A stretch of DNA of 64,000 nucleotides from Anaeramoeba ignava BMAN. Its lineage: Eukaryota > Protista > Anaeramoebae. Of this stretch, positions 1 to 64,000 are shown piece by piece (the first letter of the stretch is position 1; each line of letters starts with the position of its first letter). Position numbers and translations under genes: made by a program. The stretch covers positions 220,622-284,621 of the forward strand of contig JAPDFW010000093.1 of NCBI GenBank assembly GCA_028826165.1, read 5' to 3'. The notes under the pieces were generated by a model. The model was not told the origin of the DNA. It searched no databases and was given only the letters and a program-made list of their open reading frames with translations.

Positions 1-2647
1 TTTATCTATTATGATTGGTTTATTAATGCCTTTAGTTGCAAATATTCTTCCTATTCGTGTACATAAATCAAAATTCAAAATTAAAAATTAAAATCATAAA
101 TCAAAATTCAAAATTAAATCAAAATTTAAATATTTTAGAAAGTATTGGCTAAAAGACTTCGTGATTCTTTAGATATTTATCACGAAAGCTTTTCTGATGT
201 GATTGTTACAATGGTAAAACTTGCAAAATTGCGTATTTCAGTCGGACAGACATTAGTATCTTTATTATTAGTTGTTACAGGAGTTGTTTTTTATTATGGA
301 ATTCCTTTAACGTTTATTTATCTGAATTTTTCTGGATTTTTTGCAATATTCATATCAATTTTAATTGGTAATTCAAATAAAAATATATATTTCAATTCGA
401 TTCAATTCAAATCAAAAATGAATTTAATCAATTATTCATTTATTTTTTATCGAAAAACAAAGGTTTGTTATTTGGTTTATCTCTTGTTGGTCAAGTTTTT
501 CAACCTTTTTTGGAAAAATTATTTGTGTATTTAATTGTTTGGGGAAAAGATTTACATTTAAGATTATTAGTAAAGAAAAATCTTGCATCTCATCGAAAAA
601 GAAACAAAAAAACAGCTGTTATTTTTACAACAGTTCTTGCTTTTATGTATTTTTTTTATAAAAGAAAAAGAAAGAAAGAAAGAAAGAAAGAAAATATTTA
701 ATTTAAATTCTTTTTATTCTCTTTTATTTAAATCAAGAATATTTTCTGGTTCATTAAGTGTTCTTTATTCAGTTTCAATGAAAAAGCAAATCCAAATGCT
801 TTTTGGTTCAGATATTGTTCTTCAATCGTTAAATATTCATGATCCATTAAACAAAGATGATTATATTTCTTATCTTGAAGATGCAAAAAAATATTATCCA
901 ATAGATTCTTTTGCTTGTATTATTTAATTTTCTTTTAAGATATTAAAAAATCCTTTTATTAAAAATGTTCAAAATTATCAATTTAATTTTTATTAATTTA
1001 TCAAATTTCTAGTTACGACATTTCCTTTTTCAAGTAATGATTTTATTGATTGGACTTCAGTAACAAATTTACCAGAATCTCGTTATTTTGAGGCTGTAAT
1101 TTAAAATTCATTTAAAAATTTAAAATTCATTTAAAAAATTAAAATTTAAATTAAAAATTAGCTACTGTATGGCTTAGAGGAATATTTTCTAGAATCAACA
1201 TATTCAGAATTTTTTGTGATCAAAAATTACACAAAACAATTTAATTATGACAAAGTTGGAAAAGTAAAAAATATAGTAAAAAGTTTATATACAGATGCTG
1301 GTAAACAAAAAATATCAGTTGATTCTGATTTTTCAATTCCAGAAGATACAGTTTCAGGGGAAATTCTTCCTGGATTTTATTATGTTGATTACAAATCACC
1401 AAATCAAACAATAATAAAACCTGATGAAAATAATTCACTAAATAGTATTAATGTTTATCAAAGAAGTGATGATGATTTATATATTAATTATTTAGATGTT
1501 ATTCTTGGTCAATCTTTAGTAAACAAGAAATCATCATAAAAAAACAACAATCATTTGGAAATTTTATTATTATTATTATTATTATTTTTGCAATTATTTA
1601 TTAGCATCTTTCTCTTGCAATTACTCCAGATTCTCCTATAAGAATTGATAATGAAATTGGAATTTCACAATTTAATAAAACTTATCTTGTTTCTCTTGCA
1701 AAAATTCGTTCAATGAATTCTCAATGTCCTGGTTATTTTCTTTCTTCTTATCAAATGTTTGCATTATCATCTCCTGCATTTACTTCTATTCCAGAATATT
1801 TGAATTTATTAAATTTATCTGCAGAAATTTACAATAATGTATGTATTAATAAAAAATATATTCCATAATCAATAAAAAATAATCAATAATAAAAATATAT
1901 TAAATAAATAGGCAACAGGATCTAATTATTCATATACTTCTGCTCCTATTGAAAGATTATTTGTTAAAATGAAATCTGATGCATCTAATGATAATTTAAT
2001 TGATGTTTTAAATGGGATAAAAAGTGTTAAAAACTCTAATTTTTATGTTTATTTTAATACTCCTGCAATTGTAGATTCTGCATCAGTTGCAATTAATGGT
2101 TTATTGATATTCTTCAATATTGTTTCTGTAGTTGCATTAATTTTATGTTTCTTTGTACTTTGGTTATCTTTTATAGCAAATATTCGTGAAAATTCATGGG
2201 AATTTGGAGTTTTAAGAGCAATTGGAATTAGTGTACAAAATAATTTTCGATTTAAATAATTTTAAATACTTAATTTAATTTTTCAATTTAAATATTTAAA
2301 AGGGAAATCAAGCTGCAAGAATTTATATTTATGAAGCCTTTTGTCTTGTTTTATCTTGTATTTTACTTGGATCTATTATCGGTTTGATTCAAATAAATTC
2401 AAAAAGAAAATTTAAATTAATCAAAAAATTTTTTAAATTAATCAAAAAAACAGGAATTTTGATTGCAATCACTATATTTTTACAATACTTATTATTTACA
2501 GAAATGGCATTTGAATTTTTATTTCCAAATACACTTTATTTTTCAGTTATTGGAATGTCTTTAGCAGTTGCATTTTTAGCTTCATATCTTTCATTAAGAA
2601 CTTTAAAGAAAAAAACAATTGCAGTTGTTCTTCGAGGAAAATTTTAA
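1..2647 (+). CDS. FtsX/MacB-type ABC transporter permease (5' end outside window; 8 introns visible)
   Basis: Manual splicing at GT-AG sites (e.g. introns 59-138 and 368-462) gives a continuous multi-TM protein. It contains the FtsX-like motifs 'KKNLASHRKRNKKTAVIF' and 'NIRENSWEFGVLRAIGIS-GNQAARIYIYEAF'. TAA stop at 2645-2647. Confidence 0.8.
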
Positions 2648-3086
2648 ATTTTTAGATTGAATTTTTAAATCAATTTTGAATTGAATTTTAAATTTTTAAA
2701 TTGAATTTTAAATCAAATTTTGAATTGAATTTTGAATTAAATTTTTAAATTGAATTTTAAATTGAATTTTGGATTGAATTTTGAATTGAATTCTGGATTA
2801 AATTTTAAATTGAATTTTGGATTAAATTTTAAATTAAATTTTGAATTGAATTTTAAATTTAGATTTTAAATTGAATTTTAAATTAAATTCTAAATTAAAT
2901 TTTAAATTGAATTTTGGATTAAATTCTAAATTTAGATTTTAAATTTAGATTTTAAAACAGAAAGAAAAATAATAAAAAGAAAAAGATTTGAGAAAAAAAA
3001 ATTTTAAATAAAAAAAAATTAAAAAATTGATTTTTTATTTTTCATTTTTTTACTTTTTCATTTATTTTTTTAATTAAAATAATAAA

Positions 3087-6000
3087 ATGATTCTGAATGA
3101 AACAAATGAATTTGAAAAATTTCAAAAATTAGAAACTTCACATCAAATTTATTTTCGTAATTAATTAATTAAAAAAAAAAATTAATTAAAAATTAATTAA
3201 AAATTAATTTAAAAAAAATTGGCAAAAAAAAAAAGAAAATCAAAAAAAAGAAAAAGCAAAAGAAAATCTTGATTGGATTGAACCAAATTTAAGTTTTGTT
3301 CAATTTGAAATTAATGATTTAGCTAAAAATATTTCACAAAATAAAAATAATTCACATAAAATTCCAAAAAGTGAATCGAAACCAAAAAAAAATTATTTCT
3401 TTACTCCAAAATTTTCAAATCCAGTTGATGTTTCAGTATTTTTTCCAAAAGAAAACACAAAAAAAATAACGGAACCAAATTTATCAAAAGAAAAACAAGA
3501 AAAACAAGAAAAACAAAAACAAGATAATTTAGAAAAACAAATAAAAGAAGTAAAAATACAAAATAATATAAATTTCCAACAAGAAAAGGATAACGATAAT
3601 TCACAATTTGATCTACAAAATATGAGAAAATCAAAATCAATTCATTTTCAAACTAATTCTCGTTTTACAAGAAATTTGGAGAAAAAAAGAAATTTCCAAA
3701 AAAAAACAATGGCAAAATTATCAAAAATTAGTTTATCAGAAGAAATTCATTCAAAAAATAGAGTTGAACAAATATTAAAATTAACCAAAAAAAGAATTGA
3801 AAATCAAAATGAAAATGAAAATGAAAATGAAAATGAAAATGAAAATGAAAATCAAAATCAAAATGAAAATCAAATTGAAAATGAAAATGAAAATCAAAAT
3901 CAAAATCAAATTCAAATTCAAATTGAAAATCAAATTGAAAATCAAATTGAAAATGAAAATCAAATTGAAAATGAAAATCAAATTGAAAATAAAATTGAAA
4001 ATCAAAATGAAAATCAAATTGAAAATCAAATTGAAAATCAAAATCAAAATCAAAATCAAAATCAAAATCAAAATCAAAATCAAATTGAAAATGAAAATGA
4101 AAATGAAAATGAAAATGAAAATGAAAATCAAATTAAAAATCAAATTGAAAATCAAAATAAAATTGAAAATCAAAATCAAAATCAAAATCAAATTGAAAAT
4201 CAAATTGAAAATAAAAATCAAAATCAAAATCAAAATCAAAATCAAAATCAAAATCAAATTCGAAAATAAAATTGAAAATCAAAATCAAAATCAAAATAAA
4301 AATCAAAATCAAATTGAAAATCAAATTCAAAATCAAAATCAAAATCAAAATAAAATTGAAAATCAAAATAAAAATCAAAATCAAAATCAAATTAAAAATC
4401 AAAATCAAAATCAAAATCAAATTGAAAACGAAATGGAAATTGAAAATAAATCTTTGGAAGAAATTCTAAGTGATAAACTTGCTCTTGCTTATTTTGATCA
4501 ATTTCTTCATGAACAATATTCAAGCGAAAATTTACATTTTTATAATTCAGTTTGCAAATACAGAACAATACTTGATCCAGTTGAAAGATCATCTGTTGGA
4601 CAATTAATATTTAACAAAGTAAAACAAATTAAATGAAGGAAAAAAAAAAGGAATGTTTTTTTATTGATTGATTAATTTAAATTTGAATTTATTTTTGTTT
4701 GTATTTTTATTTGGGGAATATTTAGTACATTTCGGAATTATCGCCTTATGAAACGAATTTAAATTCAACTACAAAACAAAAAATCAAGAAAAATATTGAA
4801 TTACAAGGATATAAAGAGGATCTTTTTGATGAAGCTTCTGATCACATATATTCTGTAATGAACAGACATTCACTTCCGTTATTTCTGAAATCAATTCATT
4901 GGATGCATTTCCATAAAGATCTTGAATTATTAGCAAGAAATAAAAAGCCAAGAGGCCCTATTACAGAGAAGGATCATATATTTGAATTGTTTGTAAATAA
5001 GCAAAAACAATACACAGAAAAATTGAAGTGGTTCGAACAAAAAGTGATCGAGATCATCTCAAGGAAAATTTTATTTGAAAACTTCCCATTTTTATCGGGT
5101 CTTCTTATCCAGTATCAAGCTATCGGTGATATCAATGAGAAGTTTACAAATGTTCTGCTTATGAAAAGAACGGAATGGACTTATGAAACAGAATTTTCTG
5201 ATTTATTTGCAAGTCATTTCAAATCTTTTACGAATTTGATTCAAGGATATTTTCGCAATTTACAAAAATCAGATGAAGAACTGGAAAAATTAAAAGAGAT
5301 GAAATTAATCAAATCTTTATTGAAAAAAATAAAAACAGTTCGTGATATGAAGGAACTGCTATTCAAGCCTATTAGACTATTATATCGTCTTTTATTAGTT
5401 CTGAAGAAATTTGTGAGAGCAATTCCCGAAGATAATCAAGATCATTTGCCAATGAACTATATCCAACAGGAAGTGGAATCGCAAATCATGCCAATCGTTC
5501 AAGATCAGCTTTTGGAGCAAAAATTTGAGGAGGAAGAATTGGCAAAATTGAAGAAAATGCATTTAATTAGAGATGGAGTTGGAATTGTGAAAAAGTATCA
5601 ACCAAATGCAAAATTTGAAGGAAAAACAATTCATTTATTACTATTTCAAGAGAAATTATGCTGGATTTTTGAGGAATTTGGAAGGGATAATAATAACAAT
5701 AACAATAATAACAATAATGGAAATGATATTGATGATATTGATGATATTGATGATATTGATGATATTGATAATATGGATAATATGGATAAGCAAAAATTAC
5801 GCAAAAAAAAAAAAGAAAATAAACCCAAATTTCATATTGATCAAGAAGTAAACTTGGATTGTATTTGGATTGATAAAAACCCTGAAGGATTTAAATTTAG
5901 TCGAGAACAAATCCTTCAAATTCGCGCACCGAATATCAATTTGATTATCACAATCAGCGATGTTAGTGATTGGATTGCTGATATAAGTTGCGCAGTTGCA

Positions 6001-7463
6001 TCTCAATTAGGATTGGATTGCTTCGAAAGCTTGATTTTACAAGAAAGAACAGGGGATTTCAAATTGCCTGATCACAGCTTGTATCAAGGAAAAATCAAAG
6101 AAGGAGAAATGGTTGGATTTGGAAGGCTAGTTTATCCTAATGAATCAATTTACGAAGGCAACTTTGTTCATAATGAAAAAAATGGAGAAGGAAAATTCAC
6201 GTTTCCTAACGGAGATGTTATCATCTCATCTTTTAAACAAGGAATGCCTAATGGAAATGGAGAGCTCCATTTTGCTCATGGCACAAAATTTGTTGGTCAG
6301 TTTGTAAATGGGAAGATATCAGGAAAAGGGAAATTTCAGTTTTTGGATCACTCATCTTATTCAGGAGATTTGCAAAATGGCAAAATTGAGGGAGAAGGTG
6401 TGTTTGTTTATGCAAATAGAGATATTTATCAAGGGAAATTTGTGGATAACCAAAAATGCGGTTTTGGGGAATTGATTCAATCAAATGGAAATGTTTATCG
6501 TGGAAATTGGGAAAATGACCGCAAAAATGGAAAAGGAAAAATGATTTATAATAATGGTGATATTTATGATGGAAGTTGGAAAAATGATTTGGTTTGTTCC
6601 AAAAAAAAAAAAATAATAATAATAATAATAATAAAAAAGGAATAACATTTTTTTGTTGAATTGAAAATGTAGAGAAACGGAGAAGGTAGTTTTATTACAA
6701 AAAAGAATAAATATCAAGGAAATTGGAGCAATAATCTAAAATCGGGAAAAGGAAAGATGGAATATTCAAATGATAAATTTTATGAAGGAAATTGGAAAAA
6801 TGGATATAGAGAAGGTTTTGGATTATTCATCAATTTAAATATAGAATATATAGGGAATTGGTAAAAAAACCAAAAATAATAATATAATTCAATTCAATTT
6901 ATATTCAATTTATATTCAATTTATATTCAATTTTTATAGGTTAACTAATTTACCAAATGGAAAAGGTGTTTTGAAAATTTATGAAGAAAAATTGAATATC
7001 AAAGAATATCATAATCCAAAATTCAAAAAACCGCAAGTAATTGAGCAATATGAAGGAAATTTCCAAGATGGAATATTGGAAGGATTGATCAAAATGAATA
7101 AATTTGGAGGTTTTGAATTTTATGGAAAAATGAAACAAGGAAATGTATGAAAAAAACAAATCAAATCAAATCAAAACAAAACAAAACAGAAATTATTCAT
7201 TTATTTACTTTTTGTTTTTTAAGTTTGAAGGATTAGGGAAATTTTCTTTTAAAAATCAAGCAATAATTGAATGTGAATGGAAATCAAATGAAGTGAAGAA
7301 AAATTCATATTCTTTATCTTATTCAGAAAAAACAACAAAAAATTTAAATAGAAAAGAAGAAGAAGAATATTTCTTTTTAAAACATTACAATTCTGAAAAA
7401 ACAAATTTAGACTTAAATTTATGGTTGATTTCTCCACAAGAACCAAAAATTTTTCAATTTTAA
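3087..7463 (+). CDS. RGS domain + degenerate DH-PH + MORN-repeat protein (5 introns; N-terminal N/Q/E/I repeat)
   Basis: ATG 3087; introns include 3157-3235, 4619-4725 and 6592-6672. RGS signature 'LEEILSDKLALAYFDQFLHEQYSSENLHFY...YISELSPYETNL...LFDEASDHIYSVMNRHSLPLFLKS'. DH-like 'LLFKPIRLLYRLLLVLKKFV'. Many MORN repeats 'YEGNFVHNEKNGEGKFTFPNG'. One +1 indel at ~4261. Confidence 0.8.
3797..4445 (+). repeat. Coding hexamer microsatellite (GAAAAT/CAAAAT/ATTGAA)n encoding ENEN/QNQN/QIEN
   Basis: Directly visible; in frame with the flanking unique coding sequence. Confidence 0.9.
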
Positions 7464-7552
7464 AGAATCAAAAAAAAACAACAAAATGGAATTTTATTTG
7501 TTTTTAGTTTTATTTAAAAAATAAAAAATTGAAAGAATAAAAAAAAAGTTTT

Positions 7553-9004
7553 TTAAATGAAATAAGTTTCAAGTTCATCAACATTCCAATTACTATAAGA
7601 ACCAGCTAAATAATTTTCAGCCTCTTTTGTTTCTTGTTGAATTCCATCAGGAAGATGATAAGTATATCCAATATTTGAATAACCAGATTGTAAATTAGAA
7701 AGTAAACCAAAATCTCTTCCTCTTCCAAAAACTGGACCTCTTTCTGAATAATTGTAGAAAATTGAATATTGTTGGTTTTCTTTCTTAATTTTAAATTTTT
7801 CTGATTTTCTATCATTCTTATCATTTCTTAATGAAAAAATAAATGCATTTGGATCAATGATATATCCAAAATATCCATTTCGATTTTCTTTTCTCCATTT
7901 TGATTTATCAGTTGTCCATCCAACTTGAGTGAATCCTCCAAAAATAAAATTATCTTTTGTTTTGATAATAACTAATGTTTTTCCTTTATTATCACAAATT
8001 GAATGCCATTTATTACAATCAAATCCATCTCTTTTTGCTGAAAATCCCAAATCCATTTTATAAAAGAATTCATCATCATTTATCCATTCTTTTAATTTCT
8101 TGAAATGTTCCTTTTCTTGAATAATTAGAGATTTGAATCTAACTCTTGGTTGAAAAATTAATGAGTTTTCATTTTCATTTTGAATAAATTGATCTAATTC
8201 TTTTTTATCATTTTGTTTTTGAAGTTTTTGGAATTGAATTAATTTTTGTGAAATTTGATTTGGAATTAAATCTTCTTTCAAAGTATCTTCAATTTCTTGT
8301 TCTGAAAAATCAATAAATCTGATTTTATCAATAAAATTTGAAATTTGATTTTGTAATTTTTCTTTTTCTTGATTAATATTTAATTTATGTTTTCCCCATT
8401 TTATTATTGCTTGAAATAGTTCAAATTCATTTATTCGGATTTTATCATTTGATAATATTGAATTTAAATGATTTTCTTCAAGTTCAAGAAAAAATGAAGT
8501 TTCGATAAGTTCTGTAAAATTTTGCAAAATAAATTGATAAGAAGAATCAAATAGTTCGTTTAAATTCATTGATTCAGATAATTTAAGAACATCAACAATG
8601 GTTTCAATTTGTAAATTGTTTTTGATAAATTTTAAAGAAATTTGAATTAATTCATCAATAAAATATTTTGAAGAAAAAATTAAAATTTCAACTGCATTTT
8701 CCAAATTAATTTCAATTTTTCCTGAATAAAAGTAATTCAAAATTGAAGATAGAGCAAAACTTGAAAAATCTTTTAGAATTAATCTATTTTCTTGGTATTC
8801 TTTCATTTTTGATTTAAAAAGAGATTTAAAATATTGACTTCTTGAAGAAAGAATTGATTTATGAGTTTTGAATGAAGTTTTATTTTGTTCACAAATTATT
8901 TCAAAATCAAAATAACTTTCATTTTCATTTTCATTTTGATTTTGATTTTGAAATAAATTTTTTAAATCATTTGAAAGTTTTTCTAAATTTAAATAAGTTT
9001 CCAT
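7553..9004 (-). CDS. BTB/POZ-BACK-TLDc protein, copy 1 (intronless, 483 aa)
   Basis: BTB 'FDFEIIC...FKTHKSILSSRSQYFKSLFKSKMKE'; BACK 'NEFELFQAIIKW'; TLDc 'FSAKRDGFDCNKWHSICDNKGKTLVIIKTKDNFIFGGFT...GPVFG...ELETY'. Confidence 0.9.
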   Translation of the reverse strand: METYLNLEKLSNDLKNLFQNQNQNENENESYFDFEIICEQNKTSFKTHKSILSSRSQYFKSLFKSKMKEYQENRLILKDFSSFALSSILNYFYSGKIEINLENAVEILIFSSKYFIDELIQISLKFIKNNLQIETIVDVLKLSESMNLNELFDSSYQFILQNFTELIETSFFLELEENHLNSILSNDKIRINEFELFQAIIKWGKHKLNINQEKEKLQNQISNFIDKIRFIDFSEQEIEDTLKEDLIPNQISQKLIQFQKLQKQNDKKELDQFIQNENENSLIFQPRVRFKSLIIQEKEHFKKLKEWINDDEFFYKMDLGFSAKRDGFDCNKWHSICDNKGKTLVIIKTKDNFIFGGFTQVGWTTDKSKWRKENRNGYFGYIIDPNAFIFSLRNDKNDRKSEKFKIKKENQQYSIFYNYSERGPVFGRGRDFGLLSNLQSGYSNIGYTYHLPDGIQQETKEAENYLAGSYSNWNVDELETYFI

Positions 9005-9043
9005 TTTGAATAAAAAAATGAAAAAAAAAAATGAAAACTTAAA

Positions 9044-11040
9044 AATTATTTAGAAATTAATTTAAAATAAATTTATTAATAAATTATTTATTATTACAAT
9101 TAATAATTTTTGAAATAATTATAATTAAATATTTTAATTAAATTATTATTTTAAAATTTAATTTATTTTGAATTAATATTTAATTTAGAAATTATTTAGA
9201 AATTAATTTAAAATAAATTTATTAATAAATTATTTATTATTACAATTAATATTTTTGAAATAATTTTAATTAAATATTTTAATTAAATTATTATTTAAAT
9301 TTTGATTTATTTTGAATAAATATTTAATTTGAAAATTATTTAGAAATTAATTTAAGATAAATTTAATAATAAATTATTAATTATTATAATTAATAATTTT
9401 GAGATCAGTTTTTATTAAGAATTGATTAATTTTTGTTTTTAATTAAATTTATTTTAAATAAATATTTAATTTAGAAATTATTTAGAAATTAATTTAAAAT
9501 AAATTTATTAATAAATTATTTATTATTATTATTAATAATTTTGAAATAATTATAATTAAATATTTTAATTAAATTATTATTTAAATTTTGATTTATTTTG
9601 AATAAATATTTAATTTGGAAATTATTTAGAAATTAATTTTAAAATAAATTTATTAATAAATTATTTATTATTATAATTAATAATTTTGAGATCAATTTTA
9701 TTAAATATTTTAATTAATTTTTCTTTAAAAATTTAATTTATTTTTGAATAAATATTTAATTTGTAAATTATTTAGAAATTAATTTAAAATAAATTTAATG
9801 ATAAATTATTTATTATTACAATTAATATTTTTGAAATAATTTTAATTAAATATTTTAATTAAATTATTATTTAAAATTTAATTTGTTTTGAATAAATATT
9901 TAATTTGGAAATTATTTAGAAATTAATTTAAAATAAATTTAATGATAAATTATTTATTATTACAATTAATATTTTTGAAATAATTATAATTAAATATTTT
10001 AATTAAATTATTATTTTAATTTTAATTTATTTTAAATAAATATTTAATTTAGAAATTATTTAGAAATTAATTTAAAATAAATTTATTGATAAATTATTTA
10101 TTATTATTAATATTTTTGAGATCAGTTTTATTAAGAATTTTTAATTTAATTTATTTTGAATAAATATTTAATTTAGAAATTATTTAGAAATTAATTTAAA
10201 ATAAATTTAATAATAAATTATTTATTATTATAATTAATATTTATGAAATAATTATGAAATAATTTTAATTAAATATTTTAATTAAATTATTATTTAAATT
10301 TTAATTTATTTTGAATTAATATTTAATTTGGAAATTATTTAGAAATTAATTTATAATAAATTTATTAATAAATTATTTATTATTATTAATATTTTTGGGA
10401 TCAGTTTTATTAAGAATTTATTAATTTTTTGCTTTTAAATTTAATTTATTTTGAATTAATATTTAATTTAGAAATTATTTAGAAATTAATTTAAAATAAA
10501 TTTATTGATAAATTGTTTATTATTATTATTAATATTTTTGAAATAATTATAATTAAATATTTTAATTAAATTATTATTTAAAATTTTAATTTATTTTGAA
10601 TAAATATTTAATTTGGAAATTATTTAGAAATTAATTTATAATAAATTTATTAATAAATTATTTATTATTATTATTAATATTTTTGAGATCAGTTTTATTA
10701 AGAATTTATTAATTTTTTTTGCTTTTAATTTTAATTTAATTTGAATTAATATTTAATTTGGAAATTATTTAGAAATTAATTTAAAATAAATTTAATAATA
10801 AATTATTTATTATTATTATTAATAATTATGAAATAATTATGAAATAATTTTAATTAAATATTTTAATTAAATTATTATTTAAATTTTAATTTATTTTGAA
10901 TTAATATTTAATTTGGAAATTATTTATAAATTAATTTAAGATAAATTTAATGATAAATTGTTTATTATTATTATTAATATTTTTGGGATCAGTTTTATTA
11001 AGAATTGATTAATTTTTTTTGCTTTTAATTTTAATTTATT
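9044..11040. repeat. AT-rich tandem array 1, ~14 copies, modal period 144-146 bp
   Basis: The G of the marker TTTAGAAATT recurs at 9053, 9199, 9343, 9485, 9629, 9775, 9919, 10063, 10187, 10342, 10482, 10627 and 10772. Confidence 0.9.
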
Positions 11041-11346
11041 TTTTTTGAAGCTTGAGTTTTCTTTTAAAAATAAAATAACAAGGAAATAAATTAAAATAAA
11101 TCGAATAAAATTGAATAAAAGAAAATAATTTTTAGATTAATTGATTTAAGTTTGTCCCGAATAAAAAAGTTTTTTGCCTGCTTTTCGAAATTTTAAAATA
11201 AATAAAAATAAAAAATAAAATTAAAAATAAAAAAGAGATCAATTTAAAATAAAAATAAAAATAAAAAAGAAATTTAATAAAGCAAAAAAATAAAGAAAAA
11301 ACTTAAAAAAATAAGAGATTATTAATAAATGACTAATTAAAATTGG

Positions 11347-11392
11347 TATAAAAGAAAAAAAAAATTTTTTTTTATTTTTCATTTTTCATTTT
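11347..11392 (+). promoter_or_regulatory. Putative TATA box (TATAAAAG) plus doubled Inr-like TTTTCATTTTTCATTTT upstream of actin 1
   Basis: TATAAAAG at 11347, with the A of TCA at 11381 (34 nt spacing). The same spacing is seen before actin 2 (24581/24615). Confidence 0.6.
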
Positions 11393-11499
11393 AAAAGAAA
11401 TATTTCTTTTATTTTGTAATTATTGATTAAAAAATTTAAAATAAAATAAAAATAATTTTATTGATTTAAAAATTATTAATTAAATTAAAAATAAAATAG

Positions 11500-12639
<1,140 letters not shown>

Positions 12640-12782
12640 ATAGCATTTTTTTTAAAAGAAATAATTTTCTTTTTTCTTTTTTCTTTTTTTTCATTTTTTT
12701 TGGAAGGAATCTTTTTAACTAATACTTCTTTAAAACAAAATTAAGGAAAATAAAACAAAAAATTTGGTTCTTCTTCAAAATA

Positions 12783-12962
12783 ATTTTTTAATTTTAATTT
12801 TAATTTTAATTCTAATTTTGATTTTAATTTGAATTTTAATTTTAATTTTAATTTTAATTTTAAATTTTAATTTTAATTTTAATTTTGATTTTAATTTTAA
12901 TTTTAATTTTAATTTTAATTTTAAATTTTAATTTTGATTTTAATTTTAATTTTAAATTTTAA
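12783..12962. repeat. (TTTTAA)n intergenic microsatellite; similar tracts at 14800-14930, 16745-16875, 18793-19325, 21110-21165 and 26020-26140
   Basis: Directly visible; these tracts separate every RCC1-BTB copy. Confidence 0.9.
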
Positions 12963-12964
12963 TA

Positions 12965-14764
12965 TTAATTTTGATTATTAAATTTGTTAATTAATAAATC
13001 AAATAAATTTGGATTTGTTTGATTTAATTGAAAATAATCAATTCCAATTTGAATTTCATTAATAATTTCTTTTGTAATTTGAATTTCATTTTTAATTTGA
13101 TTTGAATAAATCCAATATTCAAATATTTGGAATGATTTATTACTTAATTCACTATAATCTGTAACTTTATTTGATTTATCTTCAGTTACAGATAAAAACA
13201 TTCCTCGATATAATTCACTTCTCATTGTTAATATTAATTTTGGAAATTTATATTGTTTTTCTTTTCTTTCAATTATAAAATCTTTTTCATTTTCATTTTC
13301 ATTTAAATAAATTCTTTTCATTGTTTCTTCAATTTTTTCATTTGAATTTATAATTTCTTTAATTTCAGAATATAATTTTGGATTTATTATTTTGTTTGAA
13401 TAAATCATTTCAAATATTTGATTTGATTCTTTAATTGATTTTTTTGAAATAATTTCTTGAAGTTTTTCAATTTGATTTTCATTTTGATTTAATCTATATT
13501 TCAATATTAATTTATGAGCTTTAATTATTTCTTCATTTTTGGTTTTAAATGAAATATCACAAAATTCTTTTCTTTCAAATAGTTTTATCAAATCTTCTTC
13601 AAGATTGGAAAAAGAAAGAGGAGAATAATAAAGAAATGATTTTTTAATGCCACAAGAAATATGATAATTAGAAATATCTTCATTAAATCTTAATTTAGGA
13701 AGTTCAATTTGAATTGGAATTGGTTGATTTTTTGTATCTCCAGTTCCTAATTGACCATAAAAATTATCTCCAAATCCTATTAATTTTGAATTAGAAGTTA
13801 AAATCAAAGTATGCCTGTATCCAACAGAAAAATCAAGAATATTATCATTTTCAAATAAAGATGATTTGATTTCAGTAAATTCATAAGTATCTTCATATCT
13901 TTTGCCAAGTCCATTATATTGATAATTTCCACATGAATAAAGTTTTCTTTTTGGATTTTCATTTTCATTTTCATTTTCAATCAACATTATTGAATGACAA
14001 CTTCCACATTGAATATCAATTATTTTACCTTTTGGAATATTTTGGATTTTGGTTAATTTTGTGATATATTCTTTTCTTGATTCTCCTAATCCAAATTGGC
14101 CAGAACTGTTATCACCACATCCAAATAATTCTTGATTTGAATTTAAAAGAAAAACACGATTTGAAGAATTTCCTGAAAATATTTTAGAAACATTTTTCAT
14201 CATTAAAATTGGGTTTTCTGTTTTTTTAAGTGTTTCAGAATCAATTCCAAGTTGACCAAAATAATTTGAACCAATTCCATAAGCATTTTGATTTGAAGTT
14301 AATAAGTAAATTGAATAAATTCCAGAAACAATATCTTCAATTATTCTATTATTTGTATCTTCAATTAATGATGAAATATTGATAAATTCTTTTGGATTTT
14401 CTGAATTAATATCTTTTCCTTTGGCAAATACATTTCCTTCTATTGTTAAAATAGCTTCATTTTGACCACCAACAGTTATTTTTTGAATATTTTCTTCAAT
14501 TTGGATTTTTGAAGGATTTTGATTTAAATCATTTTCTTTTAAATATTCTATTGCTTTTCCATTTTTAAAAAGGAAAATTGTTGAAAAAAAACCTGATGAA
14601 ATTTGATTAATTTGTTTTTCATTTTCATTTTCATTTTCATTTTCATTTTCATTTTCATTTTCATTTTCAAATTTAAATTGAATTGGTTTTATTATTGACT
14701 CTGTTGTTTTATTTTTGATAAGTTTTGGATATTCATTTAAACCAAAAAATAAACAATCATTCAT
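12965..14764 (-). CDS. RCC1-repeat beta-propeller + BTB-like domains, copy A (599 aa, intact)
   Basis: RCC1 repeats 'AYGIGSNYFGQLG', 'IDIQCGSCHSIML' and 'SVGYRHTLILTSNSKLIGFGDNFYGQLGTG'. C-terminal BTB-like 'EFCDISFKT...IKAHKLILKYR' and 'KDFII...PKLILTMRSELYRGMF'. Confidence 0.88.
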   Translation of the reverse strand: MNDCLFFGLNEYPKLIKNKTTESIIKPIQFKFENENENENENENENENEKQINQISSGFFSTIFLFKNGKAIEYLKENDLNQNPSKIQIEENIQKITVGGQNEAILTIEGNVFAKGKDINSENPKEFINISSLIEDTNNRIIEDIVSGIYSIYLLTSNQNAYGIGSNYFGQLGIDSETLKKTENPILMMKNVSKIFSGNSSNRVFLLNSNQELFGCGDNSSGQFGLGESRKEYITKLTKIQNIPKGKIIDIQCGSCHSIMLIENENENENPKRKLYSCGNYQYNGLGKRYEDTYEFTEIKSSLFENDNILDFSVGYRHTLILTSNSKLIGFGDNFYGQLGTGDTKNQPIPIQIELPKLRFNEDISNYHISCGIKKSFLYYSPLSFSNLEEDLIKLFERKEFCDISFKTKNEEIIKAHKLILKYRLNQNENQIEKLQEIISKKSIKESNQIFEMIYSNKIINPKLYSEIKEIINSNEKIEETMKRIYLNENENEKDFIIERKEKQYKFPKLILTMRSELYRGMFLSVTEDKSNKVTDYSELSNKSFQIFEYWIYSNQIKNEIQITKEIINEIQIGIDYFQLNQTNPNLFDLLINKFNNQN

Positions 14765-14930
14765 TTTTAAAAAGTAAAAAATGAAAAAATGATTTTTGGA
14801 ATTTTAATTTTAATTTTAATTTTAATTTTGATTTTAATTTTAATTTTAATTTTTAATTTTAATTTTAATTTTGATTTTAATTTTAATTTTGATTTTAATT
14901 TTAATTTGAATATTAATTTTAATTTTAATT

Positions 14931-16715
14931 TTAATTTTGATTATTAAATTTATTAATTAATAAATCAAATAAATTTGGATTTGTTTGATTTAATTGAAAA
15001 TAATCAATTCCAATTTCAATTTCGTCGATTATTTCTTGTGTAATTTGAATTTCATCTTTAATTTGATTTGAATAAATCCAATATTCAAATATTTGAAATG
15101 ATTTATTACTTAATTCACTATAATCTGTAACTTTATTTGATTTATCTTCAGTTACAGATAAAAACATTCCTCGATATAATTCACTTCTCATTATTAATAT
15201 TAATTTAGGAAATTTATATTGTTTTTCTTTTCTTTCAATAATAAAATCTTTTTCATTTTCATTTAAATAAATTCTTTTCATTGTTTCTTCAATTTTTTCA
15301 TTTGAATTTATAATTTCTTTAATTTCAGAATATAATTTTGGATTTATAATTCTGTTTGAATAAATCATTTCAAATATTTGATTTGATTCTTTAATTGATT
15401 TAGTTTGAAATAATTTCTTGAAGTTTTTCATTTTGATTTTGATTTTGATTTAATCTATATTTCAATATTAATTTATGAGCTTTGATTATTTCTCCATTTT
15501 TGGTTTTAAATGAAATATCACAAAATTCTTTTCTTCTAAATAATTTTATCAAATCTTCTTCAAGATTGGAAAAAGAAAGAAAAGGAGAATAATAAAGAAA
15601 TGAACTGTCATCTCCACAAAGAACATGATAATTAGAAATATTTTCATTAAATCTTAATTTAGGAAGTTTAATTTGAATTGGAATTAATTGATCTTCTGTA
15701 TCTCCAGTTCCTAATTGACCATATTCATTATTTCCAAATCCAATTAATTTCCCTTTATATGTTAAAATCAAATTATGAAAACCTCCAGAAGAAAATTCAA
15801 GAATATTATCATCATTTTCAAATAAAGATGATTTAATTTCAGTAAATTCATAAGTATGCCCATATTTTTTGTCAAGTCCATTATTTTGAAAATTTCCACA
15901 TGAATAAAGTTTTCTTTTTGGGTTTTCATTTTCATTTTCAATTAACATTATTGAATGCCAACTTCCACATTGAATATCAATTATTTTACCTTTTGGAATA
16001 TTTTGGATTTTGGTTAATTTTGTGATTTTTTTTTCTTCTTTTCTTGATTTTCCTAATCCAAGTTGGCCAGAACTGTTATATCCGCATCCGAATAATTCTT
16101 GATTTAAATTCAAAAGAAAAACATGATTTGAAGAATTTCCTGAAAATATTTTAGAAACATTTTTCATCATTAAAATTGGTTTTTCTGTTTCATAAAGTGT
16201 TTTAGAATCAAAACCAAGTTGACCATATTGATTTAAACCAATTCCATAAGCATTTTGATTTGAAGTTAATAAGTAAATTGAACTATCTCCAGAAACAATA
16301 TCTTGAATTATTCTATCATTTGTATCTTCAATTAATGATGAAATATTGATAAATTTTTTTGGATTAATAGCAAATCCTTTGGCAAATACATTTCCTTCTA
16401 TTGTTAAAATAGCTTCATTTTTATAACCAACAGTTACTTTTTGAATATTTTCTTCAATTTGGATTTTTTCAGGATTTTGATTTTGATTTTGTTTTGGATA
16501 TTCTAAATATTCTATTGCTTTTCCATTTTTGAAAAGGAAAATTGTTGAAAAATAACTTGTTGAAATTTGTTTAATTTGTTTTTCATTTTCATTTTCATTT
16601 TCATTTTCATTTTCATTTTCATTTTCAAATTTAAATTGAATTGGTTTTATTTTTCTGGTTCATTTTTGATAAGAATTGGATATTTATTTTCACCAAAAAA
16701 TAAACAATCATTCAT
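14931..16715 (-). CDS. RCC1-BTB copy B (two compensating 1-nt indels, probably assembly errors)
   Basis: ATG at 16715 (MNDCLFFGENKYP). Colinear with copy A. Frame slips at ~16650 and ~15402; overall length 1785 nt = 595 codons. Confidence 0.82.
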
Positions 16716-16875
16716 TTTTGAAAAGAAAAAAAATGAAAAAATGAAATTTTAATTTTAATTTTGAATTTTAATTTTAATTTTAATTTTAATTTTAATTTTA
16801 ATTTTATTTTTAATTTTGATTTTAATTTTAATTTTAATTTTGATTTTAATTTTGATATTAATTTTAATTTTAATT

Positions 16876-18792
16876 GGCTCACTTGAAAACCCTTCCAAGT
16901 GGCGAATAAAGGATTTTGGAACATAGAATCAAAGGGGAAATTTTTTGGTTGGATGCCAAAAAAGAAAAATTAATAAAAGATCTTGTTTAGACAACCAACA
17001 GGTTTTTTGACTTTTGTAGCATTATTGAAAGTGAATATTAATTCAAATGAACAAAAATAATAAATATTTTAATTAAAGAAAAATTCTCACTTTAAATTCT
17101 TCTCACTTTAATTCCACTTTTTAAGAAAATTTTCATTCAGCATCTAAGTTTATTTTCATTTTACTTTTATTTTTACTTACCTTTTTTTGCTTTTGAATCA
17201 ATTGAAAATGTCAAATCGCTTAATCTTTGAAGGAAAAATTTATCGATTGAAATGGAATAATGTGGAACGGAGCACAAAGTACTGGAGTTGTTTGTTTCCT
17301 GGTTGTAACGGAACAATAGTGGAAAAGAACGGACAATTAATACCTGGCAGACCTCATTCTGAAGATTGTTCAAGTCCAGAAAGATCAGAAATGGAAGCAA
17401 AATCATTGTTTTGGGGTTTATTTCTACTGAACTAAGGAAATTAGAGAATAAATCTGTTGATATTTATAATGAAGCTGTGAAGAAGATCACCGAGAAGATG
17501 AATGGGAAAAATGAAAAATTTGAAATTCCTCCACAACAGGAAGTACTCTCCTATATATCTCATAAAAGGAAAAAGATTTTTCCCTATGACCATTTAAGGA
17601 TTGTTTCCAGCTATCCTTACTCTAAAACAAAAGATGGATATCAATTTTGGAGATTCACTTCTGAGATATTAATTAGTGGAAAAAAGGAAATAGCAATGTT
17701 TTGGTTTTCTGATTTTGTTTCTCGTCCGTTTCTTGAAGCCAATCGAATTGTTCCTGGACGGGACCTTTTTAAGTGCTGCAGATCCTTTCAAACAACTCGT
17801 TTCTCTAATGGTCTATGATACAAGGTGCAGAATGTATATTCCAACACATTATATAGCCTTAACTGACAATTCCAAGAATTTATATAAGTATGCACTCAAT
17901 TTCCTCTTTACATTTCTTCTTCAAAATCAAATTAAATTATCTTATATCACCTGCGATTTTGAATGGACCCTCCAACAAGCTTTGAAGGAAACAATCCCAC
18001 AAGCAAAAATTGTGGGATGTTTCTTTCATTTCAAGAAAGCAGTACAAGCCAAATTAATGAAGTTTGCTCCTACACCAACTGAGGAAGAAAAACAAATTAT
18101 CATGGAAGAAATTGAAATCCTAACCTTTATTCCACCTGAAGAGATTGAAGGAAAGGTTCAAGAATTAGCAAATAAATTTTCTAAATTTTCAAAATTTTTC
18201 CAATATTTTCGTACAACTTGGTTGAAGAAATATGGACATTCAAGATGGAACATTCATTCTTATCCCAATTTATGGGAAAGAACCAACAATCCACTCGAGG
18301 GTTATCATAAAAAGCTTAATTCTATTCTCAAGCATGAAAAACCCAATATTTGTAAGATGGCTGAATTATTAATCAATGAGGAAGATTATTATCGCAGGAA
18401 AATGATGGAGAATCTCAACCAATGGTCAAACCATCCAGTGGATGAAAAAAGAGAAGAAACGAAACAATGGATGAATAGAATGAAGGTTTATTTAGATCAA
18501 AGAAAAGAAAAGTCAAATTTACAGATGACAAATTCACAAAGAAATAAACCTTCTCCAAGTCAAGAGAAAAGACGATTTCATTGCTCTCTATGCGGTTCGC
18601 CATATCATACGAAAAAGAAATGCTCTTTAAATCCCCAAAACAAATAATTTCAAAAGGAAAAATTTTTTTGGCGCAATAACAAGAATTTGGTTGTGATTTT
18701 TTTCCAATCAAAAAAACAAAAAAAAAATTTCCCCTTTGATTCTATGTTCCAAAATCCTTTATTCGCCACTTGGAAGGGTTTTCAAGTGAGCC
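16876..18792 (+). mobile_element. Mutator-like (MULE) DNA transposon, 1917 bp, perfect 71-bp TIRs, 8-bp TSD TTTTAATT
   Basis: Left TIR 16876-16946 (GGCTCACTTGAAAACCCTTCCAAGTGGCG...GGGGAAATTTTTT) is the exact reverse complement of 18722-18792. TTTTAATT flanks both ends (16868-16875, 18793-18800). Internal DDE transposase. Confidence 0.95.
17208..18647 (+). CDS. MULE transposase (FLYWCH/WRKY-like Zn finger, DDE core, C-terminal CCHC knuckle), ~479 aa after fixing two compensating indels
   Basis: 'YWSCLFPGC...H..C'; 'LFLDGTF' (D1); 'ITCDFE' (D2); 'GCFFH' (CxxH); 'RTNNPLEGYH' (E); 'CSLCGSPYHTKKKC'. Indels at ~17410 (T-run) and ~17740 (CC). Confidence 0.9.
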
Positions 18793-19324
18793 TTTTAATT
18801 TTAATTTTAATTTTAATTTTTATTTTTATTTTAATTTTAATTTTAATTTTGATTTTAATTTTAATTTTAATTTTAATTTTAATTTTAATTTTAATTTTAA
18901 TTTTAATTTTAATTTTAATTTTTAATTTTTAATTTTAATTTTTAATTTTAATTTTGATTTTAATTTTAATTTTGATTTTAATTTTAATTTTAATTTTAAT
19001 TTTAATTTTAATTTTAATTTTTGATTTTATTTTAATTTTTAATTTTAATTTTAATTTTAGTTTAATTTTTAATTTTAATTTTAATTTTAATTTTAAATTT
19101 TGATTTTGATTTTAATTTTAATTTTGATTTTAATTTTTAATTTTAATTTTAATTTTGATTTTAATTTTGATTTTTAATTTTAATTTTGATTTTAATTTTA
19201 ATTTTAATTTTAATTTTAATTTTAATTTTAATTTTAATTTTAATTTTAATTTTAATTTTAATTTTAATTTTAATTTTAATTTTTAATTTTAATTTTAATT
19301 TTAATTTTAATTTTAATTTAAATT

Positions 19325-21080
19325 TTAATTTTTAAATTGTTTAATTAATAAATCAAATAAATTTGGATTTGTTTGATTTAATTGAAAATAATCAATTCCA
19401 ATTTGAATTTCATCAATTATTTCTTGTGTAATTTGAATTTCATTTTTAATTTGATTTGAATAAATCCAATATTCAAATATTTGAAATGATTTATTACTTA
19501 ATTCACTATAATCTGTAACTTTATTTGAAGTATCATTTGTTACAGATAAAAACATTCCTCGATATAATTCACTTCTCATTATTAATATTAATTTTGGAAA
19601 TTTATATTGTTTTTCTTTTCTTTCAATAATAAAATCTTTTTCATTTTCATTTAAATAAATTCTTTTCATTGTTTCTTCAATTTTTTCATTTGAATTTATA
19701 ATTTCTTTAATTTCAGAATATAATTTTGGATTTATAATTCTGTTTGAATAAATCATTTCAAATATTTGATTTGATTCTTTAATTGATTTATTTGAAATAA
19801 TTTCTTGAAGTTTTTCAATTTCATTTTGATTTTGATTTAATCTATATTTCAATATTAATTTATGAGCTTTAATTATTTCTCCATTTTCTGGTTTTAAATG
19901 AAATATCACAAAATTCTTTTCTTTCAAATAATTTTATCAAATCTTCTTCAAGATTGGAAAAAGAAAGAGGAGAATAATAAAGAAATGATCTGTTTTCTCC
20001 ACAAGAAAGATGATAATTAGAAATATCTTCATTAAATCTTAATTTAGGAAGTTCAATTTGAATTGGAATTAATTTATCTTTTGTATCTCCAGTTCCTAAT
20101 TGACCATAAAAATTATATCCAAATCCTATCAATTTTGAATTAGATGTTAAAATCAAAGTATGCTGATATCCACAAGAAAATTCAAGAATATTATCATTTT
20201 CAAATAAAGATGATTTGATTTCAGTAAATTCATAAGTATGCCCATATTTTTTGTCAAGTCCATTATTTTGAAAATTTCCACATGAATAAAGTTTTCTTTT
20301 TTGATTTTGATTTTGATTTTCAATTAACATTATTGAATGACAACTTCCACATTGAATATCAATTATTTTACCTTTTGGAATATTTTGGATTTTGATTAAT
20401 TTTGTGATTTTTTTTTCTTCTTCTCTTGATTTTCCTAATCCAACTTGACCACAAATGTTATATCCGCATCCAAATAATTCTTGATTTGAATTTAAAAGAA
20501 AAACATGATTTGAATAATTTCCTGAAAATATTTTAGAAACATTTTTCATCATTAAAATTGGTTTTTCTGTTTCATGAAGTGTTTTAGAATCAAAACCAAG
20601 TTGACCATATTGATTTAAACCAATTCCATAAGCATTTTGATTTGAAGTTAATAAGTAAATTGAACTATCTCCAGAAACAATATCTTGAATTATTCTATCA
20701 TTTGTATCTTCAATTAATGATGAAATATTGATAAATTCATTTGGATTATTTGAATTAATATCTCTTCCTTTGGCAAATACATTTCCTTCTATTGTTAAAA
20801 TAGCTTCATCTTGATAACCTACAGTTACTTTTTGAATATTTTCTTCAATTTGGATTTTTGAAGGATTTTGTTTTGGATATTCTAAATATTCTATTGCTTT
20901 TCCATTTTTAAAAAGGAAAATTATTCCAAAATAACCTGTTGAAATTTGTTTAATTTGTTTTTCATTTTCATTTTCATTTTCATTTTCAAATTTAAATTGA
21001 ATTGGTTTTGTTATTTTTTCTGGTTCATTTTTGATAAGAATTAGATATTTATTTTGACCAAAAAATAAACAATCATTCAT
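19325..21080 (-). CDS. RCC1-BTB copy C (1-nt insertions at ~19890 and near the 3' end)
   Basis: ORFs 19869-21080 and 19325-19927 together are colinear with copy A. Confidence 0.82.
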
Positions 21081-21165
21081 TTTTGAAAAGAAAAAAATGA
21101 AAAAATGAATTTTAATTTTAATTTTAATTTTAATTTTATTTTTAATTTTAATTTTGATTTTAATT

Positions 21166-21513
21166 TTAATTTTGATTTTGATTATTAAATTTGTTAATTA
21201 ATAAATCAAATAAATTTGGATTTGTTTGATTTAATTGAAAATAATCAATTCCTCTTTCTATTTCATTAATTATTTCTTTTGTAATTTCAATTCCATTTTT
21301 AATTTGATTTGAATAAATCCAATATTCAAATATTTGAAATGATTTATTACTTAATTCACTATAATCTGTAACTTTATTAGATTTATCTTCAGTTACAGAT
21401 AAAAACATTCCTCGATATAATTCACTTCTCATTATTAATATTAATTTTGGAAATTTATATTGTTTTTCTTTTCTTTCAATTATAAAATCTTTTTCATTTT
21501 CATTTTCATTTTC
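21166..21513 (-). pseudogene. 5'-truncated RCC1-BTB fragment (copy E, last ~110 codons only)
   Basis: Matches the family C-terminus ('EKDFIIERKEKQYKFPKLILIMRSELYRGMF...NKFNNQNQN'). Homology ends inside the ENENE repeat, where the upstream region of BTB-TLDc copy 2 begins. Confidence 0.85.
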
Positions 21514-21538
21514 ATTTTTTTCATTTTTTTATTCAAAA

Positions 21539-22999
21539 ATGGAAACTTATTTAAATTTAGAAAAACTTTCAAATGATTTAAAAAATTTATTTCAAAATCA
21601 AAATCAAAATCAAAATGAAAATGAAAATGAAAGTTATTTTGATTTTGAAATAATTTGTGAACAAAATAAAACTTCATTTAAAACTCATAAATCAATTCTT
21701 TCTTCAAGAAGTCAATATTTTAAAACTCTTTTTAATTCAAAAATGAAAGAATACCAAGAAAATAAATTAATTCTAAAAGATGTTTCAAGTTCAATTCTAT
21801 TTTCAATTTTAAATTACTTTTATTCAGGAAAAATTGAAATTAATTTAGAAAATGCAGTTGAAATTTTAATTTTTTCTTCAAAATATTTTATTGATGAATT
21901 AATTCAAATTTCTTTAAAATTTATCAAAAACAATTTACAAATTGAAACCATTGTTGATGTTCTTAAATTATCTGAATCAATGAATTTAAACGAACTAATA
22001 GATTCTTCTTATCAATTTATTTTTCAAAATTTTACAGAACTTATCGAAACTTCATTTTTTCTTGAACTTGAAGAAAATCATTTAAATTCAATATTATCAA
22101 ATGATAAAATCCCGAATAAATGAATTTGAACTATTTCAAGCAATAATAAAATGGGGAAAACATAAATTAAATATTAATCAAGAAAAAGAAAAATTACAAA
22201 ATCAAATTTCAAATTTTATTCAAAAAATCAGATTTATTGATTTTTCAGAACAAGAAATTGAAGATACTTTGAAAGAAGATTTAATTCCAAATCAAATTTC
22301 ACAAAAATTAATTCAATTCCAAAAACTTCAAAAACAAAATGATAAACGAGAATTAGATCAATTTATATTCAAAATGAAAATCAAAACTCATTATTTTTTA
22401 AAACAAGATTAGGTTTGAATTCTTCATCAATAATCCAAGAAAAGGAACATTTTAAGAAATTAAAAGAATGGATAAATGATGATGAATTCTTTTATAAAAT
22501 GGAATTGGGATTTTCAGCAAAAAGAGATTTTTTTGATTGTAATAAATGGCATTCAAAATGCGATAATAAAGGAAAAACATTAGTTATTATCAAAACAAAA
22601 GATAATTTTATTTTTGGAGGATTCACTCAAGTTGGATGGACAACTGATAGATCAAAATGGAAAGAAGAAGAGGTAAATAATCCTTGGGGATACATCATTG
22701 ATCCAAAATCATTTATTTTTTCATTAAGAAATGATAAGAATGATAGAAAATCAGAAAAATTTAAAATTAAATCAGCGCAAACAATGCATTCAATTTTCTA
22801 CTATTCTGAGGGTGGTCCGAGCTTTGGAAGAGGACTTGATATTTGTATCAGATCAAATTTGAAGGATAGTTATTCAAATTTTGGATATTCTTATCATCTT
22901 CCTCATGGGGTTGAATATAATACAAAAGAAGCTAAGAGTTATTTAGCTGGTTCTTATAATCACTGGGTTGTTGATGAACTTGAAACTTATTTCATTTAA
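21539..22999 (+). CDS. BTB-BACK-TLDc protein, copy 2 (indels at ~22110 and ~22366)
   Basis: Three ORF pieces are colinear with copy 1; the N-terminus 'METYLNLEKLSNDLKNLF' is identical. Confidence 0.82.
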
Positions 23000-23089
23000 A
23001 AAACTTTTTTTTTATTCTTTTTCCAAAAGGAGGAAACGAAAAAAAGTGGAACAAGCTTCATCAATAAAAATTTCCTAAACAAATTAGAA

Positions 23090-24225
23090 TTTCTTTTATT
23101 AATATTATTTAATTAATATTATATTGAAAATGGAAATTATTTTGAATTAATATTTAATTAATAAATAAATTTAAAAATTAATTTATAATAAATTGATTGA
23201 AATTTTATTATTAATTTATAAATTATTTATTTAAATTTCTTTTATTAATATTATTTAATTAATATTATATCGAAAATGGAAATTATTTTGAATTAATATT
23301 TAATTATTTAATTTGTAAAATTAATTTTTAAAAAAATTTTAATTATGAAGAATAAATTAGGTTTTTAAATTTTTTCTTTTATTAATATTATTTAATTAAT
23401 ATTATATCGAAAATGGAAATTATTTTGAATTAATATTTAATTTATAAATAGATTTAAAAATTAATTTATAATAAATTGATTGAAATTTTATTATTAATTT
23501 ATAAATTATTTATTTAAATTTATTTTTATTAATATTATTTAATCAATATTATATCGAAAATGGAAATTATTTTGAATTAATATTTAATTAATAAATAAAT
23601 TTAAAAATTAATTTATAATAAATTGATTGAAATTTTATTATTAATTTATGAATTATTTATTTAAAATTTCTTTTATTAATATTATTTAATTAATATTATA
23701 TCGAAAATGGAAATTATTTTGAATTAATATTTAATTAATAAATAAATTTAAAAATTAATTTATAATAAATTGATTAAAATTTTATTATTAATTTATGAAT
23801 TATTTATTTAAATTTCTTTTATTAATATTATTTAATTATTAATATTAATATTATATCGAAAATGGAAATTATTTTGAATTAATATTTAATTCTAATTTAA
23901 AAATTAAATAGAATAATCTAGGTTTTTAAATTTTTTCTTTTATTAATATTATTTAATTAATATTATATCGAAAATGGAAATTATTTTGAATTAATATTTA
24001 ATTTATAAATAGATTTAAAAATTAATTTATAATAAATTGATTAAAATTTTATTATTAATTTATAAATTATTTATTTAAATTTCTTTTATTAATATTATTT
24101 AATCAATATTATATCGAAAATGGAAATTATTTTGAATTAATATTTAATTTATAAATAGATTTAAAAATTAATTTATAATAAATTGATTAAAATTTTATTA
24201 TTAATTTATAAATTATTTATTTGAA
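23090..24225. repeat. AT-rich tandem array 2, ~8 copies, modal period 146-147 bp
   Basis: Marker GAAAATGG at 23126, 23272, 23409, 23556, 23703, 23858, 23970 and 24116. Confidence 0.9.
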
Positions 24226-24743
24226 TTCTTAATATTTATGTAAATAGGGGTAATTTTTTAATTAAAGAAATTAAATAAAAAAAATAAACTTGTTTTTTTG
24301 CTTTAAATTAATAAGTGATTAAATTGTTTCTTTTTTTTTGCTTTTCTTTTTTATTTTAATTAAAAAAAAAACAAACAAGATCAAAACATTTTTTTTTTAA
24401 AACTTTTTTATTTTTAAAAAGAGTTTTAATAAGTTCTAGTCAAATAATTTAATTGTTTGAATAGTTAATTAAAAGTTTTTTTTCTTAGTTTTAATTCTTT
24501 TATTAAAAAAATAAAGCAAAAAAATAAAGAAAAAACTTAAAAAAATAAGAAATGATTAATAAATGACTAATTAAAATTGGTATAAAAGAAAAAAAAAATT
24601 TTTTTTTATTTTTCATTTTTCATTTTAAAAGAAATATTTCTTTTATTTTGTAATTATTGATTAAAAAATTTAAAATAAAATAAAAAATAATTTTATTGAT
24701 TAAAAAATTATTGATTAAAATAAAAATAAAATAGAAAACTAAA

Positions 24744-25875
<1,132 letters not shown>

Positions 25876-26140
25876 ATAGCATTTTTTTTAAAAGAAATAA
25901 TTTTCTTTTTTCTTTTTTCTTTTTTTTCATTTTTTTTTTTTTGGAAGGAATCTTTTTAACTAATACTTCTTTAAAACAAAATTAAGGAAAATAAAACAAA
26001 TTTGGTTCTTCTTCAAAATAATTTTTTAATTTTAATTTTAATTTTGATTTTGATTTTAATTTTGATTTTAATTTTGATTTTTAATTTTAATTTTAATTTT
26101 AATTTTAATTTTAATTTTAATTTTAATTTTAATTTTAATT

Positions 26141-27936
26141 TTAATTTTGATTATTAAATTTCTTAATTAATAAATCAAATAAATTTGGATTTGTTTGATT
26201 TAATTGAAAATAATCAATTCCAATTTCAATTTCGTCAATGATTTCTTTTGTAATTTGAATTTCATCTTTAATTTGATTTGAATAAATCCAATATTCAAAT
26301 AATTGAAATGATTTATTACTTAATTCACTATAATCTGTAACTTTATTAGAATTATCTTCAGTTACAGATAAAAACATTCCTCGATATAATTCACTTCTCA
26401 TTATTAATATTAATTTAGGAAATTTATATTGTTTTTCTTTTCTTTCAATTATAAAATCTTTTTCATTTTCATTTTCATTTTCATTTAAATAAATTCTTTT
26501 CATTGTTTCTTCAATTTTTTCATTTAAATTTATAATTTCTTTAATTTCAAAATATAATTTTGGATTTATTTTGGAATTATTTGAATAAATCATTTCAAAT
26601 ATTTGATTTGATTCTTTAATTGATTTAGTTGAAATAATTTCTTGAAGTTTTTCAATTTGATTTTGAATTTCATTTTGATTTAATCTATATTTCAATATTA
26701 ATTTATGAGCTGAGATTATTTCTCCATTTTTGGTTTTAAATGAAATATCACAAAATTCTTTTCTTTGGAATAGGTTTATCAAATCTTCTTCAATATTGGA
26801 AAAAGAAGAAATAAAAGGAGAATAATAAAGAAATGATTTATTAATGCCACAAGAAATATGATAATTGGAAATATTTTCATTAAATCTTAATTTAGGAAGT
26901 TCAATTTGAATTGGAATTGGTTGATTTTTGTATTTCCATTTCCTAATTGACCATATAAATTATATCCAAATCCTATTAATTTTGAATTAGAAGTTAAAAT
27001 CAAAGTATGCCTGTATCCAACAGAAAAATCAAGAATATTATTATCATTTTCAAATAAAGATGATTTGATTTCAGTAAATTCATAAGTATGCCCATATTTT
27101 TTGCCAAGTCCATTATATCGAAAATTTCCACATGAATAAAGTTTTCTTTTTGGATTTTGATTTTGATTTTCAATTAACATTATTGAATGACAACTTCCAC
27201 ATTGAATATCAATTATTTCACCTTTTGGAATATTTTGGATTTTGGTTAATTTTGTGATATATTCTTTTCTTGATTCTCCTAATCCAAGTTCACAAAATTC
27301 ATTCGATCCGCATACAAATAATTCTTGATTTGAATTTAAAAAAAAAACATGATTTGATGTATTTCCTGAAAATATTTTAGAAACATTTTTCATCATTAAA
27401 ATTGGTTTTTCTGTTTCTTTAAGTGTTTGAGAATCAATTCCAAGTTGATCAGAATCATTTGAACCAATTCCATAAGCATTTTGATTTAAAGTTAATAAAT
27501 AAATTGAAAAGGCAGAACAAACAATATCTTCAATTATTCTATCATTTGTATCTTCAATTAATGATGAAATATTGATAAATTCATTTGGATTATTTGGATT
27601 GACATCATTTCCTTTGGCAAATACATTTCCTTCTATTGTTAAAATAGCTTCATTTTTATAACCAACAGTTACTTTTTGAATATTTTCTTCAATTTGGATT
27701 TTTTCAGGATTTTGATTTAAATCATTTTCATTTAAATATTCTATTGCTTTTCCATTTTTAAAAAGGAAAATTGTTGAAAAAAAGTTTGATGAAATTTGTT
27801 TAATTTGTTTTTCATTTTCATTTTCATTTTCATTTTCATTTTCAAATTTAAATTGAATTGGTTTTGTTATTATTTCTGGTTCATTTTTTAAAAGAATTGG
27901 TTCTTGATTTAAACCAAAAAATAAAACTTCATTCAT
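26141..27936 (-). CDS. RCC1-BTB copy D (1-nt deletion in an A-run at ~26925)
   Basis: ORFs 26887-27936 and 26141-26782 plus the intervening sequence are colinear with copy A. Confidence 0.82.
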
Positions 27937-28063
27937 TTTCTTGATTTTAAATTTTTTAGAAAGGAAAAAATTGAAACTTACTTCATTTCCAAAAAATTTT
28001 TCTCAATTTAAAAAAAAAAAAAGAAGAAAATTAGATCATTTTTTTTTCATTTTTTTTATTATT

Positions 28064-31011
28064 ATGTCATTTGGATTATTCAATACAGCAGAAGAAATTC
28101 CAATTCCACTTACAGGAATACAAATCAAAGCAAAAATCATTGATTTTGTTGGAGAAGTTGAAATTACACAAAGATATCAAAATATCAACAATTATCCTTT
28201 AGAATGTGTTTATAAATTCCTTTTAGATCAATCAGTTGCTGTCAACTCATTCCAAGCTCAAATCGGAGATAGATACATTCAGGGAGTAGTCAAAAAAAAC
28301 GAGAAGGCAAACGAAGAATACAACGATGCTATTGCCCAAGGCGAAACAGCAATGCTACTTTCGGAGAAAAAAGGAAAATTTGAAGTTTCGATTGGAAATT
28401 TTCCTTCTGGAACTGAAATTTATATTCAAATTAAATACGTTGTTGAACTTGAACCAAATTTGAATGGAGATGTTGTTTTTAAAATTCCCCACCAAATCGC
28501 TCCTCTTTTCCATTTGCGCGATCCACAATTTTCTTCTGATCATGTTCATGATTCCATCCAAAAAGTCTCAAACGGAATTTCAATTGATGTTCTTGTTTTT
28601 AAAGAACAAAATTTGGCGGAAATTGAATCAAATTCACTAGAAATTATCACTTCGGATTTTTCAAACGAATACAAATTAATCCAATTGAAAAATGAGTGCA
28701 TGAAACTTGAAAAAGATTTTGAATTAGTAATCAAAAGGAAAAATCCATCTTTTCCGAGAATTTGGATTGAAAAGGAAAACGAGGCTCAAATCGAGAAAGA
28801 TCAAGAAGACGCGATCATGATTTCTTTATATCCAATTATTCCACAGCAAAACTTCAAGGAAATTTCCGAAATTATTTTTGTTGTTGATCAAAGTGGTTCA
28901 ATGAGTGGTGATCGTATTGAATACACAAAGCTTTGTCTTCTCAAAGCAATGGAAAAATTGCCAAAATCTTGTTTCGTCAACATCGTTTCTTTCGGTTCAA
29001 CTTACTCTGCTTTGTTTGAAAAAAGTGTTCTTAATAATGATGCTAACAATAAAACAATTGTTGATTACATTCAAAAAATATCAGCTAATTTTGGTGGTAC
29101 TCAACTTTATTCTCCCCTTCGCTTTCTATTAGAACTAGAAAAAATCCCTCGTGTTCCAAGACAATTATTTATACTAACTGATGGAGAAATTCATGATACG
29201 CAAGAAGTACTTAATTTAGTTAAGAGGAATTCAGATTTTACTCGTTGTTTCACGTAAATTTTTTATTCCAAAAATTTTAAAATTTAAAAATTTAATTGTG
29301 TGTTTTTTGATTTTGATTTAGATTGTAAAATTTTATTTTTTAATTTTAATATTTAATCCAAAATTTCTTAATTGTTCCATTTTTTTTGTTGTTTTTTTTG
29401 GATTTATTTTTAGTGGGTAATTTTTCTTTACTTCTCATTTTCTAAATTATTTTGTAAATCTTAATCTTAATTTTCCAAAAATAAAAATTTTGTTTATTTA
29501 TTTATTTATTTATTAGAATTGGTCAAGATGCAAGTTATGATTTAGTATCAGGAATTGCACAATCAACTGGAGGAAAATCAGTATTTGTTGATTCAAGCAA
29601 CATATCACAACAAGTAATTCAGCAAATTTCAAGAGCTTTGCAACCAGCTTTAACTAAAATTCAATTATCATGGGGAGTTTTTGAAAATCATGTCAAACAA
29701 TCACCATCTAAATTAACCCCATTTTTCAACAAAGAAAGATATATTGTCTATGGGTTCATCAAAAGAAATATCCTCGATTCAATTCTGAACAAGCAAACAC
29801 AGTCTGCTCAACTTGAACAAAAAGAACCAAGTTATGGATTGAAAATCATCGCAGATCTTCCTGATGGAAATCCTTTGACAATCGAATTAGATTTCCAAAA
29901 CTCAATTTCTTTAGAAAATTCAAGAGTTATTAAAACAATGGCAGCCAAAAGATTGATTCATGATCTCGAAGTTGATAATTTTGATTCAATTGAAAATGTT
30001 CAAACCGAAATTGAGTCACTTTCTTTGAAATATCAAATCACAAGTCAATTCACAAGTTTTATTGCTGTTGATCAAAATTCCGAGCAATCTCACGAAACTG
30101 AAGAAATGAGATATCAAAATTTCTCGTATCAATCATCAGTTGACACAAGTTGTCTTCTTCTTCTTGATGTGACACCACTTACTCAATCAGTTGACACTCA
30201 ATTTGGTTTTTCCAAGTCAATTATTTCCCGAAACACGACAATTCCTACTAGAAAAGCAGTTACTTTTCAAACATGTTTTGATAATCAACCGTTTATCAAA
30301 TTTGGTCTTTTTGAAGGAGAACGAAATTTCTCAGCAGATAATTCACTTTTGAAAGAATTTACTATTCCAAGAACTAAACCTGAATCACAATCCAATATTT
30401 TTGATATCGCACTTGATTTAGATGCTAATTCAATTTTGCACGTGACTTTTGTTGATAAAGCAAATAACCAAGTTTTCAAACAAACTATTCCTAATCCACC
30501 TCGTTTGACTCAAGAACAAATCACTAAAATGGTCGAAGATGCTTACAAATTTGATCCCAATTCAATTCCTGATCCCAAAAAGGATTCTGAACCACAAATA
30601 CAACCAGATTTTATTTTGAATAATATTCAAGATCTTATTGATGATCCCAAGTTGATTTTGTTTGATGAAAACAATCAAGATTTGAAATCAAAAATTCAAG
30701 AAGAAATCAAATTAATTCGCAATGATATTTCTTCAAATGAACGAATAAAACGAATGAAAAGAAAGGAAGTTGAAGCCAAATTTGAAAAACTATTTGAACT
30801 TCTTAAGCCTATCATTTCCAAATTATATTCAATAGTGGTTTCATCAAAGGATCAAGAAGAAGTTAATCATATACTCAGTTATACATTTTTATTTTCGATT
30901 AAACCTTTATTTGATGAAACACAAAAACAAACACAAACAACTACGATTTATAATTATATGGGGAATCAAAATACAAATTATTCATTTCCTTCTATTGATG
31001 AAGTTGATTAA
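28064..31011 (+). CDS. VIT + vWA (vWA5A-like) protein fused to an Hsp70 linker/substrate-binding domain; exons 28064-29253, 29322-29324, 29414-29416, 29517-31011
   Basis: VIT 'EVEITQRYQN...LECVYKFLLD...GVVKKNEKANEEYNDAIAQG'. vWA MIDAS 'FVVDQSGSMSG...GGT...FILTDG'. Hsp70 'LLLLDVTPL...IISRNTTIPTRK...DNQP...FEGER...LDANSILHV...RLTQEQITKMVEDA'. Ends PSIDEVD. Confidence 0.88.
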
Positions 31012-31136
31012 ATTAAAACAATCAAAAATTTTCATAAACAAGAAATCTAAATAGAATTCAAAAACAATAAAAAATTATCAAAAAAACAAACTTTTTTTTT
31101 TCCTTTTTTTTTTTTCATTTTTTTCTATCTTTTTAA

Positions 31137-33120
31137 ATGAGTCAATCTCAAAATTCACAAGAAAAACAAAATGAAAATTTAAACAAATCACAAACACAAG
31201 AGAAAACGAAACAAGAAGAAACTAAAAAAGAATCAAATCAAAGTAAACTTTTTCCAAACAATAAAAAATAAAAATAAATAAAAAAAAAAATCAATTTAAA
31301 AAAAAAAACAGATCAAAATATCAATCAGGAAACAATCCAAACACGAACCAAGGAAAAAGAAACGAAGCACATTGATGAGACGGAATTTTCACACGAGGAT
31401 TCACTGTCGGAATATAAATCACAAGGAGATGAATCACCAGTACATTACAACGAAAAAAAGAATGAGAATTTTCCAGTTGAAGAAAAGACATATATCCCAC
31501 CGCATTACGAAACACGGAAGAGAGGACTATCACCGAATCGTTCACCGCCACGAATACGGACTCAAACGAACGAGATGAGTTACGCACGTGGGAAAACATA
31601 CGGAGAATCTGAAGCACATTTGCGAACCAATCAAGAACGAGATTTAAAAACTGAGACACGAAGCTTTTCGGGAGAGAAACAACAAATGCGCTCTCAAATG
31701 CCAAGCCATGTTTCTGGGGGTTATGGCGATCACGGCTATGAGGGACGACATAGTAATCGATCGCATTCTAGATCACGCTCTAGATCGCGGTCGCCCTATT
31801 CTCATCGACGTCATCGCACTGAAAGATATTCAAGAGATCGTGGATATTATTCTTATTCACGCACAAAGACATATAGTCGTCCTCATTATGAAAAAAAAAA
31901 GTATTATCAACAAAGTCATCATCGAGAACCTGCTCATGAATCCCCACCTTCTAATATTGTTGGTGTCTTTGGTTTGCCTCGTGATGTAGAGACAAGAGAT
32001 CTTAGTGAAATGTTTTCTAATTATGGTGATATTGAACGCATTCATATTGTCAAGGATAAAAAATATGGTGTTTCAAAAGGTTTTGCTTTTGTTTATTTTG
32101 TTAGAATTGAAGATGCTATTCAGGCTAAGAATAATTGCTCAGGAAAATCTATTCGTGGCAGAGTAATTAGAACAGATTTTTCTATGACACAAGGTCCTCG
32201 TGAAACAACACAAACACCATATTATATGGGAATGACGTAGGAATATTAATAAAACTCATTTATTTATAAAACTTATTTATTTATAAAATTCATTTATAAA
32301 ATTCATTTATAATTAAAATTCATTAAAATTCATTTATAATTAAAATTAAAATTAAAATTAAAATTCATTTATAAATTAAAATTAAAATTAAAATTAAAAT
32401 TTATTTATATTTAAAATTTATTTATATTTAAAATTAAATTTAAAATTAAAATTAAAATTAAAATTTAAAAATTAAAATTCATTTATAAATTAAAATTAAA
32501 ATTAAAATTAAAATTCATTTATAATTAAAATTAAAATTAAAATTAAAATTCATTTATAAAATTAAAATTATAATTAAAATTAAAATTCATTTATAATTAA
32601 AATTAAAATTCATTTAAAATTAAAATTAAAATTTATTTATAAAATTAAAATTAAAATTAAAATTAAAATTCATTTATAATTAAAATTAATTAAAATTAAA
32701 ATTCATTTATAAAATTAAAATTAAAATTAAAATTGAAATTGAAATTAAAATTCATTTAAAATTAAAATTAAAATTAAAATTAAAATTAAAATTAAAATTA
32801 AAATTAAAATTAAAATTAAAATTAAAATTAAAATTAAAATTAAAATTAAAATTATAATTAAAATTAAAATTCATTTATAATTAAAATTAAAATTCATTTA
32901 TAAAATTGAAATTATAATTAAAATTGAAATTAAAATTAAAATTCATTTATAAAATTAAAATTAAAATAGGAAATCAAATGATCGTTTTTCAATGATGTTT
33001 CCAAATCCTTATTTTTATTCTCCTTATCCTCCTTCAATGGATCGTTTTCGTTATCCTCCTCGTAACTACAGAGTAGAGCCCTTTTATCAATCAGATCCTT
33101 ATTATACACATCGAAAATAA
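31137..33120 (+). CDS. TRA2: Transformer-2-like SR/RRM splicing regulator (introns 31243-31311, 32237-32969)
   Basis: RS tract 'SRSRSRSRSP'. RRM 'NIVGVFGL...SKGFAFVYF', followed by the Tra2-type linker 'TDFSMTQGPRETTQTPYYMG'. Final exon ends TAA at 33120. Confidence 0.8.
32250..32965. repeat. Intronic (AAAATT)n microsatellite with CATTTAT interruptions (same type in the RPL37 intron, 40210-40985)
   Basis: Directly visible. Confidence 0.85.
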
Positions 33121-33609
33121 TTTTTACTTTTATTAAAATTTATAATTTAAATTCAAATTCAAATTATATAATTTTTATCTTCCTTATTTCTTCAAATCAA
33201 TCTATATTTTGAAGCTTTATTTGATTAATAATTCTCTTCTTGATCTTAATTACAAATTTATTCATTTATTTTTCATTTTTTTTCTTCAAAAATATTTTTC
33301 ATTTAAAAAAGATCTTTATTCTTTCAACTTATTTTGAATTGAAAAAGAAATTAATTCCAAACAATTTTTCAAAAGAATATTTTTACAATTTGAAGAAAAA
33401 GAAAAAGAAAAAGAAAAAGAAAAAAAGAAATTAGAATTTGAATTTAGAAAAAAAAAAATATTTTTCAATGAAATTACAAAGTAAAATAAATTTAGAATTT
33501 TAATGAAATTCAAGAAATTGAAATTGAAAAAGAAAAAGAAAAACCAGAACAAAGAAAAAATAATGAAATAATTGAGAGAAAAAAAGAATTTTGAAAAAAG
33601 AATCTAAAA

Positions 33610-33893
33610 AAAAAAGGAATTTTAATGAATTTTATTTTAAGAAAAAAGTGGAATCATTTTTGAAAAAAGGAATTTTAATGAATTTTTAATGAATTTAAAG
33701 GAATTTTAATGAATTTTATTTTAAGAAAAAAGTGGAATCATTTTTGAAAAAAGGAATTTTAATGAATTTTTAATGAATTTTGTTTTAAGAAAAAAGTGGA
33801 ATCATTTTTGAAAAAAGGAATTTTAATGAATTTTTAATGAATTTTTAATGAATTTTGTTTTAAGAAAAAAGTGGAATCATTTTTGAAAAAAGA
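33610..33893. repeat. Four-copy 65-84 bp minisatellite (…TTTTAAGAAAAAAGTGGAATCATTTTTGAAAAAAG…)
   Basis: GTGGAATC at ~33648, 33732, 33797 and 33871. Confidence 0.8.
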
Positions 33894-34036
33894 AATCGAA
33901 TCGGAATTGAATTTAAATTTAAATTGATGTTGTATATTTATTTTTTTATTAAAAAAATTTTTTTTTCATTTTTTTCATTTTTTTCATTTTTCATTTTTCA
34001 TTTTTCATTTTTTGTGTTTTTTATTTTATTAAATAA

Positions 34037-36103
34037 ATGAATTTTTTCTCATTAAGTGATTTTAATCCCAGTTTAGAAACAAATTCTCCACAACGTCCAA
34101 CAACAAGTAAATTCTCAGAATGAAAAAAGATTTAAAATTATTATTTTTAAATTAAATTATTTTTAAATTAAATTATTTTTAAATTATTTTTAATTGTCAA
34201 AATAAAGATAAACAAAGAACGCCTCAACATGGAATTCCTAAAAAACAAACAAATAGAAACAAGAGAGAGGTATTTGTAGGGCATCTCTCATCAGATGTTA
34301 CTGAGGATGATCTCTATGAATTATTCCAATCGGCAGGTTCAATTCTTCGGGTTCGAATATTAAAAAACAAAAACGGAGAATCAAAAAGATGCGGATTTGT
34401 CGAATTTACAAATACTGACTCAGCAGAAAATGCGATCCAAATGTTCCATAAGAAAGTCTTTCTTCGCGACACAAGCCGACCAATTTTTGTGGAATATTCT
34501 CATCCAGATCCAAAAGAAGCAAAGGAAAAAGAGCTGGCAAATAAAAGTCGAAAATTTTCGGATTCTGAACCTGTCGTTTTATATCTCGCAAATTTGCCCA
34601 ACGGCGTTCAGAAAAGCGAAATAGAAAGCTTGTTTTCGGCGTACGGAAAAATCATCGGTGTTGATCTTCATGGAAATCAACCGCATATTAACACAAAAAA
34701 CGTTTATGCATTTGTCAGAATGGAATCAAGAAGAGCGGCCCAAAATGCGATCAAACAATTGGATCAATCAAAACCTTTCCAGGACATGATCCTGCCTATG
34801 GTCGTGCGCATGCGGGAAACCATTGCCGAACGCGAGACGAGGATGTCCACAAAAACCAACGGCGATTCTTCTGGAAAATCCCATAAATCACGCGATCAAG
34901 AATTTTCCGAATTCGAAAAAAGACAACAAGAAATGTTTTTGAGTTCTGGAAATCCGCTATCAAAAATATCTCCAAACGCGCTTGCAGGTCTTGCGCCCTT
35001 ATCCTATTCAGGACTTTCCTCCAACGAATTCGGTACAAATGATTCTTTATTGAAGGCACTTCAATCATCCGTTTATTCCCCCTTTTCACAACTGCTATTG
35101 CCCCAAAATCCATTTGCACAAACAGACCCCACTCAGCAATTACTTCTTGCACAGCTCTCACAACTCCATTCCATTGACCCTCTCCAACAGCTGAGGTCTC
35201 CTCTCTCCCAATCTTCTGATACAATGAAATTGCTCCAACTCCTCTCTTCTAATGAAAACTTCAACTCAGCTCTTGCCCCATTCCTTTCAGACCAATCCTC
35301 TTTATTAGAGTCCTTAACATCTCTCAATTCTAACCCCTTTTTATCCCCTTCTCTTTCCTCAGACTCAAAAAAATCTTCTTATCAAAATTCTTCCAAAAAA
35401 TTTTCAGATCGCCAAAAAAATCAAAAACGTAAAAAGGACTTCGATTATAGTGATGATGATAACGAAGACCCAAAATTTCTTGATAACAAACCCCAATCCA
35501 AGAAAATCCACAGATTCAAGAAATTCCCATTATAATGAGTTCGAAAACAAAGAATTTGCTCAATCTCCTTTAGATCAAGATTACGCTTTTGAAAATGAAA
35601 ATATTCCTGAGCAAAACGATCCTTTTTTGAATGAAAATCATTCACCAAAAATTCCCAGACATAATTCCAAATCACAATCCAAGCAATCTACAAGCCCACA
35701 TTTAAATCACAATCCAAATCACAATCCAAAATCCAAATCAAAATCCAAATCAAAATTAAAATCAAAATCAAATTTATCTCAAGAATCAAAAAATCATCCA
35801 AATCAAAATACACTAACTGAATCTGAGCAGATCGAAAAAGAGCCTGATTCAAATATTTTTGTTCATGGACTTCCGTTAAATTTCACAGACTCAGATTTGG
35901 CAATTCTCTTCTCAATTTTTAGAATTACAAATGCATATATTTTTCCTGATAAATCAAATTCAAAAACAACTTGCAGTGGAATTGTTTCTTTCGCAAATCA
36001 AGATGAAGCTTCAAAAGCAATTAAGGATATGAATGGCATTTTAATCAATAACCAAAGACTTAGACTTTTACCGACTCTTTCTGATCAATTCTTTCTGCTT
36101 TAA
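34037..36103 (+). CDS. CELF/Bruno-like RNA-binding protein, RRM1-RRM2-linker-RRM3 (intron 34107-34207; one frameshift at ~35500)
   Basis: RRM1 'EVFVGHLSSDVTEDDL...SKRCGFVEF'. RRM2 'YAFVRMESRRAAQNAIKQLDQSKPFQDMILPMVVR' has a CELF-type tail. Q/L/S-rich linker. RRM3 'PDSNIFVHGLPLNFTDSDL'. Confidence 0.72.
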
Positions 36104-36802
36104 TCCATTTTTTCAAGATCACTTATATTTTTTTTTCATTCATTTACAAAAAAAAAATCACAAAATTTAACTTAATTTAATTTAATTTAATTCAATATAA
36201 TTTAATTTAATCTAATTCAAAAAATATTATCCAAAAAATATTATTCAAAAAATTATTTTAAAAATAATTCAAAATATTATTCAAGAACAATTCGGTTTGA
36301 TTTCATTTTTTTTCTTTTCTTACCAAAAAAACCCCTTTTTCCCCCTTTTTTCTTTTTCCTTTTTTCTTTTTTCTTTTCCTTTTATTTTTTCTTTTTCTTT
36401 TTTCTTTTTCTTTTTACTTTTAATTTTTGTTTTACTTCCCCCTAATTTTTTTTCTTTGATAAAAATGGATTTTTTTTCCTTTCGAAATTAATTTTTTATT
36501 CCACTTTTTTTTTTTAAAACAAAACAAAAAAAAAAACAAAACACAAAAATATACTTTTTTGATCAATTTTTTTATTCCATTTTTTTTTCCATTATCGTTT
36601 TTAAAAGAATAAAGAAATTTATAATTTAAGAAAACAAAAGAAATCTTTTGTAAATTTATAATTAGATTTTTTGAAAAAAGGAAAAAGGAAAAAAGGAAAA
36701 GGAAAATTAGATTTTTTCTTAGTTTAATTTTATAATTTATTTATAAATAAAATTCCAAATAAAATTTTCATTTTTTTCATTTTTATTTTTTTAAAAAAAC
36801 AA

Positions 36803-37930
36803 ATGGAAAAGCAACAAGAAAAAAATAAAATTATAATTGATATTGGGTCTGAATTTGTAAAAGCAGGATTTTCAGGAGAAGAAAAACCAGAATTCTTTTT
36901 TCAATCCAAAATTGGAAAAATTGAAACAAACTCTATTATGGATGAATTAAATTCGAAAAAATTTTTCAAAAATAATTTAATTGAAAACAAAGAAGAAAAT
37001 ATAATTTGGGAAAATGTTGTTGAACGAGGACATGTTATAAATTGGGATAATTGGGAACAAATGATATCATATATTTTCTATTCTGAATTTAAAGTGGATC
37101 CTTTAGAATATCCAGTTCTAGTTCCTGAAACAATGCTTGGAACACGAAATTTTCGAGAAAAATCATCACAGATCTTGTTTGAAACATTCAACGTTCCAAA
37201 AATGTCAATTATGATTCAATCGGTTCTTTCCTTAATTTCTTATCAAAAAACAACTGGTTTTGTAATTGAAATTGGAGGAGGTGTTACTTATGCCGTTCCA
37301 ATTTATGAAAATTATGTTTTGCCTCATGCTGTTTTGAGATTGGATATTGCAGGTTATGATTTAACAAGAAATTTACGCGATATTTTGATCAAAGATGGAA
37401 AAATTGAATCCAATGAGATCACTTTTGAAGAAGCTAGAAATATCAAAGAAAAATTTTGTTATGTTTCTTTTGATCCTCAAGAAGATCTTCAAGCTTTAAA
37501 TCAACCAAATTCTTTTTCTCGAGATATAACGTTAGATAACGGAAGAACTTTCTCAATTGATCAGCAAAGATTTCTTTCTGTTGAGCCTCTGTTTGATCCT
37601 TCTTTGATTGGAATGAATTCTGTTGGTCTTTCTCATTTATGTTCCAATTCAATCCTTAAATGTGATCAAGAAATCCAAAAAGATCTTTTTAAAAATATTG
37701 TTTTGGCTGGTGGTTCATCTGTTTTGGATGGAGTTGAAACAAGATTGATTAAAGATTTAACTTTTCTTCATTCTGATCAAGAAATTAAAATCTTTTCAAA
37801 TCCTCAAAGAGATTTTTCTTGTTGGATTGGTGGTTCTATTTTTTGTTCTCTTCCAAATACTGATTTTTATTGGGCAACTGAAGAAGAATATCAAGAATCT
37901 GGTCCAAGTCTTCTAATGAGAAAGATTTAA
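36803..37930 (+). CDS. Divergent actin-related protein (intronless, 375 aa)
   Basis: 'IIIDIGSEFVKAGFSGE', 'VERGHVINWDNWE', 'ILFETFNVP', 'VPIYENYVLPHAVLRLDIAG', 'WIGGSI', 'EEYQESGPSLLMRKI'. Confidence 0.9.
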   Translation: MEKQQEKNKIIIDIGSEFVKAGFSGEEKPEFFFQSKIGKIETNSIMDELNSKKFFKNNLIENKEENIIWENVVERGHVINWDNWEQMISYIFYSEFKVDPLEYPVLVPETMLGTRNFREKSSQILFETFNVPKMSIMIQSVLSLISYQKTTGFVIEIGGGVTYAVPIYENYVLPHAVLRLDIAGYDLTRNLRDILIKDGKIESNEITFEEARNIKEKFCYVSFDPQEDLQALNQPNSFSRDITLDNGRTFSIDQQRFLSVEPLFDPSLIGMNSVGLSHLCSNSILKCDQEIQKDLFKNIVLAGGSSVLDGVETRLIKDLTFLHSDQEIKIFSNPQRDFSCWIGGSIFCSLPNTDFYWATEEEYQESGPSLLMRKI

Positions 37931-37964
37931 AAAATTTTAAAAAAAATAATCACAAATTTATTTC

Positions 37965-39783
37965 AGAAAATTAAATAATAATAAATTAATATTAAATTTA
38001 AATAAAAATATTAAGATTAAGTTGATAATTTCTTAATTAAATATTTATAAAAAAATATATTAATTTATTCCTCAATTAAATATTTAGAAAATTAAATAAT
38101 AATGAATTAGTATTAAATTTAAAATTAATTTTAAAATTAAAATTTAAATAAAAATATTAAGATTAAGTTAATAATTTCTTAATTAAATATTTATAAAAAA
38201 ATATATTAATTTATTCCTTAATTAAATATTTAAAAAATTAAATAATAATAAATTAATATTAAATTTAAAATTAAATTTAAAATTAAAATTTAAATAAAAA
38301 TATTAAGATTAAATTGGTAATTTATTAATTAAATATTTATAAAAAAATATATTAATTTATTCCTTATTTTTAAATATTTAAAAATTAAATAATATTAAAT
38401 TAATATTAAATTTAAATTAAATTTAAAATTAAAATTTAAATAAAAATATTGGGATTAAATTAATAATTTCTTAATTAAATATTTATAAAAAAATATATTA
38501 ATTTATTCCTTAATTTTATATTTAAAAAATTAAATAATAATAAATTAATATTAAATTTAAAATTAATTCCAAAATTAAAATTTAAATAAAAATATTAAGA
38601 TTAAATTAATAATTTCTTAATTAAATATTTATAAAAATATATTAATTTATTCCTCAATTTTATATTTAAAAATTAAATAATAATAAATTAATATTAAATT
38701 TAAAATAATTTTAAAATTAAAATTTAAATAAAAATATTGGGATTAAATTAATAATTTCTTAATTAAATATTTATAAAAAATGTATTAATTTATTCCTCAA
38801 TTAAATATTTAAAAATTAAATAATAATAAAAATTAATATTAAAATTTAAAATTAATTTCAAAATTAAAATTTAAATAAAAATATTGAGATTAAGTTGATA
38901 ATTTATTAATTAAATATTTATAAAAATATATTAATTTATTCCTTAATTAAATATTTAAAAATTAAATAATAATAAATTAATATTAAATTTAAAATTAATT
39001 TTTAAAATTAAAATTTAAATAAAAATATTAAGATTAAGTTAATAATTTCTTAATTAAATATTTATAAAAAAATATATTAATTTATTCCTCAATTAAATAT
39101 TTAAAAATTAAATAATAATGAATTAATATTAAATTTAAAATTAATTTTAAAATTAAAATTTAAATAAAAATATTGGGATTAAATTAATAATTTATTAATT
39201 AAATATTTATAAAAAAATATATTAATTTATTCCTCAATTTAAATATTTAAAAAAATTAAATAATAATAAATTAATATTAAATTTAAAATTAATTTTAAAA
39301 TTAAAATTTAAATAAAAATATTAAGATTAAATTAATAATTTCTTAATTAAATATTTATAAAAAATATATTAATTTATTCCTCAATTTTATATTTAAAAAA
39401 TTAAATAATAATAAATTAATATTAAATTTAAAAATAATTTTAAAATTAAAATTTAAATAAAAATATTAAGATTAAATTAATAATTTATTAATTAAATATT
39501 TATAAAAAAATATATTAATTTATTCCTCATTTTAAATATTTAAAAAATTAAATAATAATAAATTAATATTAAATTTAAAATTAATTCCAAAATTAAAATT
39601 TAAATAAAAATATTAAGATTAAATTGATAATTTATTAATTAAATACTTATAAAAAATATAATTAATTTATTCCTCAATTAAATATTTAAAAAATTAAATA
39701 ATAATAAATTAATATTAAATTTAAAATAATTTTAAAATTAAAATTTAAATAAAAATATTGAGATTAAGTTGATAATTTCTTAA
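37965..39783. repeat. AT-rich tandem array 3, ~12.5 copies, period 143-147 bp
   Basis: Marker TTATTCCT (first C) at 38070, 38216, 38362, 38508, 38652, 38795, 38941, 39087, 39232, 39379, 39525 and 39672. Confidence 0.92.
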
Positions 39784-39952
39784 GTAGAAAAAAAATAGAA
39801 ATTAAAGGAGAATTTTTATTTTTTTTTTCTCCTTTTTTTTTACATATTAATTTATATATATATAAATTTATATTAAATTAATTTATTAAATAATAAAAAA
39901 AATATTTTTTTTTTTTCATTTTTTTCTTTTCCTTCTTTTTAATTTAAATTAA

Positions 39953-41214
39953 ATGACAAAAGGTTTGAATTATAAAATATATAAAAAAAAAACAAATTTA
40001 AAAGAAATTCAAGAAAAAAAAATTTATTTTTTAATTTGAATAAATGAAAATGAATAGGAACAACATCACAAGGTAAAAGACATAAGAAATCTCATATTTT
40101 ATGCCGTAGATGTGGAAGAAGATCTTTCCATGTTCAAAAAGCAAGATGTTCTTCATGCGGTTTCCCAAGTGCTAAACTTAGAAAATGTATTTAATTTTTA
40201 ATTGATTAAAATTTAATATTAAAATTAAAATTAATTAAAATTCATTTATAAAATTAAAATTAAAATTAAAATTAATATTAAAATTAAAATTAAAATTAAA
40301 ATCAAAACTAATATTAATATTGAAATCAAAATTCATTTATAAAATTAAAATTCATTTATAAAATCAAAATCAAAATTAAAATTAATATTAAAATTAAAAT
40401 TAAAATTAAAATTAAAATTAAAATCAAAATTAAAATTAAAATTAAAATTAAAATTCATTTATAAAATTAAAATTAAATTTAAAATTAAAAATTAAAATTA
40501 AAATTAAAATTAATATTAAAATTAAAATTAATAAAATTAAAATTAAAATTAAAATTAAAATTAAAATTAAAATTAAAATTAAAATTAAAATTAAAATTAA
40601 AAATTAAAATTAAAATTAAAATTAAAATTAAAATTCATTTATAAAATTAAAATTAAAATTAAAATTAAAATTCATTTAAAATGAAAATTAAAATTAAAAT
40701 TAAAATTAAAATTAAAATTAAAATTAAAATTAAAATTAAAATTCATTTATAAAATTAAAATTAAAATTAAAACTCATTTTAAAATTAAAATTAAAATTAA
40801 ATTTAAAATTAAAATCAATATTAAAATTAAAATTAAAATTAAAATTAAAATTAAAATTAAAATTAAAATTTAAATTAAAATTAAAATTAAAATTAAAATT
40901 AAAATTAAAATTAAATTTAAAATTAAAATTAATATTAAAATTCATTTATAAAATTAAAATCAATATTAAAAATTAAAATTAAAAAGATAATTGGGCAGAA
41001 AAAGCTTTAAGAAGAAGAACAAGAGGAACAGGAAGGATGAGATATATGAAATCTCTTCCACAAAGAGCTAAACATCATTTCCGTCATGGTATATTATTTT
41101 TTTATTCAATAAATAATTTTAATTTATATTAATTTTATTATTAATATTAATATTATTATTATTATTATTAAAATAGGTGGAATTCCAATGAAAAAGAGAA
41201 TTGCAATCAAATAA
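39953..41214 (+). CDS. RPL37: 60S ribosomal protein L37 (eL37); introns 39963-40057, 40187-40986, 41089-41176
   Basis: Spliced product [68 protein letters not shown]... Absent from the ORF track. Confidence 0.96.
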
Positions 41215-41523
41215 ATTTGACAGAAAGAAAAAACTTTTAATTTTTTAAAAAGAAACTTTTAATTCATTTTGCTTTTTCATTTTTTCACTTTTTCTTTTTC
41301 AATACTTTTTTTTTTCTTTTAGAAAATTTCAAAAAAAAGAAATAAACTACAAATTTAAAAAAAAAAACAAAAAACAAATCAATTAGAAAAAGGAAATCTT
41401 AATTTATATTTTAATTTAAATTTTTATTTAGATTTTAATTTAGATTTTAATTTAGATTTTAATTTAAATTTTAAATTAAATTTTAATTTAGATTTTAATT
41501 TAGATTTTTATTTAAATTTTTAA

Positions 41524-44500
41524 TCAATTTAATTCCCATAATTTAATTGAATTTTCTGGAGAATGAGAACAAGAACCAAAAATAGGAAGAGTTGGATGAC
41601 CAGAAACATCAATTACTGATTCTTTTTTTTGTTGTTTTTAAATCAAAAAATAAAAATTTAATTTAGATTAAAAAATAATTTTAATTGAAAAAATTTTTAA
41701 TCAAATTTTATTTACCTTGATGTTGTTTTAAAACTGCTACCATTTGTTTAGATTGTAATTCCCATAAAACTACTGATCCATCTTCAGAACCACTTATAAC
41801 AAAATCCATATTTTTAAAAGTAAAAAGAAAATCAGAACCAACACAAAATCTATAATTAATATGGCCTTGATAAGTTTTTTTTGATTTTCCAGTATAAATA
41901 TCTGTTAAAAGAACTCGACTATCAAGATTTGATGAAAGAACATAACGTGAATTTGGAGTAAATTTTACAAATGTACAGGGTCTTTCAGGATCTTTTGGAG
42001 ATAAGCTATTATTGATTGATCTTAAACAAGTACCTGTTCTAGTTTCCCAAATTCGACTTTTTTTTTATTAAAAAAAAATTAATCAATTAAAATCAATTGA
42101 TTAAAAATGATTTGAAATTTTTGAAATTATTTTTTTTTACATTAATCCTTCAAAACTTGATGTCGCAAAAATTGAATTATCATGCGAAAAACATCCATGA
42201 GTTACTGGTGTTGAATGACCTGGAAATTTTTGTAAAGGTAACTTTGCTCGAACATCAGAAATATGAACATATGTGTCATAAGTTGTGCTTATTAAAAGAT
42301 TTCCTCTTGGATTAAAATTTGAACTAAAAACTATACTTTGATAATCAAATTCTCTCAATTCTTGCCCCTTTTTTTGAATATGAAAAAATTAAAAATAAAA
42401 TTAAAATAAAAAATTAAAAAAAGTGGATCAAAAATTAAGAACTTTTTTTTTTTTGAAATTTTCTTTATAATTTTTTTTTTCAATTTACAGTTTCAACTTC
42501 CCAGATTTTTACGGTTTGATCATCTGAACTTGTGCAAACATAACGTGAATCAGGAGACCAAGAAATATGAGATAATCCTTTTTCATGTCCTGATAAACAT
42601 TGAATTTCTTTAAGATCTGAAACTGTAAAGATTTTTGCAGTTTTATCAGCAGCTTTAAATTGAATAAAAAAAAATAAATTAATAACAAAAAAACGATTAA
42701 ATTTGAATGATTTTTTTTTTGTATTCATTTGGATAATTTAAAATTCCTTTTCTTACAAGAACTTGCAATAAATAAACCATTTGGTGAAAAGTTGAGACTT
42801 GATATTGCTCTTTGATGTGGATTAATTGATGATTTCAAATTACAGTTGTGACCTTCTGATTTGGGTATTTTTTCTTGATATATCCAAGTATCATTTTCTT
42901 GGGAATTATGTATATTTAAATCTTTTAATTCTGAGTAATTATTGTGGGAAAATTCTTTTTGATAAAATTGATTATTTTCCATTTTAATTTGATTTTCATT
43001 TTCAATTTTATTTTCATTTTGAATTTTATTTTCAATTTGATTTTCATTTTCATTTTCAATTTGATTTTGATTTTCAATTTGATTTTCAATTTGATTTTGA
43101 TTTTGATTTTCAATTTGATTTTCAATTTTATTTTGATTTTGATTTTCATTTTGATTTTCAATTTGATTTTCAATTTGATTTTGATTTTGATTTTCAATTT
43201 GATTTTCAATTTGATTTTGATTTTCAATTTGATTTTTATTTTCAATTTCAATTTGATTTTCAATTTTATTTTCAATTTGATTTTTATTTTCAATTTGATT
43301 TTGATTTTCAATTTGATTTTCAATTTTATTTTCAATTTGATTTTCAATTTGATTTTCAATTTGATTTTCAATTTGATTTTCAATTTGATTTTCAATTTGA
43401 TTTTCAATTTGATTTTCAATTTGATTTGATTTTCAATTTGATTTTCAATTTTATTTTCAATTTGATTTTCAATTTTATTTTCAATTTGATTTTCAATTTG
43501 ATTTTCAATTTGATTTTCAATTTGATTTTCAATTTGATTTTCAATTTGATTTTCAATTTGATTTTCATTTTTATTTTCATTTTGATTTTTATTTTCAATT
43601 TGATTTTTATTTTCATTTTGATTTTGATTTTCAATTTGATTTTGATTTTGATTTTGATTTTGATTTTGATTTTCAATTTGATTTTCAATTTGATTTTGAA
43701 TTTGATTTTCAATTTGATTTTCAATTTGATTTTCAATTTGATTTTCAATTTGATTTTGAATTTGATTTTGATTTTCAATTTGATTTTGAATTTGATTTTG
43801 ATTTTGATTTTCAATTTGATTTTCAATTTGATTTTCAATTTGATTTTCAATTTGATTTTCAATTTGATTTTCAATTTGATTTTCAATTTGATTTTGATTT
43901 TCAATTTGATTTTCAATTTGATTTTGATTTTCAATTTGATTTTCAATTTTTTGATTTTGATTTTCAATTTGATTTTGATTTTGATTTTCAATTTGATTTT
44001 CAATTTGATTTTCAATTTGATTTTCAATTTGATTTTCAATTTGATTTTCAATTTGATTTTCAATTTGATTTTCAATTTGATTTTCATTTTGATTTTCAAT
44101 TTGATTTTCAATTTGATTTTCAATTTGATTTTTATTTTCAATTTGATTTTCAATTTGATTTTGATTTTCAATTTGATTTTCAATTTGATTTTCAATTTGA
44201 TTTTCAATTTGATTTTCAATTTGATTTTCATTTTCAATTTGATTTTCATTTTCAATTTCAATTTGATTTTGAATTTGATTTTGATTTTGATTTTCAATTT
44301 GAATTTGATTTTCAATTTGATTTTCAATTTGATTTTCAATTTGATTTTCAATTTGATTTTCAATTTGATTTTCAATTTTATTTTGATTTTCAATTTCATT
44401 TTGATTTTCATTTTGATTTTCAATTTGATTTTCAATTTGATTTTGAATTTGATTTTCAATTTGATTTTCAATTTGATTTTCAATTTGATTTTCAATTTGA

Positions 44501-46313
44501 TTTTCAATTTGATTTTGATTTTGATTTTGATTTTGATTTTGATTTTGATTTTGAATTTGATTTTGATTTTGATTTTGATTTTCATTTTGATTTTCAATTT
44601 GATTTTCAATTTGATTTTCAATTTGATTTTCAATTTGATTTTCATTTATCATTTTGATTTTCAATTTGATTTTGAATTTGAATTTGATTTTTATTTTCAA
44701 TTTCATTTTCAATTTGATTTTGATTTTGATTTTCATTTTGATTTTCAATTTGATTTTCATTTTCATTTTCAATTTGATTTTGATTTTGATTTTCAATTTC
44801 ATTTTCATTTTCAAATTGATTTTGATTTTGAATTTCAATTTGATTTTCAATTTGATTTTGATTTTCAATTTGATTTTGAATTTGATTTTCAATTTGATTT
44901 TCAATTTGATTTTGATTTTCAATTTGATTTTGATTTTCAATTTGATTTTGATTTTGATTTTTAATTTGATTTTGAATTTTATTTTCATTTTGATTTTCAA
45001 TTTGATTTTGATTTTCATTTTGATTTTCAATTTCATTTTCATTTTGATTTTCAATTTGATTTTCAATTTGATTTTCATTTTGATTTTCAATTTGATTTTC
45101 AATTTGATTTTCAATTTGATTTTCAATTTGATTTTGATTTTGATTTTCATTTTGAATTTGATTTTCAATTTGATTTTCAATTTGATTTTCAATTTGATTT
45201 TCAATTTGAATTTGATTTTGATTTTGATTTTCATTTTGAATTTGATTTTCAATTTGATTTTGAATTTGATTTTGAATTTGATTTTGAATTTGATTTTGAT
45301 TTTCAATTTGATTTTGATTTTTATTTTCAATTTTATTTTCAATTTGATTTTGATTTTCAATTTGATTTTCAATTTGATTTTGAATTTTATTTTCAATTTG
45401 ATTTTTATTTTCAATTTGATTTTCAATTTGAATTTTATTTTGATTTTTATTTTGATTTTGATTTTGAATTTTATTTTGAATTTTATTTTCAATTTGATTT
45501 TGATTTTCAATTTGATTTTGATTTTGATTTTGATTTTCAATTTGATTTTGATTTTGAATTTTATTTTGAATTTTATTTTCAATTTGATTTTGATTTTCAA
45601 TTTGATTTTCATTTTGATTTTGATTTTGATTTTGGTTTTGATTTTGATTTTGATTTTGGTTTTGGTTTTCATTTTGATTTTGATTTTTATTTTCAATATT
45701 TAAATGGTTGAAAGTTGTATTTCGAAATGAATTTGCCAAAATTCTAGTAAGATAAGATGTTTTATTATGAGTATGAGTTTGAATTTGAGTTTGGTTAGAT
45801 TTATGAAAAGTTTTTTGTTCAATTTGTTCTTGTTTTTCTTGGGTTTTTCCAATTCTAATATTATCGTTATCAGTTTGATTTTTATTCGTATAAATTGATT
45901 GGTTAAATTGATAAATATTTTCTTGATGGTTTAATTGGTTTTGATAATTATTTTCCTTATAATTCATTAAAAATCGTTTTTTCCAATGATTCGATTCTTT
46001 ATATTTATTTTCAAGTTCATTTTCAATTTGATTTCGAACTTGATTTAAAATTTCATTTCTGATTTTATTTTGAACTTCCTTTTCAATTTCAAATTTAATT
46101 TGATTTTGATTTTGATTTTGATTTTGTTTTGTATTTTGATTTTGATTTTGATTTTGATTTTGATTTTGATTTTGTTTTGTATTCTTTTTTGTATTTTTTT
46201 TTGTATTTTGTTTTGTATTTTTGTTTTGTATTTTGTTTTGTATTCTTTTGTTTTTTATTTAAATTTGTTGTTTTATTTTTTTTTCGTTTTTTTAAATTTT
46301 TTTTTGATTCCAT
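41524..46313 (-). CDS. WDR5/Swd3-like WD40 protein with a huge N-terminal QIEN/QNQN tract (4 introns in the WD40 part; start codon tentative)
   Basis: Spliced exons give 'FSPNGLFIASSSADKTAKIF...GHEKGLSHISWSPDSRYVCTSSDDQTVKIW...NFNPRGNLLIS...IRIWETRTGTCL...TFVKFTPNSRYVLSSNLD...TYQGHINYRFCV...VISGSEDG...HPTLPIF', matching the WDR5 blade order. TGA at 41524-41526. Confidence 0.75.
42983..45697 (-). repeat. ~2.7 kb coding microsatellite, mainly (AATCAAATTGAA)n and (AATCAA)n
   Basis: Directly visible. No GT donor or AG acceptor at its borders, so probably exonic. Confidence 0.85.
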
Positions 46314-46414
46314 TTATTGATTTGATTAAAAAAATGAAAAAAAAAAATGAAATCGGAAAATAGAAAAAAAATTTTAAGAAAAAAAAAAATAAATGGTTTT
46401 GTTTTGTTATTGAA

Positions 46415-49400
46415 TTAAAGATTATGATAATATTTTCTTTTATATTGAATAAATTTTGAAATGAAACCATTTTTTTCTTCAATAGATTTAAATTCAATTA
46501 TATATGAATAATCTTTAATTGTAAATTTAATCATTTTTTGATCTGATTTAGATCCTAATTTAATATCATCTTTTTCCAAATTAAATTTTAAATTTTGGTT
46601 CATTCCAGTAATTGTAAAAATTTCATTTTGGATTATTAATTGACAAGATCCCATTTCAGCAAAATTTGAATTTAAAAATGCTCCTGAATATTTAAATTTT
46701 TTTTTTGATTCTTTTTCAATTTTCGTTTCTTTTTCAATTTTAATTTCTTTTGGTTCTTGTTTTGGTTCTTGTTTTTGTTCTTGTTTTAGTTCTTGTTTTT
46801 GTTCTTGTTTTAGTTCAGTTTTTAATAAAGATTTATGATATTTACTTTTAATTTCCATAAATTTTGAAATGAAACCATTTTTTTCTTCAATAGATTTAAA
46901 TTCAATTATATATGAATAATCTTTAATTGTAAATTTAACCATTGGTTGATCTGATTTAGATCCTAATTTAATATCATCTTTTTCCAAATTAAATTTTAAA
47001 TTTTGATTCATTCCAGTAATTGTAAAAATTTCATTTTGGATTATTAATTGACAAGATCCCATTTCAACAAAATTTGAATTTAAAAATGCTCCTGAATATT
47101 TAAATTCTTCTTGCTTTTGTTCTTTTTCAATTTCAATTTTAGTTTCTTTTGGTTCTTTTTCAATTTTAATTTCTTTTGGTTCTTGTTTTGGTTCTTGTTT
47201 TGGTTCTTGTTTTAGTTCTTGTTTTTGTTCTTGTTTTAATTCTTGTTTTAATAAAGATTTATGATATTTACTTTTAATTTCCATAAATTTTGAAATGAAA
47301 TGTTTTTTTTCTTCAATAGATTTAAATTCAATTATATATGAATAATCTTTAATTGTAAACTTAATCATTGGTTGATCTGATTTAGATCCTAATTTAATAT
47401 CATCTTTTTCCAAATTAAATTTTAAAATTTGATTCATTCCAGTAATTGTAAAAAATTCATTTTGGATTATTAATTGACAAGATCCCATTTCAACAAAATT
47501 TGAATTTAAAAATGCTCCTGAATATTTAAATTCTTCTTGTTTTGGTTCTTGTTTTGGCTCTTGTTTTGGCTCTTGTTTTTGTTCAGTTTTTAATAAAGAT
47601 TTTTGTAATTTACTTTTAATTTCCATAAATTTTAAAATGAAATCATTTTTTTCTTCAATAGATTTAAATTCAATTATATAGGATTTGTCTTTAATTGTAA
47701 ATTTAACCATTGTTTGATCTGATTTAGATCCTAATTTAATATCATCTTTTTCCAAATTGAAGATTAGGTTTTGGTCCTTGGAATTAATTGTGAAAATTTC
47801 ATTCTGAAGTGATACTTGACAAGATCCAAGTTCAACAAAATTTGAGTTGAAAAGAGTTACTTGATAATTAATTCCTTTGTTTTCTTTTTCCTCTTCATTC
47901 TCTTGGTTATTTTTCGAACTTTGATGATATTTTTTTTTAATTTGAATTATATCTTCAATAAACTGATCTTTTTCTTCATTCGATTTGAATAAAACAATAG
48001 TTGATTTTCCTTGAATAGTAATTCTCAGTATGCTTTGGTTTGGCTTTGATTCGAGATTAATACTCTCTTTTTCCAAATTACAGATCGAATTTTGGTCCTT
48101 TGAACTAATCATGAAAATCTCATTTTGAAGTGCTAATTGACAATATCCCATTTCAGTAAGTTTTGGACTTAAAAGAGTTACTTGATATTTTGGATTTATC
48201 TTCTCTTCAATTTGAATTTCTTGTTTTTCTTTCATATGCAAATTATCAAATCTTGTGTGTTTTTCTTTTTCGATGTGAGAACGAGGTTTATGTTTCTTTT
48301 TTGGTTCTCTTTGAATTTTTGTTTTGGGCAAATAATGCTCAATATTGAAGTTAACTTTAATAATATCGGTGATAAAATTGCTTTTTTCTTCGTTTGATTG
48401 GAATGAAATGTGGTAAGCCTTTTCGTGAGACATAATTTTTATGATGTTTTCATGTAATTTAGATGCAACTTTGATTTTATCTGTTTTGAGATTTAAAACT
48501 TTTCTTTGTTCCATTGTCTTAATTGTCAGAATCTCGTTTTGGATTGATACTTCACAAGATCCAATTTCATCGAGATTCGAATTTAAAATGTTTGCTTGAT
48601 AAACTGAATCAATTTTGATGTTTAGTTGCAAATAATTTTGTGAATCAGAACTAATTTTCAAAAAAGGAAATTCTTCGACTTGGAAAGGTTGCGAATTACT
48701 AATAGAAGTGAAAATTTTGCAGAAATTATGATCTTCTGTTTTACTCTGGAATTTGAATAAATTTTCATAGCCTAAAATAGGGAAAGTGAGTTTAAAATCG
48801 TTATTGTTTGAGAAAAGTTGAGACTTTGTAATATCGTGAACCATTATATTGTTGTTGCTATTGTTATTCATAATAATCTTGCTATTCACGATTTGAATTG
48901 TGCCTGAATTGTTTGATGTTTCTTTAGGTGTTGGAAATGAAATGTTGAATAGATTTTCATTGCCGTCTTTATTCCCAGGAAATTCGGTCTTTGTTAGATT
49001 TCGGAACAAATCTAGTGAATCCTCTGGGGTGTTAAATTCAAGCTCGAGCTTGTTTTTTTCAGGAAGAAGCATTTCAACTTCCTTGTTATTTTGTGTTTTC
49101 CATAAAAAGGCAAATTCTTCATTTTTGAAAACCAAGAAAAAAAGCTCTGAAATGAGTGCCAGTTGAACATGTGATAATCTGAGTTGCGCTTGAATAGGTT
49201 CCATTTCTGAGGAAGAAATCTTGAGTTGATAGCGATGAGTTTCGTGAGGAAAAATAAATTTATCAGTAAGCTTTGTGAAATTGTCAATAAAAAAGGATAA
49301 TTTTTGATTCGAAGCAAAAATGAGATGAATCAAATATTCACCAAATAGTTTGATTTTGATTGAATTTTCCGATTTAGAATTGGATAGAGAATTTGCAAAA

Positions 49401-51901
49401 GTGTAAGGAATAGAAATATCATTGATGTCATCGACTGTCATGATTCTCAGATAGGAATCATAAAGAATCGCCAATGCTTCGACTTTTTCGAGAACATTTG
49501 AAGAGACAAAGCATTCGCAAATGATAGGATTCAAATCAAACTTGCAATATTGATTTCGTTTTGAATTGAAACTGCTGATAAATCTTGATTTTGTTGATAT
49601 ATTTTCGAAAAGAACCTCGATAAAATTAAATTCATCAAGAGCCACCCAGCAAGAATGATTTGAATTATCAGAAGGGTGAACTGTTGTATACAAGCTGTAT
49701 TTCTTTTTGATTTCGCTATTATCATTGGAGATGGAAAATTCATCATTCATCAAAACAATAACTCCATTTGAGGAAACTTCACGAGTTGAATCGATAATTT
49801 TGACTTGGAAAGATGCCATTTCATTAGATACTCTTTCCTGAGAAACATCAGTAACTTCATCCTCTATAATTTCAAAGGAAGTCTGTTGAGTGTTGAGTCT
49901 TTCAAAGCATATTCTATAGATATTTTCTAAGTCTTTGCTTGGTTTGAGTGAATGAGGAGAGATACTGGTTGAGATGAAGGGAGTTTTAAAGGATGTTATT
50001 CCTGCGGATTTTTCAAAAAGATTGCAAATTAAATCTCGTTGCCAAATTGATCGAGCTGAGCAAAAGAAAAAATTATCTCTGATTGTTTGAATCACAAAAT
50101 ATATCGGGATTATTGAATGAAGATGAATCCCTTTCACTGATGTGTAATTTGTTTTGAGAATGAACTCGGAGTCCTTTTCAAGTTGCAACGAAATTGTGGA
50201 TTGATCAAAGTACAAAATTGCTGGGTTGATTTGATCTTGAAAAATTACATTAATTTTGAATGATGCAAATTTTTGATAAACAAATTGATCAAGTCTTTTT
50301 GTTATAATGCTTATTTTCCTGATTTGTATTTGAGTGTCCTCATTTGTGATAAGCGAGGAATCCCAAGGAAGATTAGAAATTTGTTTTCTTGATTGGAATA
50401 TAATCGGAAATCCTTCGTTTGAGAATTGCTTGTTGTTTGCGAATTTTCGTGCCAAAATATTCGGAATCAAAAAGGAATTATGGGTCATCGAATTAAGCAT
50501 TTGTTTGGAAATCAAAAATTGTTGAGGTTTCTTTTTGTGGAAATTTGGGGGATAAAAGAAAAACATTTGTTTAAATATGACCAAAGTTTTTGCGAAAAGT
50601 ATTTTGTCAAAATAACTTTTGCAATTGACTACAATTTCTAGTGATTCTTCATTTTTTATGTCATGAGAAGAAATGAAATCTTTGAGAAGAAATTTCATAT
50701 AAACAATATCCAATGACGGATGCAAAGAGAAAGTCATTTTATCTAAAGAAACAACAAAAGGATAAGAATTGAACGTTGCAATTGTGATGTGATTAAAATC
50801 AAACAAAATGAATGCGTTTTCGAAGTTGGATTTTCCAAGTGAAACATCCACAACAAAGTACGCGTTTTGTTGAGACAAAAAACTTGCCAATAAGGCATCA
50901 ATTTCGTTCTCTTTTCCGAGAATTGAACCATTAATTTGCGACAAATTGTTTGAATAAAATTGAAACATTTTAAAGATTTTCCAAATAAGAAAATGATCAT
51001 CTTCGTTTTTTGTTTTTATCGTGTAATTTCTGTCTTCAATTTTCACAACAAATGTTGTTAGGTTAAGTTCGTTCAAAATGATTTTAGCATCCAAAATATT
51101 CTGTTGAAATTGTAAAGCTCCAAAAGAATCAAAACATTTGATTTCTTTTTTTGTTATAGTTAAATTGCATTCAATTTCTTTTTTTTTGTTTTCAATTAAA
51201 AAAACTTTGAAACTAGATTTTCCATCAGAATAAAATTGTTTAATTTGTGAAATGGATTGATTTGAATTTTGATTTTGATTTGAATTTTGATTTTGATTTG
51301 AATTTTGATTTTGATTTGAATTTTGATTTGGATTTCGATTTAAATTTGGATTTGAATCTATATTTATATTTATATTTTTTTGATTATTTTCAGAAAGACT
51401 GAATATTTTCCTTAAATTTTGGATTTTCTTTTTTGGTGTTTCGAATTTTTCTTTTTTTTGTTTGCGCTTTCCAAAAACATGAGTTAATGAACTTAACAAT
51501 TTTTTGCCATCATTTTTTGGATGTTCCAAATTAGTTTTATTGATGATTTTCTTGTTTTTATTTTCATAAACAACTTGTAAATTTTTCAATAAACTTTTTA
51601 ATTAATTTTTTTTACGATTTCCAATAAAATTTGCAAGAATAGGTTCATTTTGAATTTCTACTCCATATTTTTTACAACCTATTATAAAGTTATTGTAATT
51701 CTCTATTGAACTATTTTTTTATTATTTTTATATTAATTTTTATTTTTTATTATTTTTTATTATTTAAATTTTTTACTTTGAACTAATTGAACAAAGATTT
51801 TTTTCAATTTTATTTAAACCAACACAAAGTGAACGTGATAAAACAGAATCTTCTGAATCAAAAGAAATTGGTTCTTCAAGAAAATTAATAAACCATTCCA
51901 T
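46415..51901 (-). CDS. Large protein with an N-terminal calponin-homology-like domain and ~13 tandem PH-like repeats
   Basis: ATG 51901, intron ~51711-51776, one slip in an A-run at ~51605. 'SRSLCVGLNKIE...SIENYNNFIIGCKKYGV' is CH-like. ~90-aa beta-rich units end in an 'F.S.EEK..FI..' helix (PH-fold pattern); the last three are near-identical. Confidence 0.7.
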
Positions 51902-52090
51902 AAAAATAAAAATGAAAAAAATGAAAAAAATAAAAAAATAAAAATAAAAATGAAAAAATAAAAATTTGTTTTGTAAAAGTGGAACCATTTTAAAGCCAAG
52001 TTCATTATCAAAAAAAAAAATCGAAAAAAAAAAAAAGGGATCAAAGAAAAAAGAAAAAAAGGGAAAAGGAAAAGAAATTTGTTAGCGAGT

Positions 52091-53188
52091 TTAATCGCAA
52101 ATGTTTTTAACTTCGTTAAAAAGAGCTTCAGAGAATGTTTCATAATCACCAAATTCTGGACAATCAATATAATTGAAGCAAGAATGAGCGCTCATTGTAT
52201 CACCTTCTCTCTTTATAATGCGCAACTTTTTAGAGAAACCGCCGACAGGAATAGCAGCCATTCCTGAGATATACTTCAAAAATCTTCGAAGAGAAATTGG
52301 TTGGACTTCCATGGAAGTTAAAAATTTCTTGAAAAATTCTGGAGTCTTATCCTCTTTTCCCCAATCGAGAAAGTCGATTTCTTTGATAATCATCTCAGCA
52401 GTAATTTTCTCGTCTTGGCACATAAGCATCATGAGTTCTGTGGGTGTAAAAACTGTCAGATTCTTCTTCAACTCTTGAAGGATCACGACATCTTCTCCTT
52501 CATCTTCTGGGATGGAAAATCCGTTTTTGATTGCATCAAATGCCTTTTTACGAGAATTGAAGAGTTTATTTTTCGCGGCAAGAAGGACATAATCTTCACG
52601 GTTATCGTTATCAAGTTTGAGTTTTTCTCCCTTTTCATTTTCGAACTCATAATCAAGTGTTTTTGCATCTTCAATTGCTAGAAGTTTTTGGAGAGACATT
52701 GTGTACTGATGGTCGTACATTTCCAAGTCGCACATCCAATTCTTAAGTGGTCTTTCCTCGTTTTCTTCTCCAAGAATATAACGGTAAAAGGAAGGGGGAA
52801 GTCTTACATTGACAGCAATTTTCTGCATGACTGACATTAACAGCGCTCTTCCGAAAGCAAAGAACTTAGTTACGTCAATGTCTTCGCCTTCCTTTGGCAA
52901 ATAAGTGATGCCTTTGTCATCGCATCTGACAAACATATCTTTTTCTGATTCGAGTGACTTTTGCAGGTATTCAGTGAAAACACCAGCAACTCCTCCGTCA
53001 ATTTCAACTTTGTATTTGACTAAAAGATCTTTGGCAGTGACAAGTTTTCCAAGTTCAGTTGTTAAATCTTGGAAAATGGTTTCTTTTGTGACTTTGAGTT
53101 CTTTTTCTTGTGCCTTTTCGTCAAATTGTTTTAAATACTTCTGGACTTCTTCTAATTTGAAGTTACTTTCTTCAAAGAGTTGTTGCAT
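52091..53188 (-). CDS. Stand-alone HECT-domain E3 ubiquitin ligase (365 aa) with a probable 5'-UTR intron (53195-53274)
   Basis: 'FFAFGRALLMSV', 'FYRYILG', 'DLEMYDHQYTMSL', 'NREDYV', 'AFDAIKNGF', 'FTPTELMMLMC', 'RRFLKYISG' and catalytic 'SAHSCFNYIDCP'. Confidence 0.88.
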   Translation of the reverse strand: MQQLFEESNFKLEEVQKYLKQFDEKAQEKELKVTKETIFQDLTTELGKLVTAKDLLVKYKVEIDGGVAGVFTEYLQKSLESEKDMFVRCDDKGITYLPKEGEDIDVTKFFAFGRALLMSVMQKIAVNVRLPPSFYRYILGEENEERPLKNWMCDLEMYDHQYTMSLQKLLAIEDAKTLDYEFENEKGEKLKLDNDNREDYVLLAAKNKLFNSRKKAFDAIKNGFSIPEDEGEDVVILQELKKNLTVFTPTELMMLMCQDEKITAEMIIKEIDFLDWGKEDKTPEFFKKFLTSMEVQPISLRRFLKYISGMAAIPVGGFSKKLRIIKREGDTMSAHSCFNYIDCPEFGDYETFSEALFNEVKNICD

Positions 53189-53449
53189 TTAATTCTAAAT
53201 AAGAACAAAATGAGAACCAAATTAAAAATAAAAAAAAAATAAAATTTAATAAAATTTAAATATAAATTACTTACCAAATTTAAACAGAAAACTTGAAAAA
53301 TGAAATTTTAATTTTTATTTTTATTTTTAATTTTATTTTTTTTGCTTTTTTTTTTTTAATTAAATTTTAATTTGAAGGCAAAAAAAAAAATTTCTTCTTT
53401 TTTCTTTTTCTTCTTCTTTTTCTTCTTTCTTCTTTCTTCTTTTTCTTTT

Positions 53450-58295
<4,846 letters not shown>

Positions 58296-58572
58296 ATTAA
58301 AATTTAATTCAAAAAAACAAAAGGAAAGGAAAAAATGAATTTCTTTTTTTTCAAATTTTTTAATTTTTAATTTTTTTAAAGAAAAGAAAAGAAAATAAAA
58401 GAAATCCAAATTTTTTAAATCCAATTTTTTTAAGTCGAAATTCTTTTAAGTCGAAATTTTTTTAATCCAAATTTTTTAAATCCAATTTTTTTAAATCCAA
58501 ATTTTTTAAATCCAATTTTTTTAATCAAATTTTTTTAAATTTTAATAAAAGATGAAAAAGAAAAAAGTTGTT

Positions 58573-60592
58573 TTAAACTTTGTGTGAAACAGTTGTTTTT
58601 GTTTTTGTATTATTTTTTATATCAACATTCATTTTTTCATCAGGAACAAATCCAAGTTGAGCACCAACATTTATACCTTTTTTTTTGAGAGAGAAAAATA
58701 TATTATATATATTAATATAAATAAATTTAATTAAATTTAAATTTTCTAAAAAAAAATCAATTTTTATAAATAATAGAAAACACACCATGTTCATCAGCAA
58801 CTTTTTGAATTAAAGTATCAACTTCATCTGTTGGGATCATTGTTGAAGTTGATGAATCCATTGATTGCTCTAATTAATTTTTAATTTTTTAATTTTTGAA
58901 ATAAATTTATAAATAATTTTGTAAATAAATTTGTAAATAAATTTGTAAATAAATTTGTAAATAAATTTGTAAATAAATTTGTAAATAAATTTGTAAATAA
59001 ATTTGAAATAAATTTGTAAATAAATTTGAAATAAATTTATAAATAAATTTGTAAATAATTTTGTAAATAATTTTGTAAATAATTTTGTAAATAATTTTGT
59101 AAATAATTTCGTAAATAATTTTGTAAATAAATTTGTAAATAAATTTATAAATAAATTTATAAATAATTTTGTAAATAAATTTGTAAATAAATTTATAAAT
59201 AAATTTATAAATAAATTTATAAATAATTTTGTAAATAAATTTTGTAAATAAATTTATAAATAAATTTGTAAATAAATTTATAAATAAATTTATAAATAAA
59301 ATAAATTTGTAAATAAATTTATAAATAAATTTATAAATAAATTTATAAATAATTTTGTAAATAAATTTGTAAATAAATTTATAAATAAATTTATAAATAA
59401 ATTTGTAAATAAATTTTGTAAATAAATTTGTAAATAATTTCGTAAATAATTTGTTGGAAATAAATTGTGGAATGATTTACCCATTCCAGTTGAAAGAACA
59501 TCAATATCTTCAAATTGTTTTTCAAATTGATCCATTACAAGTGTCATCTATTTTAATCATCAAATAAAATTATTTAATTGAAATTAAAATTATTTTAAAT
59601 TATTTTACCTTTGCAAGATCCATGTTTTTTGAGCTTTCACCCATTGCTTTAACAACACCACCCATTGATTGAGATAACTAAATTGATTTAAATATTAATT
59701 TAAATATTAATTTAAATATTTGATTTGAATATTAATTTAAATATTAATTTGAATATTAATTTAAATATTAATTTAAATATTAATTTAAATATTAATTTAA
59801 ATATTAATTTAAATATTAATTTAAATATTAATTTAAATATTAATTTAAATATTAATTTAAATATTAATTTAAATATTAATTTAAATATTAATTTAAATAT
59901 TAATTTAAATATTAATTTAAATATTAATTTAAATATTAATTTAAATATTAATTTAAATATTAATTTAAATATTAATTTAAATATTAATTTAAATATTAAT
60001 TTAAATATTAATTTAAATATTAATTCAAATTTACTTTTCCCATTTGAACTGCTGTTTGAATTTTTGCACAAACTCCATCTAATCTACTTGCAAGAGCAAG
60101 ATCTTTTTTTATAGAAAATAAATTAAACAAAAAACAGAAAATGGGTTTTTAACATAAAAAAATTTCAAAAAATAAACAAAATAAAAAGAATTTTTACAAT
60201 TCATTGCTTGTTTTTTTTGTCGAATACTAGAAATTAAAATTAAAATTAAAATTAAAATTAATATTAAAATTAAAATTAAAATTAAAATTAAAATTAAAAT
60301 TAAAATTAAAATAAAAATTAAAATTAAAATAAAAATTAAAATTAAACCTGTTTTGTCCATAAATTCTTGCTCCTTCAACATTTCCTTTTTCAACAGCCTT
60401 TTTTAACAATAGTTTTTGTTTTTTTTCTTCTTTCTCACATCTCTTACTTTGACGAACAAGTGTTTTTGCTGTAAATTTAAGTTGAAATAAATAATCTATT
60501 TTCAAAATGAAAATTTTTATAAAAAAAATTTATTCTTTTTTAAATAATTTCAAAATAATTTATAATTAATTAATTAAATAGTTACTTTCCAT
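58573..60592 (-). CDS. CHMP1: ESCRT-III-associated CHMP1/Did2/Vps46 (8 exons)
   Basis: Spliced product MENYLFQLKFTAKTLVRQSKRCEKEEKKQK...[33 protein letters not shown]...MGGVVKAM...VMDQFEKQFEDIDV...DEVDTLIQKVADEHG. Confidence 0.92.
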
Positions 60593-61014
60593 TAAAATAA
60601 AAAATGAAAAAATAATAAAAAAGAAAAGGAAAAAAAAAATGAAAATTAAAATTTTTAGAAAATTAAATTTTTTTTCCGAATTAAATTTTAAATTAAATTT
60701 TTAATTTATTATTATTAAAAAATTTAATTAAAATAAAAAAAAGGGAAAAAAACTTAATAAAATTAAAAGAATTTTCTTAAATTTCATGTTAAGTAAAATT
60801 TTAAATAAAAAAAAATTACTAATTTTAACAAAGAATTATTTAAAAAAAATTTTTTTTCTCATTTTCATAATAAAAAACAAAAATAAAAGTTCCAATAATA
60901 AAAAACAAATAAGAAAAAACAATTAAAAAAAATTATTAAAAAAAAACTTTTTCCTTTTTTTCATTTTAAATTTTCATTTTTTTACTTTATTCTTTTTCTT
61001 TTTCAAATAATAAA

Positions 61015-61239
61015 ATGGAAACAAATATTAAAGTTAAAACAATTAAAGGTCAAACATTTGATTTTTCTTTACCAAACACAGCAACAATATTAGAAGTTAA
61101 AAAAAAAATTGAAGAGAAATGGAATTATGAACCTGATGGTCAAAAAATCATTTATAAAGGCCGTCTTCTTACTGATAATGTTCAAGTTCATGAACTTAAT
61201 CTTGGTGCAAAAGACTTTTTCGTTGTTACTTATAAAAAA
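61015..61239 (+). CDS. RAD23: RAD23-like protein, exon 1 (UBL domain); gene continues beyond the window
   Basis: 'IKVKTIKGQTF...TILEVKKKIE...GQKIIYKGRLLTD...KDFFVV', followed by a GT donor at 61240. Confidence 0.7.
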
Positions 61240-61249
61240 GTATTTATTT

Positions 61250-64000
61250 TTAAAATTAAAATTAAAATTAAAATCTAAATCTAAATCTAAATCTAAATCT
61301 AAATCTAAATATAAATATAAATATAAATATAAATATAAATATAAATATAAATATAAATATAAATATAAATATAAATATAAATATAAATATAAATATAAAT
61401 ATAAATATAAATATAAATATAAATATAAATATAAATATAAATATAAATATAAAATATAAATATAAATATAAATCATATAAATATAAATATAAATATAAAT
61501 CTAAATATAAATATGAAATATAAATATAAATATAAATATAAATATAAATATAAATACGCAAATATAAATATAAATATAAATATAAATATAAATATAAATA
61601 TAAATATAAATATAAATATAAATATAAATATAAATATAAATATAAATATAAATATAAAATATAAATATAAATATAAATATAAAATATAAATATAAATATA
61701 AATATAAATATAAATATCAATATAAATATTATAAATATAAATATAAATATAAAAATAAATATAAATCTAAATCTAAATATGAAATATAAATATAAATATA
61801 AATATAAATATAAATATAAAAATAAATATAAAATATAAAATATAAATACAAATATAAATAAAAATATATAAATAAATATAGTATGAATATATATGAAATA
61901 TAAATATAAATATAAATATAAATATAAAATAAATATAAATATAAATATAAATATAAATAAATAAATAAATATAAATATAAATATAAATATAAATATAAAT
62001 ATGTTAAATATAAATATAAATATAAATATAAATATAAATATAAATATAAAAATATAAATATGAAATATAAAATAAACATAAATATAAATATAAAATATAA
62101 ATATATAAATATAAATATAAATATAAATATAAATATAAAATATAAAAATATAAATATAAATATAAATATAAAATATAAAATATAAATATAAAATATAAAT
62201 ATAAATATAAAATATAAATATAAATATAAATATATAAATATAAATATGTAAATATAAATATAAATATATATAAATATAAAAATATAAATATAAATATAAA
62301 TATAAAATATAAATATAAATATAAATATATAAATATAAATATAAATATAAATATAAATATAAATATAAATATAAAAATATAAAAAGTATAAATATAAATA
62401 TAAAATATAAACAAATATAAATATAAATATAAAAATATAAAATAAAAATATAAAATAAATATAAAATATAAAATATAAATATAAATATAAATATAAATAT
62501 AAATATAAATAAAATCTAAATCTAAATATAAATATCTAAATCTAAATATAAATATAAATATAAATATAAATATAAAATATAAAAATATAAATATAAATAT
62601 AAATATAAAATATAAAATAAATATAAATATAAATATAAATATAAATATAAATATAAAATATAAATATAAATATAAATATAAATATAAATATAAATATAAA
62701 AATATAAATATAAATATAAATATAAATATAAATATAAATATATAAATATAAATATAAAATATAAATATAAATAAAATATAAATATAAATATAAATTTAAA
62801 TATATAAATATAAATATAAATATAAATATGAAATATAAATAAATATAAAATATAAATATAAAATATAAATATAAATATAAAATATAAATATATAAAATAT
62901 ATAAATATAAATATAAATATAAATATAAATATGAATATAAATATAAATATAAATATAAATATAAATATAAAATATAAATATAAATATAAAAATATAAATA
63001 TAAAAATATAAATATAAATATTTAAATAAATATAAATATAAATATAAATATAAATATAAATATAAATATATAAATATAAATATAAATATAAAATATAAAT
63101 ATAAATATAAATATTTAAATATGAAATATAAATATAAATATAAAAATATAAATATAAATATAAAATAAATTAAAAATATAAAATATAAATATAAATATAA
63201 ATATAAATATAAATATAAATATAAATATAAAATGAAAAAATAAATATAAAATATAAATATAAATATAAAATATAAATATAAATATAAATATAAAATATAA
63301 AATATAAATATAAATATAAAATAAAAATAAAATATAAATATAAATATAAATATAAATATAAAAATATAAATAATATAAATATAAATATAAATATAAATAT
63401 AAAAATATAAATATAAATATAAATATAAAAATATAAATATAAATATAAAAATAAATATAAATATAAATATGAAATATAAAATATAAAATATAAATATAAA
63501 ATATAAATATAAATATAAATATAAATATAAATATAAAATACAAAATATAAATATAAAATATAAATATAAATATAAATGTAAATATAAATATAAATATATA
63601 AAATGTATAAATATGAAATATAAATATAAAATATAAATATAAATAAATAAAACATATAAATATAAAAATAAATGAAATATAAATATAAATATAAAATAAA
63701 AAATATAAATATAAATATAAATATAATTTATAAATATATATGATATAAAATATATAAAAATATAAATAAAAAAATATAAAATATACAAAATATAAATATA
63801 AATATAAATATAAATATAAATATTTAAAATGAAATACAAATATAAAATATAAATATAAAATATAAATATAAAATATATAAATATAAAATATAAATATGAA
63901 ATATAAAATATATAAAATATAAAAATAAAATGTAAATATAATTATAGATCTAAAATATAAATATGGAAATATAAAATATATCAATATAAAATATAAAATA
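61250..64000. repeat. >2.7 kb (AAATAT)n microsatellite filling the first intron of the RAD23-like gene
   Basis: Directly visible; runs to the window end. Confidence 0.9.

Follow-up and report, generated by a model that had tools for sequence, protein, structure and literature searches.

Two consecutive 3-nt exons in a VIT-vWA gene of Anaeramoeba ignava and a genome-wide class of candidate one-codon exons

A VIT-vWA gene of Anaeramoeba ignava BMAN very probably contains two consecutive internal coding exons of a single triplet each, ATT and TGG, which belong to its main mRNA and are flanked by short introns that would be removed successively by intron definition. This reading draws on the layout of the locus, the conserved residues restored by the triplets, a 6-nt surplus in the RNA, the omission of both triplets from the public model and a genome-wide excess of 3-nt candidates. 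All positions given below without a contig prefix refer to the + strand of the window, i.e. the whole 64,000-nt stretch of DNA that was analysed.

Exon 1 (28064-29253), recognized as an open reading frame with Pfam VIT and VWA_3 matches, encoded the VIT domain together with the greater part of the vWA domain, and ended in phase 2 inside Thr397. It was followed by intron 1 (29254-29321, 68 nt), the ATT triplet (29322-29324), which finishes Thr397 and begins Phe398, intron 2 (29325-29413, 89 nt), the TGG triplet (29414-29416), which finishes Phe398 and begins Gly399, and intron 3 (29417-29516, 100 nt). The last exon (29517-31011; stop codon at 31009-31011) encoded what remains of the vWA region, followed by a part resembling Hsp70 at the C-terminus. 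The coordinates of the gap and of the triplets and the intron lengths, proposed in the earlier note, were exact on recomputation from the window sequence. All three introns were of the GT-AG type, in phase 2 and of normal size for the genome (mode 76 nt, median 102 nt), and none had an internal AG: the 263-nt gap starting at 29254 (13.7% GC) contained only three AG dinucleotides, two of which preceded exactly one triplet and then GTAA. Micro-exons are internal exons of at most 27-30 nt, and the ATT and TGG pair, at 3 nt each with canonical AG and GT flanks, are micro-exons by every feature examined.

With both triplets, the protein had 896 residues, two of them derived from the micro-exons, and its Pfam matches (PF08487, 4.5e-29; PF13768, 2.2e-16) placed VIT before vWA, as in vWA5A/VIT-vWA proteins. 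The C-terminus of this vWA5A-like protein (29638-31011) carried an Hsp70 substrate-binding-like region (PF00012, profile positions 380-598) with the tail IDEVD, and the Hsp70-like and vWA parts formed a single transcript according to the RNA contig. An exhaustive search with exon 1 retrieved the public model KAJ5070681.1 (894 aa), which has one intron here and reads RCFTIGQ, bearing out the expectation that gene prediction would miss the micro-exons. The last exon by itself gave no match in a protein search, probably since the 894-aa model lies above the 889-aa length limit applied there. Database searches throughout used single exons or retrieved proteins, and the junction peptides were derived from the window sequence.

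Transcript evidence came from the contigs of one public run (X1) containing the gene. The RNA in this run was spliced, as the neighbouring control intron at 31243-31311 was joined with no letter between its flanks and the intron at 32237-32969 was also removed. These two RNA-supported introns (69 nt with an A-rich acceptor, and 733 nt consisting of an AT repeat) belong to an RRM gene at 31137-33120, whose end was placed too early by the ORF tool. The contig of the VIT-vWA gene (record 1; 2,678 nt, depth 44, gap-free) covered 28089-29253 (record positions 1514-2678), ending exactly at the last base of exon 1, and 29521-31023 (record positions 1-1503). Ten letters lay between positions 29253 and 29521, of which four correspond to the start of the last exon (29517-29520) and six were left over. 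Direct joining predicts no extra letter at this junction and inclusion of one exon predicts three. The earlier note had singled out cDNA with the direct junction alone as the decisive contrary result, and the contig displayed another form, with six letters remaining between the exons. As positions 29483-29520 were masked as a repeat in the RNA comparison and the ten junction letters were not printed, the surplus was established by length and not by sequence; measured this way, the micro-exons are present in the mature mRNA. Path enumeration over the gap found that the sole GT/GC-AG path yielding 6 nt uses both triplets, and the six letters would accordingly be ATT and TGG. Among A. ignava proteins, none derived from a transcript was identified: KAJ5070681.1 was alone in its cluster, and all 120 TLDc matches listed were genome annotations.

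The same surplus bears on the idea that the internal AG and GT dinucleotides are ratchet points of recursive splicing, or borders of nested introns, with the triplets discarded and an 894-aa protein produced. Stepwise removal of one intron at internal AG/GU sites is documented (PMC13149111), and the public annotation does draw a single intron, but the mature contig exceeds the length expected from direct joining by 6 nt, ratchet points have no base between AG and GU where here there are three, with 6 nt retained in all, and the triplets code for conserved residues; this reading is extremely improbable.

The residues in question form part of the core strand of the vWA domain. Inclusion of both triplets restored the F-G pair in FTFGIG, and the peptides announced in the earlier note for the four splice forms were reproduced (RCFTFGIG with both, then RCFTLIG, RCFTGIG and RCFTIG), every skip product being in frame. 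In 12 paralogs within the A. ignava genome, the motif F[TS]FG[IV]G was uninterrupted by an intron. The alignment of KAJ5070681.1 showed a two-column gap at this site, filled in all 137 aligned homologs and with Gly in 135 of them. Against a profile of 64 homologs, the form with both exons scored 240.8 bits, those with one exon 229-231 and that with none 226.8, each skip costing 10-14 bits, and the observed 6-mer was among the best-scoring 8 of the 4,096 possible fills. The hydrophobic-G-hydrophobic-G strand that follows the TDG motif, a feature of vWA5A/VIT-vWA domains, was likewise complete only with both micro-exons. In a confident structure model of a paralog (pLDDT 92.7), the F-G pair lay inside the core beta-strand 132-139; single-sequence folding reached a pLDDT of 38.

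The two-triplet arrangement is not due to chance. Dinucleotide shuffling of the gap produced two AG-NNN-GTAW sites once in 20,000 trials, and for a pair of random triplets with the composition of introns, the probability of restoring F-G was ~0.001. These values weigh against an origin of the six extra RNA bases elsewhere, whether through a non-canonical acceptor situated 6 nt further upstream or through 6 nt by which a flanking exon differs owing to an error or another allele, with the triplets being coincidental. Such an origin is made conceivable by the masked junction letters and by the single-base mismatches of the RNA contig to the assembly (4 of 2,668 bases, at 28456, 30089, 30575 and 30599), which reflect either another allele or assembly errors; three of these are non-synonymous (S590Y, P752L and I760T). 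Yet an upstream acceptor would imply an intron ending in TT and the peptide FTIRIG, a downstream donor would lead to a stop, and the same layout is repeated hundreds of times in the genome, making this explanation highly improbable.

How the two exons are retained can be proposed from the sequence and from known systems. The spliceosome most likely recognizes the short AT-rich introns individually, pairing each GTAA donor with the nearest downstream AG, at a distance of 68-100 nt; the three introns would then be excised one after another, each triplet would thereby be kept in the mRNA and, with both kept, the vWA core beta-strand F-T-F-G-I would be complete. As a 3-nt exon is unable to hold factors on both sides simultaneously, definition presumably operates across each short intron, with the introns removed one by one, and introns near the modal length without internal AGs would favour pairing of a donor with the next acceptor. 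In Caenorhabditis elegans, short flanking introns relieve the dependence of micro-exons on PRP-40, exon definition being sterically infeasible for micro-exons (PMC8378409). As short flanking introns rescue inclusion in that model, the vWA pair is consistent with intron definition, and intron definition or ordered splicing, as put forward in the earlier note, is a reasonable inference. Inclusion is probably near-constitutive. The TAATTGT motif that the earlier note described as branch-like was indeed present in introns 1 and 2; as TAATTG occurred in just 6 of 97 comparable introns, the branch-point label is unsupported. Neither branch points nor intermediates of splicing were observed.

Alternative splicing at meaningful levels, with both exons real and the products carrying FG, L, G or no residue so as to tune the vWA domain, would agree with the preserved frame of all skip products and with the tendency of animal micro-exons towards frame-preserving cassettes (PMC8378409), and contigs lose minor isoforms, so that minor forms would be invisible here. 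Skipping may also be tolerated, as a skip product keeps a hydrophobic-Gly pair at the strand end. Against this, one unbroken contig crosses the junction in the 6-nt form, F-G lies in the core strand with Gly nearly invariant, the profile score drops with each skip, and skipping would require an intron of 160-263 nt compared to the genome mode of 76 nt. Alternative splicing of this extent is unlikely.

Concerning the origin of the introns, the nearest A. ignava paralogs (L003 and L005; quick tree, SH-aLRT 93 for the group) and the three Anaeramoeba flamelloides genes examined had no intron at the FTFG strand. The simplest account is therefore that the VIT-vWA paralog gained the introns, with their loss from the other genes as the alternative. 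Recent duplication of the three vWA introns was unsupported, as their similarity scores (0.65-0.78) were not clearly above background (0.54 ± 0.12; p 0.05-0.18), compared to 1.1-1.6 for the repeated units of a BTB gene (L051, see below). As the protein also has the same length as its homologs, plain duplication of an intron-plus-codon unit seems not to explain the vWA locus; it does account for the cloned arrays found elsewhere in the genome. A DNA search for a second copy returned low-complexity matches only.

Candidate one-codon exons number more than 2,000 across the genome, and the vWA pair is one case among them. The assembly (42,843,398 bases, 147 contigs) was scanned with a strict pattern, WWWTAG, k bases and GTAWWW, limited to TAG acceptors. 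The scan returned 2,904 sites for k=3, compared to 803 for k=2, 529 for k=4 and 584 for k=6, an excess of ~2,100-2,400 sites at 3 nt with TAG acceptors alone, so that the earlier note had understated the scope. Other spacings served as controls, and the reversed pattern was discarded as unsuitable because of the frequency of AATG and GATT in coding sequence. At distances of 45-130 nt, there were 936 tandem pairs of the 3+3 type and 30 of the 4+4 type, the latter being mostly simple repeats. Among 228 candidate triplets, one was a stop codon where 16-25 were expected, a deficit that is only indicative since their phases are mixed. Selection against frameshifts upon occasional exon skipping is the simplest explanation for the strong bias towards 3 nt, and the class as a whole probably consists mostly of constitutive exons whose introns are spliced singly by intron definition. 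The 3-nt peak was absent from 59 kb of A. flamelloides DNA, a sample too small and without ankyrin genes, so that this absence is uninformative.

Candidate triplets were found in several gene families. At the ankyrin loci, fetched with the tandem pattern and hence selected for it, 14 of the 23 gaps between exons of ~96 nt contained two triplets, placed at the tip of the hairpin, and 59 of 75 short AG-GT spacings were 3 nt. The ankyrin-BTB genes L029-L040 had one repeat per ~96-nt exon and two triplets per hairpin tip, at the positions that are randomised in designed ankyrin binders. A kinase-ankyrin gene (L050; G000:C2:7100-9600, - strand) had runs of up to ~10 consecutive 3-nt candidate exons in its ankyrin hairpins; the introns of these runs were dissimilar, and AAG was frequent as an acceptor. 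Two BTB-TLDc genes (L052, G000:C1:942300-942800; L053, G000:C1:1057900-1059300) had 7 and 16 phase-1 triplets after a GPxFG motif, inclusion of all of which would give Tyr/Asp-rich loops. The length of the TLDc loop ranged from 1 to ~11 residues across annotated paralogs, and the public model of one TLDc gene omitted all seven triplets. The window itself contained two actin genes inside a repeated block with several RCC1-BTB and BTB-TLDc genes (11500-12636 and 24775-25875; 12968-27936). Finally, the BTB gene L051 (G000:C1:409300-413130, - strand) contained more than 30 tandem units of ~76 nt, each with a near-identical intron and a variable triplet; this array was broken by a 1-kb ATT microsatellite, and a few units had decayed donors (GC or AT).

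The genome of A. ignava BMAN has 32,108 introns, with a mode of 76 nt, a median of 102 nt, a mean of 300 nt and 8% GC (10.1101/2023.03.03.530753), and the distance between this mean and mode fits hidden composite introns. The intron section of that article and its journal version (PMC11550330) leave micro-exons unmentioned, and a literature search for Anaeramoeba micro-exons found none. The present locus provides transcript support, by length, that the A. ignava spliceosome can put two consecutive 3-nt exons into an mRNA. Should the same hold for the ~2,100-2,400 excess sites, many protein models of A. ignava would be wrong at conserved or ligand-binding positions, and the species would be a natural model in which to study how small an exon can be, how introns are defined and how new introns arise beside existing ones. 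A more speculative proposal, possible but doubtful, is that one-codon exons are routine and that skipping in amplified arrays generates a combinatorial set of binding loops to which each exon contributes one residue, as a splicing-based diversification of receptors. Candidate arrays are the ~10 exons per ankyrin hairpin, the 7-16 in the TLDc loop and the >30 cloned intron-plus-codon units of the BTB gene, the vWA pair being the fixed housekeeping end.

Exons of 3 nt and even 1 nt, and adjacent small exons, are already known from animals, plants and Schistosoma; in the literature searched, no protist genome was described as having tandem exons of exactly 3 nt in the thousands. Animal 3-nt micro-exons, in mouse Ncam, Drosophila TnT and homothorax, cytohesin-1 and MAP4K5 (PMC8042270, PMC7392893, PMC6314551, PMC8632122), share with the present ones a three-base internal exon with canonical splice sites and a preserved frame, easily missed by aligners. 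They were described individually, and several are regulated cassettes, whereas the A. ignava exons are a consecutive pair splitting codons in phase 2 within a conserved core strand, between introns of 68-100 nt, and part of a class of >2,000 candidates in a single-celled eukaryote. Regulated neural (SRRM3/4-type) animal micro-exons have an upstream intronic UGC enhancer; TGC was absent from the 3' parts of introns 1 and 2, which thus lack this feature.

In plants, 2,398 micro-exons of 1-15 nt were described over 10 species, including 1-nt exons in APC11 and VPS55 and adjacent exons of 5 and 12 nt in rice (PMC8831610). The small ones are likewise mostly included, encode conserved domain residues, escape annotation and coexist with intronless gene copies, but their length is divisible by 3 in about half of the cases and is most often 9 nt, whereas A. 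ignava has a similar number of candidates in one genome, of exactly 3 nt and often in tandem. The Schistosoma MEG family (35 secreted-protein genes, mostly 15-nt exons within 6-81 nt, introns up to 5 kb; PMC10526429) also has runs of consecutive, very short and mostly frame-preserving exons. Those of A. ignava differ in being of single-codon size, in ordinary folded domains and with short introns between them, and the VIT-vWA gene itself is unlike a MEG, with 2 of 896 residues from micro-exons, introns of at most 100 nt and folded VIT-vWA domains.

Recursive splicing at zero-nucleotide sites and stwintrons resemble the present locus in that an apparent single intron is removed in several steps (PMC13149111, PMC6616335), but no intron-internal bases are retained there, while 6 coding nt are kept in A. 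ignava. The locus also differs from the cloned arrays of the L051 type, as its neighbouring introns are not near-identical copies. At the protein level, the gene product shares with vWA5A/VIT-vWA proteins, relatives of ITIH and PARP4, the VIT and vWA domains, the DxSxS and TDG motifs and the FTFGIG strand. It differs in its Hsp70-like C-terminus and in the three introns of the FTFG strand, absent from its paralogs and from the A. flamelloides genes examined. An A. flamelloides locus (L055, protein P0047) encoded a vWA5A-like protein with an actin domain at its C-terminus, a fusion unlike the Hsp70-like one.
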